A stretch of DNA of 64,000 nucleotides. Source: Escherichia phage FP43. The position numbers were made by a program, and so were the translations under genes. Positions within the stretch are counted from its first letter, which is position 1; the number at the start of each line of letters is the position of its first letter. Location: sequence record MN648445; one strand, written 5' to 3'. Below the pieces are notes generated by a model. That model had not been told where the DNA came from. It searched no databases and saw nothing but the letters and a program-made list of their open reading frames with translations. This document shows, in pieces, positions 1-64,000 of the stretch.

Positions 1-2247
1 TTCATTTGCTTTATAAATATCAAGAGTATAATGGTTCCACAAGGTTCCTTCTTCAATAAGTCCGGAATCAGAATTAACACTGGTACGGTCAGAAGAATCA
101 AAATGAGTTTTAATTTTCAGTGGAGTCGAGATACGAGTATCATCAGTTCCAGTATCAAATTCAACTTGCGTAGCAATTTCGGCTATGCCGGATAATCCTT
201 CCGTAGCTTTCCTATCATTTAACGTCTTAGGCGTTACTGCACGTGTATAATCAGTCCCAGCATTAGTTTCTGCTTGCGTAGCAATTTCAATTAAACCAAT
301 ACGTCCATCAGTAGAAGTTTTCTTATGTAGTGTTTCAGGAGTTACTACAGCGTGAGAATAACCTGCTTGTGATTGACCAGCAATTACTTCACTATCAACA
401 GCTAAAATTACTGCACCTTGTTGAGCATAAGTTGCTTTATATTGGTCAAGGGCTTTAGGAGAAATAGTTAAATTATTTACGGTTTTATTATAAACGTTAG
501 TGCCTGCAGCCCCACGAGTTTCAGCAGGAGTAGCAGAAGTAGTTGATACATATTTAACTATACCAGACAGTGTTTCAGAACCCTGACGTGCCTGTAATTT
601 CTTAGGTGTAATAATCGTTGTGTCATCAAGACCAGCATCGGTTTCAACCTGAGTAGCAATTTCAGCAAGACCACGACGAGTTTCAGTTGCTGTACGCTCA
701 TTTAATTTTTTAGGCGTAACAATAGTATCGTCCACAAATGCTGCTGTGGAATTCTGGTTAACTTGTGCTGTTGTAGCAATTTTAGCGATACCACGTCGAG
801 CTTCAGTTGCTGTACGATTTGCCAACGTTTCAGGAGTAATAGCCACTTCTTTAGCTGGAGTATTCTCTAAATCAACATTTGCTTGCGCTTGAGTAGCAAG
901 AGCAATAACACCTAAACGAGCTCGTGTAGCATCAGTTCCAGCATCGACACGTTCTACGGTTGGGACGTTTTGTTGAACAACCCAATAACGTGTACCAGCA
1001 ACGGTGTCTTCGATATACGCTAATTCTAATACAGGAACATATGAAGTAGTGCCATTGAATTCTAGTTCAGTAACAGAGACCCATTGAGCATCAGGTGGAT
1101 ATTCAGAACGTTTAGGGAACTGAAGCAATGCAACAGTGGAAGCAATTGTATCACCTTCGGCAGCTTTAATTTTTACTGTTTGGCCTTTACGCATGTAGTT
1201 CATTGAAATTTTAACAGTGTCACCACTCAAAATTCCGGTAGGCAGCGTAAGATTAATAGTTCCGGTTGTAGCGTTATTTGTGCCAAAGATAAGAACTTCT
1301 TCATTTGGACGAATATTTGAATCCGCACGGATAATACGAAGACGCGATTTCTGGTCGCCTTCCCATATACGCCATAAACTATTTGCAGCATCAAAAACAA
1401 AAAACGCGTCAGAGTCATTTCTGCCTTCAGCAATATGAGTCCCGACTTCACCAATAGACGTTGTATCATCAAATGTTTTAACAATTGTATGATACAGTGG
1501 GTTTAATCTATCTAAATCGACTAGGCTGATTATATCACCATTGTTAGCATTACGTGGAAGTGTAATGTTGATTGGTGCTGCACTAGTAAAACGACGAACG
1601 ATAAAATCATTTGCTTGTGCTTGATATGGTGTCGCAGGTGTAACAGTGATTGATTCTTTACCATAATCGGTAATATACATCTGCCACAAACGATTACTAA
1701 ACACAAACAATAGTTGTGAACGTGGGCGCGTCATTAAAACCGTACGAACTTGTTCACCTCTAAAGTTTAAAATACTCTGTACAGACGCGTTAATCTGTAC
1801 TTTAACTGTCCCGGTTCGTCCACCAATATCAGCCAAAACAACAGTATCACCATCAACTGGAGTATTTGGCAATGTAAAAACCATATCATTGCCGGCCCCA
1901 GTGTTAACCGAAATCGATTCACCTGAAGAAAGTTGATAAGTCCCAGAAGCGACAGTTATCCATTGTGCATCAGTACGAACTGCACGCCATTGTAAAAGGT
2001 TAAATGCCCCGGAAGGAGACACGATATCATTTATTGCTTGATATAAACGGTTGTCATAAAGAACAACAAATCCTTTGTTGTATCCACGCGTAGAATCATA
2101 TACTTGAACGGTGTTTTCTTGTACCAGGAAGTCAACGTTTACGCCATCAGTACCTACTGTACGGTCGGCTAATGCTACGTTAACAATCTTGTCGCCACCG
2201 GCGTCCAGACCGTCTTCGGCTCTGAACTTACGTTTGATGTCGGCCAT
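1..2247 (-). CDS. 34: Long tail fiber proximal subunit gp34, N-terminal ~749 codons (partial; continues beyond window start)
   Basis: Minus-strand ORF from ATG at 2247 with no stop in window; translation begins MADIKRKFRAEDGLDAGGDKIVNVALADRTVGTDGVNVD, matching T4 gp34 N-terminus by recall; divergent from rnh as in T4. Confidence 0.85.
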   Translation of the reverse strand, partial: MADIKRKFRAEDGLDAGGDKIVNVALADRTVGTDGVNVDFLVQENTVQVYDSTRGYNKGFVVLYDNRLYQAINDIVSPSGAFNLLQWRAVRTDAQWITVASGTYQLSSGESISVNTGAGNDMVFTLPNTPVDGDTVVLADIGGRTGTVKVQINASVQSILNFRGEQVRTVLMTRPRSQLLFVFSNRLWQMYITDYGKESITVTPATPYQAQANDFIVRRFTSAAPINITLPRNANNGDIISLVDLDRLNPLYHTIVKTFDDTTSIGEVGTHIAEGRNDSDAFFVFDAANSLWRIWEGDQKSRLRIIRADSNIRPNEEVLIFGTNNATTGTINLTLPTGILSGDTVKISMNYMRKGQTVKIKAAEGDTIASTVALLQFPKRSEYPPDAQWVSVTELEFNGTTSYVPVLELAYIEDTVAGTRYWVVQQNVPTVERVDAGTDATRARLGVIALATQAQANVDLENTPAKEVAITPETLANRTATEARRGIAKIATTAQVNQNSTAAFVDDTIVTPKKLNERTATETRRGLAEIATQVETDAGLDDTTIITPKKLQARQGSETLSGIVKYVSTTSATPAETRGAAGTNVYNKTVNNLTISPKALDQYKATYAQQGAVILAVDSEVIAGQSQAGYSHAVVTPETLHKKTSTDGRIGLIEIATQAETNAGTDYTRAVTPKTLNDRKATEGLSGIAEIATQVEFDTGTDDTRISTPLKIKTHFDSSDRTSVNSDSGLIEEGTLWNHYTLDIYKANE
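130..900 (-). repeat. Degenerate tandem coding repeats inside gp34 (repeated R-x-T-E-x-R-R-G-I/L-A-E/K-I-A-T-Q units)
   Basis: Recurring DNA motif gcttgcgtagcaatttc / gagtagcaatttcagc / tgtagcaattttagcgatacc at roughly 100-150 bp intervals; protein-domain repeats, not a mobile element. Confidence 0.6.
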
Positions 2248-2277
2248 TCGTTTTTCCTTTATTGTTTCAATAATACT

Positions 2278-2285
2278 TATTTATA
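2278..2285 (-). promoter_or_regulatory. Late promoter (TATAAATA) for gene 34
   Basis: Exact TATAAATA on minus strand about 30 nt upstream of gene 34 ATG. Confidence 0.6.
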
Positions 2286-2288
2286 CCA

Positions 2289-2318
2289 GTTTACGCTTTC
2301 AAATGAGTGTGTTACTAT
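2289..2318 (+). promoter_or_regulatory. Early promoter upstream of rnh
   Basis: GTTTAC (2289-2294), 18-nt spacer, TGTGTTACTAT -10 region (2313-2318), about 30 nt before rnh ATG. Confidence 0.6.
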
Positions 2319-2350
2319 AGACAAGTTGACTAACTGAACAAGAGGTTCAT

Positions 2351-3268
2351 ATGGATTTAGAAATGATGTTGGATGAAGATTACAAAGAAGGTATTGCACT
2401 TGCCGACTTTAGTAACATTGCGTTGGCAGCCGCATTAAACAACTTTGAAGATGGCGATAAAATTACTGTTCCAATGGTTCGCCATGTAATATTGAATTCA
2501 ATTCGTAAAAACGTAGTGATGTTCCGTAAGCAAGGCTATACAAAATTTGTATTGTGTATGGATAATGCTACTTCAGGTTATTGGCGACGTGACTTTGCTT
2601 ACTATTACAAGAAAAATCGCAAAACCGATCGTGAAGCTTCAAAGTGGGATTGGGAAGGATATTTTACTGCACTCCATCAAGTTGTTGATGAGATTAAGAA
2701 ATACATGCCATACGTTGTAATGGATATTGACAAGTATGAAGCGGATGACCATATCGGTGTATTAACTAAATATTTGTCATTAGCTGGTCATAAGGTATGT
2801 ATTGTTGCATCAGATGGTGACTTTACACAATTACACAAATATCCTAACGTTAAACAGTGGTCGCCACCACAGAAAAAATGGGTTAAAATTAAGAATGGTT
2901 CTGCTGAAATTGATTGCATGACTAAAATTCTTAAAGGCGACCGTAAGGATGGTGTTGCATCTGTTCGAGTTCGTGGTGACTTCTGGTTTACTCGAGTTGA
3001 AGGTGAACGAACTCCAAGCATGAAAACATCAATTATTGAAGCAATTGCTAACGACCGTTCTCAAGCTGAAGTATTATTAAGTGCAGAAGAATATAAACGG
3101 TATCAAGAAAATTTGGTTCTCATTGATTTTGATTATATCCCTGATAATATTGCTTCAACCATTATAGAGTATTATAACTCGTATAAACAACAACCTAAAG
3201 GCAAGATTTATTCATACTTTGTAAAATCTGGTCTTTCTAAATTAACAAGTGTAATTAATGAATTCTGA
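2351..3268 (+). CDS. rnh: RNase H (5'-3' exonuclease / flap endonuclease)
   Basis: 305-aa ORF, same length as T4 RNase H; N-terminus MDLEMMLDEDYKEG matches T4 by recall. Confidence 0.9.
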   Translation: MDLEMMLDEDYKEGIALADFSNIALAAALNNFEDGDKITVPMVRHVILNSIRKNVVMFRKQGYTKFVLCMDNATSGYWRRDFAYYYKKNRKTDREASKWDWEGYFTALHQVVDEIKKYMPYVVMDIDKYEADDHIGVLTKYLSLAGHKVCIVASDGDFTQLHKYPNVKQWSPPQKKWVKIKNGSAEIDCMTKILKGDRKDGVASVRVRGDFWFTRVEGERTPSMKTSIIEAIANDRSQAEVLLSAEEYKRYQENLVLIDFDYIPDNIASTIIEYYNSYKQQPKGKIYSYFVKSGLSKLTSVINEF

Positions 3269-3275
3269 GGTAAAC

Positions 3276-3545
3276 ATGGCTAAGAAAGAAGCAGTTGAAT
3301 TTAATCAAGATGTGCATGGTGAAGAACTGGCTAAACTAGTCAAGGAAGCTTCCGATAACAAACTTAAAATTTCTGGTTATAATGAACTGATTAAAGACAT
3401 TCGTACTCGTGCTAAAGAAGAGCTTGGTGTCGATGGAAAAATGTTTAATCGTTTGTTAGCTCTTTATCATAAAGATGCTCGTGACCAATTTGAAGCTGAA
3501 AACGAAGAGGTAGTCGAGCTTTATGACACAGTTTTCACTAAGTGA
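3276..3545 (+). CDS. dsbA: Double-stranded DNA binding protein DsbA (late transcription enhancer)
   Basis: 89 aa from ATG 3276 (MAKKEAVEF...), RBS GAGG upstream; matches T4 DsbA length and sequence by recall; track ORF start 3258 is an upstream in-frame ATG. Confidence 0.85.
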   Translation: MAKKEAVEFNQDVHGEELAKLVKEASDNKLKISGYNELIKDIRTRAKEELGVDGKMFNRLLALYHKDARDQFEAENEEVVELYDTVFTK

Positions 3546-3861
3546 TATTAAACCGGTTGATGAGGCCGGTTTATCTGAACAAGAATTAGCAGTAAAACAT
3601 GATAAAGATGATATCGCTAAATTGCTTGACCGCCAAGAAAACGGATTCATTATCGAATCTATGGTTGAACAATTTGGTATGTCTTATTTAGAAGCAACAA
3701 CTGCTTTCTTGGAAGAAAATTCTATTCCAGAAACACAATTTGCTAAATTTATTCCTACAGGAATTGTTGAAAAAATTACAAGCGAAGCAATTGACGAAAA
3801 CATGCTTCGCCCATCAGTTGCTCGTGGTGAAAAAACTAATACGTTAGATTTCTTATTATGA
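3523..3861 (+). CDS. 33: Late transcription accessory protein gp33
   Basis: 112-aa ORF MTQFSLSDIKPVDEAGLSEQEL; same length and sequence pattern as T4 gp33; synteny. Confidence 0.85.
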   Translation: MTQFSLSDIKPVDEAGLSEQELAVKHDKDDIAKLLDRQENGFIIESMVEQFGMSYLEATTAFLEENSIPETQFAKFIPTGIVEKITSEAIDENMLRPSVARGEKTNTLDFLL

Positions 3862-4511
3862 TTAAAATACGCATGCCTCCTGATGGAGAACGTTATATTA
3901 ACGGAAAATCGGTATACAAACTATACTTGATGTGCAAACAACATTTTAATGGTCGGTATGACGTAATCAAATATAACTGGTGCATGCGTGTTTCGGATAA
4001 TGCGTATCAAAAACGCCGAGATAAATATTTCTTTGAAAAACTAGCAGAGAAATATAAATTGAAGGAACTCACCTTGATATTCATAAGCAACTTAGTTGCT
4101 AACCAAGACGCATGGATTGGTGAGATATCAGACGCTGATGCATTAGTTTTCTATAGGGAATATATTGGACGTCTCAAACAAGCTAAAGAGACGTTTGCCG
4201 AAGACGTACGTAACATCTACTATTTCAGTAAGAAAGTTGAAGTTAGTGCGCTTCAAGAGATATTTGATTATAATAACAACGTTCAGTCGAGCTACATATT
4301 CAAATTGCTACAAAGCAATATAATTTCATTTGAAACCTTCTTGTTGTTGGATTCATTCTTGAATATTATAGATAAGCATGACGAACTTACTGACAATTTA
4401 GTCTGGCAAAATTATTCTACAAAATTAAAGGCATATCGAAAAATACTTCAAATCGATGGAAATGCTGCTAAGAAATTGTTCATAGAAACAATCAAATCAT
4501 GTAAGTATTAA
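3858..4511 (+). CDS. 59: Helicase loader gp59
   Basis: 217-aa ORF MIKIRMPPDGERYINGKSVYKLY, same length as T4 gp59; ATGA overlap with gene 33 stop. Confidence 0.9.
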   Translation: MIKIRMPPDGERYINGKSVYKLYLMCKQHFNGRYDVIKYNWCMRVSDNAYQKRRDKYFFEKLAEKYKLKELTLIFISNLVANQDAWIGEISDADALVFYREYIGRLKQAKETFAEDVRNIYYFSKKVEVSALQEIFDYNNNVQSSYIFKLLQSNIISFETFLLLDSFLNIIDKHDELTDNLVWQNYSTKLKAYRKILQIDGNAAKKLFIETIKSCKY

Positions 4512-4540
4512 GCTTTATTTCTTGTGTGTTAAAATTACTT

Positions 4541-4548
4541 TATAAATA
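4541..4548 (+). promoter_or_regulatory. Late promoter (TATAAATA) upstream of gene 32
   Basis: Exact TATAAATA 80 nt upstream of gene 32 ATG. Confidence 0.5.
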
Positions 4549-4555
4549 AATCATA

Positions 4556-4627
4556 CCAGCTACGAGGTATAAGTGTCGTAGCAACCAACTGTAAATAAAT
4601 TAAATAATCTAAATAAAGGTAAATATA
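4556..4627 (+). promoter_or_regulatory. Gene 32 5' leader: probable autoregulatory translational operator (stem/pseudoknot plus A/U-rich tract)
   Basis: Stem gctacg...cgtagc (4559-4582) followed by long A/U-rich unstructured run aaataaattaaataatctaaataaaggtaaatata ending at ATG; architecture of the T4 gp32 operator. Confidence 0.5.
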
Positions 4628-5527
4628 ATGTTTAAACGTAAATCTACTGCTGACCTCGCTGCTCAAATGGCTAAACTGAACGGTAACAAAGGTTTCTCTT
4701 CAGAAGATAAAGGCGAATGGAAGCTGAAGCTAGATGCATCAGGTAATGGTCAAGCGGTAATTCGTTTCCTGCCAGCAAAAACTGATGACGCACTACCATT
4801 TGCAATTCTTGTTAACCACGGTTTCAAGAAAAATGGTAAATGGTATATTGAAAATTGCTCTTCTACACATGGTGATTACGACTCTTGTCCTGTATGTCAG
4901 TACATTATTAAAAATGACCTGTACAATACCAACAAAACTGAATATTCTCAACTGAAACGTAAAACTTCTTATTGGGCTAATATTCTGGTTGTTAAAGACC
5001 CTCAAGCTCCAGATAACGAAGGTAAAGTATTTAAATATCGTTTCGGTAAAAAGATTTGGGACAAAATCAATGCAATGATTGCAGTTGATACCGAAATGGG
5101 TGAAACTCCGGTTGATGTTACTTGCCCGTTTGAAGGTGCCAACTTCGTTCTGAAAGCTAAGCAGGTTTCCGGTTTTAGCAACTATGACGAATCTAAATTC
5201 TTGGGTCAATCTGAAATTCCTCGTATTAATGACGAAGCATTCCAGAAAGAACTATATGACCAGATGGTAGACCTTACTACTTTGACGGCTAAAGACCAGT
5301 TCAAATCCTTTGAAAAATTAAATGAATCTTTCGCTAAGGTTCTTGGTACTGCCGCTCTTGGTGGTGCAGCAGCTGCCGCAGCTTCTGTTGCAGATAAAGT
5401 TGCTTCTGACCTCGACGATTTTGATAAAGACATGGAAGCCTTTAGTTCTGCAAAAACTGAAGATGACTTCATGAGTTCCTCGTCTTCTGACGATGGCGAC
5501 CTCGATGACCTGTTAGCTGGTCTATAA
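4628..5527 (+). CDS. 32: Single-stranded DNA binding protein gp32
   Basis: 299-aa [39 protein letters not shown]; acidic C-terminal tail; near T4 gp32 length (301 aa). Confidence 0.95.
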
Positions 5528-5533
5528 TAAATT

Positions 5534-5555
5534 GGGAGACTTCGGTCTCCCTTTT
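5534..5555 (+). terminator. Rho-independent terminator after gene 32
   Basis: Hairpin GGGAGAC-TTCG-GTCTCCC followed by TTTT. Confidence 0.75.
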
Positions 5556-5583
5556 GGGCATCTGTAACTTACCTAAAAAAGTT

Positions 5584-5612
5584 GTTTACTTCCTCCAAGG
5601 ACATGATACTAT
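5584..5612 (+). promoter_or_regulatory. Early promoter
   Basis: GTTTAC, 17-nt spacer, GATACTAT; conserved downstream leader CAACAACATGAGGAAAT before ATG 5642. Confidence 0.6.
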
Positions 5613-5641
5613 AGACCTATCAACAACATGAGGAAATCAAG

Positions 5642-6028
5642 ATGGAAATCGGAAAAACTTATATCATTAACCCTTTATTTAAAGATGACTTTGTCCAAGA
5701 AGCTCCACGCAATAACAGCCGGATGCTAGATTTGATCGAGAAACATGGCCCAAGTTTTGTTGTGGAAGAAGATGAATATGATGGCGACGGCTACAACGTA
5801 GTATGTGTAACCATGGAAGATGGCACAGAATGTTCTGCTGGCGGTCCGGCAGAAACTTATTTTGAAATTTATCCTGACGAGTTCAAATACTTCAACGAGG
5901 TGACTTTAGAAAAGCCTCAACCTATTGACGAAGGTATAGTTTTAGGTGTAACAAAAATTCATTGTGTCGTGGATGAAACTAACGTTGACGAAATCATCGA
6001 ACTTTTGCAAAAAACTTTTAAAAAGTAG
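5642..6028 (+). CDS. Hypothetical protein (paralog A of tandem pair)
   Basis: 128-aa ORF MEIGKTYIINP...HGPSFVV; clear sequence similarity to next ORF; own promoter and RBS GAGGAAA. Confidence 0.6.
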   Translation: MEIGKTYIINPLFKDDFVQEAPRNNSRMLDLIEKHGPSFVVEEDEYDGDGYNVVCVTMEDGTECSAGGPAETYFEIYPDEFKYFNEVTLEKPQPIDEGIVLGVTKIHCVVDETNVDEIIELLQKTFKK

Positions 6029-6066
6029 TATACAAAAAGATAGGACTATGTTATAGTAGTCCTATC
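6028..6066 (+). promoter_or_regulatory. Promoter-like element with perfect 10-bp inverted repeat (GTATAC variant -35)
   Basis: GTATAC at 6028-6033; inverted repeat GATAGGACTA (6039-6048) / TAGTCCTATC (6057-6066) around TGTTATAG; followed by CAAAACAAATGAGAGGAAAT leader. Confidence 0.4.
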
Positions 6067-6089
6067 AAAACAAATGAGAGGAAATCAAA

Positions 6090-6452
6090 ATGAAAATTGG
6101 AAAAACTTATATCATCAATCCAGAATGTAAAGCTATCTTCGCCAATGAATGCCCACAAAACGCCGATATGCTGGCTTTGATTGAGCTTCATGGTCCTAGT
6201 TTTGTTGTAAAAGACATGAACACAGATTATGATGATGATAAATGTGTAACCCGTGTAACTATGCGAGACGGTACTGAATTCGGTTTTGATGGTAAGCCAG
6301 GTTCATATTTTGAGCTTTATGATGATGAGTTTAAACACTTCATCGAGGTATCTCCAGAGTCTATTTCTAAACAATCACTCATCTTTGAAGTGACTACGGA
6401 AAATGCTCGAGATGTGATTGCAGAAATTAAAGAAATTTTTGGAATAAAATAG
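6090..6452 (+). CDS. Hypothetical protein (paralog B of tandem pair)
   Basis: 120-aa ORF MKIGKTYIINP...HGPSFVV; paralogous to 5642..6028. Confidence 0.6.
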   Translation: MKIGKTYIINPECKAIFANECPQNADMLALIELHGPSFVVKDMNTDYDDDKCVTRVTMRDGTEFGFDGKPGSYFELYDDEFKHFIEVSPESISKQSLIFEVTTENARDVIAEIKEIFGIK

Positions 6453-6489
6453 TATACAACAGAGTAATGGTGTGATACTATTACTCTGT
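6452..6489 (+). promoter_or_regulatory. Early-type promoter with -10 inside hairpin loop (GTATAC variant -35)
   Basis: GTATAC 6452-6457, 18-nt spacer, GATACTAT 6474-6481; perfect inverted repeat ACAGAGTAAT (6459-6468) / ATTACTCTGT (6480-6489). Confidence 0.45.
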
Positions 6490-6517
6490 CAAAACAAATG
6501 AAGCAACGGAGAATAAA

Positions 6518-6766
6518 ATGAAATTACAACGCCAAAGCATTAACGATTCTGAAGTTAAAGGCAAATGGTACTTCAACATCCTTGATAAAGATGCTGAACT
6601 CCTTGAACAAGCTGAAGCAGCTTTACGTGAAATGGGCTGGAATGAAGAATGTGATGGATGTCCACTTTATGAAGACGGCGAAAGCGCAGGATTCTGGATT
6701 CACCACTCCGACGTTGAAATGTTCAAAGCTGATTGGAAAGTTGTTAAAGCAAATCTGAGGAAATAA
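6518..6766 (+). CDS. Hypothetical protein
   Basis: 82-aa ORF with RBS GGAG; positional equivalent of T4 frd.x ORFs. Confidence 0.5.
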   Translation: MKLQRQSINDSEVKGKWYFNILDKDAELLEQAEAALREMGWNEECDGCPLYEDGESAGFWIHHSDVEMFKADWKVVKANLRK

Positions 6767-6768
6767 AA

Positions 6769-8544
<1,776 letters not shown>

Positions 8545-8545
8545 A

Positions 8546-8800
8546 ATGATTTTACGTTTTATTAATTCATATGGCACCACAATTTTTGAAATGAAAAATC
8601 CAAGTGAACTGGATATCCCTTCACCGAATAGTGAAATCACAGTTAAAGGTGAACGATTCATTTGCCATTCACATGAACGAATTTATGAATATCGTGAATT
8701 TTGTGGTGGATTCGGTATGGAAAAAGAGCCTCTGGTTTATTTCGATATTACAGTCTTGACTCCTAAAGAATATGAAGAAATTATTGCTGAGGATAATTAA
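8546..8800 (+). CDS. Hypothetical protein
   Basis: 84 aa from ATG 8546 immediately after td stop. Confidence 0.45.
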   Translation: MILRFINSYGTTIFEMKNPSELDIPSPNSEITVKGERFICHSHERIYEYREFCGGFGMEKEPLVYFDITVLTPKEYEEIIAEDN

Positions 8801-8829
8801 CGCTTCAGTTTAAAAGTGTATAATAAATT

Positions 8830-8852
8830 AACGGGATAAATACTATCCCGTT
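8830..8852 (+). other. Perfect 9-bp inverted repeat hairpin in nrdA upstream region
   Basis: AACGGGATA-AATAC-TATCCCGTT, preceded by TATAAT at 8819-8824. Confidence 0.4.
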
Positions 8853-8887
8853 TGGAGTAATGATTACTAACCTATGCTGAGGAATAT

Positions 8888-11143
8888 ATGCAAGTAACTA
8901 AGAGTAGTGGTGTAAGCCAGAATTTTGATGCACAAAAAATTATCCAAGTCTTAACTTGGCAATGTGAAGGAACACAAATCGACCCATATGAATTGTACGA
9001 AGAAATTAAGACCCATCTTGTCGATGGGATGAGCACCAAAGATATCCAGAAGATTTGTATTAAAGTTGCAGCTAACTTGATTTCTGTCGAAGAACCTGAC
9101 TATCAATATGTTGCCGCTAAAGGATTAATGTTTGCACTTCGTAAAGATGTATATGGGCAGTTTGAACCGCCTGCTTTTATCGACCATATTTCTTACTGTG
9201 TTAATGAAGGCAAATATGACCCTGAGCTGTTGTCTCAATATTCAGCAGAAGAAATCATTTATCTCGATTCACAGATTAAACATGAACGAGACTTTGATCT
9301 GACTTATGCTGGTGCTATGCAGCTTAAAGAAAAATATCTAGTTAAAGATAAAACAACTGGGAAGATTTATGAAACTCCACAGTTTGCTATCATGGCTATT
9401 GGCATGGCCTTACATCAAGACGAAACTCATGACCGTTTGAAACATATTATTCGTTTTTATGATGCCGTTTCTACTCATCAAGTTTCATTGCCAACCCCAA
9501 TTATGGCAGGTGCTCGTACTCCAACTCGCCAGTTCTCTAGTTGTGTAGTTATTGAAGCCGGTGATTCGTTAAAATCTATTAACAAAACTTCAGCATCAAT
9601 TATTGAATATATTTCTAAACGAGCTGGTATCGGTATCAACGTTGGTATGCTTCGTGCAGAAGGTTCTAAGATCGGTACGGGTGAAGTTCGACATACAGGT
9701 GTTATTCCATTCTGGAAACATTTCCAAACTGCAGTAAAATCTTGTTCTCAAGGTGGTATTCGTGGTGGTGCTGCTACAGCGTATTATCCGATGTGGCACT
9801 TAGAAGTAGAGAACCTGTTAGTTCTGAAAAATAACAAAGGCGTGGATGAAAACCGTATTCGACATATGGACTACGGAATTCAGATTAATGACCTTATGAT
9901 GGAACGCCTTGGTAAAAATGATTATATTACTTTATTTAGCCCTCACGAAATGTCAGGCGAACTATACTACTCGTTCTTTGAAGATCAAGATAAATTCCGT
10001 GAGCTTTATGAGAAAGCTGAAAAAGACCCAACAATCAGAAAGAAAAGAATCAAAGCACTAGAACTCTTTGAATTGTTCATGACTGAACGTTCTGGCACTG
10101 CTCGAATTTATCCACAGTTTGTTGATAACACGAATAACTACACTCCATTTATTCGTGAAAAAGCTCCAATTCGACAGAGTAACTTATGTTGTGAAATCGC
10201 TATTCCAACTAATGATGTGAATGGTCCTGATGCTGAAATTGGATTGTGCACATTATCTGCTTTTGTATTAGATAAATTTGATTGGCAAGACCAAGATAAA
10301 ATTAATGAACTTGCTGAAGTACAAGTACGTGCACTTGATAACCTGTTAGACTATCAAGATTATCCGGTTCCAGAAGCTTTAAAAGCTAAAAAGCGTCGAA
10401 ACCTAGGTGTCGGTGTTACGAACTATGCCGCATGGTTAGCTTCTAACTTCGCTTCATATGAAGACGCTAACGATTTGACTCATGAATTGTTTGAGAGATT
10501 GCAATATGGCCTTATCAAAGCATCAATCAAACTCGCCAAAGAAAAAGGATGTTGCGAGTATTATTCAGACACTAAATGGTCTAGAGGCGAATTACCTATC
10601 GACTGGTACAATAAAAAGATTGACCAAATCGCAGCCCCGAACTACGTCTGTGACTGGGAAGAACTTCGAGCTGAACTCAAAGAACATGGAATTCGTAACT
10701 CAACGTTGTCTGCACTCATGCCTTGTGAGTCAAGCAGTCAAGTATCGAACTCTACAAACGGGATTGAGCCACCACGCGGCCCAGTAAGTATTAAAGAATC
10801 TAAAGAAGGCAACTTCCGACAGGTTGTTCCTAATATCGAACATAACATGAGTCTTTACGACTATGCGTGGAAACTTGCTAAGAAAGGTAATAAACCTTAT
10901 TTGACTCAAGTTGCTATCATGTTGAAATGGGTGTGCCAATCTGCTTCTGCTAATACTTACTATGACCCTGCAGTATTTGAGAAAGGTAAAGTGCCAATGT
11001 CAGTAATGCTTGACGATCTGCTTTACTTCTGGTACTTTGGTGGAAAAAACCTCTACTATCATAACACTCGTGATGGGTCAGGTACAGATGACTATGAATT
11101 AGAAACACCTAAAGCTGAAGATTGTTCTGCTTGTAAGCTTTAA
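8888..11143 (+). CDS. nrdA: Aerobic ribonucleoside-diphosphate reductase alpha subunit
   Basis: 751-aa ORF; class I RNR large subunit (T4 NrdA 754 aa); synteny td-nrdA-nrdB. Confidence 0.95.
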   Translation: MQVTKSSGVSQNFDAQKIIQVLTWQCEGTQIDPYELYEEIKTHLVDGMSTKDIQKICIKVAANLISVEEPDYQYVAAKGLMFALRKDVYGQFEPPAFIDHISYCVNEGKYDPELLSQYSAEEIIYLDSQIKHERDFDLTYAGAMQLKEKYLVKDKTTGKIYETPQFAIMAIGMALHQDETHDRLKHIIRFYDAVSTHQVSLPTPIMAGARTPTRQFSSCVVIEAGDSLKSINKTSASIIEYISKRAGIGINVGMLRAEGSKIGTGEVRHTGVIPFWKHFQTAVKSCSQGGIRGGAATAYYPMWHLEVENLLVLKNNKGVDENRIRHMDYGIQINDLMMERLGKNDYITLFSPHEMSGELYYSFFEDQDKFRELYEKAEKDPTIRKKRIKALELFELFMTERSGTARIYPQFVDNTNNYTPFIREKAPIRQSNLCCEIAIPTNDVNGPDAEIGLCTLSAFVLDKFDWQDQDKINELAEVQVRALDNLLDYQDYPVPEALKAKKRRNLGVGVTNYAAWLASNFASYEDANDLTHELFERLQYGLIKASIKLAKEKGCCEYYSDTKWSRGELPIDWYNKKIDQIAAPNYVCDWEELRAELKEHGIRNSTLSALMPCESSSQVSNSTNGIEPPRGPVSIKESKEGNFRQVVPNIEHNMSLYDYAWKLAKKGNKPYLTQVAIMLKWVCQSASANTYYDPAVFEKGKVPMSVMLDDLLYFWYFGGKNLYYHNTRDGSGTDDYELETPKAEDCSACKL

Positions 11144-11196
11144 GACTTTTGATTATAATTTACTCATGGATGAGTTAAAACTAAGTGAGAAATATA

Positions 11197-12375
11197 ATGA
11201 GTACAGTTTTTAACACACAACAAGTCGATGTTTTGAATGAACCGATGTTCTTTGGTTCTGGTCTTGGTATTGCGCGTTATGATATTCAACGCCATAAAGT
11301 TTTTGAAGATTTGACCGAAAAGCAATTGTCATTTTTCTGGCGCCCCGAAGAGGTAAACTTGATGTTGGACTCTGCGCAGTTCAATAAGCTTCCTCAGTTC
11401 CAACAGGACATCTTTACAAACAATCTTAAGTATCAATCATTATTAGATTCTATCCAAGGCAGGGCCCCATCTGCGGTACTTATGGCACTGATTTCTGACC
11501 CTTCATTAGATACATGGGTTGCAACATGGACATTCAGTGAAACTATTCACTCTCGTTCGTATACTCATATTATGCGAAATCTTTATACAGACCCATCTAA
11601 GGTATTTGATGAGATTGTATTAGACGAAGCAATCATGAAACGAGCTGAATCAATAGGTAAATATTACGATGATGTTCTGGTTAAAACTCGTTATTGGGAA
11701 AACGCTAAAGCTGATATCGAATACCAAAAAGAAATTAATGCAGACGAAGACGTTATTGAAGATGCTATTGAGCATGAGACATATTGGAAGCGTGAGCTAA
11801 TGAAATCTCTTTACCTCTGCCTCCATGTAATCAACGCGTTGGAAGCTATTCGTTTTTACGTATCATTTGCATGTACTTTCAACTTCCATAAAAATATGGA
11901 AATTATGGAAGGTAATGCAAAGATTATGAAGTTCATTGCTCGTGACGAACAACTCCACCTCAAGGGTACTCAGTACATTATCCGTCAACTTCAATCTGGT
12001 ACTGATGGTGATGAGTGGGTTCAAATTGCTAAAGAATGCGAACAAGAAGCAGTTGATATTTTTATGGAAGTAAATAGACAAGAGAAGGAATGGGCTGCAC
12101 ACCTCTTTAAAGACGGTACATGTCCAGGTATCAATACGCAGAGTATGTGTGCTTTTGTCGATTACTTGACTGTGTCTCGTATGAAACAGTGTGGTTTGCC
12201 ATGCCCAATCACTGATGCTCCGACCAAGCATCCGTATCCTTGGATTCGTGAATATCTGAACTCCGATTTAGTTCAAGCAGCTCCTCAGGAAGTTGAAATC
12301 AGTTCTTATCTTGTCGCACAAATTGATAATGATGTAGACCAAAATGTAATCAATTCATACAAAAAATATTTCTAA
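11197..12375 (+). CDS. nrdB: Ribonucleoside-diphosphate reductase beta subunit, uninterrupted (no intron)
   Basis: 392 aa from ATG 11197 (MSTVFNTQQVDVLNEPMFFGSGLG...); matches T4 NrdB by recall; contiguous ORF; track start 11185 is a GTG extension. Confidence 0.9.
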   Translation: MSTVFNTQQVDVLNEPMFFGSGLGIARYDIQRHKVFEDLTEKQLSFFWRPEEVNLMLDSAQFNKLPQFQQDIFTNNLKYQSLLDSIQGRAPSAVLMALISDPSLDTWVATWTFSETIHSRSYTHIMRNLYTDPSKVFDEIVLDEAIMKRAESIGKYYDDVLVKTRYWENAKADIEYQKEINADEDVIEDAIEHETYWKRELMKSLYLCLHVINALEAIRFYVSFACTFNFHKNMEIMEGNAKIMKFIARDEQLHLKGTQYIIRQLQSGTDGDEWVQIAKECEQEAVDIFMEVNRQEKEWAAHLFKDGTCPGINTQSMCAFVDYLTVSRMKQCGLPCPITDAPTKHPYPWIREYLNSDLVQAAPQEVEISSYLVAQIDNDVDQNVINSYKKYF

Positions 12376-12379
12376 GGAC

Positions 12380-12400
12380 GGGACTTCGGTCCCACTTTAT
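12380..12400 (+). terminator. Hairpin after nrdB (weak terminator or processing site)
   Basis: GGGAC-TTCG-GTCCC followed by ACTTTATT. Confidence 0.4.
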
Positions 12401-12401
12401 T

Positions 12402-12812
12402 ATGAAAGATATTGCCGCCGAATATTCCTTTATTAAATATACAGAATTGGAGCTATTAGAAGATGCAACAATTAAAACAGTTGATGTCCCTAATAAGAAA
12501 AATGTCATATACGCTATTGCTATAGATGACGAACTTGTGTATATTGGTAAAACCAAGAATTTAAAGAAACGCATTAACTATTATCGAACAGCCATAAATC
12601 GAAAAGACCAGACTTCAGATTCAAGAAAATCACTTATGATTTTGGATGCCTTAATGCAAGGCAAAAAGGTTGAATTCTGGGCCCGCCAATGTTTTGACCT
12701 TTCAGTCACCAACGAACTTGGTTCAATGACCATCGCAACAATGGACCTTGAAGAACCGCTTTTTATCAAAAAGTTCAACCCGCCTTGGAATATCCAACAT
12801 AAGAAAAAGTAG
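12402..12812 (+). CDS. denA: Endonuclease II (GIY-YIG family)
   Basis: 136-aa ORF, same length as T4 DenA; GIY-YIG-like motif VIYAIAIDDELVYIGKTKNLKKR; synteny between nrdB and rnlA. Confidence 0.8.
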   Translation: MKDIAAEYSFIKYTELELLEDATIKTVDVPNKKNVIYAIAIDDELVYIGKTKNLKKRINYYRTAINRKDQTSDSRKSLMILDALMQGKKVEFWARQCFDLSVTNELGSMTIATMDLEEPLFIKKFNPPWNIQHKKK

Positions 12813-12841
12813 TTTACACACCACAAGGATTGTGGTATAAT
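12812..12841 (+). promoter_or_regulatory. Early promoter upstream of rnlA
   Basis: GTTTAC 12812-12817, 18-nt spacer containing inverted repeat CCACAA/TTGTGG, TATAAT 12836-12841. Confidence 0.6.
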
Positions 12842-12858
12842 TTAAAAAAACTAACTGA

Positions 12859-13992
<1,134 letters not shown>

Positions 13993-13994
13993 TG

Positions 13995-14024
13995 GTTTAC
14001 AAACACCAAGGAAGGTGTTACTAT
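13995..14024 (+). promoter_or_regulatory. Early promoter
   Basis: GTTTAC 13995-14000, 18-nt spacer, TACTAT 14019-14024. Confidence 0.55.
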
Positions 14025-14054
14025 GGCTTTTATCAATAACACGAGGAGAAAATT

Positions 14055-14555
14055 ATGAATATGCAATTGATTACTAATGATATGGTCGTAACCGCTTTTG
14101 GAGACACAACTGACGGAATCCGAGTCTTTAAGAAAGGACGTCCAGTTGGTTATCTTACTGACCTACGTGTTACACTGGCCAAAAATCTTAAAAAGAAAGT
14201 AAAACAAAAAGAGTATTCCACCCGATACGCTGAAGAGAAACGTGAAGCAATGCCGGAAGCAGTTAATGCCATGGTAGAATTTCTTCAAAACAATTTGACT
14301 AAATATGACGCTAATGTTTTCGTTAATATTAGTCAACCAAACGTACATATCGCAGGTATAAAATTCTACATTATTTGCGACCCTCTTACCGACAAATTCA
14401 ACCGCCTCGGAATTTCAAGTCCATATCATACAGCAGAAGAGTTGTGTGTATTGTTTGAATCGTACAAAATCCAGTGTGATGGTTTGAAAACCGTTCTTAT
14501 CAATGGATTATCCCGAGATGAAATCATTGAGATTATTAAAACATGCTTAAAGTAA
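14055..14555 (+). CDS. alc: Probable Alc (host transcription shutoff) by position and size
   Basis: 166-aa ORF between rnlA and the spanin pair, where T4 alc (167 aa) lies; sequence identity not verified. Confidence 0.45.
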   Translation: MNMQLITNDMVVTAFGDTTDGIRVFKKGRPVGYLTDLRVTLAKNLKKKVKQKEYSTRYAEEKREAMPEAVNAMVEFLQNNLTKYDANVFVNISQPNVHIAGIKFYIICDPLTDKFNRLGISSPYHTAEELCVLFESYKIQCDGLKTVLINGLSRDEIIEIIKTCLK

Positions 14556-14899
14556 ATCCAATTTATGCTATAGTAGCAGCTTTTGCTCTAGTTTCTACGG
14601 TAACAATAGTTGTCTTAAACAACAAAGTTGATTCGTTGAATACTGAATTAGCTTCTGTTAAAAAGACCGCTAAAAACAATGCTAAAGTATTAGACGACTT
14701 CAAAGCTCAATATCAGTCAATCGAAGAAATGACTTACAAGAATCGTGTTTTAGTTGACCAACTTAAGGCCGAAAATGAAAAGCTCCGTAAGGATTCGAAG
14801 AAGAAGAACGTGGTGGCAAGTAAACCAGGATTGGTCGAAAAACAAATCAACAAGTCCTTCGATTCCTTTGCAGAAGACCTCAGGAAGCTCTCAGAATGA
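14543..14899 (+). CDS. pseT.3: Inner-membrane spanin component (i-spanin), PseT.3-like
   Basis: 118-aa ORF with N-terminal hydrophobic anchor (PIYAIVAAFALVSTVTIVVL) followed by charged coiled-coil-like region; overlaps next ORF. Confidence 0.6.
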   Translation: MLKVNPIYAIVAAFALVSTVTIVVLNNKVDSLNTELASVKKTAKNNAKVLDDFKAQYQSIEEMTYKNRVLVDQLKAENEKLRKDSKKKNVVASKPGLVEKQINKSFDSFAEDLRKLSE

Positions 14900-15186
14900 T
14901 TAAATTAACCGCAGTTGTATTATCTATTGGTATTTTGGCTGGATGTGCCCAGGATGTGCCCTTAAGCCCTAAAGAAACTTTACATCCGCCATGGCCTGAA
15001 TCTATTGTTGAATATAACCAGAAATGGCAAGTAAAGGTTATTGATGGTAATCCATGGGTTGGAATGCCATTTGAAGACTCTCAAGAATTTCGTATCTGGT
15101 TAAACGACGTAAAAAGATATGTACATGACCAGAAGACTATGATATGTTATTATCGTAGTGGTTTAAAAGAGGAAAAATGCCAATGA
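14896..15186 (+). CDS. pseT.2: Outer-membrane lipoprotein spanin (o-spanin), PseT.2-like
   Basis: 96-aa ORF with signal peptide and lipobox ILAGC; ATGA overlap with i-spanin. Confidence 0.65.
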   Translation: MIKLTAVVLSIGILAGCAQDVPLSPKETLHPPWPESIVEYNQKWQVKVIDGNPWVGMPFEDSQEFRIWLNDVKRYVHDQKTMICYYRSGLKEEKCQ

Positions 15187-15401
15187 CTAAAGAACAGCAT
15201 GAATACATTAAAGGGCTTATCTATGAATCTGAAATGGCGGCTATGATTTATGGGCGCCAGATTCAACGATTAGAATCTTTGCCTCCGACTAATGACCGCT
15301 TGTTAGTTCAGTCTCGTGCTAATCTGAAAAATGAATATCAGAATAAGTGGGCAGTAGCGACTAAAGCTCTTCACGAGTATATTGAATCTTTAGTAAAATA
15401 G
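15177..15401 (+). CDS. Hypothetical protein (PseT.1 position)
   Basis: 74-aa ORF overlapping o-spanin end. Confidence 0.45.
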   Translation: MPMTKEQHEYIKGLIYESEMAAMIYGRQIQRLESLPPTNDRLLVQSRANLKNEYQNKWAVATKALHEYIESLVK

Positions 15402-15436
15402 TTTACAAACTCTCAGGAGCAGAGTATAATGCTCCT
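15401..15436 (+). promoter_or_regulatory. Early promoter with inverted repeat flanking -10
   Basis: GTTTAC 15401-15406, 18-nt spacer, TATAAT 15425-15430; AGGAGC (15415-15420) / GCTCCT (15431-15436) inverted repeat. Confidence 0.6.
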
Positions 15437-15458
15437 ATGGATAATTGAGGAAATCTAA

Positions 15459-15757
15459 ATGAAAACATTACTAGAGAATTACATCAAACGGTCTGATGAG
15501 TATATTGATATCTGCCGTGGAATGTCACTTGGCAATTATGACAAAGATGCAGCAAAGGCACTAGATGAAGCAGGTAAAGCTCTTCGTAAAGCTGCTAAAG
15601 AAAAAGGGTTGGATTTGCAACAACTCAAAAGTCATATGATTAAATTTATTTCTTCAAACGTTAGAAGTACGTCAATTAATAAAAACGTTGCTGAAATTAA
15701 TAAAGACCGGCGCGAGCATAACATTCGTATTCTTGAAATTTTCTTAGGAATAAAATA

Positions 15758-15758
<1 letters not shown>
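15459..15758 (+). CDS. Hypothetical protein
   Basis: 99-aa ORF, RBS GAGG. Confidence 0.45.
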
Positions 15759-16844
<1,086 letters not shown>

Positions 16845-16845
<1 letters not shown>

Positions 16846-17036
16846 TGAAACGATTATATGAAGTGATTGAGGCCATCGAACAGCATAAAGAATATTTGTT
16901 TGTAGCCTGGCCTTTAGTAAATGGACAGTTCGGTATTGATGTGCTGGACTATGAGCATGAAGAACGTTTGGACGGTGGTATATTTGATAACGTCGACCAG
17001 GCAATTGAATGGTTAAATGAAAACTATGTACGATAA
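16845..17036 (+). CDS. Hypothetical protein
   Basis: 63-aa acidic ORF, ATGA-type overlap with pseT stop. Confidence 0.4.
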
Positions 17037-17241
17037 ACATCATGAAATCGAAGATGAAGCATACAAAATGCTTCGTAAACTAGTGGGACTTAATATGAGT
17101 CCTACATTAATCAACAAACTCGCAGGAATTCGTAATGATCTGAATACTCGTTACAAAGGCGAATATCATGTAGAGTTTGTTCCTGTAGGTGAACCGACCG
17201 AGCGATTTGTTGTTCGAGTTAAAGTAAATACTGTACACTGA
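17017..17241 (+). CDS. Hypothetical protein
   Basis: 74-aa ORF overlapping previous ORF end. Confidence 0.4.
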   Translation: MKTMYDKHHEIEDEAYKMLRKLVGLNMSPTLINKLAGIRNDLNTRYKGEYHVEFVPVGEPTERFVVRVKVNTVH

Positions 17242-17248
17242 GGTAATT

Positions 17249-17524
17249 ATGTTCCCAACTTATTCTGAAATTGTAAAGGTAGTCTTCAGTCAGATTATTG
17301 CTAATAATATGTTTGAAGTGCTTGATAATGCAGCCGAACTCAGAGTTCATGCTCAACTAACTCATGTACTCAATGCTTTGCTCCCAGACCAAGTAGATTC
17401 TATTGCTATTACTCTTCTCCCTGGGTCTGCACACGTCATAGTGGTATTTGATCTTGACGGCGATTTAGTTATCCAATGTGATATCAATTTCGGTACACAA
17501 AAAATTGAATGCAAAGCAATTTAA
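17249..17524 (+). CDS. Hypothetical protein
   Basis: 91-aa ORF. Confidence 0.45.
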   Translation: MFPTYSEIVKVVFSQIIANNMFEVLDNAAELRVHAQLTHVLNALLPDQVDSIAITLLPGSAHVIVVFDLDGDLVIQCDINFGTQKIECKAI

Positions 17525-17526
17525 TG

Positions 17527-17556
17527 GTTTACAACATGGTGGAGTTGTGATACTAT
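17527..17556 (+). promoter_or_regulatory. Early promoter
   Basis: GTTTAC 17527-17532, 18-nt spacer, TGTGATACTAT 17546-17556; leader CAACAAATGAGGAAAT. Confidence 0.6.
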
Positions 17557-17584
17557 AACTCTACCAACAAATGAGGAAATAGAA

Positions 17585-17821
17585 ATGCTAAGTGAAAACC
17601 CAATTACAGTACACGAATTTCAGATTAAAGTAAAAGAATTTGCTCAAGCACTCATCAATAAAGTGTCTGAACGTTTCCAAGATGCAACATTACGAGTTAT
17701 TCAAGAATCTCCACGTTCTTTTCTCATAATCGTTAATCCTAAAGATGGTGACCAAATTACTAATCTTAAATTAGGCAGTGATGGTCTTGTTGAAGCAACT
17801 CGAGTATATGGAACACTATAA
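17585..17821 (+). CDS. Hypothetical protein
   Basis: 78-aa ORF with GAGGAAA RBS. Confidence 0.45.
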   Translation: MLSENPITVHEFQIKVKEFAQALINKVSERFQDATLRVIQESPRSFLIIVNPKDGDQITNLKLGSDGLVEATRVYGTL

Positions 17822-17941
17822 TGAGAGCTATCTCATTACTATCGAGAATGGTCATAAATCTGAGCACTACCAACTTAGCCTATCTAATCCGGTTAAAGGT
17901 ATTGTTGAATCAGAATCTGTTTATATCTCCTAAGGATTGTT

Positions 17942-18934
17942 ATGTTACCTGTCATCAGAAAACTTATTTCTCCAAAAGAACTGGCTGAGATTATTCCTTT
18001 GTCGGAAGCTTACGCATCACAAGTGGCTTCTCATCGCGAACAAGTTAATTCGATTATGAACGGTGAAGACCCACGCAAACTTATTGTTGTAGGTCCTTGT
18101 TCAATTCATGACCCTATTGCTGCTGTTGAATACGGCAAACGTCTGGCTGAACTTCAAACTCGTCTTCCTAATGTTCTGTTAGTGATGCGCGTTTATTTTG
18201 AAAAGCCTCGAACTACCGTAGGTTGGAAAGGTCTTGTAAATGATCCATATCTTGACGGAAGTTTTGATATGAACCACGGTCTTATAGTTGCACGAACATT
18301 GTGTCGTAAACTTCTACGTATGGGACTTCCATTAGCAACTGAAGTATTAGACCCATTCACGATTAAGTATCTTTCTGGTATTTTCTCATGGGTTGCTATT
18401 GGCGCCCGTACGACTGAAAGTCAGACACATCGTGAAATTGCTTCGGGTCTACCGATGTGCGTAGGCTTCAAGAACGCAACCAATGGTTCTATTAAAGTAG
18501 CTACAGACGCGATGTATAGTGCCGCCTGGCCTCATCGGTATATGGGTATGGACGTCGATGGTACTGTAGGCATTGTTGAAGCTGAAGGTAATCAGAATAC
18601 GCATATCGTATTGCGTGGCGGGACCAACGGCCCGAACTATCATTCTTCTGATATTCAAGAAGCTTCTAACAAAGCAAGGGCAGTAGGTCTGAATCATTAT
18701 GTAATGGTTGACTGTAGCCATGCAAACGCTGATGGGCATTATAGCAATCAAATTGGTATTGGTAAAAATTTAGCAGCTAATGATTTGGTCAAAGGAATTA
18801 TGATAGAATCATTCCTACATGAAGGAAATCAAAAAATTTCCGATAATATGTCCTATGGCGTTTCCGTTACCGATGCGTGCATCAGTTGGGAACAAACTAA
18901 AGAGCTGTTAACTTATATTAATAAGGTTCAATAA
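17942..18934 (+). CDS. 3-deoxy-7-phosphoheptulonate (DAHP) synthase, class I (AroG/AroF/AroH-like)
   Basis: 330-aa ORF with motifs VGPCSIHDP, LVMRVYFEKPRTTVGWKGL, IGARTTESQTHRE, GFKNATNGSIKVA, DCSHANA, ESFLHEGNQ, TDACISWE that align along E. coli AroG as recalled; RBS AAGGA; stop overlaps cd start. Confidence 0.85.
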   Translation: MLPVIRKLISPKELAEIIPLSEAYASQVASHREQVNSIMNGEDPRKLIVVGPCSIHDPIAAVEYGKRLAELQTRLPNVLLVMRVYFEKPRTTVGWKGLVNDPYLDGSFDMNHGLIVARTLCRKLLRMGLPLATEVLDPFTIKYLSGIFSWVAIGARTTESQTHREIASGLPMCVGFKNATNGSIKVATDAMYSAAWPHRYMGMDVDGTVGIVEAEGNQNTHIVLRGGTNGPNYHSSDIQEASNKARAVGLNHYVMVDCSHANADGHYSNQIGIGKNLAANDLVKGIMIESFLHEGNQKISDNMSYGVSVTDACISWEQTKELLTYINKVQ

Positions 18935-19515
18935 TGAAAGCTAGCACATACCTTCAGATTGCATATCTGATTTCTCAAGAATCAAAATGTTGTTCATGGA
19001 AAGTTGGCGCAGTCATTGAAAAAGATGGGCGCATTATTTCTACTGGGTATAACGGTTCACCTGCAGGTGGCGTTAACTGTTGCGAACATGCATCTGAAAA
19101 TGGTTGGTTGAAGAATAAACCAATCCCAGTCATCGTTGCTGGGCATAAAGAAGGCACTACAGCATTTGGACGGGCCGATAATTTTGTTTTGGCTAAAGAA
19201 CATCGGGCTGCTCATAGTGCATGGTCTGCCAATAACGAAATCCATGCGGAACTGAATGCAATTTTGTTTGCAGCTCGTAAAGGTAATTCTATTGAAGGTG
19301 CTACGTTGTATACGACACTTTCTCCATGTCCTGATTGCACTAAAGCTATTACACAGTCAGGTATTAAAAAGGTTGTATATGCAGAATTATATGACCGATC
19401 TCCTGAAAATTGGGCAGACATTCTTAAACAAGCTGGTATTGAAGTAATTCAGTACTCTCGTAATAATCTTCGTTCTCTGAATTGGGAACAAATCCGAAAC
19501 TTTTGTGGTGAATAA
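18934..19515 (+). CDS. cd: dCMP deaminase
   Basis: 193-aa ORF, same length as T4 Cd; zinc-binding deaminase motifs HAELNAI and PCPDC. Confidence 0.9.
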   Translation: MKASTYLQIAYLISQESKCCSWKVGAVIEKDGRIISTGYNGSPAGGVNCCEHASENGWLKNKPIPVIVAGHKEGTTAFGRADNFVLAKEHRAAHSAWSANNEIHAELNAILFAARKGNSIEGATLYTTLSPCPDCTKAITQSGIKKVVYAELYDRSPENWADILKQAGIEVIQYSRNNLRSLNWEQIRNFCGE

Positions 19516-19516
19516 T

Positions 19517-19813
19517 ATGATTTTAACTGAACAAGAAACTATGGTTCTTCGTGAACGTATTAAAACTATTCTGTCTGTAGGCGTTCATTGTGTTGTATTT
19601 GAAAAGGCTAACGGTGATGTTCGTACGATGTTTGCCTCCCGTGATGAACTTGAAGTCAAATACGAAAATAACAATCCGGCAACAGAAGTTCGTTATGAAC
19701 CTCGTGAATCAGTTCGAGCATTCGATACCAAGTTAGGCCAGTGGCGTTCTTTCCGCCTTGATAAAGTAATTTCGGTTGATGGTACTCCGGTAGAACGTTT
19801 GCTTCTTATGTAA
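19517..19813 (+). CDS. Hypothetical protein
   Basis: 98 aa from ATG 19517 directly after cd stop; track ORF begins at upstream GTG 19505. Confidence 0.45.
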   Translation: MILTEQETMVLRERIKTILSVGVHCVVFEKANGDVRTMFASRDELEVKYENNNPATEVRYEPRESVRAFDTKLGQWRSFRLDKVISVDGTPVERLLLM

Positions 19814-19840
19814 TATGCTTTACGAATAGTATGGTATTAT
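19813..19840 (+). promoter_or_regulatory. Probable middle promoter (MotA box) for gene 31
   Basis: ATATGCTTTA with TGCTT at 19816-19820, 12-nt spacer, TATTAT at 19835-19840. Confidence 0.45.
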
Positions 19841-19870
19841 TAATCTATCGACAAACAACAAGGAAATAAG

Positions 19871-20203
19871 ATGTCTGAAGTACAACTCCCAATTCGTGCT
19901 GTTGGTGAATATGTCATTCTGGTTTCTGAACCCGCTCAAGCAGGTGATGAAGAAGTTACCGAATCAGGACTTGTGATTGGTAAACGTGTTCAAGGTGAAG
20001 TTCCTGAACTATGCGTAGTTCATTCTGTAGGTCCTGATGTTCCTGAAGGTTTTGTTGAAGTCGGTGATTTGACTCCACTACCAGTTGGACAAATTCGAAA
20101 TGTTCCACATCCATTTGTGGCTTTGGGACTTAAACAACCTAAAGAAATTAAACAGAAATTCGTAACATGCCACTATAAAGCTATTCCGTGTCTTTATAAG
20201 TGA
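19871..20203 (+). CDS. 31: Head assembly co-chaperonin gp31 (GroES functional analogue)
   Basis: 110-aa [36 protein letters not shown] matches T4 gp31 by recall. Confidence 0.9.
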
Positions 20204-20327
20204 TATAAATAACTATATGAAGAGAACACTCTTCTAAGCGGTAGCCTACAACTGAGAGACTTGTCGAAAGAAGGTGAAATTCAGACGAACGTGGCTACTA
20301 AATATTATCTCGAATTGAGAATTTAAA

Positions 20328-20576
20328 ATGATTAAACAATTACAACACGCTCTTGAACTGCAACGCAACGCATGGAATAACGGTCACGAAAACTACGGCG
20401 CGTCAATTGATGTTGAAGCCGAAGCACTGGAAATCCTGCGTTATTTCAAACACCTGAATCCTGCTCAGGCTACTCTGGCTTCTGAACTGGAAGCTAAAGA
20501 TGAATTGAAATATGCTAAGCCTCTGGCTTCTGCAGCACGCAAAGCAGTTCGTCATTTTGTTATTACCCTTAAATAA
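20328..20576 (+). CDS. rIII: Probable lysis inhibition accessory protein RIII
   Basis: 82-aa ORF at the position and size of T4 rIII. Confidence 0.65.
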   Translation: MIKQLQHALELQRNAWNNGHENYGASIDVEAEALEILRYFKHLNPAQATLASELEAKDELKYAKPLASAARKAVRHFVITLK

Positions 20577-20870
20577 GTTTTAGGTGATTCGCTACCTTAG
20601 TGCGGCTAGAAAATCGAGGAGCCGTCGAACTGTCTGATTAATGATTTGCGAATCATTATAGTTTTAAGACCCCGGCAGTTTTACGGTGTACCTCTTGAAT
20701 GTATTTTATACTATCACGCGTCAGAAAAAGGTTATCTGTCTAAGTCGTGGTTGGTATGATGACGGGTTTATGGTTATCCTGTCGTTAAATATCCAAAACC
20801 TATGTTCCCCTTGAGGGCTTGCGCAGGCAATGTCAATAAGTCCTGCATTTTCATTTAAAGAGAATTTATA

Positions 20871-21050
20871 ATGGCAAAACAAGCTAAAGCAAAGAAAGCA
20901 GTTGAAAAGAAAGTTGATGGTACCTCTAAACGCGCTGGATACAAGCGTGGGTCGAACTCTCGTATTAATCAAACAGTTGAGAAGATCATGCGCAGAGCAC
21001 GTGCAGTTCTTCGAGATGATGCTTCTCGTTTTGGAAAGGTTGTTGCATAA
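20871..21050 (+). CDS. Small lysine-rich basic protein (59 aa), unannotated in the ORF track
   Basis: ATG 20871 to TAA 21048-21050; MAKQAKAKKAVEKKVDGTSKRAGYKRGSNSRINQTVEKIMRRARAVLRDDASRFGKVVA; followed at 6 nt by a strong terminator. Confidence 0.45.
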   Translation: MAKQAKAKKAVEKKVDGTSKRAGYKRGSNSRINQTVEKIMRRARAVLRDDASRFGKVVA

Positions 21051-21055
21051 TTTTA

Positions 21056-21077
21056 GGGAGACTTCGGTCTCCCTTTT
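21056..21077 (+). terminator. Rho-independent terminator
   Basis: GGGAGAC-TTCG-GTCTCCC followed by TTTT; identical stem-loop to the gene 32 terminator. Confidence 0.75.
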
Positions 21078-21109
21078 GTGCGTTTAGGGCAGAAAAAGTT
21101 TAAAAAGAT

Positions 21110-21138
21110 GTTTACTCTCCTGTAGGATGTGTTACTAT
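21110..21138 (+). promoter_or_regulatory. Early promoter
   Basis: GTTTAC 21110-21115, 17-nt spacer, TGTGTTACTAT ending 21138. Confidence 0.6.
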
Positions 21139-21180
21139 AGACTTGTACCATCTAATCAATAAAACAACCTGGAGAACAAA

Positions 21181-21549
21181 ATGAAAATCAATCTGAACTC
21201 ATACATCAAATGTAAAGACCACGACGGTTATAAAGCTATCGAAATTAAAGAATTCCAGTGGATGTTATACAAAGAGCAATTTGAGATCGTAAGTTGTATG
21301 ACCCCTGAAGGTCCTTCAAATGATTTCTCTTGGAAAATTGTGTTAGCAAACTTTTTCACAGGTGACACATACGAATTAAAAACTATTATTACAGGTAAAA
21401 TTCGCTCAGAAACATATGTTGACGAAGAAACTGGTTACTCTGAAGATGTCACATGGTATCAAAATGGACGCATTACAGCAGATAACCTGATCGAAAAAAT
21501 GAAAGCCAAAGGTGTTTTAAATTTAGACAATTGGATTAAAGTTGCATAA
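21181..21549 (+). CDS. Hypothetical protein
   Basis: 122-aa ORF with own promoter and RBS GGAG. Confidence 0.5.
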   Translation: MKINLNSYIKCKDHDGYKAIEIKEFQWMLYKEQFEIVSCMTPEGPSNDFSWKIVLANFFTGDTYELKTIITGKIRSETYVDEETGYSEDVTWYQNGRITADNLIEKMKAKGVLNLDNWIKVA

Positions 21550-21553
21550 AACA

Positions 21554-21593
21554 GTTTACTTTGGTACAGGTTATGTTATTATAGACCTGTACC
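21554..21593 (+). promoter_or_regulatory. Early promoter with -10 embedded in the loop of a perfect 8-bp inverted repeat
   Basis: GTTTAC 21554-21559; GGTACAGG (21563-21570) / CCTGTACC (21586-21593) flanking TTATGTTATTATAGA containing TATTAT. Confidence 0.6.
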
Positions 21594-21623
21594 AACAAAC
21601 AACTTAAACATCTGGAGAATAAA

Positions 21624-21989
21624 ATGAACTACATCAACTTCGAACGCAAATATGTTTCTAACGGTATCGCTGGTTCTTCTGAAGTTATTTGCTTATGGAA
21701 ACATAAAAATGGTTCAGTATGTGAAATTGAGCAGTATATGACTCCTAATTACGTTTATATGCGATTTGAAAATGGCATCACGGTTTCAATCACGATGGAA
21801 GGTTCCAACTTCAAAATTGCATTAGATGACGATTTCCGTCAGCGTGATTTAGGTACTCATCCTTGCTGGAATGGTGATAATCGTAAACTTCTGGTTAAAA
21901 CTTGGATTCGTCATATCCTGAGTAACCGAGCTAAACCTGAACATCTCGAAGCAATCTTTGATGTAGTTCTTAATGAATTCGATATCTAA
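21624..21989 (+). CDS. Hypothetical protein
   Basis: 121-aa ORF with RBS GGAG. Confidence 0.5.
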   Translation: MNYINFERKYVSNGIAGSSEVICLWKHKNGSVCEIEQYMTPNYVYMRFENGITVSITMEGSNFKIALDDDFRQRDLGTHPCWNGDNRKLLVKTWIRHILSNRAKPEHLEAIFDVVLNEFDI

Positions 21990-21997
21990 TTTAACTG

Positions 21998-22011
21998 GGA
22001 GCTTCGGCTCC
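21998..22011 (+). other. GC-rich UUCG-loop hairpin without U-tract
   Basis: GGAGC-TTCG-GCTCC between ORF 21624 stop and ORF 22025 RBS. Confidence 0.35.
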
Positions 22012-22024
22012 TACTGAGGAAATT

Positions 22025-22639
22025 ATGTTTAAAGTTAATACTTTTTATAAAATGAATTTTAAAAATGGGGATATTACTCCACGCCTTAAAAACATGTTCT
22101 CATATGACCTTATCGAGCCTTTTGAAGTTTTAGAAGTTACTGATGCCGGCTCAGTTTGTGAAATTAGAACTTCTGAAGGTAAAATTTATCAGGCAGGTGT
22201 CGGTAAATTCAGTAATTGTTTTACTTTAATATTCTCGACTGATTTAGATGAGCATTTTATTGAATGTCCTAACCCTAAGGTCTATGAAGTTCCACATCAA
22301 GAAATTAAGAAAAATGGACCGCACGAATATACGAAGGTTGAAACTCCTCACGGCGTGATGTGGCGTCATAACTCTCCTTTTGGAAGTAAAGGAACATTTG
22401 CTCAACTGGCTAAGCCCTACGACGATGAAAAATATGTAGTAGTCCTTTTATCTGAACAGGGTACTCAAGACCGTGGATGTCAACGAAGTGGTTTACTAAG
22501 TGAACTCGAAGCTCATAACCGAGCACGTGAATTCGTTGAGAAAAATCCTGGTTCTGAAGCTCTAGTCATGAAAGCAATTACTCAATATATCACTGCTCAA
22601 CCTGTTGTTCATCCGGTAGAAATTAATTTCATTAAGTAG
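22025..22639 (+). CDS. Hypothetical protein
   Basis: 204-aa ORF, RBS GAGGAAA. Confidence 0.5.
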   Translation: MFKVNTFYKMNFKNGDITPRLKNMFSYDLIEPFEVLEVTDAGSVCEIRTSEGKIYQAGVGKFSNCFTLIFSTDLDEHFIECPNPKVYEVPHQEIKKNGPHEYTKVETPHGVMWRHNSPFGSKGTFAQLAKPYDDEKYVVVLLSEQGTQDRGCQRSGLLSELEAHNRAREFVEKNPGSEALVMKAITQYITAQPVVHPVEINFIK

Positions 22640-22669
22640 TTTACATCCAAGGACGGATTAGAGTATAAT
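22639..22669 (+). promoter_or_regulatory. Early promoter
   Basis: GTTTAC 22639-22644 overlapping upstream stop codon, 19-nt spacer, TATAAT 22664-22669. Confidence 0.5.
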
Positions 22670-22695
22670 GATTTCTTTACTAAGTGGAAAAAAAT

Positions 22696-22893
22696 ATGAA
22701 ATTTTTAATAGCACAAACAGTCCAATTAAAAGGTGTTGGAATTCCTGGGGTGATTTTTAAAGTTCTCCCTGAATTTAAAACCAGCGCTGGAATTATCAAT
22801 GAAGCGTATGCTGTTCAATGGGTTGATTGGACTTCTGACATACGTATGGGTAAAGAGTTATCTCCTATTAAAGGGTTGAAACATGTTGAATAA
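22696..22893 (+). CDS. Hypothetical protein
   Basis: 65 aa from ATG 22696 (track starts at GTG 22684). Confidence 0.4.
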   Translation: MKFLIAQTVQLKGVGIPGVIFKVLPEFKTSAGIINEAYAVQWVDWTSDIRMGKELSPIKGLKHVE

Positions 22894-23095
22894 ATTAATC
22901 CAGAAATTGTTAGGTACAGAAATGGTTGAAGTTACGTATCGTGTGACTGATGTAAGCCCATGGACCCGAAAAGTTGAACCATATACTAAAACAATTAAAA
23001 TGCTGAAATATGACAGTGGATTATCTATCAAAGACCGTCTACCGGCTTATGGTCATTGGGCTGATGTTGAAATTATAAGTGTTAAAGATGTCTGA
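22883..23095 (+). CDS. Hypothetical protein
   Basis: 70-aa ORF overlapping neighbours at both ends. Confidence 0.4.
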   Translation: MLNKLIQKLLGTEMVEVTYRVTDVSPWTRKVEPYTKTIKMLKYDSGLSIKDRLPAYGHWADVEIISVKDV

Positions 23096-23546
23096 GTTAG
23101 AGATAAGAAGCAATTTCAAGTGGCCGTCATGTGCATTAAGTAACTTTGCTCAATGGCCTTTTGTTATGGATGGTATTCAATTCGGAGGTCTTGAAGGATT
23201 TCTCCAAGGATGTAAGGTGAAAAATGTTGAACAACAAAGACGTATATTTGGGTTGTCTGGATTGGCCGCACAGCAAGCTGGAAGGTCTTATGCAAGAGCT
23301 CAGGACCGTGGGACTCTCTTCTGGTTAGGAGTTCCATTTTCAAGATACTCCGAAGCGTGGAAAGAATTATACACAAATGCATATTTTGAAGCCGCGATCC
23401 AAAACAAGGGGTTTCGTGATGCCTTACAAGCCTCTAAAGGAAAAATTTTGAAGCACAGCATGGCCAGCCACCTAACAAAAGATGATACAATACTAACTGA
23501 AGATGAATTTATTGACGTGTTAAACCTATTAAGAGACTCTTTATGA
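23088..23546 (+). CDS. NADAR-domain (YbiA-like, DUF1768) protein; putative ADP-ribose-linked N-glycosidase / de-ADP-ribosylating hydrolase
   Basis: Motif LSNFAQWPFVMDGIQFGGLEGFLQGCKV parallels the YbiA-family signature FSNFAAWP..DG...SEHYFQAQKF as recalled; ATG 23088 overlaps upstream stop (alternative GTG start 23079); ATGA overlap with the downstream HAD ORF. Confidence 0.65.
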   Translation: MSELEIRSNFKWPSCALSNFAQWPFVMDGIQFGGLEGFLQGCKVKNVEQQRRIFGLSGLAAQQAGRSYARAQDRGTLFWLGVPFSRYSEAWKELYTNAYFEAAIQNKGFRDALQASKGKILKHSMASHLTKDDTILTEDEFIDVLNLLRDSL

Positions 23547-24358
23547 AGCCTACTATTTTGACTGATATTGATGGTGTATGTTTAAGTTGGCAATCTGGAC
23601 TTCCTTATTTTGCCCAAAAATATAATCTTCCATTAGAACATATTTTAAAAATGATTCAGGACGAAAAATTTATTTCTCCTGGTAAACTGTTCAATACCGA
23701 TGATAACCTCGGTAAACAATTAATAGAAAAATATAATCGCTCTGATTTTATTCGTTACTTAGCGCCTTATTCGGATGCTCTTCGAGTTATCAATAAACTA
23801 AAAGAAGACTATAATTTTGTAGCCGTGACGGCGCTAGGTGATTCAATTGATGCTCGATTGAATAGACAATTTAATTTGAATGCTTTGTTCCCAGGCGCTT
23901 TTTCTGAAGTAATGATGTGTGGTCATGATTCGTCAAAGGAACAATTATTCGAACTAGCTAAAACAAAATATAACGTGATTTGTTACGTTGACGATTTAGC
24001 TCATCACTGTGACCATGCGGCAGAAATTCTTAATGTACCGATTTATTGGTTGGCCCGTGGTGAACGTGATGATATTCCTCGCACTGCACAACGTGTACAC
24101 ACGTGGGATGATATTGAATCTCGTTTGGTTCCACCCGAGCATAATTCAGATTCAGATCGTGAAGACCTTTTAAAACGATTGGCGGATTTGCTTAAAGAAT
24201 CAGGTGCAACAAGCCCAGGTGCATGGCCTAATCAAATTGGCGCTCCGTCGAATCCGTATACTTGGCGAACTCCAGGACCAACCGATATGCAGCCATGGTG
24301 GACGATTCAAAACTTTCCTTTAGATTCGTCCAAATGGACTTGGTCTATAAATTGTTAA
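23543..24358 (+). CDS. HAD-superfamily phosphatase-like protein with Trp/Pro-rich C-terminal tail
   Basis: 271-aa ORF; N-terminal motif ILTDIDGV (HAD motif I, DxDG) and later YVDDL; C-terminal ~60 aa rich in W and P (PGAWPNQIGAPSNPYTWRTPGPTDMQPWWTIQNFP). Confidence 0.55.
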   Translation: MKPTILTDIDGVCLSWQSGLPYFAQKYNLPLEHILKMIQDEKFISPGKLFNTDDNLGKQLIEKYNRSDFIRYLAPYSDALRVINKLKEDYNFVAVTALGDSIDARLNRQFNLNALFPGAFSEVMMCGHDSSKEQLFELAKTKYNVICYVDDLAHHCDHAAEILNVPIYWLARGERDDIPRTAQRVHTWDDIESRLVPPEHNSDSDREDLLKRLADLLKESGATSPGAWPNQIGAPSNPYTWRTPGPTDMQPWWTIQNFPLDSSKWTWSINC

Positions 24359-24367
24359 GGGCTAATT

Positions 24368-24637
24368 ATGTTTGTAGTTCATGATATTACAGATGGCAAA
24401 AACACCACACGTGACTACGGTCATGTTAACATGTTCTTTCGAGACTGGCCGGTGTTTCGTTCAGTAAAAGACGCAGAAATATTTAAAGAGTGTGTTGAAC
24501 AAGGGTTCATCTACATTTCAGAATATTATGTTGAAGGACTCGGTAAATGGATTACCACTTATCAGAAAACGCTGAAATCGCTTCTAGATGAAGTGGCTTA
24601 TAATAGAACCGTAACCAAAATCGAGGACATCAAATGA
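24368..24637 (+). CDS. Hypothetical protein
   Basis: 89-aa ORF; ATGA overlap with DNA ligase start. Confidence 0.45.
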   Translation: MFVVHDITDGKNTTRDYGHVNMFFRDWPVFRSVKDAEIFKECVEQGFIYISEYYVEGLGKWITTYQKTLKSLLDEVAYNRTVTKIEDIK

Positions 24638-26127
24638 TTTTAGATATTTTAAACCAAATAGCTGCGATCGGTTCTACTAAAACAAAACAAGAAATCCTTA
24701 AGAAAAATAAGGACAACAAATTACTTGAACGTGTGTATCGTTTAACATATGCACGTGGTATCCAGTATTATATTAAGAAATGGCCAGGACCAGGTGAAAG
24801 GTCTCAAGCGTATGGTCTTCTTGAATTAGATGACATGTTGGATTTTATTGAGTTCACATTAGCCACTCGTAAACTCACTGGTAATGCTGCAATTAAAGAG
24901 CTCATGGGTTATATCGCTGACGGTAAACCTGATGATGTAGAAGTCCTTCGTCGTGTAATGATGCGAGACCTTGAAGTAGGTGCTTCAGTGTCTATCGCGA
25001 ATAAGGTGTGGCCTGGACTTATTCAATTGCAGCCACAGATGTTAGCATCTGCATATGATGAGAAATTGATTACTAAAAATATTAAATGGCCTGCATTTGC
25101 CCAATTAAAGGCAGATGGTGCTCGTTGTTTCGCTGAAGTTCGCGATGATGGCGTTCAATTCTTTTCTCGTGCCGGTAACGAATACCATGGTCTTACTCTA
25201 TTAGCAGATGAACTAATGGAAATGACTAAAGAAGCTCGTGAAAGACACCCTAATGGGGTTTTAATCGACGGTGAATTAGTTTATCATTCATTTGATATTA
25301 AAAAGGCTGTGAGCTCAGGAAATGACCTGTCGTTCTTATTTGGCGATAATGAAGAATCCGAAGAAGTACAAGTTGCAGACCGTAGCACTTCAAATGGTTT
25401 AGCAAATAAATCTCTTCAAGGGACTATTTCTCCTAAAGAAGCGGAAGGTATGGTTCTTCAAGCCTGGGACTATGTTCCTTTAGATGAAGTCTACTCTGAT
25501 GGCAAAATTAAAGGTCAGAAATACGATGTTCGTTTTGCTGCTCTTGAAAATATGGCTGAAGGCTTTAAGCGAATTGAGCCAATTGAAAATCAGTTAGTTC
25601 GTAATCTTGACGAAGCTAAAGTGGTTTATAAAAAATATGTTGACCAAGGTCTTGAAGGTATTATCCTTAAAAACCGTGATTCATATTGGGAAAACAAACG
25701 CTCTAAGAACCTAATTAAATTTAAAGAAGTTATTGATATCGCTTTAGAAGTTGTAGGATACTACGAACACTCTAAAGACCCTAACAAATTAGGTGGTGTC
25801 GAACTCGTATCACGTTGTCGTCGTATTACAACCGATTGTGGTTCAGGGTTTAAAGATACAACTCATAAAACAGTTGATGGTGTAAAGGTTCTTATTCCTT
25901 TAGATGAGCGTCATGATTTAGACCGTGAACGATTAATGGCTGAAGCTCGTGAAGGTAAATTGATTGGACGTATTGCTGATTGCGAATGTAATGGTTGGGT
26001 TCATTCTAAAGGACGTGAAGGCACTGTAGGTATTTTCCTTCCAATTATTAAAGGGTTCCGTTTTGATAAAACAGAAGCGGATTCATTTGAAGACGTATTT
26101 GGACCGTGGTCCCAGACAGGTTTATAA
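24634..26127 (+). CDS. 30: ATP-dependent DNA ligase
   Basis: 497-aa ORF MILDILNQIAAIGSTKTKQEILKKNKDNKLLERVYRLTY; adenylation lysine motif KADGAR; matches T4 ligase by recall. Confidence 0.95.
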   Translation: MILDILNQIAAIGSTKTKQEILKKNKDNKLLERVYRLTYARGIQYYIKKWPGPGERSQAYGLLELDDMLDFIEFTLATRKLTGNAAIKELMGYIADGKPDDVEVLRRVMMRDLEVGASVSIANKVWPGLIQLQPQMLASAYDEKLITKNIKWPAFAQLKADGARCFAEVRDDGVQFFSRAGNEYHGLTLLADELMEMTKEARERHPNGVLIDGELVYHSFDIKKAVSSGNDLSFLFGDNEESEEVQVADRSTSNGLANKSLQGTISPKEAEGMVLQAWDYVPLDEVYSDGKIKGQKYDVRFAALENMAEGFKRIEPIENQLVRNLDEAKVVYKKYVDQGLEGIILKNRDSYWENKRSKNLIKFKEVIDIALEVVGYYEHSKDPNKLGGVELVSRCRRITTDCGSGFKDTTHKTVDGVKVLIPLDERHDLDRERLMAEAREGKLIGRIADCECNGWVHSKGREGTVGIFLPIIKGFRFDKTEADSFEDVFGPWSQTGL

Positions 26128-26315
26128 TGAAAGCTTATTTAGAAACAGTTATTGTAGCTAAGAAGGATGGTGGAGATGTTTCCACCTCTTGCTCTCAGAT
26201 TATATTAGATTTTCCTAATAACGATTCCTATCATATTTTTATGGACAATTTCGATAAGTACGAAAAAGGCTCTAATTTTGAAGTTTATCGTACTTTGCTT
26301 CCGATTGTGGATTAA
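26127..26315 (+). CDS. Hypothetical protein
   Basis: 62 aa from ATG 26127 (TAATG overlap with ligase stop). Confidence 0.4.
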   Translation: MKAYLETVIVAKKDGGDVSTSCSQIILDFPNNDSYHIFMDNFDKYEKGSNFEVYRTLLPIVD

Positions 26316-26334
26316 GAGCCTTCGGGCTCTTTTT
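26315..26334 (+). terminator. Rho-independent terminator
   Basis: AGAGCC-TTCG-GGCTCT followed by TTTT. Confidence 0.7.
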
Positions 26335-26370
26335 GGCATAAATATAAATTATTACTAAAAGGAAAACACT

Positions 26371-28458
26371 ATGTCTGAACAATTAAATGAAGTGTTTGAA
26401 TCTGAAGGCAGTCTTCCTGTCGTCAATTTGAACCCTAAAGCTAAAGTTCCACAAGTCTGGAAAATTGGTGATATCGATACAAATATTGTAGTTCGTTTAT
26501 TCTCTTACCTTTCCGAAGGCGACGCTGTAAAACAAGTTAAACTTGGCGACAAATACGCTCATGTTGTTATTATGAGTCTGTCTGAAAAGGGTAATCTCGC
26601 TGAATTGAAAAATGGCCTTGGTCCTGCTCCTATTGATGCAATCAACACCATTTTCAATACAGTGTATGAACAGGTTAAAGCTCTTCGTATGGATGCAGTT
26701 CTGTTCCGATTCCCTACCAAGAAATTGAAAGGACGTGGACAACAACTTCAAACTCTTCTTGCTCGTCTAGTTTCTACTAAAACCGGTGGTCGTTTTAAAG
26801 TATTGTCTGCAATGTATCAATTCACAGGTAAACACACCTATGTGATGATGGTTCGTAAAAATGCCAACATTGAAGATATTAAAGGCATCCCTAACATTAA
26901 CACAGAGTTGTACACGAAAGTAGATTCTGATGTTGGCGAAGTTTATGTGAGTAAAAAGACTGGTGAAAAGGTCACCAAAGAAACGGCTATCGCTGGTTCT
27001 ATTGCTGCTGTAGAAGAAAAACGTAAAGATAAGCCTGTTATTGCTCGTACTAAAATTTCTCGTCGTGCTATTGCAGCAAGTCAATCTTTAGAAGCTGACC
27101 GACAAGAAGGTGAGTTATTCCAGAAATACGAAAATTCTGCTAAAGAAGTTAGTGGCCCGGCTACAGCTGAATTACTTCCTGAAGCATATGAAATTGTACT
27201 AGCCCAAGCATCGTCCACAGCAAAAGGCACTTTAGTTGCTGATATCGAAAATAAGATTTATAATCGTATTGATGAATCCTTTAAATTTGCCGATGAAGTT
27301 TCTTATGGTAGTGTTATTAAGCCGACTTTAGAAAAGTTTGCTAAGAAAATTAAAACTGAAAAAACAACATCTGTTAAAGCATTATCTGCTTTTGTTGAAG
27401 CTGCAAATGAAATTGCAGACTCTATTAAAGACGAATGGTTTGAAGATTTTAGACGTGATAATTTCCAACTGCCTGACGACGTTTTAGCTGAAGTATCTGA
27501 AAGAACTTGGAAACAACGTAAATCAGCGTTCTTGTCTAATGTGATGTATACTTATGCCCGAGAATCGGCTAGAGGCACCTTTAATATAACAATGAATCGG
27601 GACCCTAAACAATACTCTGTTGCTGAAAAACGAGCTATTCGTGAATATGCCTCTTCTGCGTATACCGATATCAATAATATGTTGTTAGGTCGTTATAAAC
27701 CGGATTTTTATGATGTTGCGGATGAAGATGAAGTTAAACGCGCTATTGATGGTCTTGATTCGGCGTTTTTAAATGGAGACCGTTTACCTGAAGGACTAAC
27801 GTTATATAGAGCTCAGTCTATCAGAATGCCTATTTACGAAGCAATGGTTAAAAATAAGGTATTCTACTTCAGAAACTATGTTTCCACTTCACTAGCTCCT
27901 ATTATTTTCGGTGGGTTTAAAGAGAACGTTGCCCTTGGACTTGCTCCTGAAGAAGTTCGCAAAGAGCTTAACATTGACAATAATGACGAAGGTGTTACTA
28001 TTTCTCCTAGTCAAGTAAGAACAGCTATGCATGCACCAGAACAAATCCGTGTTAACGTTGGATGGGCTATTGATGGCGCCCATAAAGTTAACGTGATTTA
28101 TCCAGGACAGTTGAGTAATCACCCTAATGAGCAAGAAATTATTTTGCCTAGAGGCATTCTCTTGCAGATAAATAAAATTACAGATGCGTCATCTGATACT
28201 GGTGCAGGTTTAGAATCCAACCTTAAATTTATTCAAGCTGAAGTTATGTCCTCAGACCAGTTGGATGAAGCCGTCATTTATGATGGTGATGTTCTCATGG
28301 AAACAGGCGAGGTGGTTGCTATGACGGGTGAAATCGAATCAGATGAGCCGGTATCGTTCTCCTCATTTGTAGAAAAAACTAGTGCACCTAAAGGTTTGAA
28401 ATTGTTAGCATCTTTAATGGATTTAGAATCAGTTCCGTTTAAATTTGTCCAAGGATAG
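26371..28458 (+). CDS. alt: ADP-ribosyltransferase Alt
   Basis: 695-aa ORF; C-terminal region with ART-like segment (GLTLYRAQS, VFYFRNYVSTSL); C-terminus MPYKFVQG-like ending (SVPFKFVQG); synteny next to gene 30. Confidence 0.85.
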   Translation: MSEQLNEVFESEGSLPVVNLNPKAKVPQVWKIGDIDTNIVVRLFSYLSEGDAVKQVKLGDKYAHVVIMSLSEKGNLAELKNGLGPAPIDAINTIFNTVYEQVKALRMDAVLFRFPTKKLKGRGQQLQTLLARLVSTKTGGRFKVLSAMYQFTGKHTYVMMVRKNANIEDIKGIPNINTELYTKVDSDVGEVYVSKKTGEKVTKETAIAGSIAAVEEKRKDKPVIARTKISRRAIAASQSLEADRQEGELFQKYENSAKEVSGPATAELLPEAYEIVLAQASSTAKGTLVADIENKIYNRIDESFKFADEVSYGSVIKPTLEKFAKKIKTEKTTSVKALSAFVEAANEIADSIKDEWFEDFRRDNFQLPDDVLAEVSERTWKQRKSAFLSNVMYTYARESARGTFNITMNRDPKQYSVAEKRAIREYASSAYTDINNMLLGRYKPDFYDVADEDEVKRAIDGLDSAFLNGDRLPEGLTLYRAQSIRMPIYEAMVKNKVFYFRNYVSTSLAPIIFGGFKENVALGLAPEEVRKELNIDNNDEGVTISPSQVRTAMHAPEQIRVNVGWAIDGAHKVNVIYPGQLSNHPNEQEIILPRGILLQINKITDASSDTGAGLESNLKFIQAEVMSSDQLDEAVIYDGDVLMETGEVVAMTGEIESDEPVSFSSFVEKTSAPKGLKLLASLMDLESVPFKFVQG

Positions 28459-28487
28459 TTTACAAACACATGGATGTGTGATACTAT
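28458..28487 (+). promoter_or_regulatory. Early promoter
   Basis: GTTTAC 28458-28463 overlapping alt stop, 18-nt spacer, TGTGATACTAT; leader CAACAACATGAGGAAA. Confidence 0.6.
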
Positions 28488-28516
28488 CATCCCATCAACA
28501 ACATGAGGAAAACGTT

Positions 28517-28810
28517 ATGAAATCTATGCTTCGCTTTAATGGTCAAGAACTAGTAGTTGAAGATGCTATCCCAGCGGATGATGTTTTTAACGAAGCTGTG
28601 ATTGACGAATTGAATCGAGTATTCCCGGGTGCATTCCATATTGCTATGGAACCTCTTAAAAACTTTCGTGACCCTGAGCACACTGATCAAATTTTTATCG
28701 GTGTACTGACAGGTCATTTAGAAACAGAGGTACCAATGGTCGTATTAGTTAAATACTCTAAAGATGATACTCCATTCCGAGCACCAGCATTTCTTTCATT
28801 CCGTAAATAA
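28517..28810 (+). CDS. Hypothetical protein
   Basis: 97 aa from ATG 28517; track ORF starts at upstream in-frame ATG 28445 that overlaps alt. Confidence 0.45.
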   Translation: MKSMLRFNGQELVVEDAIPADDVFNEAVIDELNRVFPGAFHIAMEPLKNFRDPEHTDQIFIGVLTGHLETEVPMVVLVKYSKDDTPFRAPAFLSFRK

Positions 28811-28819
28811 ACCCCTAAA

Positions 28820-28842
28820 GGGAGACAACGTCTCCCTTTTTT
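28820..28842 (+). terminator. Rho-independent terminator (convergent junction with gene 54)
   Basis: GGGAGAC-AAC-GTCTCCC followed by TTTTTT. Confidence 0.75.
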
Positions 28843-28843
28843 C

Positions 28844-29806
28844 TTATAGACCTAAAACTCTTGAGGTAGAATTCACCATACCTGTCATTGTGTTTATATT
28901 AGACACACCTCCAGCGGTCCCACCTAATCTAGAAAGTCTTGATACTGCACTTCCTAGCCCAGAATCATTTTGATTATTCCCAAACATTCCTGAAACGCTA
29001 CTAATAAGTCCTGATTCCAGCCATTCTAAAGCAGCCTGTCTATTTACAGCACCTGATTGCATAACGCGATAAGCAAATGTTACATCAAAAACTGTTATCT
29101 GATTATCACCATCATACGTTAACTCAGGAGAAGAGACACTAACAGGAATACATCCAGTGAACATGACAGCGGTATGTGGTAAACCATTTCGCGCATGTAA
29201 ATTAACCTGAATATCTGCTTCGACGTCTTGTGGTAAAGCGCGAAGACCTGTTACAGGGTCTTGGACCGAGTTTACCCAGTCTTGCATTGCTCTAAAGTTA
29301 GATGCTTCGGAATCCATTCTAAAGCTTATTACTAATGGGTCCATTTCTCTGCCGGTAATTCGGATGTTCGGGGAGTTATAGTTGAAATCCGTTTCATAAG
29401 ATAATCGGTTCTCAGGCATTTTTACAGAATAAATCATTAAACCTGTATTATTATACGCCATATTGAAGAAGTCTATCAGATAAGATCCTACCGTGAACTC
29501 ACCTAACAAGCTTTGTACCGTACGTTGGCTCATTGCTCCAATCAGATATTTACTTATACCTGATTTTCGAATTAATTTCTGTGTTCCTGCTGTAATCAGG
29601 GTTGTTACGCCCTGATTGATATCACCTTGAGTTAATCCTAACCAATCAGAATCCAACCCTAAGTTATTATAAGCAAAACTACCAATTGACGAAATTAGTG
29701 AAGATGATTTGGTCGATGGCGTAGTAGCAAATACACAACTAAACATATTGTTTCGTTGGAAATCTGCATTTATAGCTTGGTTATTAAATTCTTCTAAAGA
29801 GTACAT
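28844..29806 (-). CDS. 54: Baseplate tail tube initiator gp54
   Basis: 320-aa ORF, same length as T4 gp54; synteny 54-48-29. Confidence 0.85.
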   Translation of the reverse strand: MYSLEEFNNQAINADFQRNNMFSCVFATTPSTKSSSLISSIGSFAYNNLGLDSDWLGLTQGDINQGVTTLITAGTQKLIRKSGISKYLIGAMSQRTVQSLLGEFTVGSYLIDFFNMAYNNTGLMIYSVKMPENRLSYETDFNYNSPNIRITGREMDPLVISFRMDSEASNFRAMQDWVNSVQDPVTGLRALPQDVEADIQVNLHARNGLPHTAVMFTGCIPVSVSSPELTYDGDNQITVFDVTFAYRVMQSGAVNRQAALEWLESGLISSVSGMFGNNQNDSGLGSAVSRLSRLGGTAGGVSNINTMTGMVNSTSRVLGL

Positions 29807-30915
29807 TAGAAAGTCCCCGCATAAAGTGAAGAACGGTTTAATGTAATAATTTCTCGCATTGTTATCTCTAACGTAAATGTTGACGGTAAGTTAGGAGCAA
29901 CAGCGAGACCATTAAATTGTCCATTTGGAGTTTTATCAAAACGTACACTTTGAATTTGACATGGGCCAAATACATCAGTTAACCCGTCAAATTTAGATGT
30001 ATAACCAAAGTTTTTAACCATCCAAATTGTAGGGTTGCTTACAACTAATACATTTGTTAATGACGCAGTAATCTTTTCAAACAATGTCTTATTTTTTACT
30101 GCATCATCTGGCGTCATAGGCTCAATAAACGTTGAACGGTACCATTCGTCTAAATAACTTTTAATCTCTTGGGCGTACTGTGATTTACCGGTCTCACCAT
30201 ATGAGAAATAGTTAAAATACTGGTAAATGTTTATAATAGCCATAAGGTCTTCAGTTGAACGTGGAGTTAAATCCCATGTAAAGACTTTAGTACGGTTCTC
30301 AGCACCGCCATACATACTACGAGAAGTCGTATAAATCTGTTCGTTATTATCGGCCATAAGCCCTTGAGTAATAGAATCTAATGCACCAAAGACTGCAGTG
30401 GAAGCAATGTTACTTAAAACACCTGTAGCAGTACCTCCACCTTTAGTAATAAGGCTATCACCGATATCATTAAAACGATGCGAAGTTGTATCAACGTCAG
30501 ATTTGGAACGTGGCAAAAGTATATTAGCAACAGGAGTTTTATTTATAGTAGACTTATTAGCTCCGGCAGGAAGCAATCCATTTGAGAATTTAGTCACTGC
30601 ATCTTTCACGTTATCAGTTAAATCTGATATGATACCATTAGATGAAGTCCCGGCGTATGCCGGACGTAAATTCCTGAGGGATCCTGAATCGCGTGCAGAC
30701 ATATTGTACGCGGTAAATAATAATCCATTCTTATAAAGGTCTGTTACCTGGAAGTCTCCTGTGGAGTCATTTCCGGCTGCTCTTCCTGTAGGAAATTGAG
30801 CAACATAAGTTTTAGTAGTTGTTTCGGTTTTAGTGCTTTGCCCAGCACTTTCTGAGACTGGGATTGCTTTATTTAAATCCTTTGCATCTACTACTATTTC
30901 TTTTACACTAATCAT
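29806..30915 (-). CDS. 48: Baseplate tail tube cap gp48
   Basis: 369-aa ORF (T4 gp48 364 aa); synteny. Confidence 0.85.
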   Translation of the reverse strand: MISVKEIVVDAKDLNKAIPVSESAGQSTKTETTTKTYVAQFPTGRAAGNDSTGDFQVTDLYKNGLLFTAYNMSARDSGSLRNLRPAYAGTSSNGIISDLTDNVKDAVTKFSNGLLPAGANKSTINKTPVANILLPRSKSDVDTTSHRFNDIGDSLITKGGGTATGVLSNIASTAVFGALDSITQGLMADNNEQIYTTSRSMYGGAENRTKVFTWDLTPRSTEDLMAIINIYQYFNYFSYGETGKSQYAQEIKSYLDEWYRSTFIEPMTPDDAVKNKTLFEKITASLTNVLVVSNPTIWMVKNFGYTSKFDGLTDVFGPCQIQSVRFDKTPNGQFNGLAVAPNLPSTFTLEITMREIITLNRSSLYAGTF

Positions 30916-30923
30916 AATAATCC

Positions 30924-32696
30924 TTAATTAACACCGGTGGCATGGAAAATTCCAGGAGCCGTTGTACTTGTTACAGGGGTCATATTCTGGACTACGGTAT
31001 TCTTTTTGACGACATTATTTGTGTTACTAATCGCCGCTACCGGTTGCTGTTGTTTAGATTCAGAAGCACGTCCTTTCTCTATTGACTGAACTTGTTTTGC
31101 TTCCGGAGATTTAGTCGAAGATTCAGGCTTAACTGTTGTCTGAGCCTTTTTGGCTTCAGCCATTTTATTATTTAGCTTTTCAAATCTAGCATCTATTTCC
31201 TTTTTAACAACAGGAGTTTTATTAAGTTCAGGGTCTTTAATAAGTTTACTTAAATCAGCATAAGACTTCTCGACGTTTTTAGCATTTTCCGGATTAGTCA
31301 TATCGATTTTATCGATATAATCCTCAAATCTAACCAGTGCAGCACGAGTTTCATTCGCTTTTATATACGCCTCTTTACGTTCCTCTTCAGGTAACTCTTT
31401 TAATTTTGCTGATTCCGCAGCGCGCTCATCACTTGTACTAAACTCTTCTTTATTGTCGTTACCACGAACCCAGTTAGTAACGAATGTTTTGCCGCGTTGT
31501 AACATATCAAGACCTTTAGAAACGGTTCCTAATTCCCCGTCGTCACGCTTCATTTGATATTTAGCGACTTTCTCTTGGTCTTCTTTCTTTAATTTGTTCC
31601 CAGTAGTTTCTTGGAATCCTTCTAAAGCACGTCCTTCTATTTCGTCTGCGGTATCACCAAAACCTATAGCACGCAATATAGACGCGGAGAGTTTAGCCAT
31701 TCCTAATTGAATTAGTTCACCTAAGTTCATTAATGCTGTTCCTACACCTTTGACAATAGCAACGGTTAAACCACCCCAGTCTCCGGCTTCCCACAATTGT
31801 TTTATCGAGTCAATAGAAGTGAATATATCGCTTAAGAATTTACCCCACTCTTTAGCTTCATCGGAGAATTTAGTAAAGTTTTCATCAAATAAATCCCAGG
31901 CAGAAGTGAACTTGTCAGTCCAATATTTGAAATGGACTATCAATAAATCAATACCGATAACAATACCAAGAATAAGCGCGGCCATTTTTGCTGCTTCAAT
32001 AGCGGCCGTTATAGTGTATTTGAAAAGCATTCCAGCAATTCTGTCTGAAATTGATATTGATTTATTAAACCCGGTTTGAACTGTTTTGGTGAGCATTGCG
32101 ATTTTATCGCTCAATTTAAAGCTAATTCCGCCTTTAGAATCGGAAGTAGAATTAGCACTTTCTTGAACCGGGGTTGGGAAGAAATCTTCGTCTGGCTTAT
32201 TATCAATCTTTTCAGGTGTAGGTAATGCTTTAAACAACTCATCAGAAGTTTCATTCTCAACCACTTTAACAGGTATTGCGTTCTCAATTACTTCAAGAGA
32301 GGTGCCTCCTGTATTTTGAATAGCGGTAGATGCTTGTAATTTTTGCTCTAACAATGTAGCTAATCGGTCTAACTTAGAGCTTATTGCACTAGAAACTTCG
32401 TTTATACTTTTAGTGACTTCAGTTTGTTTTTCAATAACTTCTGCGATAAGCTCTGTGCCTTCAGCAGTATTATCTGTCGAATTCTTTAAGTCTCCAATTG
32501 ATTCAATAATTCCATTGCCTTTATCTTCTACACTTTGTGATGTGAGTTCAGACGCGGCTTGGACATCGTCTAGTTTTGATGAAATGTCATTCAATGCTTC
32601 TAATGAATCGGTAGCTGCTGTTGCAGCTACTTTTTGTGGTTTATTATCGGCAATGACCTTATTTCTACGCATGGATTTCATTTCTTCAGGTTTCAT
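30924..32696 (-). CDS. 29: Tail length tape-measure / baseplate hub protein gp29
   Basis: 590-aa ORF, same length as T4 gp29. Confidence 0.85.
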   Translation of the reverse strand: MKPEEMKSMRRNKVIADNKPQKVAATAATDSLEALNDISSKLDDVQAASELTSQSVEDKGNGIIESIGDLKNSTDNTAEGTELIAEVIEKQTEVTKSINEVSSAISSKLDRLATLLEQKLQASTAIQNTGGTSLEVIENAIPVKVVENETSDELFKALPTPEKIDNKPDEDFFPTPVQESANSTSDSKGGISFKLSDKIAMLTKTVQTGFNKSISISDRIAGMLFKYTITAAIEAAKMAALILGIVIGIDLLIVHFKYWTDKFTSAWDLFDENFTKFSDEAKEWGKFLSDIFTSIDSIKQLWEAGDWGGLTVAIVKGVGTALMNLGELIQLGMAKLSASILRAIGFGDTADEIEGRALEGFQETTGNKLKKEDQEKVAKYQMKRDDGELGTVSKGLDMLQRGKTFVTNWVRGNDNKEEFSTSDERAAESAKLKELPEEERKEAYIKANETRAALVRFEDYIDKIDMTNPENAKNVEKSYADLSKLIKDPELNKTPVVKKEIDARFEKLNNKMAEAKKAQTTVKPESSTKSPEAKQVQSIEKGRASESKQQQPVAAISNTNNVVKKNTVVQNMTPVTSTTAPGIFHATGVN

Positions 32697-33226
32697 TCAA
32701 GCAATCCAATAATTTCTGCTATACCCTTAATAGGGCCATTAGGGCCTGGAATAGCAATGGTTGTCGAAAGGTCTTCTGCCCATTTGATTACAAAAGCAGG
32801 CATCTCAAGGAAAGAAATTTCTTTCTCTTCGTCATTAACTTTTATTAAGCAATTTGATAGCATTTCACTGATTGTAGCGAATTGTTCAAATTTGCCTGGG
32901 GGTCTAAAATAAAAAGTATTACCTTGAAATTGGAATTCTGTTCGTTGGCATACATAGACGTCATCTAGTTTATAAGTGAATCCATCTTTTTCAACTTCAG
33001 ACTTAAGTTTGTTATTAAATTCCAATATGTGTAGACATGCAAAATCAAAATCTGCCGGACTCATATTTTTACAAATAGAATCAGCTAAGATTTTCATGTT
33101 TTCGTCAGGACCTTTAACGTCCTTTAAAAGATTATAATGTTTGAGCCCCAATTTGGGAATCATTACCTTTTTATTAGACTGTGGTAGAATTATTTTCTTT
33201 AGAGGTAGAATCAGATTTAAGTTCAT
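32693..33226 (-). CDS. 28: Baseplate hub distal subunit gp28
   Basis: 177-aa ORF as in T4; 5' end overlaps gp27 3' end by ~50 nt so the true start may be an internal ATG. Confidence 0.75.
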
Positions 33227-34346
33227 TTTTAACCTTAACTGGGTTAACAGGTTCTAACACCATTGAGTTGGTAAACATGTACAGATGAGTTTGTGAGTTG
33301 TTATTTGATAACTCATGAATAACTTCATCCACGTAAAATTCGGATTTGAATTGGTTCTTTTGGTCAACAAATATAATTTTAGTAGCAGGCGTTATGTTAA
33401 AATTGCCTGTAGTAGTGCATTTAGCATAACCGTCGTATTGAGCCATTGTCTGAAGACGACTTGCTTCTTCAAATCCATTACGATAGGTCATTTCAGAATA
33501 TCCACCAGATCTTGACACAAGAATAGCATTATCACCATCACCTGTAACAATAACCGGAATAGATGTATCTAAAAATGAATGGGCGAATATTGTGGCGTTT
33601 TTAATAGGGTCTCTTGTAAATTGGTTGGCTTTAGTCATCCAGGTGAAATCCCATACTAATGGATACTCAAGCTCTTGAATATACTGACCTACGGTATTTG
33701 GCTCACCTACAATCATCTTAATGCCTTCCTGACCAATAAGAGTATCATAGTCAATCATGTTTACGCCTAAAATATCTTGCCATACGAATACGAACTTATC
33801 ACTCGCTGTAGCAAGTCCTAATTCTCTGACATATGCCAAATAATCATCAAATGTGCTTGTCCAAGGAATATCAGGAACATAAGCATTAATAGTGTTTATT
33901 GGCGGAGTAATTAACGTACGGTCTTTGTATATGACACCTAGCATTTCACGTATAGATTCGCCTGCGTCTGGGAAGAATGGTCGCCCAAATTTAAGGTTCT
34001 CTATAGAATGTATTGTTCCAAGCTCAATTGCAATAATATTGTCACCTTTTGAGTCCACAGACACAGAATAATGTCTACATCCGTAAATTCGAGTTCTAAC
34101 TTGGAGAGGTGTGTTTGAATTTGAAACAGAGATTTGGACTATCTGTCTACCATCCATTTTAGTGTGGATGTTTTTAGTGTCATAAAATTGAAGAATCCCT
34201 TCATTTCTTCCATATAGTGAATCTCGCATGGTTAAAGTTGTTATTGTTGCTGCGAGTTCAACGTATCTATTTTCTTGCCAAGCCGAATAATCTTGGTATA
34301 ATTTAACGCTTAAGTTAGGATATCCTGGACGTTGGAATACTGTCAT
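33174..34346 (-). CDS. 27: Baseplate hub subunit gp27
   Basis: 390-aa ORF (T4 gp27 391 aa). Confidence 0.85.
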
Positions 34347-35095
34347 TTTTTATGGTCCTTTTCTACTAATGTTAAAGCAATACCACGTTCAACAGGAATC
34401 ATTTGCATAATAGAATCCAATGTGTATTGACTCTTTACTAGTGAATGGTTTATCTGATAGAATGTAAAAATCTCATCAGGGTTAACTAACAATTTAAAAA
34501 CCTCTAAGATATCAGTATATGTTTTAACATGGCGTTCACAACAACCTAATCTAAGGGTCAAATTAATAGGGTTCATAGAAGCAATAACCTTCTCGAGAGA
34601 GTCAATGTCTATTGCTTCTATTACTTGGATTTGGTTCTCTTCAGTCAAATCATTCCATGGGTACCATTCATCATTATAATATATTTCTTTTATGTTTTCA
34701 CTTATCATTAATGCTTTATTGTCATAAAACTTTTCAGGGAAAGAAAAACGTATTTTTATACCAGCAACATCAAGTTCAGGTTCGACTAGTTCTTTTTGAT
34801 ATATCTCAAATGGTGCAGTTTTTTCTTTAGAGCATTTAGGGCAAGTGAAAATAACGGGAACTTTTGTTTTGCCTATAGATCCTGCAAAAACTTGCAGGAA
34901 TATAAATGGTTGCCATGTTTTAGGGTACTCGCCAAAATAATCATCAATCAGATCGGCAATTATTTCTTTTTGTTCTTGCGGCGAACGATGTTCGATATCA
35001 TTTCTAACTAGTAAAAAGTCTCTATAATCCGCCACAGTGAACGGCTTAAAACGATGAACACCATCCGGTAATTTACAACGAATTATATTAGCCAT
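34343..35095 (-). CDS. 51: Baseplate hub assembly catalyst gp51
   Basis: 250-aa ORF (T4 249 aa); divergent from gene 26. Confidence 0.8.
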
Positions 35096-35112
35096 AATTA
35101 CTCCTTTTCTAT

Positions 35113-35120
35113 TATTTATA
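35113..35120 (-). promoter_or_regulatory. Late promoter (TATAAATA) for gene 51
   Basis: Exact TATAAATA on minus strand 17 nt upstream of gene 51 ATG, followed by AAGGAG RBS. Confidence 0.65.
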
Positions 35121-35124
35121 AATA
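35117..35124 (+). promoter_or_regulatory. Late promoter (TATAAATA) for gene 26
   Basis: Exact TATAAATA on plus strand 18 nt upstream of gene 26 ATG, AAGGAG RBS; overlaps the gene 51 late promoter in the palindrome TATTTATAAATA. Confidence 0.65.
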
Positions 35125-35142
35125 CACAATAAAGGAGTTAAC

Positions 35143-35769
35143 ATGTACAAATATACGTTTACCGTACGTTTAGGTGATAAAGAAGTGAATTGTAGGGCCT
35201 TTACTTTAAAAGAATATTTAGGGCTCATAGGTGCTCGGGCTACTGGTACTATTGAATCAGCAGTGAACAATATTATCACTAATTGCTCTAACGCTAAAAA
35301 CTTGACTAAACAAGAAGCCGAGTTATTGTTGGTAAATCTGTGGGCACATTCATTAGGTGAAGTGAATCAAGAACACACCTGGAATTGTTCCTGTGGGCAT
35401 TCATTTCAAGTCTATATGAATTTATTGCACACTCAATTAGATGAACAGGCCGATCCCTGGTATTCGTTCAGCGGTATTAAAATTAAGTTCCGTCAACCTA
35501 AATTATTTGATGATAAAAATATCGCATTAATGATTGCTTCATGTATTGAGGCCGTTTTTGTCAATGGAGAGTCCATCCCTGTTGAAGATTTAACTGAAGC
35601 AGAAATAAACGACCTTTATGGCCTTATAACGGAAGATGACATGATCAATATTAAAAATCTTTTAGTATCACCATCAATTTATCTAGCAACCCCTATTAAA
35701 TGTCCCAAATGTGGGGCGTCACACGTTCACACAATACGAGGCCTCAAAGAATTCTTTGAGTTACTATAA
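35143..35769 (+). CDS. 26: Baseplate hub subunit gp26
   Basis: 208-aa ORF, same length as T4 gp26. Confidence 0.8.
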   Translation: MYKYTFTVRLGDKEVNCRAFTLKEYLGLIGARATGTIESAVNNIITNCSNAKNLTKQEAELLLVNLWAHSLGEVNQEHTWNCSCGHSFQVYMNLLHTQLDEQADPWYSFSGIKIKFRQPKLFDDKNIALMIASCIEAVFVNGESIPVEDLTEAEINDLYGLITEDDMINIKNLLVSPSIYLATPIKCPKCGASHVHTIRGLKEFFELL

Positions 35770-36167
35770 TGTCTAATATCAATAAACTTTATTCAGATAT
35801 CGACCCAGAAATGCGTATGGATTGGAACAAGGACGTTGCTCGTTCTGTAGGACTTCGTTCTATTAAAAATAGTCTTCTTGGCATAGTGACAACTAGAAAA
35901 GGCTCACGCCCCTTCGACCCTGAATTTGGATGCGATTTGGTTGATGAACTTTTCGAGAACATGACACCACTTACAGCCGATACTATTGAGCGTAATATCC
36001 AGGCAGCTGTTCGTAACTATGAGCCACGCATCGACAAACTTTCTGTAAGTGTAACGCCAGTATATGATGACTATACAGTTATAGTAGAGATTAGATTTTC
36101 AGTCGTAGACAACCCTGATGATATCGAACAAATCAAACTTCAGTTAGCATCAAGCAATAGAGTGTAA
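35769..36167 (+). CDS. 25: Baseplate wedge subunit gp25
   Basis: 132-aa ORF MSNINKLYSDIDPEMRMDW, same length as T4 gp25. Confidence 0.85.
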   Translation: MSNINKLYSDIDPEMRMDWNKDVARSVGLRSIKNSLLGIVTTRKGSRPFDPEFGCDLVDELFENMTPLTADTIERNIQAAVRNYEPRIDKLSVSVTPVYDDYTVIVEIRFSVVDNPDDIEQIKLQLASSNRV

Positions 36168-36192
36168 TGCTTCAAGGCAACCTATGTATAAT
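36166..36192 (+). promoter_or_regulatory. Probable middle promoter (MotA box) for uvsY
   Basis: AATGCTTCA with TGCTT at 36168-36172, ~12-14-nt spacer, TATAAT 36187-36192. Confidence 0.5.
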
Positions 36193-36247
36193 GGTTTTAG
36201 GTCCTTCCGATACAGCCGGGAGATTATTAGTTAAAAGAGAGAACATT

Positions 36248-36661
36248 ATGAAGCTGGAAGATTTACAGGAAGAGTTAGACGCAGACTTAGCTATTGATAC
36301 GACAAAGTTGCAATATGAGACGGCGAATAATGTTAAGTTATACAGCAAATGGCTACGTAAGCACTCATTTATTCGTAAAGAAATGTTGCGTATAGAGACT
36401 CAGAAGAAAACTGCTCTAAAAGCAAGATTAGACTACTACTCGGGACGAGGTGATGGTGATGAATTCAGTATGGACCGATACGAAAAATCTGAAATGAAAA
36501 CTGTCCTGGCCGCAGATAAAGATGTGCTTAAAATAGAGACTACTTTACAATACTGGGGAATTTTACTTGAGTTCTGTAGTGGTGCACTTGACGCAGTTAA
36601 GTCTCGTAGTTTTGCACTTAAACATATCCAGGATATGCGAGAATTTGAAGCGGGGCAATAA
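36248..36661 (+). CDS. uvsY: Recombination mediator UvsY
   Basis: 137 aa from ATG 36248 (MKLEDLQEELDADLAIDTTKLQYETANNVKLYSKWL...); matches T4 UvsY by recall; track ORF from 36167 is an upstream extension. Confidence 0.9.
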   Translation: MKLEDLQEELDADLAIDTTKLQYETANNVKLYSKWLRKHSFIRKEMLRIETQKKTALKARLDYYSGRGDGDEFSMDRYEKSEMKTVLAADKDVLKIETTLQYWGILLEFCSGALDAVKSRSFALKHIQDMREFEAGQ

Positions 36662-36885
36662 TGCGTTATTCAATTGAAGATGCCTTTAATAATGATGAAG
36701 AATTTGAAACAGAAATTAAATTCTTAATGGAAAAGTATCGTCTACGACGTCAGGATATTCGTATCCTGGCAGACCACCCTTGTGGTGAAGACGTCCTTTA
36801 TATTAAAGGGAAGTTTGCTGGGTATATCGACGAGTATTTTTATACAAAAGATATGGGTATCGATATGTGCATGCGAGTGGTATAA
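36661..36885 (+). CDS. Hypothetical protein (uvsY-adjacent ORF)
   Basis: 74-aa ORF, ATGA-type overlap with uvsY stop. Confidence 0.5.
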   Translation: MRYSIEDAFNNDEEFETEIKFLMEKYRLRRQDIRILADHPCGEDVLYIKGKFAGYIDEYFYTKDMGIDMCMRVV

Positions 36886-36888
36886 ATA
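36881..36888 (+). promoter_or_regulatory. Late promoter (TATAAATA) upstream of small ORF 36918
   Basis: Exact TATAAATA 30 nt upstream of ATG, followed by AGGAGG RBS. Confidence 0.55.
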
Positions 36889-36917
36889 GATATGTAATTT
36901 CAACTTAGGAGGCAATC

Positions 36918-37085
36918 ATGTCAGATAAGATTTGTGTTGTCTGTAAAACTCCAATCGATTCTGCATTGGTTGTTGAAACAGACAAAGGTCCAGCACATCC
37001 TGGTCCTTGTTATAATTATGTCCAACAATTGCCGGTTTCAGAAAGTTCAGAAGAGCAATTGAACGAAACCCAACTTTTACTATAG
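36918..37085 (+). CDS. Small Cys-containing protein (55 aa), unannotated in the ORF track
   Basis: ATG 36918 with AGGAGG RBS; MSDKICVVCKTPIDS...HPGPCYNY; ends just before a bidirectional terminator; preferred over the overlapping minus-strand track ORF 36916..37122. Confidence 0.5.
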   Translation: MSDKICVVCKTPIDSALVVETDKGPAHPGPCYNYVQQLPVSESSEEQLNETQLLL

Positions 37086-37099
37086 TGTTACCTTTTTTG

Positions 37100-37142
37100 C
37101 CTATGGTTTTTGGCCCTTCCAAAAAGGTCGGGCCTTTTTTAA
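37100..37142. terminator. Bidirectional terminator region between convergent transcripts
   Basis: GC-rich inverted repeat GGCCC...GGGCC flanked by T-runs on both strands. Confidence 0.45.
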
Positions 37143-37376
37143 TTAGAAGTCTTCTTCCTCATCCTCATCATCGTCGCCTTCAAGTTCGGCACGCTTACCT
37201 GCTAAGGCATCCCTGACAGAAATATCATCTGTATCTTTTAATTCCGTTTCTTTTATACGTTTCTTATAATAAGCTTCCAATTCTTCAAGCCCTTCTAAGG
37301 TATGACAACTAGCAATTTTACCCATGAATTCGTCAATAGATGCTTCGTATAAAAATTGTTTAAATTCAAGTACCAT
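37143..37376 (-). CDS. uvsW.1: UvsW.1-like small acidic protein
   Basis: 77-aa ORF with acidic C-terminus immediately downstream of uvsW, as T4 uvsW.1 (76 aa). Confidence 0.6.
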   Translation of the reverse strand: MVLEFKQFLYEASIDEFMGKIASCHTLEGLEELEAYYKKRIKETELKDTDDISVRDALAGKRAELEGDDDEDEEEDF

Positions 37377-37387
37377 TTTTATCTCCT

Positions 37388-37403
37388 AAGGGCCGAAGCC
37401 CTT
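37388..37403 (-). other. Hairpin between uvsW and uvsW.1 overlapping the uvsW stop codon
   Basis: AAGGGC-CGAA-GCCCTT. Confidence 0.35.
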
Positions 37404-38916
37404 ATAAATTAATTGTTTTCATTACATAGTTAAATTTCTCATCAGCGTAACGCTGGATACGATCAATACCGTGTTTTAACAAGTAATTAAGATGAGTATA
37501 CTTCTTTTTAGTATTTAATGATTTAGGTTTTACACCTGCGTCATCGATGAGATCCCAAACTGTAGCAACGGCTTTAGAACCATGCTTACGAAGCACACGA
37601 CCTACTGTTTGAAGTACGATAATTTTTGATTTAACACCATGGGCAAAAATAACATGATGAAGATTCTTGACTGAAATACCAGTAGAGAATACTCCATATG
37701 ATGCGACAATAATAATGCCTTTACCATTTTCTGCCATGACTTTAAGCGCGTTACGTGTTTCGGTATCAACTTCACCTGATACGTAATAAACTTTTTCGTA
37801 TCCAAGCTCTTTAATAGCTTCAAATATTTCTTTACCATGTGTAACATGTTTAAACATTACAAAGGCGTTCTCGTCTTTCTTAGCCAATTTGACTGAAAGT
37901 TGAGCAATCCACTTTGTACGACGTTTTAGTCCGGTAATAATTTTAACTTCTTCTTGGTATGTTTTACCTTTTAATTTAACAGTGAATTCGTCCGGATAAC
38001 GAAGGAAAATACTATTAATCTTAAGCTCAGTTACTTGACCGTCTTCCGTTAATTTAGACGTGCTAACAGGACGGAAGATTTCGCCGAACATACCTACGTA
38101 CTGCATTACATTGGCTTTTCCGTCTCTTAATGAGCCGGATAAACCGAATTTAAACATGCAATTATTTAATCCTGAGATGATTGAAGAAATACTTTTGCCT
38201 GTTGCTAAGTGGCATTCATCGTTCATCATCATACCGAACTGAGAGAACCATTCTTTAGGCTGCTTAACTACCGTTTGCCATGTGCCAACAATAATTAGAG
38301 CGTCGTTTTTAGATTTGTCAGCTTTATCAGCACCACCACCAATTTTCTTAATCATCGAATGACTAAACAAGCGATAATCAACAAAATCATTAGCCATCTG
38401 GGTTGTCAATGCTGTTGTAGGGACGATAATGAGAATTTTACCTTCATAGTTCTCTAAATAATACCGAGCTAAAAGTGCTTGGATTAGTGATTTACCTGCT
38501 GATGTCGGAAGGTTTAAAATTCGACGACGATTAACTAGACCTTCATATACTGCATCTTTTTGATACCAATGTGGTTCGATTTTGGCGTTGCCTGAATAAA
38601 TTTCTTGTTTAGAAAGCCATGCGTCAAAATCTTCCCTGGTAAGGTCTTCAGTCTCAAAGATTTTAGGGTCAATCCATACAGAATAACTCATATTGTTACA
38701 GAACTTTTTTATTTGTCCTACAAGTCCATACGGTAACAAACGATTGTAATCTAAAAGTCGAATTCTACCATCCCATTGCCCATAGCGATATTTTGGGTTA
38801 AATTTATACCCGTCAGCTTCAAAGCTAAAAAAGTCACGAAGTTCGTAAAACGTACTTTCGTCGCATTCAATGCGAACGTGACTAAAATCATGAAAATGTA
38901 CTTTAATGTCAGTCAT
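37402..38916 (-). CDS. uvsW: RNA-DNA / DNA-DNA helicase UvsW
   Basis: 504-aa ORF with helicase motifs NLPTSAGKS (Walker A) and DECH; MTDIKVHFHDFSHVRIECDESTFYELRDFFSF matches T4 UvsW by recall. Confidence 0.95.
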   Translation of the reverse strand: MTDIKVHFHDFSHVRIECDESTFYELRDFFSFEADGYKFNPKYRYGQWDGRIRLLDYNRLLPYGLVGQIKKFCNNMSYSVWIDPKIFETEDLTREDFDAWLSKQEIYSGNAKIEPHWYQKDAVYEGLVNRRRILNLPTSAGKSLIQALLARYYLENYEGKILIIVPTTALTTQMANDFVDYRLFSHSMIKKIGGGADKADKSKNDALIIVGTWQTVVKQPKEWFSQFGMMMNDECHLATGKSISSIISGLNNCMFKFGLSGSLRDGKANVMQYVGMFGEIFRPVSTSKLTEDGQVTELKINSIFLRYPDEFTVKLKGKTYQEEVKIITGLKRRTKWIAQLSVKLAKKDENAFVMFKHVTHGKEIFEAIKELGYEKVYYVSGEVDTETRNALKVMAENGKGIIIVASYGVFSTGISVKNLHHVIFAHGVKSKIIVLQTVGRVLRKHGSKAVATVWDLIDDAGVKPKSLNTKKKYTHLNYLLKHGIDRIQRYADEKFNYVMKTINL

Positions 38917-38945
38917 GTCAAATTACCATGTAATAAATATAGTTA

Positions 38946-38953
38946 TATTTATA
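38946..38953 (-). promoter_or_regulatory. Late promoter (TATAAATA) for uvsW
   Basis: Exact TATAAATA on minus strand 29 nt upstream of uvsW ATG. Confidence 0.45.
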
Positions 38954-38966
38954 ATGAGGAAATACT

Positions 38967-39635
38967 ATGATCGATAAAGACTATATTGAAGAGTTACGTG
39001 CTCTTTCTGATAAAAAGGAAGCCAAAGCTAAACTGTTTGAATATGCGGAACAATTTGGCATTAGTGTTAAGAAAACAAAATCATTCGATAATATTGTTAT
39101 TGATATCGAAGAAGCTCTTAACGCACTGGCTGATGAACCATTACCTGAAACTGATGGATTATCTATCACCGATTTAATTACTGCAGCAGATGATGTGGAC
39201 GGTGTTAATTTCACCAACGAAGAGGTTAAAGAAGAAGCTATTCTGTTGTTTGATTCTCCAACAGAACAAGTTGAAGTATTAGAAGTTGTCGAACAAGAAA
39301 AAGAATTCGACCATGATAAATTCGAAGAAGCAATTACTCAGGTTGTTGAATCTGAAAAAGAGCCTGAGTCAGAGGTAAATAAAGAAGTAAAATTTGTTCT
39401 GCCTGAAAATTTTAGTCCTACACTCATTAAATTAGGCAAAGGCCCAGGGTATGTTACTGTTCCTTGGTGGATTTATCAATGGATAGCCGAAACCCCAGAT
39501 TGGAAATCTCGCCCAACTAGTTTTGTACACGCTTCTGCTCACCAAACATTATTTAGCTTAATTTATTATATTAATCGCGATGGATCAGTTCTAATTCGTG
39601 AAACTCGTAATTCTTCTTTCGTAACATTAAAATAA
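38967..39635 (+). CDS. inh: Probable inhibitor of prohead protease Inh
   Basis: 222-aa ORF at the position of T4 inh (226 aa) beside hoc; acidic central region. Confidence 0.55.
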   Translation: MIDKDYIEELRALSDKKEAKAKLFEYAEQFGISVKKTKSFDNIVIDIEEALNALADEPLPETDGLSITDLITAADDVDGVNFTNEEVKEEAILLFDSPTEQVEVLEVVEQEKEFDHDKFEEAITQVVESEKEPESEVNKEVKFVLPENFSPTLIKLGKGPGYVTVPWWIYQWIAETPDWKSRPTSFVHASAHQTLFSLIYYINRDGSVLIRETRNSSFVTLK

Positions 39636-39644
39636 GGATAACTT

Positions 39645-41063
39645 ATGGCTTTTACAGTTAATATAAATCCTAAAACACCTACTGGAGTTATAGGACAGAC
39701 CCAGCAGTTTACTGCCACACCTAGTGGTCAGGCTGAAGGTGGAACTATTACATATGCTTGGACTTTGGATGGTGTTCCGCAAGATGGAGCTGAAGCAACT
39801 TTTAGTTATGTACTAAAAGGACCTGCCGGTCAAAAGACTATTAAAGTAGTTGCAACAAATACAGTTCCAGAAGCTGAAGCTGAAACAGCAGAAACTACTG
39901 CAACTATCACAGTTAAAAATAAAACTCAGACAACTACTCTGGCTATAACTCCTGATAGCCCTGCTGCTGGAGTAATCGGAACAGCTGTTAAATTTACTGC
40001 GGCTTTAGCTTCTCAACCGTCAGGCGCATCTGCTACGTATCAATGGCACGTTGACGGTTCTCCTGTGAGCGAAGCAACTTCTGCTACATTCAATTACACT
40101 CCTACCACAAGCGGAGTTAAAAAAATTAAATGTGTAGCCCAAGTGACGGCAACAGACTATGACACAAAAGAAGTTACTTCTAATGAAGTATCACTGACTG
40201 TTAATAAAAAGACACAGACAACTACCTTGGCAGTAACTCCTGATAGTCCTTCAGCTGGAGTAATTGGAACCCCAGTTCAATTTACTGCTGCCTTAGCTTC
40301 TCAACCGGCTGGAGCGTCTGCTACGTATCAGTGGTATGTAGATGATTCACAAGTTGGTGGAGAAACTAACTCTACATTTAATTATACTCCAACTACAAGT
40401 GGAGTAAAAAGAATTAAATGCGTAGCCCAAGTAACTGCTGAAAATTACAATGAAAAGGAAGTTACTTCTAATGAAGTATCATTAACGGTTAATAAGAAGT
40501 CAATGAATCCACAGGTTACATTGACTCCTCCTTCTATTAACGTTCAGCAAGATGCTTCAGCTACATTTACCGCTAATGTCACTGATGCTCCAGAAGAAGC
40601 GCAAATTGAATATTCATGGAAGAAAGATTCTTCTCCTGTAGAAGGGTCAACTAATGTATATACCGTTGATACTTCATCTGTTGGAAGTCAAACTATTGAA
40701 GTGACTGCCATCGTTACTGCAGATGACTATGATAGCAAAACTATTACAGCAGAAGGTCAAGTTCAAGTGACTGATAAAGTTGCTCCGGAACCAGAAGGTG
40801 AATTACCTTATGTTCATCCTCTTCCACATCGTACTTCAGCTTACATCTGGTGCGGTTGGTGGGTTATGGATGAAATCCAAAAAATGACTGAAGAAGGTAA
40901 AGATTGGAAAATTGACGATCCAGATAGTAAATACTACCTGCATCGTTATACGCTTCAGAAGATGATGAAAGACTATCCGGAAGTTGATGTTCAAGAATCA
41001 CGTAATGGATACGTCATCAATAAAACTGCTTTAGAAACTGGTATCATCTATACATATCCATAA
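39645..41063 (+). CDS. hoc: Head outer capsid protein Hoc with tandem Ig-like domains
   Basis: 472-aa ORF with repeated ~95-aa Ig-like modules and a conserved C-terminal capsid-binding region; longer than T4 Hoc (376 aa). Confidence 0.8.
   Translation: MAFTVNINPKTPTGVIGQTQQFTATPSGQAEGGTITYAWTLDGVPQDGAEATFSYVLKGPAGQKTIKVVATNTVPEAEAETAETTATITVKNKTQTTTLAITPDSPAAGVIGTAVKFTAALASQPSGASATYQWHVDGSPVSEATSATFNYTPTTSGVKKIKCVAQVTATDYDTKEVTSNEVSLTVNKKTQTTTLAVTPDSPSAGVIGTPVQFTAALASQPAGASATYQWYVDDSQVGGETNSTFNYTPTTSGVKRIKCVAQVTAENYNEKEVTSNEVSLTVNKKSMNPQVTLTPPSINVQQDASATFTANVTDAPEEAQIEYSWKKDSSPVEGSTNVYTVDTSSVGSQTIEVTAIVTADDYDSKTITAEGQVQVTDKVAPEPEGELPYVHPLPHRTSAYIWCGWWVMDEIQKMTEEGKDWKIDDPDSKYYLHRYTLQKMMKDYPEVDVQESRNGYVINKTALETGIIYTYP
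39925..40505 (+). repeat. Tandem duplication of ~290 bp inside hoc (Ig-like domain repeats)
   Basis: Near-identical protein segments TTLAITPDSPAAGVIGTAVKFTAALASQP...SNEVSLTVNKK repeated twice, with a third diverged copy. Confidence 0.7.
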
Positions 41064-41069
41064 TCGTAA

Positions 41070-41096
41070 GGGGCTTCGGCCCCTTTCTTCGTTTTT
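41070..41096 (+). terminator. Rho-independent terminator after hoc
   Basis: GGGGC-TTCG-GCCCC followed by T-rich tract TTTCTTCGTTTTT. Confidence 0.7.
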
Positions 41097-41164
41097 AAAG
41101 CATACAAAACACAACTTGAGATTGATGTATATAATGGCACAAACCAAATAATACGGGATCGATT

Positions 41165-41359
41165 ATGAGAGCTGAAGTTGAAGTTTATACATTACATGAG
41201 GCGGGATTTTCATTCGTAGAAATTGCTCAAAAAATTGGTTTACAACCTAAAGAAGTTGGATTACTATGGACTAAAGCCGAGACAGCTCGGTCAAAGTTTA
41301 AAGCAAAAGAAAAAGTTGTATACCGTAAACGTTTGATTAACAAAAAGGTGAAGAAATGA
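41165..41359 (+). CDS. Small basic protein with helix-turn-helix-like segment
   Basis: 64-aa ORF; GFSFVEIAQKIGLQPKEV resembles an HTH; Lys/Arg-rich C-terminus. Confidence 0.4.
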   Translation: MRAEVEVYTLHEAGFSFVEIAQKIGLQPKEVGLLWTKAETARSKFKAKEKVVYRKRLINKKVKK

Positions 41360-41607
41360 GTTTTGCACAGGAATTAAGAGAAAGGGCTCTGGCCACTAAG
41401 GCCAATTTGTTGAGTGATTTTATTACTAACTTCTCTGTGATGGCAGAGAAAGCCGCTGACAAAGGCCAGACACAATTCACGTACTATCCGTCAAAGAATG
41501 ATTTAACTATCACCGAGCAAATCGGTCAATGGCTTCGTGATAACGGCTTTCAGTACAAAATTAATCACGACCAACGTGATGGACATTGGATAGAAATCAA
41601 GTTCTAA
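41356..41607 (+). CDS. Hypothetical protein
   Basis: 83-aa ORF with ATGA overlap. Confidence 0.4.
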   Translation: MSFAQELRERALATKANLLSDFITNFSVMAEKAADKGQTQFTYYPSKNDLTITEQIGQWLRDNGFQYKINHDQRDGHWIEIKF

Positions 41608-41635
41608 TATGCTTTACATTTTTTGATGGTATAAT
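41607..41635 (+). promoter_or_regulatory. Probable middle promoter (MotA box)
   Basis: ATATGCTTTA with TGCTT 41610-41614, ~13-nt spacer, TATAAT 41630-41635. Confidence 0.45.
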
Positions 41636-41726
41636 GAATCTAGGTTCTATCCATTCAAATTAAACATCGGGTCGGAGATAGAGTCTCTGCTAATTATTTT
41701 GATATTATTATTTATAATGGTGATTT

Positions 41727-42725
41727 ATGTTTAAGAAATACAGCAGTCTTGAAAACCACTACAACTCTAAGTTTATTGAAAAACTCTACACTAATGGTTT
41801 GACTACTGGTGTTTGGGTAGCACGTGAGAAAATCCACGGGACCAACTTCTCGTTAATAATTGAACGTGACAATGTCACATGCGCCAAGCGCACAGGCCCT
41901 ATTCTTCCAGCAGAAGATTTTTATGGTTATGAAATCGTACTCAAGAAGTATGATAAAGCTATTAAAGCCGTTCAGGAATTCATGTACACAGCTCGAGCCG
42001 TATCATATCAAGTATTCGGTGAATTCGCTGGTGGTGGAATCCAGAAAGGTGTTGACTACGGTGAAAAAGATTTTTATGTGTTCGATATCCTTATCAATAC
42101 AGAAAGTGGTGATAATACGTATTTGACCGATTACGAAATGCAAGATTTCTGTAATGAATTCGGTTTTAAAATGGCACCAATGCTTGGTCGTGGAACATTT
42201 GATTCTCTTATCATGATTCCAAATGACCTTGATTCCGTCTTAGCCGCTTATAACGCTACGGCATCGGAAGACCTTGTCGAAGCAAATAATTGCGTATTTG
42301 ATGCTAATGTTATTGGTGATAATACTGCAGAAGGTTATGTTCTGAAGCCTTGTTTCCCTAAATGGCTGCCAAACGGTACTCGTGTAGCGATTAAGTGCAA
42401 GAACTCTAAATTCAGTGAAAAGAAAAAGTCTGATAAGCCTATTAAAACTCAGGTTCAATTAACTGAAATTGACAAAAACTTGCTTGATGTTCTAGCTTGT
42501 TATGTTACACTAAATCGTGTTAACAATGTGATTTCTAAGATTGGGACAGTAACGCCAAAAGATTTCGGTAAAGTGACTGGATTGACTGTTAAAGATATTC
42601 TAGAAGAAACTTCTCGTGAAGGTATTGTATTAACATCATCCGATGACCCGAGTCTTGTTAAGAAAGAATTAATTAGAATGGTGCAAGATGTTCTGCGTCC
42701 TGCATGGATTGAATTAGTATCATAA
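41727..42725 (+). CDS. rnlB: RNA ligase 2
   Basis: 332-aa [24 protein letters not shown]...EKIHGTNFS (ligase KxHG motif); matches T4 Rnl2 by recall. Confidence 0.9.
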
Positions 42726-42754
42726 CAAAAAAAGGGACCTTACGGTCCCTTTTT
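42726..42754. terminator. Bidirectional rho-independent terminator between rnlB and gene 24
   Basis: A-run, GGGACC-TTAC-GGTCCC, T-run. Confidence 0.75.
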
Positions 42755-42757
42755 CGT

Positions 42758-44041
42758 TTATTCATCTATAATAATTTTAGGCAATTTAACACCGAGTAAA
42801 ACAGACAAGTCTGAACGTCCTGCCATTTTATCCATGTCCCCGCCATCAATTACTCTCGCTTCTTTTTCATCTTTTGCTACTGTGTAAGGATTTGCTGATA
42901 AAGCATATCTAACCAATAAACCTATAGACGGTTGTAAGCTTTCCGGATCAACTACAACTTTAAATGCACCGACATGTTCCGGGTCGTCTAAATCCATTCC
43001 TTCAGTGTATGGAGCATAAAAGATGGACCCTACAATCTCTTTTTCGCCGATATTTTCTACAACACCCACAATAACATAATCTAACGGACTGTTGGTATCG
43101 CAGTAAAGAGGTAATCCATTTGCCAAGAATCCATAAGCATTTTGTGAAAGATACTTATCATCTTCCGGCTTATGTTTTAACCAACCAGAAGCAGCAAGAA
43201 TAGCAGCTGCACGAGCTGAAGCTACGCAAAACGTTGCAGTATAAGTTGACTCTTTTTGGATATGCGAAACCATTTCACACACCATTCGATATAACGAACG
43301 ACCTGCTTCCGGAGCAGATGCATAACTCAAGTCAATAAATCCGGTGTCAGTAATTCCAGTAACTTTATAACGTTTAGATACAGTAATTAAAGACTGAAGA
43401 ATATCTTTATTAATTTCATCAGCCATTTCAGTAGCAAGCAAATCTTCTAAGAAGTTAGGGGCATCAAATCCATTCGCTTCTAAATCTTGCGCTAATTCAA
43501 CCGTGAGGCCGGTTTTAAGTTTACGAGATTTGACTGAAGTTTGCCATTTATTAATCTGGAATCTTGCATCAGAAATTTCGCTACCAGAGCTTTCAAATTT
43601 GCTTGTTACCGCTGCATCTGAAAATAGCCGTACCTTTAAATGAACGACCGCAATCTGAAGAGCTAATTCTAGATCACTTTCCTGAATATCTGCAAACGGC
43701 GTATCTTCTAACACTTTATAGACGATATTATTATATTTGAAAAAATCACCTTTATTTAGTGTGACTTTTGATTCTTCTGTGAGCTCAGTAATTTTTTCTC
43801 GGTCTACATATCCAGCTTCGCCTGCATAAGTAGCACCAGTTTTAAATGTTAATTCGTTGTCTGGGTTAAGATATTTAATACCATAAAAAGCAGCAACAGG
43901 TTGATTAGTTCTTTGTGTTGCCACAATGTCAGAATATATTAATTTAGTCGTAGCGCGAGTCAAAGCAACGAGATTTGGGCGACCGATTGAGTTGCTAGTA
44001 GACGTTGTAGATTCACGCAATAATTTTTGGATTTTACTCAT
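42758..44041 (-). CDS. 24: Head vertex protein gp24
   Basis: 427-aa ORF, same length as T4 gp24; gp23-like fold sequence. Confidence 0.95.
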   Translation of the reverse strand: MSKIQKLLRESTTSTSNSIGRPNLVALTRATTKLIYSDIVATQRTNQPVAAFYGIKYLNPDNELTFKTGATYAGEAGYVDREKITELTEESKVTLNKGDFFKYNNIVYKVLEDTPFADIQESDLELALQIAVVHLKVRLFSDAAVTSKFESSGSEISDARFQINKWQTSVKSRKLKTGLTVELAQDLEANGFDAPNFLEDLLATEMADEINKDILQSLITVSKRYKVTGITDTGFIDLSYASAPEAGRSLYRMVCEMVSHIQKESTYTATFCVASARAAAILAASGWLKHKPEDDKYLSQNAYGFLANGLPLYCDTNSPLDYVIVGVVENIGEKEIVGSIFYAPYTEGMDLDDPEHVGAFKVVVDPESLQPSIGLLVRYALSANPYTVAKDEKEARVIDGGDMDKMAGRSDLSVLLGVKLPKIIIDE

Positions 44042-44067
44042 TGCATTTTTCCTTATGTGATATAGAT

Positions 44068-44075
44068 TATTTATA
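44068..44075 (-). promoter_or_regulatory. Late promoter (TATAAATA) for gene 24
   Basis: Exact TATAAATA on minus strand 27 nt upstream of gene 24 ATG. Confidence 0.65.
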
Positions 44076-44081
44076 AAGATT

Positions 44082-44111
44082 GTTTACAACGTATTTGGTA
44101 TGTGATACTAT
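44082..44111 (+). promoter_or_regulatory. Early promoter inside the late head-gene block
   Basis: GTTTAC 44082-44087, 18-nt spacer, TGTGATACTAT ending 44111. Confidence 0.6.
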
Positions 44112-44141
44112 AGACTTATCAACTACAGAGGAGTAAACAAA

Positions 44142-44411
44142 ATGACTAAAGCACGTTTCTTACGAGATACTTTAAAAGTTCTGGAAGCTGAAGCAGTTAA
44201 GTTAGTAGAAAAATATGGTGCAAAAGTTAATGGTAATGCCTTCAACAAAGTATGGATGAAAGTTGATTCTGAAGCTCGAGCTAAAGGTTATTGGGCCACT
44301 GATAAACTTGCATCATTCAAAAACAAAGACGGTTCTCCAGCATATGTCCAAGAAGGTATGCCTAATTGGCAAAATATTTTGAAAACTTACATCGAAATTG
44401 CACAGAAATAA
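44142..44411 (+). CDS. Hypothetical protein encoded antisense to the surrounding late genes
   Basis: 89-aa ORF with RBS GAGGAG and its own early promoter, between genes 24 and 23. Confidence 0.5.
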   Translation: MTKARFLRDTLKVLEAEAVKLVEKYGAKVNGNAFNKVWMKVDSEARAKGYWATDKLASFKNKDGSPAYVQEGMPNWQNILKTYIEIAQK

Positions 44412-44439
44412 AACCAAAAATGGGAGACCGAAGTCTCCC
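44411..44439 (-). terminator. Rho-independent terminator for gene 23 transcript
   Basis: GGGAGAC-CGAA-GTCTCCC (reverse complement of the gene 32 terminator stem) followed on minus strand by ATTTTTGGTTT. Confidence 0.7.
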
Positions 44440-44463
44440 AAAATAAGATTTAATCAATTAAGA

Positions 44464-46032
44464 TTAGATGCCTTTTACATATACACGGCGGAAGTAAGCG
44501 TTCTTACCAAGGCTGTTCAGGATAGACGGCATACCGGACTGGATGCGAGCACCTGGAGCCTGCAGGGAACTTTCAGCAAACGGGTTAACACCGATACCGT
44601 AACGAGTTTTAAAGCCCATTACCGGCTGGAAGTTCTTAGGATCGGAACCACGCAGTGGGGTAAGTGCAACGTAAGGAGCATAGTAGATACCTGCATCCAT
44701 TTCGTTAGCGCCTTTGTAACCAACGGTGAAGTAATCCTGTTTAGCATACTGGTCGATGTATACGCGGTATTTACCACCAAGTACACCGGCAAATACAGAC
44801 TTAGTAGTGTCGGTATTAAAACCAGAAGCCAGACCCTGTGCAGCGTAAGAAATACCAGTATCAACTGAAGCCAGTACGTTAACTACGTTACGGGAAGCGA
44901 TAATGAAGTTACCTTCACCACGACCGGTTTGACGAGCAATTTCAACTGCTTCTTTATCAATCTGGAACAACAGAGATTTAAAGCTTTCACCGGCCCAACG
45001 AGCACCACGGATATCAATCGGGTCCTGGAAGTCAAATACACCAGCTTTAGAACCCGGAGTCAGGGTCATACCGGATTTACCAACCTGTGCTGAGTAGTTA
45101 ATCCAATCAACAACTTCACGGTTGATTTCTAGCATAATTTCTGTAGCCAGAATACCGCTCAGTTCAGCATCAGCATCCATACCGTGTACTGCACGGAGGT
45201 CTTGTGCTAATTCGATAGAGTAAGCAGCTTTCAGCTGGCGAGATTTAGCTTCGATAACTTGTTTATCGATACGGAAGCCCATTTCATTCCATGGGTTATC
45301 GGTAGAACCGTTGAAACCTTCCTGGAGTTCAGCGATAGAAGTAGCCATACCTTCAGCGATTTCTACCAGTGCACCGGCTTCCATTTGTTTCTTAACTTCT
45401 GCATCTAATTTAGCTGCATCAGTTGCACCAGAATCAAGTGTTACGACAGCAGAAGCTTGCAAATATACAGTACCAGTTTCTTGGAAGAAGTGAGTATAGA
45501 TATCACCTACAACAGTAGTAGTGTCAGCAGCCAGAGCTGGGAATTTCTTAGCAGCACCCTGACCAGAGAACATCGCGTCTGGGGCATACATCGGATGGAA
45601 AGCTTCTTTAGCGCCAGCAGCGATAGGGTCTTTACCATATACTGCACGGAGAGCAAATACCTGACCGGTCGGGCTGTTCATAGGCTGAACACCACAAATA
45701 TCAAAAGCGATCAGATTAGGAATAGCACGACGAACCATACCCATAACTGCCGGCCCAATTTGGGTTACTGCACCAGAGGTTTGACCTGCTGCGATGTTCT
45801 GAGCATTATAACCATGGTCACCACCAATTTCAGCTTCGGTCAAGAAAGAACCAAATGCCTGAGCGATTTTCTCGTCTTTATATTCAGGGGATACTTCGAA
45901 ATCTTTTTCCTGGTTTTCGAAGATTTTAGCGATAATAGCCTGCTTGCTATTAGCGATTTCCGGCAGGCCTTCACCTTCCAGCAGTTCTTTCCATTTGTCT
46001 ACGAGCTGAGCTTTAGTTTTGATAGTAGTCAT
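44464..46032 (-). CDS. 23: Major capsid protein gp23
   Basis: 522-aa ORF MTTIKTKAQLVDKWKELLEGEGLPEIANSKQAIIAKIFENQEKDF matches T4 gp23 by recall. Confidence 0.98.
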   Translation of the reverse strand: MTTIKTKAQLVDKWKELLEGEGLPEIANSKQAIIAKIFENQEKDFEVSPEYKDEKIAQAFGSFLTEAEIGGDHGYNAQNIAAGQTSGAVTQIGPAVMGMVRRAIPNLIAFDICGVQPMNSPTGQVFALRAVYGKDPIAAGAKEAFHPMYAPDAMFSGQGAAKKFPALAADTTTVVGDIYTHFFQETGTVYLQASAVVTLDSGATDAAKLDAEVKKQMEAGALVEIAEGMATSIAELQEGFNGSTDNPWNEMGFRIDKQVIEAKSRQLKAAYSIELAQDLRAVHGMDADAELSGILATEIMLEINREVVDWINYSAQVGKSGMTLTPGSKAGVFDFQDPIDIRGARWAGESFKSLLFQIDKEAVEIARQTGRGEGNFIIASRNVVNVLASVDTGISYAAQGLASGFNTDTTKSVFAGVLGGKYRVYIDQYAKQDYFTVGYKGANEMDAGIYYAPYVALTPLRGSDPKNFQPVMGFKTRYGIGVNPFAESSLQAPGARIQSGMPSILNSLGKNAYFRRVYVKGI

Positions 46033-46049
46033 TTGTGTTAACCTTTAAA

Positions 46050-46862
46050 TTAGAAACGAGATGCGACTTTCGCATATAAACTTACATTAGAATTCTGTTC
46101 TACCTGAGTTGTGGTAGTGTCAACTGCTTCGGCAACAAAATTAAGACCGGCAGCGTCATTGTCAACTGTATTTATACTTTCGGTAATAGCGGCTTCTTCT
46201 TTAGTAGAACCTTTAACCATTTCTACAATAGCAGTTAACTTAGTACCAAATGCGTCAGAATAATCCATACCTTCAACCAGGCCAATAACTTTTTCTTTCT
46301 GAGATTCAGTCAGGTCTTTTACGCTTTCATTAATAGCGGTTTCACGCTGAACGTAATTGATATATGCATCACGTTTGGTAACTTCTTCGAACAAACGAGC
46401 GGTTTCTTCTTTATGTTCGGCCAGCTCTTCTTCCATTTCTGCTACAACATCTACAGATTCTTCTGGAACAACAACGTTATGTTCAACAAACAGTTCTTTC
46501 AGACCACCAAGCATGGATTCGAACAAATCAGCTTTAATGCCTTTATCAACTGCGATTTGGTTTTCTGCGAGCCATTCTTTTGCAAGATGGTCCAGGAATT
46601 TAGAAGCTTGTTCAGCCAATTTTTTATCAGCTTTCTCTTCAGCATCTTCTTTAGCCTTTTCAACTTCTTCTTCGGCTTTTTCGGCGATAGCTTTGATATG
46701 AGATTCAGCTAGTTTGACTGCTTCCTGCTTAACGGTGGCTTCGAATACAGTGCTGAAATTAGCTTTAACGTCCGGAGACAGTTCTACTGATTCGAAAACA
46801 CTATTAAGAGCAACTGAAGTCTCGATATTCTGAGCTTCTTTCAAAAGTTGTTCTTTGATCAT
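46050..46862 (-). CDS. 22: Prohead core scaffold protein gp22
   Basis: 270-aa acidic, Ala/Glu-rich coiled-coil ORF (T4 gp22 269 aa). Confidence 0.85.
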   Translation of the reverse strand: MIKEQLLKEAQNIETSVALNSVFESVELSPDVKANFSTVFEATVKQEAVKLAESHIKAIAEKAEEEVEKAKEDAEEKADKKLAEQASKFLDHLAKEWLAENQIAVDKGIKADLFESMLGGLKELFVEHNVVVPEESVDVVAEMEEELAEHKEETARLFEEVTKRDAYINYVQRETAINESVKDLTESQKEKVIGLVEGMDYSDAFGTKLTAIVEMVKGSTKEEAAITESINTVDNDAAGLNFVAEAVDTTTTQVEQNSNVSLYAKVASRF

Positions 46863-46892
46863 TTTAGTGTCCTGTGGTTTAGATTACATTAT

Positions 46893-46900
46893 TATTTATA
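46893..46900 (-). promoter_or_regulatory. Late promoter (TATAAATA) for gene 22
   Basis: Exact TATAAATA on minus strand 30 nt upstream of gene 22 ATG, overlapping gene 21 stop. Confidence 0.6.
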
Positions 46901-47537
46901 ATGCTTTTAAACTCTCTGCGAGAGCTTTAAATGCTTCATCAGCACTGTTTTTGGTGATTTCCACCGAATTTTCTGATTCTGATATTTGTTTAGGAGTAAC
47001 CCAAGCATCTGGAGCAGAAGGTCCCCATACGGCATCTACACCGACGGTTAATTTAAATCCTTCGTTCACGATACGGTACCCTTTATTGGTGTCGGTTAAA
47101 GAACCAAGACCACGAGAGGAAACACCTGGAATCCAACCAGCTCGTATATTAGCAGCTAATTTATCGCCGGGACCATGGTCACCTTCAATAATTCTAGCAC
47201 GTCCATATACATCGTTTCCTTTCCACCACATATCTTCAATAATGATAGCGGCTTGCATAGGGTCAACATTTGCACGAGGTGGATGATTTAATTCTCCAAG
47301 GGCTTGTTTGGTTGCGACTTGTTCTTTAATATAGTCGCTTACGGCTTTTTCCAAAACATGTTTAGGATATAAACGTTTATTTCGGTTAACAACCTCTGCC
47401 TGAAGAAAAATACCTTCTATATAAAGCCCTGGTTTTAAGCCAGAATCTTTTCCATCATGAGATTCCAACATTGGAACGCCATCAATAATCTCACCGGGTT
47501 GACCCCAAGTTTCAATAAGTAACTCGGGTTTATTCAT
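46896..47537 (-). CDS. 21: Prohead core protease gp21
   Basis: 213-aa ORF (T4 gp21 212 aa); synteny. Confidence 0.9.
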   Translation of the reverse strand: MNKPELLIETWGQPGEIIDGVPMLESHDGKDSGLKPGLYIEGIFLQAEVVNRNKRLYPKHVLEKAVSDYIKEQVATKQALGELNHPPRANVDPMQAAIIIEDMWWKGNDVYGRARIIEGDHGPGDKLAANIRAGWIPGVSSRGLGSLTDTNKGYRIVNEGFKLTVGVDAVWGPSAPDAWVTPKQISESENSVEITKNSADEAFKALAESLKAL

Positions 47538-47962
47538 TAGCTTAATCCTAATGCTTTACGACGTTTAAGAGCTTTTTTACGCTTACGCATGCCTTTAACT
47601 TGGCCTGAAGGGTTAGCTTTTTTAGCTTTAACGACCTTACGAGCGATTTGTCTACGTTTTGCTTTAGAAAGACCGGTTGTTTGGAACGCGTTACGTTCAC
47701 GAGTTTTACGGTCTTTAGTGCGGGTGACTTCACCACGAGAAGAAACATGTTTAACGATAAACTCATTTAACTGTTCTTCATTAATAATGGAAGCCATTGC
47801 AACAGCTAAATCCGTTTCAGTTTCAAGCATGTTCTCGATAATAGTATTTATATCGTCAATATCGAGAGCAGAAGACAATGCATCGATTCGGCCCTGTGCT
47901 TCAGGAATAAGTGCTTCGACATTTTCGAGTACCAATTCATAAGATTCAGGGATAAGATACAT
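47537..47962 (-). CDS. 68: Prohead core protein gp68
   Basis: 141-aa ORF, same length as T4 gp68; basic C-terminus. Confidence 0.7.
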
Positions 47963-48198
47963 TATTCATCGTCCTCATCATCTTCGTCTTCGTCGTCATC
48001 GCCTTCATCAGCGTCGTCTTCCGAAGCTTTAGCTTTCTTTTCTTCTTCAGGTTCTTCGCCTTCAATCAAAAATTGAGAAGCGATTTCTGCTTTGCGTGCT
48101 TCAATCAAACGAACCGTTTTTTCTGCCATTGCACTTTCAAAAAACTTTCGAGTAGCAACGAGGTCGTTTGATTTAATAGCTTGAATTAAATCGTCCAT
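47962..48198 (-). CDS. 67: Prohead core protein gp67
   Basis: 78-aa ORF with poly-acidic C-terminus; T4 gp67 ~80 aa. Confidence 0.7.
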
Positions 48199-49769
48199 TA
48201 AAAATCCTCTTGTTCTTGGTCGGGGTCTTGGAAACGAGCCTCTTTCGACTCTTCTTCAATTTGCTTAGCCTCTTGTTCAATTTCCTCGTCAGACATCTGA
48301 AGAATATCTTTCATAGCTGTTCTGTGAGAAATATATTTACCAATAAATGGTTCGGCCATCTGAAGCATATTAATTCGACGCTCCAGAATCTCAGCATCCT
48401 TTAATTCAGAGAAATAACTATCCCGATGAAATTTTATCTTAATATTATTTATTTCATCATTCCACTCATCTTCTGTAATAATTCCTTTAAGAATTAAATT
48501 AGTTTTAAGCGGGTCTAGGAATATCTCTTCAAATTTATGTTGCAGCTCACGAATAAATTTACCAAATGATAATTCATCTCGTGTAATAGAAGTACCAGCA
48601 TCAAACTGTATACCACCTTGGTCACTTGGAATACGGGTAATAGGAATACGTAAAGCCATATAAAGCGCATTACGGAACCAACGTACATCTTCCATATTTC
48701 CAGTATTATCTGCACCTGGTAATGTGTCAACTTCTGTTACTGCTTTACCATCACGTCGTTGTAACCAATAATCTTCGGTCATCGACATAATATGCTGCTG
48801 GTTTTTAATCTTGCCTGTAGTAGCATCATATGCAATACGGTTTTTCATCGTGTTCATAACATGTTGCATATGTTCTGCTGCTTTTCTTGAAGGCATATTA
48901 CCTGTATCAACGTACCATACACGACGATCGGGAGCGCGAGTAATACGATAAATTACGACGGCATCTTCAAGAAGTTTTAATTGGTTCGCCGGCTTAATAG
49001 CCCGATGCAAATAACCAATGATATTTTTACCACAACAATCAACTAAACCAGAATGGGCATAAACAATCGCGGCTTTAGGGATTTTTATTTTTGTGCCAGC
49101 TTCATATATGCGACCATCACAAGCATAAGATTCGTGTGATGTGTCATAAATGAAATATTCTTTATAACCCTTGACTATTTTAACACCGGCTTCAGTGGTT
49201 GTAATAACTTCACGGACATATTGAACTTGACGTGGGTCTAAACGACGAAGCTCTTTAATACCTTCTTTAGGGCGTTTAGGGTCAATAATTTTATGGAAGA
49301 AAATTCGAGAATCCACATACCAACGTCTAAAATGATCTGAACCTTTACGTTGGAAAGATAAATGATTCAACACTTCGTTAAATTCATCCAACATCATTGA
49401 TTTGATATTTGGACTAAATTTTGTGTTGTCTAAATTTATAGAAACGACTTCTGTATCATCTTCATATACGATAGCATCGGAAACTATTTCAGAGACCGCG
49501 TTATCCACTTCATAGTTCGTCATCAGATTTCGATACGTATCGATTAATTCACGGGTTGATTTGAGCCCTGGTTCTTGACTACCGAACATTCTCTGAAACA
49601 TAGCATTATATGTTTGCTGTGCTTCATTTTCAGATACTTCGTATTCTTTCGCACCGTCGTCCAATTTTGGTGTGGTGATCGATTCTAAATTTTCTTTTTC
49701 TTGGTCTTTGTAATCACGTTCGTCCATTTTTGCCCATGGAGCAAACAAACTTAAGATATTAAATTTCAT
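48198..49769 (-). CDS. 20: Portal vertex protein gp20
   Basis: 523-aa ORF (T4 gp20 524 aa); synteny. Confidence 0.95.
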
Positions 49770-49797
49770 TGTATTCTCCGAATGGGAATTATAGTTA

Positions 49798-49805
49798 TAT
49801 TTATA
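49798..49805 (-). promoter_or_regulatory. Late promoter (TATAAATA) for gene 20
   Basis: Exact TATAAATA on minus strand 29 nt upstream of gene 20 ATG. Confidence 0.65.
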
Positions 49806-49853
49806 TGGACTTCTCCGTCATCACGGGAAGCTGGGGATTTCTCCCCAACCAGA

Positions 49854-50345
49854 TTATTCCCACCAATCAAGAGCAAGAGTTACTTCGAACGTTTCAATCT
49901 CGTTATTGCTGTCCCAATCAAGAGATACTTCGCCAACGTTAGTAGGCCACAAGCCGACAATTTCGACTTCTTTAGTGACCGTTTTAGCATCGCGAGCAAA
50001 TTGGCGAACAATAGCAGACTTTTTATATTCAGCAGGTTTACCACCGGTAATTTCATTACCTTGTCCTGCTGCAATACCTTGCCAATCAACAAATTTCTGA
50101 CGAATGCTATGAGCATCATCGTTCATTACTGTAATAGTCCAATCATCAAATGTACGATCACCGGCCACATTAATTTTACGGTTCATATAAGAAACAGGAA
50201 CCTTTTCAACGATCGCAGCTGGAAGAGCCGTAGCACGACACTGGAAGCTAAAGTTTTGCCCAAGATAAGAGATTTCTACTTCGAACAGGTTAGGGCGAGC
50301 GAAATCACCTGATTCGAAGGCACGAGTTACGTCATCTACAAACAT
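49854..50345 (-). CDS. 19: Tail tube protein gp19
   Basis: 163-aa ORF, same length as T4 gp19. Confidence 0.9.
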   Translation of the reverse strand: MFVDDVTRAFESGDFARPNLFEVEISYLGQNFSFQCRATALPAAIVEKVPVSYMNRKINVAGDRTFDDWTITVMNDDAHSIRQKFVDWQGIAAGQGNEITGGKPAEYKKSAIVRQFARDAKTVTKEVEIVGLWPTNVGEVSLDWDSNNEIETFEVTLALDWWE

Positions 50346-50417
50346 ATTAGCCTCTGTAGTAATATGGGCTTAGGATTAACCAGACGCCCATAGAATTAAT
50401 TTTTAAACGATATAGTA

Positions 50418-50425
50418 TATTTATA
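50418..50425 (-). promoter_or_regulatory. Late promoter (TATAAATA) upstream of gene 19 with long leader
   Basis: Exact TATAAATA on minus strand 72 nt upstream of gene 19 ATG. Confidence 0.45.
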
Positions 50426-50426
50426 T

Positions 50427-50444
50427 GGGCTACCGAAATAGCCC
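50427..50444 (-). other. Hairpin immediately downstream of gene 18
   Basis: GGGCTA-CCGAAA-TAGCCC between gene 18 stop and the gene 19 late promoter. Confidence 0.45.
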
Positions 50445-50457
50445 ATCAGGCGTCTTA

Positions 50458-52440
50458 TTAACCACCTACAGCACCAATCAGTTCGTCGAAATCGGCACCA
50501 GTTGCTGTTGCTACAAAGTTCAACGTAATATAATTTATCGAGCGGGCCGGTTGTAAGTAGAAAGTAGCTACAAATTCATTACGGTCGATAACTGCTGGGG
50601 TGTTATTGGTAGTATCACAAACAACTTTAAAGTTATATACACCACCGAGAGCTTTAATACCCTGTAGATATTGAGAAGTCTCTGTACGGAAAGAAGAACG
50701 GGTAAATGCGTTGTTCAATTCAAACAGGCGATATTTAGATGCTGAACCAATGTTCGTTTTAACCATATTGAACAAACGACGAACGTTAATACGGTCAAAT
50801 GGTGAAGGAACAGAAGTGGCAGTTTTATCACCGTACAGAACATACCCATCACCACCGGTACCAGTAACAGGGTTAATAGCTTCCTGATACAAACGATCAC
50901 GTTGTGCTTGGCGAGTTTCAATTGCAAGCTTAATAACGTTAAGAATTTGTCCACGGTTATAACCGGCAGGAGACATCCAAGGCTGAGAAATATTGTCTGT
51001 GCGAGCACAAAGACCAGCAATATCAGCAGCTAATGGAACCCAACGATTCACATCATTATATTTATCATATTGATATTTATAGTTACCGTCAATAGCGGCA
51101 TAAGTAGAACTTACATTAAAGTTATTATCAGTGTAAGTTCCTGACGCAGTACGCCAATCAACCAGATTATCAACTGCACGATTAACAGGAATACCGACTA
51201 TAGTTGCACGTGGCGGTGAGCAAAGAACCAAGCAATCTTGGCGAGAATCACCAATTGCTACAACATGTTTCTGAACTGTAGAAGCAACTTCTAAAGATTC
51301 ACCTGCACAAGAACCTGCAATAAACAACTGCGCATTAACAGATTCGCGGTCAGCAAACAAATCCCAAGCTTCCATTAAATCGCCAGCGTCAACCGTTTCA
51401 TTAGATGATAAGCCACCGCCAAGTTTGATTACGCCAGAGAAACCTTTTGGCCAACCTTGTGCTGTAGCGAAAATATAATTGCTTGCGCCTTTAGCAAAGA
51501 AATCATCAATAAAGATATTACTACCATAAATATCGCGTTCACCACGTTTAGTAGAAAGAACTACACTCTGGACTACAGCATCGTTACGACGAACGATAAT
51601 TGCATATTGGTCATCAGTTTGTGGGCCATACCCAAAGATTGCTTTAGCAGTAGATGCGCGAGTACCACCATCAGGATAAATTTTTAACTGGGCTGAAGCA
51701 CCTTTGTCGTAGTCTGCTTTAGATACGATTTCAATTTCGAGCTGGTCGCCAAGTTCACCAGGATAAAGAGCAACTACGCCTGGGACACCATATTTTTTAA
51801 TAGATTCTTGGAAAGTTAGAGAAGTAATAGCTTCTTCAGAAGTTTCAACTTCAGTTAACAGAATACCCGAATCGGTTACGATAGAACCAATTGTAATAAC
51901 GCCAGAGAGTCCAGAAGAAGAACTGGCAACTTCGGCGGTCCAGTTAGAACCCAATGCCGGATATTCATTAATTTCTTTTGCACGAGCAATAATTTTACCG
52001 GTTGGGATATAAATGTTAAGAATTTTACCATCGACATCAACTGAAGTGACATAACCATCTGCTTCAACAGTTTCGGTCAAATACTTAACGATAATTTTAT
52101 CACCAACTGCATAGTTACTACCAGCAGCAGAGATTGTGAATTCAATATTGCCTGCTACAGGAGATGAGTTCTTAGCAGTATCACGGTCAACTGCGCGTAC
52201 AACACGAAGGTCATTACCATATTGAAGGAAGTTCATAGCAGACATGAAATAATCTGCTGTATCCGTATTAGGAGTACCAAACATATCAACCAATGCAACT
52301 TCATCAGTGATTTGTTTAATCTGGAATGCAGGTCCCCATTGGAATTTTCCAGCCAAGGCAGCAGTACCAGTGGAGTTATTAACTACAGTACTCTGTACGG
52401 TAGTTTCTTTGAGCTCAACGCCCGGAGAGAGAAGTGACAT
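50458..52440 (-). CDS. 18: Contractile tail sheath protein gp18
   Basis: 660-aa ORF (T4 gp18 659 aa). Confidence 0.95.
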   Translation of the reverse strand: MSLLSPGVELKETTVQSTVVNNSTGTAALAGKFQWGPAFQIKQITDEVALVDMFGTPNTDTADYFMSAMNFLQYGNDLRVVRAVDRDTAKNSSPVAGNIEFTISAAGSNYAVGDKIIVKYLTETVEADGYVTSVDVDGKILNIYIPTGKIIARAKEINEYPALGSNWTAEVASSSSGLSGVITIGSIVTDSGILLTEVETSEEAITSLTFQESIKKYGVPGVVALYPGELGDQLEIEIVSKADYDKGASAQLKIYPDGGTRASTAKAIFGYGPQTDDQYAIIVRRNDAVVQSVVLSTKRGERDIYGSNIFIDDFFAKGASNYIFATAQGWPKGFSGVIKLGGGLSSNETVDAGDLMEAWDLFADRESVNAQLFIAGSCAGESLEVASTVQKHVVAIGDSRQDCLVLCSPPRATIVGIPVNRAVDNLVDWRTASGTYTDNNFNVSSTYAAIDGNYKYQYDKYNDVNRWVPLAADIAGLCARTDNISQPWMSPAGYNRGQILNVIKLAIETRQAQRDRLYQEAINPVTGTGGDGYVLYGDKTATSVPSPFDRINVRRLFNMVKTNIGSASKYRLFELNNAFTRSSFRTETSQYLQGIKALGGVYNFKVVCDTTNNTPAVIDRNEFVATFYLQPARSINYITLNFVATATGADFDELIGAVGG

Positions 52441-52467
52441 TTTAATTCCTCTTAATTTGCTTTATTT

Positions 52468-54793
<2,326 letters not shown>

Positions 54794-55618
54794 TTATTGT
54801 TTTCTAGGACCAGGAGGGGTTGGTGGAGTCGGGATTGGAATATCATGAGTATAAGTTTGTTCAACTTCACCATTCCAATCTTGTGCTTCAACGTCTCTCG
54901 GTTTAATTTCTGTATCAACTGATTCAAAAACGCTGGCGGCTGTTTGAAGGTCTCGTTCATTAGCATGAAAATCAAGATAAGTCGTTTTAATAAGGCCTTC
55001 AGCTGCGCCTACCGGAGGATACATCCATCCATTTACTTCAAATGTTAATGACCACTCTAAACGTCGACGAGATAAATTATCACCGTCTATTTGTTCATCC
55101 ATTGCTGCTGCCATCCATACGACTTTAATATCCCTTTCAAATGGAATATCCTGTCCATATTGCTCAATCATAGTCGTATTAAAATGCGGCTGAAAATATG
55201 GAATAATTTGCTCAACGATTTGGAACATATCATCTTCATAACGAGTAAAGATGCTCAGTTCAAAAATCATTTTAATTGGTGATGGGTTGTATTGGTCTAC
55301 AATATCCTTAGTCGATTTACTCAAAAGAGAGTTATTCAATATATTCGTTTTAAACGTTGGGTTATAAACGAAATCTACCATTTGGAGATTTATACGTGGT
55401 AGAATAGTTTCGACTTTAGCCACATCTTCTTGTGAGTTTATAGAGGTCCATTTATTAAGTTTCATCATAAAGTGCTCTTTAGATGCATACGTAATAGGAA
55501 CTCTAATTAATTTATTGCCTGTAGACAATTGACGGTTAACTTGGATATTTGAAAACAAATCGCCCATCATTGTGATATATCGCCTGAACGACGAGTTGTA
55601 AAAATAGCCAAACATCAT
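54794..55618 (-). CDS. 15: Tail sheath stabilizer / tail completion protein gp15
   Basis: 274-aa ORF (T4 272 aa). Confidence 0.85.
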   Translation of the reverse strand: MMFGYFYNSSFRRYITMMGDLFSNIQVNRQLSTGNKLIRVPITYASKEHFMMKLNKWTSINSQEDVAKVETILPRINLQMVDFVYNPTFKTNILNNSLLSKSTKDIVDQYNPSPIKMIFELSIFTRYEDDMFQIVEQIIPYFQPHFNTTMIEQYGQDIPFERDIKVVWMAAAMDEQIDGDNLSRRRLEWSLTFEVNGWMYPPVGAAEGLIKTTYLDFHANERDLQTAASVFESVDTEIKPRDVEAQDWNGEVEQTYTHDIPIPTPPTPPGPRKQ

Positions 55619-55626
55619 TTCTCCTA

Positions 55627-55644
55627 ACCGGTCTTTCGACCGGT
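55627..55644 (-). other. Perfect 7-bp hairpin just upstream of the gene 15 RBS
   Basis: ACCGGTC-TTTC-GACCGGT between gene 14 stop and gene 15 start. Confidence 0.4.
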
Positions 55645-55667
55645 GTTTGCTTTATCTTATCTATTTA

Positions 55668-56432
55668 TTAATTCATAAACCCGTCATCAAATGGTGAATT
55701 TTGTCTACCACGGTTGTTAACTACTACATATGGTTCAACGTATTCACTTGCCTCTGAATTGATTTGCTCAACTTCAGAATACTCATCGATATTAATGTCA
55801 TGGATACCGTCAAGATTTCTAACAGGGTTAAGTTCCAAGTCACTAAATTCAGGTATATTGATACCTTCATTTTTCTGAAGCACCGGATTGATTTCTTCAC
55901 CAGAGTAAATAAACTTGCCTGCAGTAATTTTACGAATCGCATTTTTACCTACTTGATAGAATGGGTCATATGGTTCAACCCAGTTAATCTCAAACAAACT
56001 GTTGTCCATTGGGAAGTATATTAAATCACCTTCCTTGGGCTCCTGATTGTTGACCTGGTGTTTGAAAAGACCCGGGTTAATAGATAATGTAACTTCGTCT
56101 TGAACTTGCATTCCGAAGTTGCTGAAGAACGATTTCGCTCCTTCATAACCTTCAAATGAGTTCAGATATGCTGCAAATTTCCATGCTTTAGTAAATTTAT
56201 TTTTAAGGTCCTCGCCAAAGATAAGGTCCACAGCAACATATTCACGTGGAACATAAAAACATTCAATACCGCGCATCTGTATGCTTTCTGCCACTAGAAC
56301 ATCAGCTAGGGTTTGACTATTTTCGTATTTGTTGAAGTTCACGTATTTGTTTAAAATCTCGGTCTCATTTGTCTGAGAATACCCATCACGATTTTCTAGC
56401 TTGGCGAAAAGATTTTTATCATAAGTTGCCAT
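55668..56432 (-). CDS. 14: Neck protein gp14
   Basis: 254-aa ORF (T4 256 aa). Confidence 0.85.
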
Positions 56433-56433
56433 A

Positions 56434-57360
56434 TTAACCTACCAAAATACCTGCAGGAGGGTCTAGTAAATATAACTCTTCTCGTAAAGCTTCTTTCTCT
56501 AAACGAGCTTCTTCAATTAATCGAACACCGTCGACAGTGACACCACCCGGTAACATCATACCTTGATGTTTAGCAAGAATTTGTCCGTTAAGCTCTTTAG
56601 CTAATGCAGTTGCATAATCTTTAACCCAGCGGTTGTTATATGCGCCTTGTTTAGTTGCAGGATCTTCACCAACTCGACGTCCTACCAAATTATGGTCTGG
56701 ATTATCATAACGTTCAGAAATAGACCATGAATCACGAGGACCGACCTGACCGTACCCTACTGTATTTCCTACCATCTTATGGGTCTCGATATAAGAGCGA
56801 ACATACGATTCAACGATAATGACATCTTTCTGTCTAAAGTTACCCATTACTTTTAATTGCTCGTTTGCAGAGTTAAACCAAAAATCTGGAAGAGGAGCAA
56901 TCATATCTTGAAGCATACCCATATAAGATACTAATTGAGAATAATACCCGAGATCAGCACCAAAAGCGTTCGGGCCGTAGAATTTACCACAATTACTACC
57001 CATACCACCTGAAACACCGGCCATTCCTAAAAGGAAATCAGTGAACCATGGATAAGTTGCATTACCATCCATTGAAGTAATGGAGCCAACATTTGTTCTT
57101 ATAATTCTTGTTACAGCAAATACGTTAGAACCACGCATATCAAATACGCCGTGACGGTATTTTTCTTCGTCATCAACAAAAAATACATGGAAACCTTTAT
57201 TCAACCCGTCAAAATGGTATTCGCCATAAAGTTCTAACGCTCGTGAAATACAATCATAAATTTGGTCTGTAGTTAATTCAACATTTACAATAGGAGCGCC
57301 TAAACGACGTAATATTACATCCTTTAATTCTTTAGGGTTTTGTGCATTATAACCTGACAT
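56434..57360 (-). CDS. 13: Neck protein gp13
   Basis: 308-aa ORF (T4 309 aa). Confidence 0.85.
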
Positions 57361-57371
57361 ATAAATCCTTT

Positions 57372-57387
57372 AGGGCCCGAAGGCCCT
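57372..57387 (-). other. Hairpin between wac and gene 13 (no U-tract on the coding strand)
   Basis: AGGGCC-CGAA-GGCCCT. Confidence 0.4.
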
Positions 57388-57392
57388 TTTCA

Positions 57393-58841
57393 TTAAGCTG
57401 TAGGAAGTTCAACCCATGCGCCATCTTTGCGAACATAGAATTTACCGTCTGAAGGAGCATCTTCAATATATCCAGCGTCCTTAAGAGTTTGGATTTCAGC
57501 TTCTGCAGCGGCCAAATCAGTTTCAAGAGTAGCAATTCTAGAAGTTAAACCATTAATTGTCGTATCATGACTTTTAACTGTAGGCAATATACCGCGTTCT
57601 TCAACAGTCGAACCATTTGGGTTGGTGCCATTTATAAGAGTATTTAATGTGTTTACAGAACCCTTAATTCCTGTGGAATTAGTCCCAACATCAGTTTGAA
57701 TGTTCTGAATGTCATTACTCATCCCACTGATAGTTCCTTCAAGCTCTCGAGTACGATAAAGCAGAGAGCCGTCTGGTTCCGGTTTCCCACCTGAAGCGTC
57801 AACACCAACTACGTTATTTAACCATGATACATTAAAACGCAGTCCTGACGAAGAATCAGAGCCGACAACAGTGTTCAATGCTCCGATAGCATCAGTATTG
57901 AGTTTAATACGTCCTTGGATTGTAGTAGGCAAATCATCAGCGCCAATGGCAGTTTCTACTGTAGTCAAACGAGGTTTAATACCACCTGATTGATTGAGCT
58001 CAAGATTAATGTCGTTTATTGCTGAACTATTCGCATTAGTTGTAGTAATAATAGAAGTCGTATTAGGATACCCAATAGACTGTTTAATGCCGTCCAAGTC
58101 AGCATTTTGACGCGACAAAGTTAAATCAATACCGGAAAGACGACTAAACACTGGAGTAGTGAAAGAAGTGCGAGGTCCCATTTCTTCGCGCAAGTGTTCG
58201 ACTTCAGTAGTTAAAGAGCCGACGTCAGAATCAGCAAATTTAGTTTCTAGATCAGTTAATCGAACACCGTGGTCAACAATTACGGAGCTATTAGTCATAA
58301 TACGGCGTTTCATACCAGTGCTATCATTTCCTGGAGTAGGAACCCCATTAATATCTTGACCAGTATATTGTCCTAATTCATTTTTAATCCAAAGCAGGTC
58401 GTTACGAACCGTTCTATAAACTGAATCTTTTTCCTGATTATAAACACCAATATCATCAGTATTCGCATCAATATGTTCATTCAAATCATTCAATTCACTA
58501 GCATGGGTTTGAACTGTGACTTTAATGACATCAATATCTTGGGTGTTCTGGCCTATCTGTGCAAGAGCATCAACATCCCCAGAAACATCTAAAATACCTT
58601 GAATAGCTTTGATATCTTCATTGGCCGTATTCAAAGAAGATGCTATAGTTTTAATATTAACATCTAACGCTTCTACGTTACGTTGAACTTCAACAATAGG
58701 ACGGTTCATTACACCTTCAGAACCGTATTTTGTGTCAGCACCTGTTATTTCTTCATCGTTTTTAATCCATTCAATACGACTCTGACCCGCGTCTGGCGGG
58801 CCGTCAACATATGGTAAATCTACCAGAGTTATATCAGCCAT
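57393..58841 (-). CDS. wac: Fibritin (whisker antigen control)
   Basis: 482-aa ORF with coiled-coil repeats and C-terminal foldon-like GYIEDAPSDGKFYVRKDGAWVELPTA. Confidence 0.9.
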   Translation of the reverse strand: MADITLVDLPYVDGPPDAGQSRIEWIKNDEEITGADTKYGSEGVMNRPIVEVQRNVEALDVNIKTIASSLNTANEDIKAIQGILDVSGDVDALAQIGQNTQDIDVIKVTVQTHASELNDLNEHIDANTDDIGVYNQEKDSVYRTVRNDLLWIKNELGQYTGQDINGVPTPGNDSTGMKRRIMTNSSVIVDHGVRLTDLETKFADSDVGSLTTEVEHLREEMGPRTSFTTPVFSRLSGIDLTLSRQNADLDGIKQSIGYPNTTSIITTTNANSSAINDINLELNQSGGIKPRLTTVETAIGADDLPTTIQGRIKLNTDAIGALNTVVGSDSSSGLRFNVSWLNNVVGVDASGGKPEPDGSLLYRTRELEGTISGMSNDIQNIQTDVGTNSTGIKGSVNTLNTLINGTNPNGSTVEERGILPTVKSHDTTINGLTSRIATLETDLAAAEAEIQTLKDAGYIEDAPSDGKFYVRKDGAWVELPTA

Positions 58842-60424
58842 TATTTTACCTTAATGATATAGTTTAAAGAAATGTTCCATGGACGTGTTTCATTTCCAAT
58901 TAATTCAGGACGATTTAATGTATATTTGGAATTTCGTTGTGATGCCGGGTCAATTTCATATCCGTCATTGGTGAAGTATGAACGGTTATCCCAGTCGAGT
59001 CCTTTACGTGTACCAACAAAATTTGATCTACGGGTATTACCGAATGCTCCAGAATCATCATGTTCACCAAAACCGCCAGCATGCTTATGATATGACATCT
59101 GTTGTTTCTGTACTTCACCAACATATCCACCAGTACAACCTACACCTAATCTAGGCTTACCAAACTGGTCATTACCATTAACATTTGGATTTGTTAAGTG
59201 AGAGCCACGACCTGAGCCACGAACAAATAATCCACGCATATCAGGCAAGCCTGGGTTAGAAGAACTACCACCATATCGTGTCCCAATTCTGGAAGCATAT
59301 ACCGGACATTCTGAAGCAGAAACGGTCCCACCGTGACAGAAGCGCCAGTCAGAACTCGGTAAACTATCTGCAGCCCACATTGTAATAGCGCCAACTGGAA
59401 GAATTCGGTCTAATTCATTTTGAGTCACAATACGATTGCCTTGAATATAACCACCGGTCATATTGACATTACCCGTTATATTAGCACCACCAGAACCAAC
59501 CGTCAACGTATTATTAATGCGAAGCGTGCCATTAATAGTTTGTCCGCCTCGTTGGTGGATAACATCAGCATTCCAAGCAAGGGCAGAAGAACCATCACCA
59601 CCTGATTGGTTACCCGCTTGTGTAGTTAAACGAACAACTCCACGTAAAGAAGTTGTAGCCCCACGCCCGTTTAATGTTGCGCCGGTCACTACAACTGAAG
59701 AGTTGTTACTATTTACTTCAGTCTGTGTCCCTAGTTTAACGACGCCTTTATTAGTTTCTGATGCTACTGAATTCATAAAGGTATAAGGTGAAATTGCATA
59801 GCCTTCACGCAGGGTGCCTTGTTGCGCTTGAGCAACTGTAGCCAAACGAACAACACCGGTAATAGATTCGGTGGCGTCACTATTATTTGGAGCAATTTGC
59901 GAAATAAGTTTAATTGCTAATTGCTGGGTTTTTAACGGGGTCATTGCCGTTGTATCGTCAGAACCAGCTAATGCCGCAGCAGAAGTTGAAATTTTAATTA
60001 CACCATTTGTTGCTTCTGTTGACACTTTTGTCTGAAATACATCGTCTATTTTTTGATTCAATTTAAGCGGAGTAATTGATGCATCGTCAATAGTTCCTGT
60101 TACTGCTTCATCTTCAGTAGCATAACGAGTTAAGCCATATTGAGTTTCTGTTGCATTAGGATATTGTAGACGAGCATTCAGCGATGCCGGAGTAACAGCT
60201 TTACTATTATCTAATCCATCAATAACTTCTTGTGGAGTAGCTATTTGAATAATTCCTGGTGTAGTAGTTGTTGCTTCCGGTACACCATTAACACCTGAAG
60301 GAGAAATAGCAGCTAATGCGGCTTGGACATTAGTGACTGTATCTGGAAAATTCGACCCCGTAGGGTCGAATTCAACGTAAATAGATTCATTTGAAACGTG
60401 TTGGTATGTATTGTTATTACTCAT
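58841..60424 (-). CDS. 12: Short tail fiber gp12
   Basis: 527-aa ORF, same length as T4 gp12. Confidence 0.9.
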
Positions 60425-61098
60425 GAGGCTCTCACAAAGTGGTAGAAAACGGTAGGAGTATCATGGTTATCAAGAGTAACCGTTTGGGCACCCAATAAAT
60501 TCCATGTTCCGTATCCGGATTTTGCTTCAGACAAAATTTCTTGCGAAATTGTTACACCAAACGAAGCATATGTTGGCAACACATGACGTTGGTTATCTAA
60601 ATATGTCACCTGAAGTTTATTACCTTCGGATGGATGGTCTTTATAAGAAGAAATAGCGATTTGATTAGCAATGGCTTCTTGTAAAGCTATACGAACTTGT
60701 GCAGTTAATTCGTTATCAGTCATACCTATTGTTGCTTTAACAGCAAGTCCAAATACGTTAATAACGACCGGCGTTCCAGGGGCCAAAGTATCGTCGAGAA
60801 CATCACCAGAAAAAGTCCAATAATCAACTTGTGCTGTACCTTCAGGCGATATGCCTGAAGTGTTTGTGACAACAGTACCAATATCAGCTCGTGCCATATT
60901 ATGGACATCATTTATTGCAGATTCTACGTTAGCATCATAAAAACCGCGAGCTAACTGAGAAATAGTCACGGAACCTACAGCTTGGTTGTTTAAAACATCA
61001 ATTTGAGCTGGATTTTTTCTGTAATTCAAAAAATCGGCATGACGGGAAATAACTCCCGCCTTTGTATTAAGTACAGTCATTATGCAATCCTTACCCAA
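60421..61098 (-). CDS. 11: Baseplate wedge / short tail fiber attachment protein gp11
   Basis: 225-aa ORF (T4 219 aa). Confidence 0.85.
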
Positions 61099-62885
61099 CG
61101 GTATACAGTTATAGATGGCTGAATATTAGTTATAGAACGCGCTGGAACATGAGATCCATTAGTCTTTGCATGGTCTTCACGATATTTAGTGTAAATAGGA
61201 CCTTCTTCATCCGGGTCATATTGGCAACCGCCTATAATTACTGTACCATTATCATCAGAAATAAGAACCTTTTCATCGGTTTGTGTAGCCGGTAAATCAG
61301 CATTTTCTAATGTGATGGTTGTTACACCAACGGTACCACCTGCGGTATGAGTAGGGTTACCATTGACGTCAAGGTCATTATTATTTAATGCAAAATTAGG
61401 ATCGGATGCGTCGTCATTCCAACCTGCTAATACTTTGCCTTGCCCCCAAATTTTCCATGAACCAAAACCTAAATAAGTGGCCGGATTATTAGGGTTAACA
61501 GCATTTTCGTAAATAGTCCCAACAGGATAAATTGTGTCAAATATTGCTGAGATAGTCGAGAATTCACGTTCATACTTAGGAACAGGTTCTACATTAGGCC
61601 ATCCAATTTTATCGAAATCTGTTAATGCAACGTCACCAGTAATTTCAATGTTAGACCCTTGAGAAACATATTTCTCATCAGCGACATCAAGAATTTCTTC
61701 CATTTCAAGAAGAGTTCCTAAATCGTTATTAAACCATGTTATGGTAATAATGTCTTGGTCTTCAAATTGACGGTCAAACAGAATTGCGCTAGGGATATTA
61801 TCAGTATATTCAATCGCATAATCTGTATACGATTGAGTCCATGTCCCACCGAGATTAGCGCATGACTCTTCAGAATCAGCATCCACACCTTCACAACGGA
61901 AAATAGGAGTTCCAACAGTACCCGCTAATTCTTGGAGAATACCATTGAAGCGAACTTCTAATGAATTCGGGTTAGGTGGTTCTGTAGGATTAATACCAAA
62001 TGCTGTAAATGGAATAGACCTGAATGTACTCAAATCAGTGACGTAAATACTTCCGTCAATAGACTTTTTAGCAGTCAATTTACTATCTAAAATGCGAACT
62101 TGGCGACGAGTATATGAACTACGCCACTGAGAAACACCGTCTAGGAATGTCTCAATTTGTACAGTGTCCCCAACATTACATGGTTGGCGTAATCTAATAT
62201 TAAATCCATCGAGTGCAACCAGTTCACCAGGATTAGCGCCTGGAGAACCAAAATCACTATTATCACTGAATACATCACCATAATACAATTCGTTGCCACG
62301 ATGTTTTACGCGAATGTTGTTAACGTTATAAGAGGTACCGTTAAAAACATCCATGAAATCGGTCTGACCTTGGGTTTCAACCAGATATTCTCTACGAGCA
62401 ACATTACTAATGTCAGAGCTAACTATTTTATCAATTTGTTTGTTCTTGATGTATTCCCAACGTCCAGGAGCACAATAAACTAATTCTAAATCAGAGAACT
62501 GAACGTTAATTTCTACCGGAGATGAAGAACCTTTAATCGTGTCCCCGTTTGCCGGAATTAAAGTAACAGGGTTAATGTTCCAAGTTGCAAATACGTCACG
62601 AGCACGAATAACTTTATTATAGTCTGCAATTGTCCCTTTAGGAAGATTTACCGAAACCCGTCCAGAAGTAGTATTAATTGCATAAGATTTACCCCAAGCG
62701 GCCTTAAGATTAAGACCATCAGCCGCATCATAGGTCTTCCATGCACCAGCGGCATAAGGAACTTCACCGTCACCTAATTCATAATAGATTTCGTCAAAGT
62801 TCTCATTTATCTTTTCACCACCTCGACGAAGGTAATCGCCTTGTCCGTCATCAACGACGTTACCAATTTTAATATTTTGTTTCAT
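61080..62885 (-). CDS. 10: Baseplate wedge protein gp10
   Basis: 601-aa ORF (T4 602 aa). Confidence 0.85.
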
Positions 62886-63757
62886 TATTGAGCGACCCCA
62901 ATTTTCTGAGTTGAGATAATTTTAACTGCTGAACGTAATCCAATAATATCGGATGTAATCGTCATAGTAGCAAAGTTGTTAATAATACTAAAGCTAATAT
63001 TAGCAATCTCGTCGGTTTCATCTACATTACCAACTCGCATTACTGCAAATTCGGTAGAAAGAACTTCTGAGTTAATTGTATCTATTAGAATATTTATTTC
63101 GCATGTTTTTATTTTTCTACCATCAGCGGATTGACATGTAACAAGCAATTTAGCCATGTTATAATCCGTGCGATAAAACAGAGGAATAGAAACTGTGTTT
63201 CCTGTAAGACTCCAAGTCCCATCAACAGGAGATTCTTTCTGTCCAAACATGCTATCAGTAGAATAATTCCATACTGAAGTTGGCCCGTTAAGTTCAACAC
63301 AACGAAGAACAACATGAGTATAAGGGGTGGAAATAACAAGATTATTAAGAACACCTTTAATTGAACCGTCAGTTACTTGGATACTTAAAGGATTGTTAAC
63401 AGAAATAGACCCATTAGAGTTTATGAATTCTACAGAGTCACCTAATTCAGGACGGTCAATAATAACAATCACACCACCATCAGAAGCATCAATATCATGC
63501 ATAGTGCCTGGTTTAATAGGAGTTTGATAATCGGCCGCCTTTCCTTTTTGATAATAACCTGTGGCATGAATAGTTTGACCTGTAGGTCCGGTTCCATCTG
63601 CTACGGCCATTTTACGTTGATCGCCAAATGCATTGTAAATAGCGTTGATATCGTCATTTATTTTATTACCACCGTCGAATAAGATATCACCTGTTGAGGC
63701 ATTACCAATTTCGCCGGTATCGATTAATTGTTTAGGAGTTTGCTTAAAAAATGCCAT
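62885..63757 (-). CDS. 9: Baseplate wedge / long tail fiber socket protein gp9
   Basis: 290-aa ORF MAFFKQTPKQLIDTGEIGNASTGDILFDGGNKINDDIN (T4 gp9 288 aa). Confidence 0.85.
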   Translation of the reverse strand: MAFFKQTPKQLIDTGEIGNASTGDILFDGGNKINDDINAIYNAFGDQRKMAVADGTGPTGQTIHATGYYQKGKAADYQTPIKPGTMHDIDASDGGVIVIIDRPELGDSVEFINSNGSISVNNPLSIQVTDGSIKGVLNNLVISTPYTHVVLRCVELNGPTSVWNYSTDSMFGQKESPVDGTWSLTGNTVSIPLFYRTDYNMAKLLVTCQSADGRKIKTCEINILIDTINSEVLSTEFAVMRVGNVDETDEIANISFSIINNFATMTITSDIIGLRSAVKIISTQKIGVAQ

Positions 63758-63789
63758 AATTCTGCCTTTTGTTGTCCGATATTATATTC

Positions 63790-63797
63790 TATTTATA
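63790..63797 (-). promoter_or_regulatory. Late promoter (TATAAATA) for gene 9
   Basis: Exact TATAAATA on minus strand 32 nt upstream of gene 9 ATG. Confidence 0.65.
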
Positions 63798-63800
63798 GAT

Positions 63801-63826
63801 ACAAAAATGGGAGCCCGAAGGCTCCC
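63801..63826 (-). terminator. Rho-independent terminator after gene 8
   Basis: GGGAGCC-TTCG-GGCTCCC on minus strand followed by ATTTTTGT. Confidence 0.7.
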
Positions 63827-63829
63827 TAA

Positions 63830-64000
63830 TTAAAACATAAACAAAATGTTAATTTCTTCTGTTTGGTCCATTGCCATAATAACAGGTGGTCGGTTTTCCA
63901 TATAAATCATTTCACCTGAATGACGTTGCAGGTCTCTAGGGTCGTAATAATCCTTTTCTGCTTTAACATTAGGGTCATTTGGATTTTTCTTAGCTTCTAA
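63830..64000 (-). CDS. 8: Baseplate wedge protein gp8, C-terminal end (partial; starts beyond window end)
   Basis: Open minus-strand frame running to window edge and ending ...MDQTEEINILFMF-stop; assigned by synteny upstream of gene 9. Confidence 0.55.
   Translation of the reverse strand, partial: LEAKKNPNDPNVKAEKDYYDPRDLQRHSGEMIYMENRPPVIMAMDQTEEINILFMF

Follow-up and report, generated by a model that had tools for sequence, protein, structure and literature searches.

Several early promoters in the window (the whole 64-kb stretch of phage DNA that was analyzed) are overlapped by an inverted repeat, the clearest of which surrounds the -10 element of the promoter at 21554, and this locus raises the question of whether such a repeat acts in the DNA or in the RNA. 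A preliminary description proposed a DNA-level role rather than an RNA hairpin, and pointed to a likeness with promoter/stem-loop cassettes of T4-type phages. The present analysis revealed that the promoter-embedded repeats are an already described element, the promoter-early stem-loop (PeSL) cassette, which is real, non-random, and conserved, and it favors an RNA hairpin in read-through transcripts over a DNA structure.

Genomic context and the 30.7 cassette

Judged by its similarity to known genomes, the window belongs to Mosigvirus (an RB69/ATK47-like, T4-type phage), the focal region being 97% identical to the Mosigvirus phages p000y, LH01, and ATK47, and a 361-bp piece of it 99.7% identical to phage Mizar. 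Between positions 2,000 and 28,800, the + strand holds early genes that were identified against the annotation of T4 and RB69 and run in the order rnh, dsbA, 33, 59, 32, frd.x, frd, td, nrdA, nrdB, denA, rnlA, and alc, followed by pseT.x, pseT, cd.x, cd, 31, rIII, 30.9-30.1, 30, and alt. At least nine cassettes, all on the + strand, were found in this 27-kb early region, in the frd.x, pseT.x, cd.x, 30.x, and alt.x clusters. Their promoters have the form GTTTAC/GTATAC, N17-18, TAnnnT, often with a TG, and an A-rich sequence lies 5' of the -35. The stop codon of the upstream gene is 0-5 nt from the -35 at 6028, 6452, 12812, 13995, 15401, 17527, 21554, and 28458, a TAG stop often overlapping the G of GTTTAC, and a Shine-Dalgarno (SD) sequence and ATG follow within 25-45 nt downstream. 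As had been proposed, the promoters are of the early sigma-70 type, and a repeat able to form a hairpin surrounds or adjoins the -10.

The focal site is the early promoter between the homologs of 30.8 (21181-21549) and 30.7 (21624-21989), and the orthologous T4 sequence sits 5' of gene 30.7. Its -35 hexamer GTTTAC (21554-21559) and its extended -10 TGtTATTAT (21574-21582) are read directly from the sequence, and a generic sigma-70 scan, which is useful for listing single sites only as its promoter and terminator counts equal those in shuffles, also lists the promoter with the TG before the -10. The -10 lies inside the 13-nt loop of a perfect inverted repeat with a left arm TTGGTACAGGT (21561-21571) in the promoter spacer, 5' of the predicted +1, and a right arm ACCTGTACCAA (21585-21595), inside which the predicted start (~21589) falls. 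The repeat had been placed at 21563-21593, coordinates that are right but cover only part of the perfect repeat, which extends to 11 bp. Downstream, the leader (21596-21626) with the SD GGAG (21614-21617) and the start codon of the 30.7 homolog (21624-21626) is predicted to be free of structure when transcribed from this promoter itself. A search of the whole window against Rfam gave no match at gathering score, and at the site itself just a chance-level miRNA match (E = 0.21).

Both arms of the focal repeat, including the left arm TTGGTACAGGT, are invariant across T4, RB69, dhaeg, and P479 (four genera) with divergent flanks, and the repeat thus has no covariation of its own, the sole variant of its arms being a C-to-T change that creates a G·T pair. 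Because the repeat is perfect and folds alike on both strands (-19.5 vs -19.6 kcal/mol), neither the strand nor the level at which it acts can be told from this site alone, and the inference rests on the family of cassettes. The invariance is partly explained by conservation of the right arm even where it has no partner: the 30.8 promoter has the same TATAGACNTGTACCA after its -10 (21139-21152) as the 30.7 promoter, without the left partner, and in Kp17-11 the right arm is conserved and a different left arm pairs further downstream.

Other cassettes and contrasting junctions

All five repeats listed in the preliminary description are present at their coordinates. The cassette of the frd.2-like ORF (6028-6066) has a -35 GTATAC (6028-6033) that overlaps the upstream stop, a -10 TATAGT (6052-6057), and the arms GATAGGACTA (6039-6048) and TAGTCCTATC (6057-6066). 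In the frd.1 cassette (6452-6489), the -35 (6452-6457) is followed by the arms ACAGAGTAAT (6459-6468) and ATTACTCTGT (6480-6489) and the -10 TACTAT (6476-6481). The cassette at 15401-15436 holds its -10 TATAAT (15425-15430) in the loop, and the AGGAGC/GCTCCT repeat described at 15415-15436 is indeed there, but the true stem is one of 7 bp, AGGAGCA (15415-15421) and TGCTCCT (15430-15436). Placement of the -10 in the loop, which is correct for the focal site, does not extend to the cassette at 12812-12841, where the 7-bp repeat (12820-12836) lies in the spacer with its right arm touching only the first base of the -10, a geometry equal to that of the RB49 spacer-class PeSLs. The alc cassette (13995-14024) is also of the spacer type, with AACACC (14002-14007) and GGTGTT (14014-14019) forming 6 bp around the loop AAGGAA, and in other genera the alc promoter has an anti-SD pairing in place of the spacer stem. 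At the cd.3/cd.2 junction, the cassette (17527-17566) is the ortholog of the sequence labeled 'early promoter Pe133295' in the T4 record, and has a -10 TACTAT (17551-17556) and the arms TGGTGGAGTT (17537-17546) and AACTCTACCA (17557-17566), which form 10 pairs, one of them G·T. A weak bulged stem was found 3' of alt (28458-28495), where ATGGATG (28470-28476) and CATCCCAT (28488-28495) surround the -10 (28482-28487), and the orthologs of this promoter in other phages have the spacer stems CCACA-agga-TGTGG and GCAC-aaggaa-GTGC. The sites at 17537-17566, 14002-14019, and 28470-28495 and the promoter at 22639 (with a weak spacer stem) were absent from the earlier list.

Two junctions of the window provide a contrast. 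At 21055-21152, a canonical terminator AGGGAGAC-ttcg-GTCTCCCT-TTTT (21055-21078) precedes the 30.8 promoter (-35 at 21110-21115, -10 at 21133-21138), which carries the conserved right-arm sequence and lacks the left arm, and at 5534-5612 the early promoter behind a canonical terminator (5534-5555) has its -35 at 5584 and no embedded stem. Stems are also missing from the promoters at 2289 and 44082, each at the head of a unit with no gene in the same orientation upstream.

Enrichment of stems at early promoters

Fourteen intergenic early promoters were selected by the -35/-10 pattern alone, blind to repeats. Perfect stems of at least 7 bp were present in five of the 14, compared with 0.24 expected, and none of 2000 shuffles with the -10 fixed had as many; stems of at least 6 bp were present in six (1.12 expected, P = 5e-4). 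Enrichment over shuffled sequence, on which the preliminary description had made its proposal depend, is therefore observed directly. Across the whole 64 kb, six inverted repeats of at least 10 bp with a loop of at most 22 nt were found, of which three belong to these promoters and two to intrinsic terminators. As a control, at least 128 unrelated metagenome promoter-like matches in the same -35/TGn/-10 frame included none with at least seven of eight complementary arm positions. The metagenome pattern behind these matches, which left both arms free and serves solely as a negative control, gave unrelated AT-rich promoters and no homolog of the 30.7 promoter among the matches listed.

These counts bear on the reading that the repeats arise by chance or neutrally from AT-rich promoter sequence and have no function. 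Some stems are indeed short (6-7 bp), and those at 12812, 13995, and 15401 individually reach only P = 0.01-0.1; the collective enrichment over shuffles, the compensatory conservation across genera, and the dependence of the stems on their context (both described below) led us to reject this reading, which retains hardly any probability.

Conservation and compensatory change

Embedded stems were found in all nine genomes of eight genera scanned, among them T4, PD112, RB69, dhaeg (Dhakavirus), P479 (Gaprivervirus), Kp17-11 (Jiaodavirus), Melville (Gelderlandvirus), and Merlin (Moonvirus), and T4 itself has them at the 30.7, cd.2, and frd.1 promoters. The frd.1 promoter has a stem in every genome scanned, with unrelated arm sequences (for example ACAGAGTAAT, AGGGTAGTA, TAAGGCTATGGTA, GGAGCTATGCT, GGGTTATGGT, GGTGTAAGAT, and ATGGGGCTAT), and the register of the stem varies by genus (i+j = 33, 34, or 39), so that conservation in this family is one of per-sequence stems and not of fixed-column covariation. 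Between closer relatives, compensatory changes from A-T to G-C were observed at 6028 (GATAGGACTA / TAGTCCTATC in the window vs GATAGGGCTA / TAGCCCTATC in RB69) and at 6452 (AGAGTA / TACTCT in the window vs AGGGTA / TACCCT in T4). In the cd.2 family alignment, 98.6% of cells are paired and three pairs have changed on both sides, with a covariation of 0.357 compared with 0.24 for shuffles, none of 500 of which scored as high. The outermost varying pair of the 15401 family is A-U in the window and dhaeg, G·U in RB69 and the L002 group, and G-C in P479. The alignment of orthologous loci thus bears out the expectation that the stems are conserved in related genomes, often with other arms, with compensatory changes and G·U intermediates.

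Strand bias and exclusion by separate terminators

Three comparisons bear on the level at which the stems act, and their P values are optimistic because orthologous promoters across genomes are not independent: internal mismatches in the 29 unique strong stems comprise eight G·T and no A·C (binomial P = 0.008; base composition predicts 0.47 G·T), compared with six G·T and five A·C in weak, chance-level stems; in 36 of the 39 structured promoters, RNA of the sense strand folds more stably than its antisense counterpart (mean -2.6 kcal/mol, P = 1e-6); and stems of at least 8 Watson-Crick pairs occur in 27 of the 48 promoters abutting an upstream stop vs none of the 15 behind a canonical terminator such as GGGAGAC-UUCG-GUCUCCC-UUUU (Fisher P = 5e-5). 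No sense-strand folding bias was detected in unstructured promoters or shuffles. The exclusion is also seen between paralogous cassettes with the same right-hand sequence, in which the left arm is present only where there is no separate terminator (21110 vs 21554; 4282 vs 5359 in dhaeg).

The usual 7-nt spacing rule places +1 in the last bases of the right arm, and because of this predicted start a promoter's own transcript would lack the hairpin, in line with the earlier proposal that most of each stem is 5' of +1. The conclusion drawn from that proposal, a role in DNA and not as an RNA hairpin, does not follow, since the promoters are internal to co-oriented gene strings (polycistronic early units) and read-through RNA would hold both arms and hence the whole hairpin. 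Predicted folds of the read-through RNA have z scores of -3.6 to -5.5 at 6028, 6452, 17527, and 21554, and the promoters' own leaders are predicted to be fully open (dG = 0). The strand asymmetry, the G·U intermediates, and the exclusion by separate terminators all speak against the DNA-level claim, and the G·T-only mismatches, sense-strand stability, and terminator exclusion are the reasons for which the read-through RNA reading is preferred. The G·T bias would be equally compatible with a hairpin in the non-template DNA strand.

Proposed role of the hairpin and alternative readings

It is probable that these elements are composite cassettes of the PeSL type, i.e., strong sigma-70 early promoters overlapped by a hairpin that is encoded on the mRNA-sense strand and acts in read-through RNA. 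A polymerase arriving from upstream would transcribe both arms, and a stable hairpin would form in the read-through RNA just 3' of the upstream cistron; a polymerase starting at the embedded promoter would begin within the right arm and produce an unstructured leader AUCAACAAC...GGAG...AUG, which may be well translated. In compact junctions, the hairpin would most likely take over from a separate terminator hairpin, so that read-through is attenuated and/or the 3' end of the upstream message is protected. Its role in the RNA is most likely that of an attenuator or of a 3'-end stabilizer, the two being inseparable here. The conserved cassette may also provide homology for the swapping of neighboring ORFs.

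The embedded stems resemble intrinsic terminators in that a stable RNA hairpin (predicted here) lies directly 3' of the stop codon, and genuine terminators and embedded stems are mutually exclusive in their distribution. Nevertheless, the canonical intrinsic terminator was rejected as a description of the embedded hairpins, which have loops of 8-13 nt, less GC-rich stems, and no U-run after them, the tails being CAACAA or CAAAAC (CAAAACAA, CAAACAAC, and ATGGATAA), whereas the genuine terminators of the window (5534, 21055, 26314, and 28817) all have a GC-rich stem, a 3-8-nt loop, and a U-run.

A DNA-level element, in which the palindrome would be the site of a dimeric regulator or a cruciform that modulates the promoter, for example in early shut-off, would suit the focal site in several respects: the perfect 11-bp palindrome is centered on the -10, its arms are invariant where the flanks diverge, it folds as single-stranded DNA with z = -4.6, and the shut-off of T4 early promoters is, according to a review, mechanistically unexplained. 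However, the arms differ wholly between promoters and between orthologs, which leaves no common recognition sequence and makes one common binding protein unlikely; with 29 unique stems of unrelated arms and no shared half-site sequence, a common protein site or palindromic operator was rejected. G·T-only mismatches together with a sense bias are unexpected for a symmetric duplex or a cruciform, and an operator would not depend on upstream transcription, whereas stems are missing behind separate terminators and at head-of-unit promoters. Even the invariance at 21554 need not imply a protein, as the right arm is kept where it is unpaired (21110; Kp17-11). A DNA-level role is therefore unlikely. 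Still less probable is a hairpin in the non-template strand that, in an N4-like manner with the host polymerase, would offer a single-stranded -10 to sigma-70 and aid open complex formation. The sense-strand bias would be equally expected from such a structure, and the -10 lies in or beside the loop at 6028, 15401, and 21554, but many stems pair part of the -10 (the inner pairs at 6452 and 17527) or sit wholly in the spacer (12812 and 13995), promoters with a separate terminator manage without stems, and orthologous T4 promoters with and without stems have identical consensus hexamers. An invertible promoter switch was also rejected: in IMG/VR, no inverted loop was found in the -35 context, compared with 13 normal copies (without this context, a perfect palindrome cannot be told from its reverse complement), and the loop has the same orientation in all orthologs compared. 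The T4 record on Pe133295 holds a note of an earlier inverted 14-nt reading, which is most simply a sequencing correction.

At the RNA level, the hairpin could act on translation, altering that of the downstream gene according to whether the RNA is a read-through product or comes from its own promoter. In dhaeg, Kp17-11, Melville, Merlin, and T4, the spacer just 3' of the -35 is complementary to the downstream SD region (e.g., CTCCATTTGGTTG / CAACCAAATGGAG and CTCCGTTGTATG / CATACAACGGAG, with covarying flanking bases), so that anti-SD pairings occupy the same junctions in other genera, and the 30.7 junction of Melville and Merlin has such a pairing where the E. coli phages carry the focal hairpin. 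The window promoters at 5584 and 21110 show weak versions as well, but these are no better than shuffles (z = -0.5 to -0.6), and the strong hairpins of the window end at least 20 nt 5' of the SD, which the predicted read-through fold leaves free. It is accordingly improbable that the repeats serve to set translation by the origin of the transcript. A hairpin that sequesters the ribosome-binding site was rejected for the strong hairpins of the window, as neither SD nor AUG is paired when the read-through RNA is folded in silico; other genera do have such a sequestering feature, at their alc and 30.7 promoters. The occurrence of either a hairpin or an anti-SD pairing at the same junction was seen at 30.7 and alc.

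A broader and rather speculative extension of the read-through RNA reading is that the cassettes are 'promoter-of-origin tags', a general design rule of T4-like early regions with the hairpin and anti-SD types interchangeable. Because the 5' arm (or, in other genera, the anti-SD sequence after the -35) sits 5' of +1, each downstream cistron would exist as a structured read-through isoform and an unstructured own-promoter isoform, which might differ in decay and/or translation. This is possible but doubtful; if true, the tagging would make the cassettes more than compact terminators.

Evidence on module exchange at the cassettes

The 30.8 locus gave evidence of exchange between cassettes. Homology of T4 with the window starts exactly at the focal -35, and a comparison of PD112 with T4 revealed a clean replacement of the 30.8 ORF, whose left boundary is the 30.8 cassette up to and including the ATG and whose right boundary falls 16 nt 5' of the -35 of 30.7. 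In the window, the 30.8 ORF is flanked by two cassettes that form direct repeats of ~70% identity. Different combinations of upstream and downstream flank types surround the invariant core, and the 15401-type cassette precedes different genes in dhaeg and in the window. Local module exchange at the 30.8 locus is thus well supported. A genome-wide excess of homology breakpoints at cassettes is not supported: among BLAST alignment ends in eight genomes, 33 of 88 promoter junctions and 87 of 272 other gene junctions were involved (odds ratio 1.28, P = 0.36), in a crude test given that alignment ends also reflect plain divergence. The earlier suggestion of module exchange accordingly stands for the swap of 30.8 between its two cassettes, but not for promoter junctions across the genome.

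All of these local observations would also be in keeping with a stem-loop that is mainly a recombination device, a hot spot for the excision, insertion, and swapping of ORFs (PeSL shuffling and minicircles), and minicircles arising from cassette recombination have been shown experimentally in RB49/phi1 (PMC2839356). However, besides the missing breakpoint excess, homologous exchange requires conserved sequence alone and no stem, and the compensatory changes, the G·U bias, and the terminator exclusion would be left unexplained, such that recombination is not likely to be the main function of the stem, even if this has slightly more in its favor than a regulatory role in the DNA.

Relation to known systems and significance

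The PeSLs were described in the T4-type phages RB49 and phi1 by Arbiol et al. 2010 (PMC2839356), who read the stem-loop as a terminator/attenuator of upstream transcription and found that one stem-loop reduced lacZ expression as strongly as rrnB T1. A scan of RB49 with the same script as used for the other genomes recovered both geometries, the spacer type (TTGACA-GGGGATC-n3-GATCCCC-TATACT) and the class with the -10 in the loop (GGGAGTA-gTAAGA-TACTCCC, the right arm ending 6 nt past the -10), confirming the likeness to T4-type promoter/stem-loop cassettes that had been noticed from the sequence. The cassettes of the window share with the RB49/phi1 PeSLs the upstream stop in an AT-rich stretch, often a TAG overlapping the -35, the strong sigma-70-type early promoter (its activity being predicted here), the stem-loop between the -35 and -10 or over the -10 with G-T pairs tolerated, the SD and start codon that follow, and the many copies among small non-essential ORFs with flanking ORFs that vary between relatives. 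They differ in their hexamers, which are T4-type GTTTAC...TAnnAT rather than TTGACA...TATAAT, in their far more varied arms, which are not poly-G/poly-C, and in their longer loops (8-13 nt); moreover, terminator activity of a stem-loop and the minicircles are results obtained in RB49/phi1. Comeau et al. 2014 (PMC4122927) extended PeSLs to PST/T4 and nt-1/KVP40 and placed the stem upstream of the promoter. The T-even consensus TTTACW-N17-TAYWAT, the indels and ORF swaps between close relatives, and the terminator-then-promoter junctions (5534-5612 and 21055-21138 in the window) are common to those elements and the present ones, but the focal cassettes carry the stem inside the promoter. RB69-like phages are not treated in Arbiol et al. 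2010 (PMC2839356) or Comeau et al. 2014 (PMC4122927).

The arrangement can further be compared with genes in which only read-through RNA is structured, the 5' arm being upstream of an internal start. In the T4 lysozyme gene (e), gene 49, soc, and I-TevI, a promoter inside a translational hairpin frees the ribosome-binding site, and in other genera the anti-SD pairings at alc and 30.7 follow the same logic. Unlike in those T4 genes, the strong stems of the window exclude the ribosome-binding site, and the internal promoter is early, not late.

The results open no new kind of mechanism. For annotation, they imply that such repeats are not to be called operators or cruciforms. For phage engineering, the cassettes mark natural boundaries of ORF swapping, and the removal of a cassette may change the read-through into, and the stability of, neighboring messages. 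For the family as a whole, the PeSL architecture is extended from the RB49 group to RB69-like phages and other T-even genera, T4 with its embedded stems among them, and the comparison adds evidence for selection of the stem on the mRNA-sense strand and for its replacing a separate terminator in compact junctions.

Spacer-type stems and an additional early promoter

In the spacer-type stems, the loop reads AAGGA(A), a Shine-Dalgarno-like sequence halfway between the -35 and -10 elements (12827-12829, 14008-14013, and 22648-22653), and the same sequence occurs without a stem at 5597-5601. This loop was also found in orthologues from other genera, as in CCACA-agga-TGTGG and GCAC-aaggaa-GTGC. The site at 22648-22653 belongs to an additional early-type promoter (22639-22699), in which a TAG overlaps GTTTAC, the -10 element is TATAAT, and the spacer harbors a weak stem, ATCC-aaggac-GGAT. 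Its spacer is 19 nt long, compared with 17-18 nt in the other early promoters, and it was not picked up by the promoter pattern scan.

Leaders and anti-Shine-Dalgarno pairing

The transcripts predicted to start at several early promoters share a conserved C/A-rich and G-poor leader at their 5' start, AUCAACAAC...AUGAGG (5619-5641, 6064-6089, 17563-17584, 28494-28516, and 44118-44141). The predicted folding energy was 0 kcal/mol for most of these leaders, with values of -1.3 and -3.5 for those of the promoters at 5584 and 28458, respectively.

In other genera, the alc and 30.7 promoters carry an anti-Shine-Dalgarno sequence in the spacer, directly 3' of the -35 element and complementary to the ribosome-binding site downstream. 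Such sites were recognized in dhaeg (13394-13460 of its record) and Kp17-11 (14058-14125), and on the reverse strands of Melville, Merlin, and T4 (alc promoter, record position ~136336). Instances of the anti-Shine-Dalgarno and ribosome-binding site pairs are CTCCTCAT / ATGAGGAG, CCTCATCA / TGATGAGG, CTCCATTTGGTTG / CAACCAAATGGAG, and CTCCGTTGTATG / CATACAACGGAG, while the T4 pair is GTCC(C)TCGTGTT / AACATGAGGAC; covariation was detected in the bases flanking the pairings in these genera. Such pairing would block the ribosome-binding site only in read-through RNA, which enters from the upstream gene. In the window, only weak versions were identified, at the promoters at 5584 and 21110.

Other repeats and hairpins

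One of the six longest short-range repeats of the window is found within the coding region of a late gene on the minus strand (60349-60372); it is a perfect 10-bp inverted repeat, AATTCGACCC-cgta-GGGTCGAATT, closed by a tetraloop. Between the convergent early (plus strand) and baseplate (minus strand) genes, AAAGGGAGAC-aac-GTCTCCCTTT (28817-28843), with A and T runs on its flanks, looks like a bidirectional intrinsic terminator. The unusually long non-coding stretch between rIII and 30.9 (~290 nt, 20577-20870) contains the hairpin TAATGATT-tgcg-AATCATTA (20639-20658), and the ATK47 record carries an 'ori type 2 repeat' annotation at a roughly corresponding position (around 20851-20860).

Loop orientation and the cassettes flanking 30.8

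The T4 RefSeq record describes positions 133300-133313 as 'inverted complement of previously reported sequence; corrects the early promoter Pe133295'. In the hairpin of the cd.2 promoter, whose orthologue lies at 17527-17566 in the window, these 14 nt correspond to the loop. For the 30.7 promoter, no inverted-loop variants were found in IMG/VR. The cassettes at 21095-21185 and 21540-21630, on either side of 30.8 (ORF 21181-21549), are direct repeats with ~70% identity, and the corresponding leaders of dhaeg are near-identical across ~45 nt. With direct-repeat cassettes on both of its sides, excision of 30.8 as a circle would thus be possible.

Follow-up and report, generated by a model that had tools for sequence, protein, structure and literature searches.

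The region studied in the window (i.e., the 64,000-nt stretch of the Escherichia phage FP43 record MN648445 that was analysed) is the T-even gene block 30.5-30.4-adfN(30.3)-30.2-30.1-30-alt.1, with gene 30 encoding DNA ligase, in an RB69-like (Mosigvirus) genome. This locus is already known; it is the familiar set of genes that precedes DNA ligase in phages related to T4. The original prediction read it as a six-gene operon with one promoter, in which a NADAR protein, a HAD-type phosphatase and DNA ligase might act in succession on DNA. Taken as a whole, the evidence is quite probably best explained by a known compact T-even block that is served by several promoters and whose products do not share one pathway.

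Gene content and limits of the block

Compared with Mosigvirus isolates, the window showed 97-98% DNA identity; 80% or more of the query was covered in 139 records, and gene order and gene names were identical in annotated relatives and in T4. All six predicted ORFs were found at their proposed starts and, because each falls in a protein family, they are not chance ORFs. On the plus strand, these are gene 30.5 (22696-22893, 65 aa; phrog_1690, 2.5e-28; named 30.5 in relatives), gene 30.4 (22883-23095, 70 aa; phrog_2042, 4.5e-34), gene 30.3 or adfN (23088-23546, 152 aa; PF08010, 2.1e-69), gene 30.2, encoding a HAD-superfamily phosphatase-like protein (23543-24358; phrog_420, 7.7e-79), gene 30.1, encoding a DUF3045 protein (24368-24637, 89 aa; PF11243, 1.1e-26), and gene 30, encoding the ATP-dependent DNA ligase (24634-26127, 497 aa; PF01068, 2.1e-26; phrog_114, 3.3e-155). 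A seventh coupled ORF on the same strand, alt.1 (26127-26315, 62 aa; Pfam Phage_blade, 1.7e-29), follows the ligase gene.

Comparison with the 30.x ORFs of T4, to which the original prediction had pointed, gave the same set, 30.5 to 30 plus alt.1, on one strand and in the same order (NC_000866, 125560-129158). The sole difference in gene content is a 204-aa ORF (22025-22639, plus strand; phrog_17531), which lies outside the coupled run in the position of T4 30.6. In addition, the internal ORF 30.3' of T4 is cut to 34 codons in FP43.

The junctions read from the sequence were as previously described: 30.5 and 30.4 overlap by 11 nt, 30.4 and 30.3 by 8 nt (ATGTCTGA), and 30.3/30.2 as well as 30.1/30 by the 4 nt of an ATGA, and a 9-nt gap with an internal AAGGG separates 30.2 from 30.1. 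The proposed end of the unit at 26127 did not hold, as it overlooked alt.1, whose start overlaps the ligase stop (TAATG), and a terminator-like hairpin beyond it. Location on one strand, overlapping or abutting stops and starts, and lack of an internal terminator thus characterize seven genes, not six. The intrinsic-terminator-like hairpin (AAGAGCC-UUCG-GGCUCUU followed by a T-run; 26314-26334, plus strand; -14.2 kcal/mol, z = -3.4) was not flagged by a simple terminator scan; in PQ480333, a phage with 97% identity, the hairpin after alt.1 carries a terminator annotation. Given the alt.1 overlap and this hairpin, the unit ends near 26335, and the hairpin represents its probable 3' end.

Junctions in T4 are equally tight (overlaps of 4, 8, 4, 1, 4 and 4 nt); 30.2 and 30.1 overlap by 1 nt in T4 and are separated by the 9-nt gap in FP43. 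Tight junctions are also common in T-even early regions, accounting for 13 of the 21 junctions in the T4 cd-alt interval (manual count), and the overlaps alone therefore single out no functional module. The overlapping stops and starts would reflect how genes are generally packed in T-even early regions, with ribosomes probably passing from gene to gene through the overlaps.

Promoters and expression

A single promoter at 22639-22669 had been proposed for the block. A promoter-like site is indeed present; the sigma-70/early-type candidate TTTACA-N18-TATAAT (22640-22669, plus strand) matches at 11 of 12 positions, is the best sigma-70 match within 20500-28600, and has been marked at the same upstream site by other annotators in a relative. 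Since promoter-like matches in the region were not in excess of those in shuffled sequences (28 vs. 24.6 +/- 5.1), the motif alone is weak evidence for a promoter. The junction before 30.5 differs between the two phages; in T4, 30.6 overlaps 30.5 and no promoter is found, whereas FP43 carries the 204-aa ORF and the promoter-like site.

It is the word "single" that does not stand. Two mapped MotA-dependent middle promoters are located inside the block in T4, i.e., P30, with a start site at 127234 inside 30.1, and P30.2, with a start site at 128355 inside 30.3. The elements of P30 are conserved in FP43 (GCTT-N15-TATAAT; 24580-24604, plus strand, inside 30.1), with a predicted start site near 24611, 23 nt ahead of the ligase ATG, and the homologous site is annotated as a middle promoter in phage SA79RD. 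For P30.2, the -10 element TACAAT (23486-23491, plus strand, inside 30.3) is conserved with T4, but the upstream MotA-box region has diverged in FP43. Further upstream, a T4-early-type promoter candidate (GTTTAC ... TGTTATTAT; 21554-21582, plus strand) lies between 30.8 and 30.7, and its homologue is annotated in SA79RD as well. No strong terminator was found between this candidate and the block, and transcripts from it could read into the block. The reading of several promoters is based on homology to T4 and on motifs.

In T4, all seven genes of the block belong to the early RNA class, and proteomics places gp30.3 in the late class vs. gp30.2, gp30.1 and gp30 in the middle class. The block would be a compact polycistronic unit transcribed from the early-type promoter just upstream, probably with added read-through. 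By homology to T4, internal MotA-dependent middle promoters would also be used, at the least the one just before the ligase gene.

The NADAR protein AdfN and the HAD-like protein gp30.2

Assignment of gp30.3 to the NADAR proteins was borne out by Pfam, by the fold and by the catalytic residues. This protein scored 232.1 bits against PF08010 (Phage_30_3; curated cut-off 36), 16 of the 41 family members also matched PF08719 (NADAR; best 1.5e-7), and the family profile matched YbiA (2b3w; E = 0.003). The structure model (pLDDT 94.6) has the NADAR alpha+beta fold, and its three best PDB matches were YbiA (E = 6.6e-5, TM 0.67), the Phytophthora NADAR (PnNADAR) 8bau and the Geobacter NADAR 8bat. FP43 gp30.3 is 96% identical to T4 AdfN, with which it shares the fold, the catalytic residues E36 and K43, and the phage-type His in the last strand (H123), all three residues being invariant in 41 sequences, as well as an intact C-terminal helix (152 aa, ending in LLRDSL as in T4). 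DarG1-type NADAR antitoxins are, with AdfN, the closest known systems, but the FP43 protein has neither a DarG1-type N-terminal extension nor a cognate toxin gene.

Work published in 2024-25 named T4 gp30.3 AdfN and described it as a DNA-guanine ADP-ribosylglycohydrolase by which the phage overcomes DarTG1. It is active in vitro and during T-even infection, whereas it fails in uninfected E. coli and has only a weak effect for T5 and Bas25, and its full activity requires a further T-even factor; the RB69 allele is truncated and inactive, with the C-terminal helix lost (PMC11825919, PMC11125620). Although RB69 belongs to the same genus, its extra, frameshifting T is absent from FP43 30.3, and the allele is intact. 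FP43 AdfN is thus predicted to remove ADP-ribose from DNA guanine and to confer resistance to DarTG1. As a counter-defence, it would cut the N-glycosidic bond by which host DarT1 attaches ADP-ribose to guanine in phage DNA, and this would restore normal DNA.

For gp30.2, the predicted motif ILTDIDGV is present at residues 5-12 and the Trp/Pro-rich C-terminal tail was confirmed (6 Trp and 10 Pro among the last 75 residues, manual count). The HAD assignment itself is supported by motifs and core fold but not by profile cut-offs. In motif I, neither D8 nor D10 varies among 37 close and 48 distant relatives, and the Asp+2 general acid typical of phosphotransferases is present; T96 (motif II), K132 (motif III) and D150-D151 (motif IV) are invariant or nearly so. 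The model shows a Rossmann-like HAD core (residues 1-196) with a C1 helical cap (approximately 16-86), followed by a tail (197-271) with one predicted helix (203-219) that is otherwise disordered (pLDDT below 50 over 225-237, 255-260 and 264-271) and is variable or absent among homologues. None of the Pfam and NCBIfam HAD models reached its curated cut-off (HAD_2, 15.5 bits vs. 23.8; TIGR01428, 12.7 vs. 125), and the best HAD-model match among the 37 relatives was Hydrolase (3.4e-4). The gp30.2 family (phrog_420) is a divergent, unmodelled branch of the HAD superfamily.

Against the 5'(3')-deoxyribonucleotidase model PF06941 (NT5C), seven of the 37 close relatives gave matches (E of at least 0.002) and distant relatives scored 24.3 and 24.0 bits, just under the cut-off of 24.8. 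Structurally, the matches to 2jao, 3bwv and 6g2n were no better than those to other C1-capped HAD proteins, with gp30.2 equally close to the deoxyribonucleotidases (2jao, 3bwv), dehalogenases and sugar phosphatases. Within C1-capped HAD subfamily I, gp30.2 is set apart by its own family-invariant residues W16, Y64, N65, S67, R108 and N111 and by its variable, disordered tail. In the HAD superfamily, a C1 helical cap usually accompanies small-molecule substrates rather than DNA ends. Judged by fold and motifs, gp30.2 is probably a helically capped HAD phosphatase of the aspartyl-phosphate type that depends on Mg; its substrate would most likely be a nucleotide or other small molecule, as for enzymes of the 5'(3')-deoxyribonucleotidase kind. 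A literature search for an activity or substrate of gp30.2 found no experimental report.

gp30.2, the ligase and AdfN across T4-like phages

DNA ligase seals nicks in replication and repair. FP43 gp30 scored 93.3 bits against PF01068 (cut-off 26.2), carries KADG (KxDG motif) and has an N-domain that aligns with other T4-type ligases (T4-type N-terminal DNA-binding domain). Among 76 gp30.2 loci, the ligase gene was found at most 400 nt downstream in 61 and within 7 kb in nine more, whereas a NADAR gene adjoined gp30.2 in 18, lay nearby in 17 and was missing from the neighbourhood in 41. Conversely, gp30.2 or ligase was nearby in only about 20 of 80 gp30.3 loci. The phage genomes with gp30.3 (1510 records) are nearly the same as those with gp30.2 (1444 records). 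In marine T4-like contigs, a distant HAD homologue was found near DUF6433, which is homologous to the N-terminal domain of the ligase (hhalign 96.7%, E = 4.7e-10) but stands alone, in 52 of 79 loci. The adjacency of HAD and ligase genes could reflect inherited gene order instead of a functional link.

One alternative reading assigns gp30.2, possibly with gp30.1, an accessory role to the ligase, in which it would prepare ends, act on a by-product nucleotide of nick sealing or primer removal, or bind the N-domain. The adjacency, with or without 30.1, extends over phages of Escherichia, Klebsiella, Acinetobacter, Aeromonas and Vibrio and holds even where the small ORFs around it are gained or lost; in seven loci, a HAD gene with 25% identity was found 250-2600 nt upstream of a short ligase of another type, and the marine contigs place the HAD gene near a T4-type RNase H as well as near DUF6433. 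In one metagenomic cluster, moreover, the gene immediately before a ligase gene encodes the gp30.2 core fused with gp30.1, but this fusion is known from a single 1.4-kb contig. T4-like gene order is strongly kept, however, and the ligase catalytic core is absent within 6 kb in 75 of 82 distant HAD loci, leaving an accessory role unlikely. The broader proposal that gp30.2 (perhaps with gp30.1) is an unrecognised partner of T4-type ligases, and maybe also the T-even factor of AdfN in vivo, is to be doubted to the same degree.

Because AdfN needs a further T-even factor, a partner of AdfN could be encoded in the block; gp30.2 or another small block protein could, e.g., process released ADP-ribose or stabilise or localise AdfN. 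The dependence of AdfN on T-even infection, the junctions of adfN with 30.2 (ATGA) and 30.4 (8-nt overlap), and the shared genome set would fit such a role. Nevertheless, adfN and 30.2 are far apart in most T4-like lineages, the factor could be any of approximately 270 T-even genes, and any two genes that are each common among T4-like phages would be expected to co-occur, which makes this reading a rather remote one.

Least probable, and by a wide measure improbable, is the pathway originally proposed, in which adduct removal by NADAR would be followed by dephosphorylation of the end by the HAD protein and sealing by ligase. Its first step stood, as NADAR does strip a DNA base adduct (ADP-ribose from guanine). 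In its favour, the three genes also lie in a row with tight junctions, some phage NADARs are fused to a different kind of phosphatase (DUF4326), and HAD phosphatase domains heal 3'-phosphate ends in polynucleotide kinase-phosphatases. However, de-ADP-ribosylation leaves base and backbone intact, with neither a nick nor a terminal phosphate, and therefore nothing to dephosphorylate or seal, NADAR adjoins the HAD gene in so few loci, gp30.2 is C1-capped whereas HAD phosphatases with polynucleotide ends as substrates are capless, the T4 protein classes of gp30.3 and of gp30.2 and gp30 differ, and in RB69 the frameshift that truncates 30.3 has abolished its coupling to 30.2 in a viable phage. An end-healing and sealing module of the Pnkp-ligase type was likewise rejected; T4 Pnkp and RNA ligase 1 resemble the block in that genes for a HAD-type phosphatase and for a ligase share a region of the phage genome, but no kinase domain was found in the FP43 block and gp30.2 carries the helical cap.

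In the preferred reading of a compact T-even block with several promoters, the products AdfN, gp30.2 and ligase would not form one pathway. The phosphatase-like gp30.2 is a long-standing companion of the ligase, not of the NADAR protein, and, judging from the gene neighbourhoods across the T4 superfamily, its gene is the one that has kept its place beside the ligase gene or beside a ligase N-domain that has become detached.

Organization and transcription of the ligase block

The phage of the window is a T-even member of the RB69 group (Mosigvirus). Numerous sequenced Escherichia phages match positions 22000-26400 at 97-98% DNA identity, with 139 records spanning 80% or more of this stretch. 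With names taken from annotated relatives and T4, the genes are 30.5 (22696-22893), 30.4 (22883-23095), 30.3 (23088-23546), 30.2 (23543-24358), 30.1 (24368-24637), 30, encoding DNA ligase (24634-26127), and alt.1 (26127-26315), encoding a 62-aa protein matching Pfam 'Phage_blade'; alt follows at 26371-28458. Every ORF of the block had strong family matches, and the original prediction named the NADAR, HAD and ligase genes correctly. Searches of Pfam and NCBIfam returned no family above threshold for gp30.2, gp30.4, gp30.5 or a 204-aa ORF (22025-22639), and single-sequence queries of the PDB with gp30.3, gp30.1 and alt.1 gave no match. In the T4 comparison that had been proposed, gene content was identical except that the unrelated 204-aa ORF (phrog_17531, without a Pfam match), which is also found in close relatives, holds the position of T4 30.6. 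The locus is textbook T4, and both it and its most interesting enzyme, AdfN, were already known.

Several smaller features accompany these genes. Residues 1-100 of the 204-aa ORF weakly resemble phrog_8920 and phrog_622, and the promoter-like site at 22640-22669 goes with this ORF. A GC hairpin at 21998-22027 (GGAGC-TTCG-GCTCC, 4-base loop) lies directly 5' of the next gene's TACTGAGG ribosome-binding region and is kept in the T4 locus (L002 5446-5487; GGGGC-TTCA-GCCCC) despite a different downstream gene; instead of acting as a terminator, it may serve in RNA stability or processing. The out-of-frame ORF 30.3' inside T4 30.3 has 75 codons, whereas its homologue here (23224-23328), with the same start position, stops after 34 codons, which argues against 30.3' as a conserved gene.

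The gene junctions are as originally described, namely three overlaps (11, 8 and 4 nt) followed by a 9-nt gap and another overlap of 4 nt, but the predicted interval ended one gene early, since alt.1 is a seventh coupled gene that overlaps the ligase stop codon by one base (TAATG). Directly 3' of alt.1 is a UUCG-loop hairpin with a T-run (26314-26334; -14.2 kcal/mol, z = -3.4), which was found by direct folding after being overlooked by a simple terminator scan, and which carries a terminator annotation in a close relative. T4 shows the same packing, reaching further upstream to 30.6, and by our own count 13 of the 21 junctions from cd.5 to alt in T4 are tight, a common feature of T-even early regions. 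Tight junctions are a sign of a compact transcription block and not necessarily of a functional pathway.

The block had been proposed to share a single early promoter. The sigma-70-like site at 22640-22669 (TTTACA-N18-TATAAT, 11/12) is the top match within 8 kb and has been annotated as a promoter by others in a 97%-identical phage. However, two MotA-dependent middle promoters map inside the T4 block: P30, with its start at 127234 within 30.1 and 26 nt ahead of the ligase gene, and P30.2, with its start at 128355 within 30.3 and 45 nt ahead of 30.2 (review table in PMC2988021, citing Truncaite et al. 2002). In an alignment of T4 with the window, P30 keeps both its GCTT box and its TATAAT at equal spacing (24580-24604), and the P30.2 -10 element TACAAT (23486-23491) is conserved while the region upstream of it differs. 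A T4-early-type promoter (21554-21582) is also found upstream, separated from the block only by a weak hairpin. Transcription from a single promoter is thus unsupported, and the 22640-22669 site is unlikely to be the sole promoter of the block. Predicted transcript starts lie near 22676 (early) and 24611 (MotA-dependent), with a third perhaps near 23498; read-through from around 21590 and a shared 3' end near 26335 are also predicted. In T4, all seven genes belong to the early RNA class, and their protein classes are early for 30.5 and 30.4, middle for 30.2, 30.1, 30 and alt.1, and late for 30.3 despite its early RNA (PMC9697503 supplement).

AdfN and resistance to DarTG1

Assignment of gp30.3 to the NADAR proteins is supported by its match to Pfam Phage_30_3 (232 bits), by matches of 16 of 41 family members to the NADAR model as well, by retrieval of E. 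coli YbiA with the family profile, and by a confident structural model (pLDDT 94.6) whose top PDB matches are three NADAR structures. In vitro, T4 gp30.3 has been shown to strip guanine in DNA of ADP-ribose (PMC11125620). A later study named it AdfN and showed that T-even phages need it for resistance to the DarTG1 defence system, for which it is also sufficient (PMC11825919). The role of gp30.3 was thereby solved in 2024-25: AdfN counters DarTG1.

T4 AdfN is 96% identical to the window protein, in which E36, K43 and the phage-specific His (H123) are kept. By comparison, RB69, the type phage of the genus, carries an extra T (AACTTGAAG; RB69 locus L160, 8268-8681) that makes AdfN 15 residues shorter, so that 30.3 ends 42 nt from 30.2; RB69 also has no 30.5 and carries 30.6 where the window has the 204-aa ORF. 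The truncation has been reported to leave RB69 sensitive to DarTG1. With a full-length adfN allele that lacks the RB69 insertion, the Mosigvirus of the window is predicted from its sequence to be resistant and should withstand DarTG1.

The gene for the ADP-ribosyltransferase Alt (26371-28458) lies 2.8 kb downstream of adfN, whose product removes ADP-ribose. The target of Alt is a protein, and no functional link between Alt and AdfN was seen. The NADAR enzymes assayed in published work hydrolysed guanine-linked but not thymidine-linked ADP-ribose. A published survey has proposed that myovirus NADARs are often packaged, and the gp30.3 homologue in one relative (PQ480333; L162 1687-2145) is labelled 'virion structural protein'.

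AdfN is active in vitro and in T-even infection but inactive in uninfected E. coli, and it helped T5 and Bas25 only weakly; its discoverers postulate an additional T-even factor. The obvious candidates are 30.4 and 30.2, which overlap adfN, although the evidence does not specifically favour them. The phage genomes that carry gp30.3 and those that carry gp30.2 are almost the same (1510 and 1444 records), as expected because both are widespread in T4-like phages. A conserved neighbour of AdfN was also considered as a pointer to its partner and dropped, since no widespread neighbour family besides ligase and gp30.2 (about 20 loci) was found across 80 gp30.3 loci.

The HAD protein gp30.2

Against HAD profiles, gp30.2 gave borderline matches only (HAD_2, E = 0.02), but all four HAD motifs (D8/D10, T96, K132 and D150-D151) are kept in the relatives compared, 37 close and 48 distant. 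Motifs I and II are separated by an inserted helical C1 cap, a feature that in the HAD superfamily usually goes with small-molecule substrates. A PDB sequence search yielded only weak deoxyribonucleotidase matches (E = 0.5-0.8); these enzymes are among the matches of gp30.2, though not clearly the closest. The Trp/Pro-rich tail noted in the original prediction is real; the model shows it as disordered, and relatives have a variable tail or none.

The family comprises 1122 representatives at E <= 1e-3, and a profile search of a 5.8-billion-protein set with the gp30.2 alignment returned unannotated phage proteins only. Larger proteins containing the HAD domain showed no informative second domain in Pfam; in a single case, PHROGs suggested a DNA-polymerase-like N-terminal part. 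A literature search on gp30.2, DUF3045 (the gp30.1 family), DUF6433 and the accession numbers returned nothing relevant, and no experimental work on gp30.2 was found.

Association of NADAR, HAD and ligase genes

The NADAR, HAD and ligase genes had been proposed to form a three-step module of de-modification, dephosphorylation and ligation. This was examined by comparative genomics of 76 viral loci with a gp30.2 relative and 80 loci retrieved via gp30.3. Of the 76 gp30.2 loci, 61 have a T4-type ligase gene no more than 400 nt downstream and another 9 have one within 7 kb. The NADAR gene, by comparison, abuts the HAD gene in 18 of these loci, is nearby in 17 others and is missing from 41, and gp30.2 or ligase is nearby in only about 20 of the 80 gp30.3 loci. 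On these counts, the NADAR gene is a loosely linked passenger, and the stable pair is HAD-(30.1)-ligase. Moreover, AdfN restores unmodified guanine and leaves the strand unbroken, so that nothing is created for a phosphatase or ligase to act on. Taken together, the adjacency counts and the chemistry of AdfN leave the three-step pathway unsupported and make a sequential route from NADAR through HAD to ligase very improbable.

Very distant HAD proteins gave an alignment too divergent for the locus search, and a closer subset was used. In marine T4-like contigs (L163-L242) with distant gp30.2 members, a conserved order of T4-type RNase H, DUF6433, HAD, zinc-ribbon protein and PhoH was found; in 52 of 79 loci, DUF6433 lies upstream of HAD (e.g., L233 4457-4891 and L204 4420-5716). 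Homology links DUF6433 (PF20025), which stands alone at about 140 aa, to the DNA-binding domain at the N terminus of T4-type ligase (BLASTP E = 3e-5; hhalign 96.7%, E = 4.7e-10 over 133 columns; reciprocal HMM matches). Five loci also contain a short ligase without this domain, a possible sign of a split ligase. Universal HAD-ligase adjacency beyond T4-like enterobacterial phages was set aside, as the ligase catalytic core is nearby in only 7 of 82 distant loci.

In the metagenomic cluster P0016 (302 aa; L161 234-1142; motif I, DIDDV), the gp30.2 HAD core is fused to gp30.1 (DUF3045) and a ligase gene follows 104 nt later; this fusion is known from a single 1.4-kb contig and could reflect an assembly or frame error. 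The marine loci and the fusion point to a functional tie of the gp30.2-type HAD family to ligase, without proving it.

Re-examination of this locus thus adds an intact adfN, unlike that of RB69, evidence against a three-step repair pathway, and HAD with ligase as the conserved pairing, which reaches marine T4-like phages. Both the function of 30.2, one of about 100 uncharacterised T4 genes, and the candidacy of a few neighbouring genes for the factor required by AdfN become directly testable, and interest in the locus comes from the uncharacterised HAD protein, long associated with ligase.

Follow-up and report, generated by a model that had tools for sequence, protein, structure and literature searches.

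NADAR enzymes hydrolyse guanine-ADP-ribose and function as antitoxin to DarT1 (Schuller et al., 2023; PMC11543638). The phage enzymes make up one of the four NADAR families distinguished in a 2026 paper that used the T4 enzyme, and the tested representatives of all families, including that of T4, are reported to strip guanine-ADP-ribose from RNA as well as from DNA (PMC12945103). In the published phylogeny the closest relatives of the phage NADARs are those of the DarG1 type and not YbiA (PMC11825919). The DarG1-type antitoxins (8bat of G. lovleyi and the E. coli C7 NADAR) are longer than the phage proteins (219 amino acids for 8bat) and carry additional N-terminal elements; their gene adjoins darT1 and, unlike T4 AdfN, they function as antitoxins even when no phage is present (PMC11543638, PMC11125620, PMC11825919). 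The catalytic Glu of NADARs has been described as coordinating the ribose, and Lys95 of the C7 enzyme is essential (PMC11543638). A His after the last β-strand is the hallmark of phage NADARs; the corresponding residue is Glu in YbiA and Asp in DarG1 (PMC11125620, PMC11543638, PMC12945103).

The closest described system is that of phage T4, whose gp30.3 removes guanine-ADP-ribose from DNA in vitro, leaves thymidine-ADP-ribose in place and does not rescue uninfected cells from DarT1 toxicity (Toxins, 2024; PMC11125620). Chimeras of T2 × RB69 and T4 × RB69 mapped DarTG1 resistance to the 3′ part of gene 30.3, which was renamed adfN, for anti-DarT factor NADAR (Johannesman et al., Nat Commun, 2025; PMC11825919). 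According to the same study, deletion of adfN makes T4 sensitive to DarTG1, the E36A variant of T4 AdfN loses activity or is weakened, K43A gives only partial rescue and a truncated T4 allele has reduced activity (PMC11825919). RB69, which is reported to be DarTG1-sensitive, has an adfN crippled by a T inserted at position 411, so that the 15 C-terminal residues are lost, and the phage is rescued on a DarTG1 host by plasmid-expressed adfN (PMC11825919). T4 AdfN does not bind DarT1, does not counter DarTG2 and functions fully only during T-even infection, with T5 and Bas25 hardly being rescued (PMC11825919). The AdfN proteins of Bas32 and Bas60 are also phage NADARs that reverse the DarT1 modification and counter DarTG1; they were acquired independently, belong to other NADAR branches and, unlike the T4-type enzyme, neutralize DarT1 without infection (PMC11825919).

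In this study, we analysed a 64,000-nucleotide stretch of DNA from Escherichia phage FP43 (sequence record MN648445), referred to here as the window, in which the initial annotation had proposed a NADAR-type enzyme with an anti-defence role. We consider the gene, with a probability of about 0.9, to be an intact orthologue of T4 gene 30.3 (adfN) that encodes an anti-DarT1 NADAR working by the mechanism proposed below. The finding is not new, AdfN/gp30.3 having been described before; the gene family, fold, chemistry and anti-DarTG1 role were published between 2023 and 2026, so it carries little weight as a discovery, and its practical value lies in annotation and in the prediction of plating on DarTG1 hosts. 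Among the deposited T4-like phage records listed as matches, a few have no annotation and nearly all of the others label gene 30.3 a hypothetical protein; these labels reflect an annotation gap and not a biological one.

Genomic context and reading frame of gene 30.3

The region shows 97–98% DNA identity to Escherichia phages p000y, 55, ATK47 and JS09, the last of which belongs, like RB69, to the genus Mosigvirus. We compared the block 20871–28458 with the corresponding loci of T4, RB69 and JS09. Protein identities taken gene by gene identify the window phage as an RB69-like Mosigvirus and not as T4: the DNA ligase is 99% identical to that of RB69 and 64% identical to that of T4, gp30.2 is 100 and 70% identical, respectively, and Alt is 92 and 41% identical (99% to JS09). 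The neighbouring proteins shared with RB69 are mostly 90–100% identical. Against T4, gp30.3, gp30.7 and gp30.9 stand out at 95–96% protein identity, whereas the ligase, gp30.2, gp30.1, gp30.4, gp30.8 and Alt reach 38–70%, Alt being among the most diverged proteins of the block. For gp30.3 itself the values are 96% to T4 and 97% to RB69 over the 137 residues of the latter.

The genes 30.5, 30.4, 30.3, 30.2, 30.1, DNA ligase, alt.1 and alt form a same-strand chain with touching or overlapping starts and stops, and the order 30.4–30.3–30.2–30.1–ligase and its start/stop overlaps are as in T4, RB69 and JS09 (Table 1). The best promoter-like site lies upstream of 30.5; such sites, and those found in the promoter and terminator scan as a whole, are no more numerous than in shuffled sequence and were given no weight as evidence.

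Table 1. Features in and around gene 30.3 of the window (one-based positions).
Feature	Position	Strand	Remarks
adfN (gene 30.3) CDS	23088..23546	+	152 aa plus stop; predicted phage NADAR removing ADP-ribose from DNA
Three additional in-frame codons, GTG TTA AAG	23079..23087	+	Part of the ORF in the initial annotation; probably untranslated
Conserved NADAR core, residues 17–44, LSNF...EGFLQGCK	23136..23219	+	Invariant columns; alignment to YbiA core, E = 0.008
Codon GAA, Glu36, putative catalytic glutamate	23193..23195	+	= PnNADAR E43, E. coli C7 NADAR E88; invariant in 62 homologues
Codon AAG, Lys43, putative phosphate-coordinating lysine	23214..23216	+	= PnNADAR K50, C7 K95; invariant
Codon CAC, His123, after last β-strand	23454..23456	+	Glu in YbiA, Asp in DarG1; invariant; follows model strand 120–122
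C-terminal helix, residues 138–151	23499..23540	+	Helix in the model; intact; needed for full activity
Gene 30.2	23543..24358	+	271 aa; start overlaps 30.3 stop (ATGA); HAD motif-I-like DIDGV at its beginning
Alt-type ADP-ribosyltransferase	26371..28458	+	PF03496, E = 6e-28
Counterpart of T4 ORF 30.3′	23224..23328	+	Out of frame within 30.3; ends after 34 aa
Point corresponding to the RB69 T insertion	23497..23498		RB69 gene 30.3 is L083 10222–10681
204-aa ORF	22025..22639	+	gp30.6A in JS09 and TuIa; PHROG 17531
Best promoter-like site	22640..22669		11/12 matches

The segment LSNFAQWPFVMDGIQFGGLEGFLQGCKV, which the initial annotation had singled out, is present in the forward-strand ORF 23079–23546 and, with ATG 23088 as the start, spans residues 17–44. 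That the ORF is a genuine gene is shown by its match to Pfam PF08010, its homologues in many phages and the selection acting on it, as detailed below. The end of the span given earlier, 23546, is retained, but the start has been moved by 9 nucleotides. GTG 23079 is the first start codon of the frame, taken mechanically, whereas ATG 23088 is the more likely start, since it overlaps the stop of gene 30.4 by 8 nucleotides (ATGTCTGA), gives a protein of 152 residues, the length of the annotated T4 and JS09 genes, which begin at ATG, and fits the published numbering of the catalytic residues E36 and K43. The homologues in a 62-sequence alignment also begin at about this position.

Matches to gene 30.3 were found by tblastn in 1510 phage records from many host genera, and alleles at least 99% identical to that of the window occur in JS09 and at least 64 phage records. 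The dN/dS ratio is 0.066 against T4 and 0.034 against JS09, which indicates that the frame is under strong purifying selection. An internal out-of-frame ORF of 75 amino acids, 30.3′, is annotated in T4; its counterpart in the window is cut short, and in JS09 its start ATG has been replaced by ACG. As the frame is conserved in neither, 30.3′ was not accepted as part of the feature and is probably not a gene.

Assignment to the NADAR superfamily

The window protein matches the Pfam family PF08010 (Phage_30_3) over profile positions 1–138 of 138 with E = 2.2e-69 and 232 bits (cutoff 36), and PHROG 652 with E = 2e-52. It agrees with the PF08010/AdfN family in exceeding the model threshold, in the position of its His, in gene order and in its intact C-terminal helix. 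Pfam treats gp30.3 as a family separate from NADAR. The NADAR model PF08719 gave no direct match to the window protein at E ≤ 1, and no match was obtained for it in the NCBIfam search, with the PADLOC models, including that for DarG1, or with phmmer against PDB sequences. Membership of the superfamily therefore rests on remote homology and predicted structure, and the link was drawn at the level of the family, through a scan of homologues, a family profile and a structure prediction.

Among the 82 gp30.3 homologues found, some are named YbiA/DUF1768 by JGI, and 25 of the 62 full-length homologues match PF08719, the best with E = 1.5e-7. The profile built from the 62 sequences, when run against the whole PDB, returned E. 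coli YbiA at E = 0.008 and nothing else meaningful, and it aligns the quoted core to YbiA residues 29–82 (FSNFAAWPIKVDGKTWPTSEHYFQAQKF). The HMM comparison with NADAR/DUF1768 suggested in the initial annotation thus failed for the single protein but succeeded for its family, and the parallel that had been drawn between the segment and the YbiA core is borne out by the profile alignment. An AlphaFold2 model built on the homologue alignment is confident (pLDDT 94.3, pTM 0.89) and has the helical core and small flanking sheets of the YbiA/NADAR fold; its top three Foldseek matches are all NADAR/YbiA structures, namely YbiA (2b3w), a Phytophthora NADAR (8bau) and a Geobacter NADAR (8bat). Fold, family profile and catalytic residues, taken from alignment and model, thus support the window gp30.3 as a member of the NADAR superfamily, as had been proposed.

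Within the superfamily, E. coli YbiA, the best match of gp30.3 by both sequence profile and Foldseek, resembles it in consisting of nothing but a NADAR core, in its approximate size and in the SNF...E..FQ..K motif of that core, whereas the identity is about 20% and the last strand of YbiA carries Glu instead of His. DarG1 differs in other respects: gene 30.3 is flanked by 30.4 and 30.2 and not by darT, the residue after the last strand is His and not Asp, and the PADLOC result was negative. The protein would work like DarG1 enzymatically, yet lies outside the DarG1 family.

Catalytic residues and the C-terminal helix

The 62-sequence alignment contains 18 invariant columns, which include H123 and, in the core, L17, S18, N19, F20, F25, E36, G37, F38, Q40 and K43. 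E36 and K43 align with the YbiA motif SEHYFQAQKF, and the core motif E-x-F-x-Q-x-x-K is present. H123 is the putative counterpart of PnNADAR E125. T4 AdfN (NP_049816) and the window protein are both 152 residues long and are encoded between 30.4 and 30.2 with matching start and stop overlaps; both carry E36, K43 and H123, and in both the C-terminal helix is intact. The two differ in their host genomes, that of T4 being a Tequatrovirus and that of the window a Mosigvirus, and by six substitutions (K11R, E89P, I120V, M125I, H128G and D139A), none of which falls on an invariant column.

RB69 gp30.3 (NP_861905) shares genus and locus with the window gene, but unlike the full-length window allele it is naturally truncated and lacks the C-terminal helix. 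In the four-way DNA alignment RB69 has an extra T at column 411 that is absent from the window, T4 and JS09; it creates ACT TGA and a stop after residue 137. The C-terminal helix of the window protein is intact since the insertion is absent. Such truncation is rare: among 83 loci, short gene 30.3 ORFs were found only in RB69, in one distant locus and in a third that is interrupted by the end of its contig.

The high protein identity to T4 could have pointed to a T4-type recombinant patch in a Mosigvirus genome. This was rejected, as the RB69 and JS09 alleles (96% nucleotide identity) are nearer to that of the window than is the T4 allele (90%), which argues for a resident gene strongly conserved across both genera and not for an import. 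Conservation of gp30.3 at 96%, with most of its neighbours at 38–70%, fits strong continuing selection by DarT1-type defence.

Proposed mechanism and alternative explanations

Orthology, NADAR fold, catalytic residues, intact C-terminus and purifying selection are established by the present analysis, while the activity is assigned by analogy with T4. In the proposed mechanism, DarT1 of an infected DarTG1 host would ADP-ribosylate guanine in the phage DNA and so block replication, and AdfN would hydrolyse the bond between guanine and ADP-ribose to restore unmodified DNA. Glu36 would position the ribose, Lys43 would hold the diphosphate and His123 would take the place of the acidic residue of other NADARs; AdfN is a minimal protein made up of the NADAR core alone, and it would act without binding the toxin. 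Its action in vivo appears to need something from T-even infection, since the T4 protein neither neutralizes DarT1 in uninfected cells nor appreciably rescues T5 or Bas25. The removal of ADP-ribose and the role in countering DarT anticipated in the initial annotation are supported by the experiments on the 96% identical T4 protein (PMC11825919, PMC11125620). Given this identity, and with the catalytic residues and the C-terminus both preserved, we infer that the window allele is active like T4 AdfN, so that the phage would resist DarTG1, unlike its close relative RB69; hydrolysis of guanine-ADP-ribose by the window protein is likewise expected from the in vitro result for T4. Being closely related to RB69 but carrying an intact allele, the phage is predicted to plate on DarTG1 hosts on which RB69 fails. 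That the window allele might instead be dead or weakened like that of RB69, leaving the phage dependent on other anti-DarT factors, draws on their common genus, their similar neighbouring proteins and the truncated RB69 allele; it is very improbable in view of the full 152-residue frame free of the T insertion, the retention of all invariant family residues, dN/dS values of 0.03–0.07 and the nearly identical alleles maintained in JS09 and the many other phage records.

Other readings concern the substrate. The initial annotation had alternatively suggested that the enzyme controls the phage's own ADP-ribosyltransferases, citing an Alt gene about 3 kb away, and Alt is indeed found 2.8 kb downstream of 30.3 on the same strand. 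Alt-type enzymes modify protein arginine. All reported substrates of T4 gp30.3 are ADP-ribosylated nucleic-acid bases, namely guanine-ADP-ribose in DNA or RNA, with thymidine-ADP-ribose not being reversed (PMC11125620, PMC12945103). Although full function of T4 AdfN only in T-even infection could indicate a phage-specific substrate or partner (PMC11825919), the DarTG1 sensitivity that follows directly from adfN deletion (PMC11825919) and the lack of Alt within 4 kb at most distant homologue loci make it highly unlikely that the enzyme mainly polices Alt, ModA and ModB marks on host or phage targets instead of those of a host toxin; proximity was the argument for such control, and the claim is not upheld. 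A YbiA-like metabolic N-glycosidase that clears reactive intermediates of the riboflavin pathway, or comparable ribosylated small molecules, from the infected cell would be in keeping with the fold and catalytic core common to gp30.3 and E. coli YbiA and with the reported role of YbiA in cleaving a riboflavin intermediate (PMC11543638). We regard this as extremely unlikely, because phage NADARs have His in place of the Glu that defines the YbiA family, what has been demonstrated for the T4 orthologue is action against DarTG1 (PMC11825919) and it is the DarG1-type NADARs that are nearest in the phylogeny. A range extending beyond DarT1, to guanine-ADP-ribose in RNA or to other guanine-specific toxins such as YarT or those of the pierisin/ScARP type, would be compatible with the anti-DarT1 reading and has a small but appreciable chance of being correct: the tested NADARs of all families are reported to act on both nucleic acids (PMC12945103), and the spread of the family over 1510 phage records and many host genera goes beyond what a single toxin might explain, whereas DarTG1 is the only target reported in vivo and T4 AdfN fails against DarTG2 (PMC11825919).

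Gene 30.2 and other neighbouring ORFs

Gene 30.2, coupled to 30.3 by overlapping start and stop codons, belongs to PHROG 420. Its family matches are weak (HAD_2 at E = 0.02, which is below the cutoff, and a PDB match to a 5′(3′)-deoxyribonucleotidase at E = 0.8). AdfN may act with a phage-encoded partner, for which gp30.2, a putative HAD-like phosphatase, would be an example; it might act on the ADP-ribose that AdfN sets free, or help to bring AdfN to phage DNA under replication, and 30.3–30.2 would then be a two-gene repair module and not a lone enzyme. A tblastn comparison of 80 IMG/VR loci placed a 30.2 homologue within 4 kb of 30.3 in T-even, RB43-like and Acinetobacter-type loci and in about 9 of about 66 distant loci. 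Gene 30.2 was accordingly rejected as a constant partner of 30.3, and in the absence of strong linkage such a partnership is quite unlikely.

The 204-residue ORF further upstream, known as gp30.6A in JS09 and TuIa, matches nothing in Pfam or in the loci of T4 and RB69. It occupies the slot that in T4 and RB69 is filled by the unrelated 95-residue gp30.6, which makes this a variable slot.

Follow-up and report, generated by a model that had tools for sequence, protein, structure and literature searches.

In the spacer between head genes 24 and 23 of Escherichia phage FP43, we recovered what is most probably a self-contained early cassette, consisting of an early promoter, a short leader with a Shine-Dalgarno (SD) sequence, and an 89-aa orphan ORF, whose product is dispensable and acts in trans as an accessory factor; we assign this reading, for a phage of the Mosigvirus group, a probability of roughly 0.7. 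The window analyzed is a 64,000-nucleotide stretch of the FP43 genome (record MN648445), and coordinates refer to it unless another locus is named. All the elements that the original prediction had picked out, namely the ORF, its GAGGAG motif, the early promoter, the late promoter, and the hairpin, lie where it had placed them (Table 1). Its presentation of the feature as new did not hold up: over 200 genomes already carry an annotation of the gene, and the identical promoters and terminator of RB69 were predicted in 2006; cassettes of this type have been described as well. Databases list the product as a 'hypothetical protein', and the value of the finding is correspondingly modest; it lies in part in a clean three-state slot (empty, homing endonuclease, or orphan early gene) inside the otherwise rigid head module of T-even phages.

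By its sequence, the window can be assigned to a Mosigvirus, an RB69-like T-even phage (Tevenvirinae), with 701 bases around the locus being 99.3–99.9% identical to many Mosigvirus genomes, such as phiEC1, PhAPEC2, JS09, and HX01. On the + strand, the gene order at the locus is hoc, 24.3, 24.2, and rnlB, the last of which lies upstream of the ORF and ends in a strong bidirectional terminator, while the − strand carries genes 24, 23, 22, 21, 68, and 67, i.e., the head-gene block of T4. The slot is bounded by the 5' side of gene 24, which ends at 44041, and the stop codon of gene 23 at 44464, both on the − strand; within it, the cassette extends over ~336 bp (about 44076–44411), with the late promoter of gene 24 on one side and the terminator of gene 23 on the other. 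Farther upstream, an early-type promoter pattern was observed at 41238–41267, within a 24.3-like ORF (41165–41359) and upstream of a 24.2-like ORF, which recalls the promoters that a review reports upstream of or within T4 24.2.

Table 1. Features of the gene 24/gene 23 junction in the FP43 window
Feature	Coordinates	Strand	Remarks
Gene 24 (capsid vertex protein)	42758..44041	−	427-aa ORF; annotated gp24 homolog in PhAPEC2; left flank of slot
Gene 24 late promoter core TATAAATA	44068..44075	−	26 nt upstream of gene 24 ATG
Early (sigma-70) promoter, T4-type	44082..44111	+	−35 GTTTACA 44082–44088; extended −10 TGaTACTAT 44103–44111
Shine-Dalgarno GAGGAG	44128..44133	+	8 nt before ATG
89-aa ORF, intact form of RB69ORF188c/189c (phrog_6003)	44142..44411	+	ATG start, TAA stop
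Gene 23 intrinsic terminator	44421..44440	−	8-bp stem, UUCG loop; U-tract on − strand only
Gene 23 (major capsid protein)	44464..46032	−	522-aa ORF and annotation; right flank of slot

The ORF matches phrog_6003, a family of unassigned function, over its entire length (E 2.1e-45; residues 1–89 against profile positions 1–90 of 90) and is 99–100% identical to proteins annotated as RB69ORF188c-like. Searches with tblastn recovered 239 phage records, 237 of which cover at least 80% of the protein. These fall into about 120 Mosigvirus records at 90% identity or above and 119 records at 30–38% identity, representing Gaprivervirus (VR20) and Dhakavirus (WG01, 04086, and KIT01). An intact 89-aa ORF is present at 95% identity or above in about 117 other Mosigvirus records. 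The same antisense position between genes 23 and 24 is occupied in PhAPEC2 (whose annotation reads 'similar to RB69ORF188c'), RB69, VR20, WG01, 04086, KIT01, G28, and a 173-kb metagenomic T-even contig (L008), the homolog of which shares 61% identity with the FP43 protein and keeps both place and orientation. Across genera and including this contig, the slot homologs are 30–62% identical. An exhaustive HMM search covering 1.84 billion representatives returned only nine hits, adding a few phage and metagenome relatives. Two long hits among them, P0024 (cytochrome b5 repeats) and P0025 (Ig repeats), were rejected as chance matches inflated by repeats. The JGI name 'NADPH-dependent curcumin reductase CurA' for P0006 (L008 4001–4273) is an evident misannotation of a 90-aa phage protein. 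No paralog of the ORF was found within the window.

The conserved antisense 23/24 position has one exception, in the Acinetobacter phage ABPH49 (Vequintavirinae, outside Straboviridae), which encodes a distant homolog of ~29% identity with a GTG start (3495–3761 of its locus, L006). There, the gene sits in a run of small hypothetical genes on the same strand, with GC hairpins bearing GAAA loops on either side. Disrupted copies were also noted. In the RB69 reference record (NC_004928, 8292–8532 in locus coordinates), two indels (+1 and −1) and a cluster of mismatches split the gene into ORF189c (29 aa) and ORF188c (41 aa), whereas the FP43 ORF is intact at 89 aa; the split may reflect either a sequencing error or the loss of a dispensable gene in laboratory stocks. 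The gene of phage mogra is likewise frameshifted.

Comparison of the homologs indicates that the ORF is under purifying selection, because dN/dS is 0.09–0.15 wherever dS is unsaturated; the differences are concentrated at third codon positions. All homologs are 84–93 aa long with a pI of 9.3–9.7, and they share the invariant residues K3, F6, L21, N30-G31-N32-A33, N35, A45, W51, and Q70. The family nonetheless evolves rapidly, with identity dropping to ~33% where the C-terminal 170 residues of gp23 are still ~85% identical. The claim that a gene lies on the strand opposite the late head genes is thus borne out by its conservation across genera and a dN/dS of ~0.1, and the pattern of substitution points to a genuine protein-coding gene. 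That it might be a chance ORF, as its shortness, lack of a known domain, and antisense location within a late-gene block could suggest, is refuted by the 239-record conservation, the invariant residues, and the dN/dS, together with length and position kept at 30% identity over three genera, a consistent and confident predicted fold, and strong SD and promoter elements.

The promoter upstream of the ORF has a 17-nt spacer, measured from TTTACA, and transcription is inferred to start near 44118. A generic sigma-70 scan of the region is unenriched (14 sites against 18 expected), although the site at 44082–44111 is the only one in it with a TG extension. The significance of the promoter therefore rests on the phage-specific early pattern GTTTAC-N17-19-TANNAT, which occurs 12 times in the window, in all cases on the + strand, against 0.93 expected. 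When aligned, these 12 sites display a stereotyped module of TGa/tTACTAT, AGACyTATCAACwA, and GAGGA 15–18 nt past the −10, which the 44082 site fits closely; the same SD placement, 15–18 nt after the −10, is seen in 8 of the 12, the 44082 site included. The ribosome-binding site originally predicted for the ORF is confirmed as a good Shine-Dalgarno sequence. Sites with the stereotyped module include 5584–5642, 17527–17585, 28458–28516, and 44082–44141, and resemble PeSL elements. At the 44082 site, TTTACA-N17-TACTAT fits the T4/PST PeSL promoter consensus TTTACW-N17-TAYWAT at every position.

Comparison with relatives supports the assignment of this promoter to the phage's own early class, as originally proposed. 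RB69 and the window have the same sequence over the stretch running from the late promoter to the −10 inclusive, and the RB69 version was predicted as the early promoter Pe:109605 with an HMM score of 29.9 (Nolan et al. 2006 supplement), which maps to ~44068–44118 of the window. The Pe:109605 model takes in TATTTATA, which on the opposite strand constitutes the late promoter of gene 24; hence, the early and late promoters physically overlap. The −35 is kept in WG01, VR20, and G28 and differs by a single base in the L008 contig, KIT01, and T4, and the conservation of this block stands despite saturation of the ORF at synonymous sites. Upstream of the ORF, we found neither a MotA box nor a + strand late promoter (the latter sought over 1.1 kb), and since rnlB ends in a bidirectional terminator, the ORF is likely to depend on its own early promoter. 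By analogy with T4 segD, whose RNA is of the early class, the ORF would be transcribed early, by the host RNA polymerase. A significant stem-loop in the promoter element was not detected when 44076–44141 was folded as DNA (z = −1.18, equaled by 29 of 200 shuffles), and the sole helix in this fold is a long-range, unconserved 8-mer pairing. An 8-nt inverted repeat, TTGTTTAC (44080–44087) and GTAAACAA (44133–44140), flanks the promoter and leader; we considered it as an element and set it aside as probably due to chance, given its non-significant folding and its lack of conservation in Dhakavirus, Gaprivervirus, and T4.

The late promoter of gene 24 lies back to back with this early promoter: TATAAATA is separated by 6 nt from the first base of the latter and, when read on the + strand, constitutes the A/T-rich region upstream of it. 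This late core occurs 19 times in the window against 6.8 expected, is kept in both occupied and empty versions of the slot, and was published for RB69 as Pl:109573 (Nolan et al. 2006 supplement). A second pair of the same kind was observed between a long − strand gene running off the start of the window and a 305-aa + strand ORF (2351–3268), with a late TATAAATA core (−, 2278–2285) lying 3 nt from an early promoter (+, 2289–2318); by size and position, the two flanking genes look like gene 34 and rnh. Back-to-back divergent late and early promoters are routine in the FP43 genome.

As had been suggested, we compared the contents of this junction among relatives. No insert is present in Tequatrovirus Paracelsus, in Jiaodavirus KpV477 and PSE-D1, or in Karamvirus AS6; there, the empty slot is reduced to 81–85 bp, with nothing but the late promoter of gene 24, a run rich in A, and the hairpin. 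In the phage collection, contiguous 23/24 junctions were found in up to 597 records, a count that takes in a few records joined across an insert, such as Tequatrovirus G28; segD-type junctions were found in 53 T4-type records, and the ORF188c family in 239. The ORF family is kept in the same slot across three genera, and the other states are either empty or segD, so that on these alignments the slot behaves as a presence/absence/replacement polymorphism. Tequatrovirus vB_EcoM-G28 (locus 730–1132) carries a complete Dhakavirus-type cassette, with promoter, 88-aa ORF, and hairpin, and the encoded protein shares 97% identity with its WG01 counterpart, which shows a recent exchange at the slot and movement of the cassette between T-even genera as a unit. 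As a separate observation on the flank, gene 24 is tandemly duplicated in VR20 (L002 830–3394), WG01 (L003 836–3399), and the L008 contig (1337–3901), and present as a single copy in the FP43 window, Dhakavirus KIT01, and T4; the record of 04086 lists one gene 24, although its annotation is sparse.

On the other side of the cassette, the hairpin starts 9 nt past the ORF stop codon and is, as predicted, shared with gene 23. Read on the + strand, it consists of the GC-rich arms TGGGAGAC-cgaa-GTCTCCCA, and on the − strand, it reads as a UUCG loop followed by AUUUUUGGUUUU, with the U-tract on this, the gene 23 strand. Its folding energy is −13.5 to −16.8 kcal/mol, with z-scores of −5.1 and −3.7 relative to shuffled sequences. 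Hairpin and U-tract align in all states of the slot, empty ones included, which assigns the hairpin to gene 23 and places the insert between the late promoter and the terminator. Examined as a bidirectional terminator, which calls for a U-tract on both strands, the FP43 hairpin qualifies on the − strand only, and no canonical terminator was found on the + strand after the ORF, where the tail past the hairpin is AAAAUAAGAUUU. With no U-tract on that strand, some antisense read-through into gene 23 is plausible. For RB69, too, the TransTerm prediction of '23-><-RB69ORF188c' is confined to the strand of gene 23 (Nolan et al. 2006 supplement).

This arrangement bears directly on the suggested effect of convergent early transcription on the expression of gene 23. 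In its strongest form, the main job of the promoter would be to drive RNA polymerase convergently through the gene 23 terminator, setting the timing or level of gp23 by anti-late RNA or transcriptional interference, with the ORF being secondary. Such a role is compatible with the + strand hairpin tail and the one-sided TransTerm call, with the overlap between the upstream A/T region of the early promoter and the gene 24 late promoter, and with the presence in T4 of a promoter of the same layout at the same place in front of a different cargo, segD; anti-late RNA in T4 is, moreover, a classical observation. We nevertheless consider it unlikely. In several hundred relatives, the whole cassette including its promoter is missing, while gene 23 and its terminator are kept, as is the late promoter of gene 24, and in VR20 (Gaprivervirus) the hairpin has U-tracts on both strands. 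In T4, late transcription begins only after the early promoters have been turned off, which would separate the two activities in time. The strong purifying selection on the ORF and the occurrence of the ABPH49 homolog in an unrelated context also argue against it, the likeness of the T4 promoter may reflect only the shared early-promoter consensus, and back-to-back late and early promoters, as in the 2278–2318 pair, are routine in this genome. The suggestion in its original form was therefore not sustained; in a weaker variant, an early promoter in the slot, independent of its cargo, may still make anti-late RNA against gene 23.

Turning to the protein, it is basic (pI 9.6) and, in an AlphaFold model built on a 14-sequence alignment (pLDDT 89, pTM 0.74), is predicted to form a three-helix bundle (helices 3–25, 31–48, and 76–88) with a β-hairpin (52–70). 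This model replaced a first one from a 5-sequence alignment, which was too weak to use (pLDDT 68). The remote homology search proposed for the protein succeeded in so far as it yielded phrog_6003 and a few distant relatives, but it provided no match to a functional family or fold. Pfam returned only a sub-threshold match to DUF4859 (17.9 bits against a cutoff of 22.6), NCBIfam nothing meaningful, and a PDB sequence-profile search chance hits only (E of 0.026 or above), while comparison of the helical-bundle model with known folds gave no match. A search of Rfam around the locus produced only sub-threshold noise, and literature searches for RB69ORF188c and for a Mosigvirus transcriptome retrieved nothing usable.

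These results also weigh on the idea that the cassette is a selfish mobile element, in which a homing function, encoded by the ORF or associated with it, would account for its spread into the slot, as with segD in T4. The same slot does hold a free-standing GIY-YIG endonuclease in T4-type phages, and transfer of the cassette between genera has occurred, G28 being an example. Yet the product is only 89 aa long, shows no GIY-YIG, HNH, or other domain in Pfam or NCBIfam, and has a predicted helical-bundle fold for which no nuclease-like match was obtained. The transfer could equally well be explained by homologous recombination in the flanking genes 23 and 24, which are highly conserved, and we regard a homing function as improbable. 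Marginally less credible again is a head-related protein with a role in capsid assembly, or packaged as an internal or decoration protein: its position among head genes and a sub-threshold match to phrog_8765, 'internal virion protein', would be in keeping with this, but that match is not significant (E 0.09), the gene is encoded on the opposite strand behind an early-type promoter, the 1.1 kb upstream contain no late promoter in its orientation, and the gene is missing from most T-even phages with the same head genes.

The early accessory cassette thus stays as the preferred reading, and the following course of events can be proposed for it. Unmodified host sigma-70 RNA polymerase would start near 44118 within the first minutes of infection and produce a message of ~300 nt, whose translation would yield the small basic protein with its three-helix bundle and β-hairpin. 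The transcript would be stopped or trimmed at the gene 23 hairpin; alternatively, it may run a short way antisense into gene 23 and be ended by Rho or decay. Acting in trans, the protein would be a dispensable accessory factor, neither a component of the capsid nor a regulator of capsid genes, and likeliest a stoichiometric binder of a host or host-defense component, serving host takeover or counter-defense. This role appears the likeliest for a gene that is early and dispensable, evolves fast, encodes a basic protein, and is exchanged horizontally; it draws on the analogy with other small early T-even proteins, and our confidence in its specifics is low.

A bolder version, which we put forward tentatively as possible but doubtful, would make the ORF188c-family protein a new immediate-early effector that neutralizes a host function or an anti-phage defense of some enterobacterial hosts. 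The family has an orphan fold of helix–helix–β-hairpin–helix order, its NGNAxN loop is invariant and its basic charge conserved, and an effector of this kind would explain its fast evolution, its patchy distribution, and its exchange between T-even genera and even with a Vequintavirinae phage. Regardless of the precise role, the family is a candidate for early accessory and counter-defense screens, because it is small, fast-evolving, horizontally exchanged, and without structural match.

Among known systems, the closest counterpart is RB69ORF188c/189c, which represents the same gene in the same slot and on the same strand, with cassette DNA ~93% identical and promoter and terminator identical; PhAPEC2 gp220, JS98 gp173, and VR7 gp190 are further homologs of RB69ORF188c (phrog_6003). 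More generally, on its sequence features, the element fits the promoter-plus-orphan-gene cassettes of T4-type phages, described as PeSL + ORFan cassettes (Arbiol et al. 2010, PMC2839356; Comeau et al. 2014, PMC4122927). With these, it shares an A/T-rich region, a sigma-70-like early promoter, an SD sequence, a small orphan ORF, and a stem-loop boundary, as well as the presence/absence/replacement polymorphism among close relatives and the property of bringing its own expression signals. Unlike in PeSLs, no significant stem-loop is present in the FP43 promoter element, and the strong stem-loop is instead the terminator of gene 23, located at the ORF's 3' end; a promoter element occurs on one side only, with that terminator as the other boundary. 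The FP43 cassette also stands alone within the conserved virion module rather than in a hyperplastic region, and PeSL + ORFan cassettes are reported to be uncommon in that module.

A parallel can also be drawn with the 'morons' of lambdoid phages, in which a single non-essential gene with its own promoter is likewise inserted into a conserved late operon region, with one of that region's genes on either side, and is transcribed independently of its neighbors. Morons belong to prophages, whereas the FP43 cassette uses the lytic early promoter of a virulent phage, and in contrast to morons, which are autonomous promoter–gene–terminator insertions, its own strand carries no dedicated terminator in this window.

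Finally, T4 segD is inserted at the corresponding point, flanked by the late promoter of gene 24 and the UUCG/CGAA hairpin of gene 23, in the same antisense orientation, confirming the original placement of this gene at the junction. The cargo is unrelated, a 223-aa GIY-YIG protein as against the 89-aa helical protein without nuclease motifs, and tblastn of the latter against the T4 record gave no hit. In T4 (NC_000866; L005 7234–7300, − strand of the locus), an ATTTACA-N17-TGaTATTAT element upstream of segD, directly next to the late promoter of gene 24, shares the layout of the FP43 early promoter, and the CGAA/UUCG hairpin follows segD. According to a 2010 review, no segD-specific promoter had been identified, and the transcript was supposed to be vanishingly rare; in time-resolved T4 omics, segD RNA is early, the protein is classed as middle, and SegD is detected (PMC9697503 supplement). 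The comparison with FP43 thus provides a hint that T4 segD, though said to be promoterless, sits behind an early-type promoter of the same position and layout, and ATTTACA-N17-TGaTATTAT may be the missing segD promoter.
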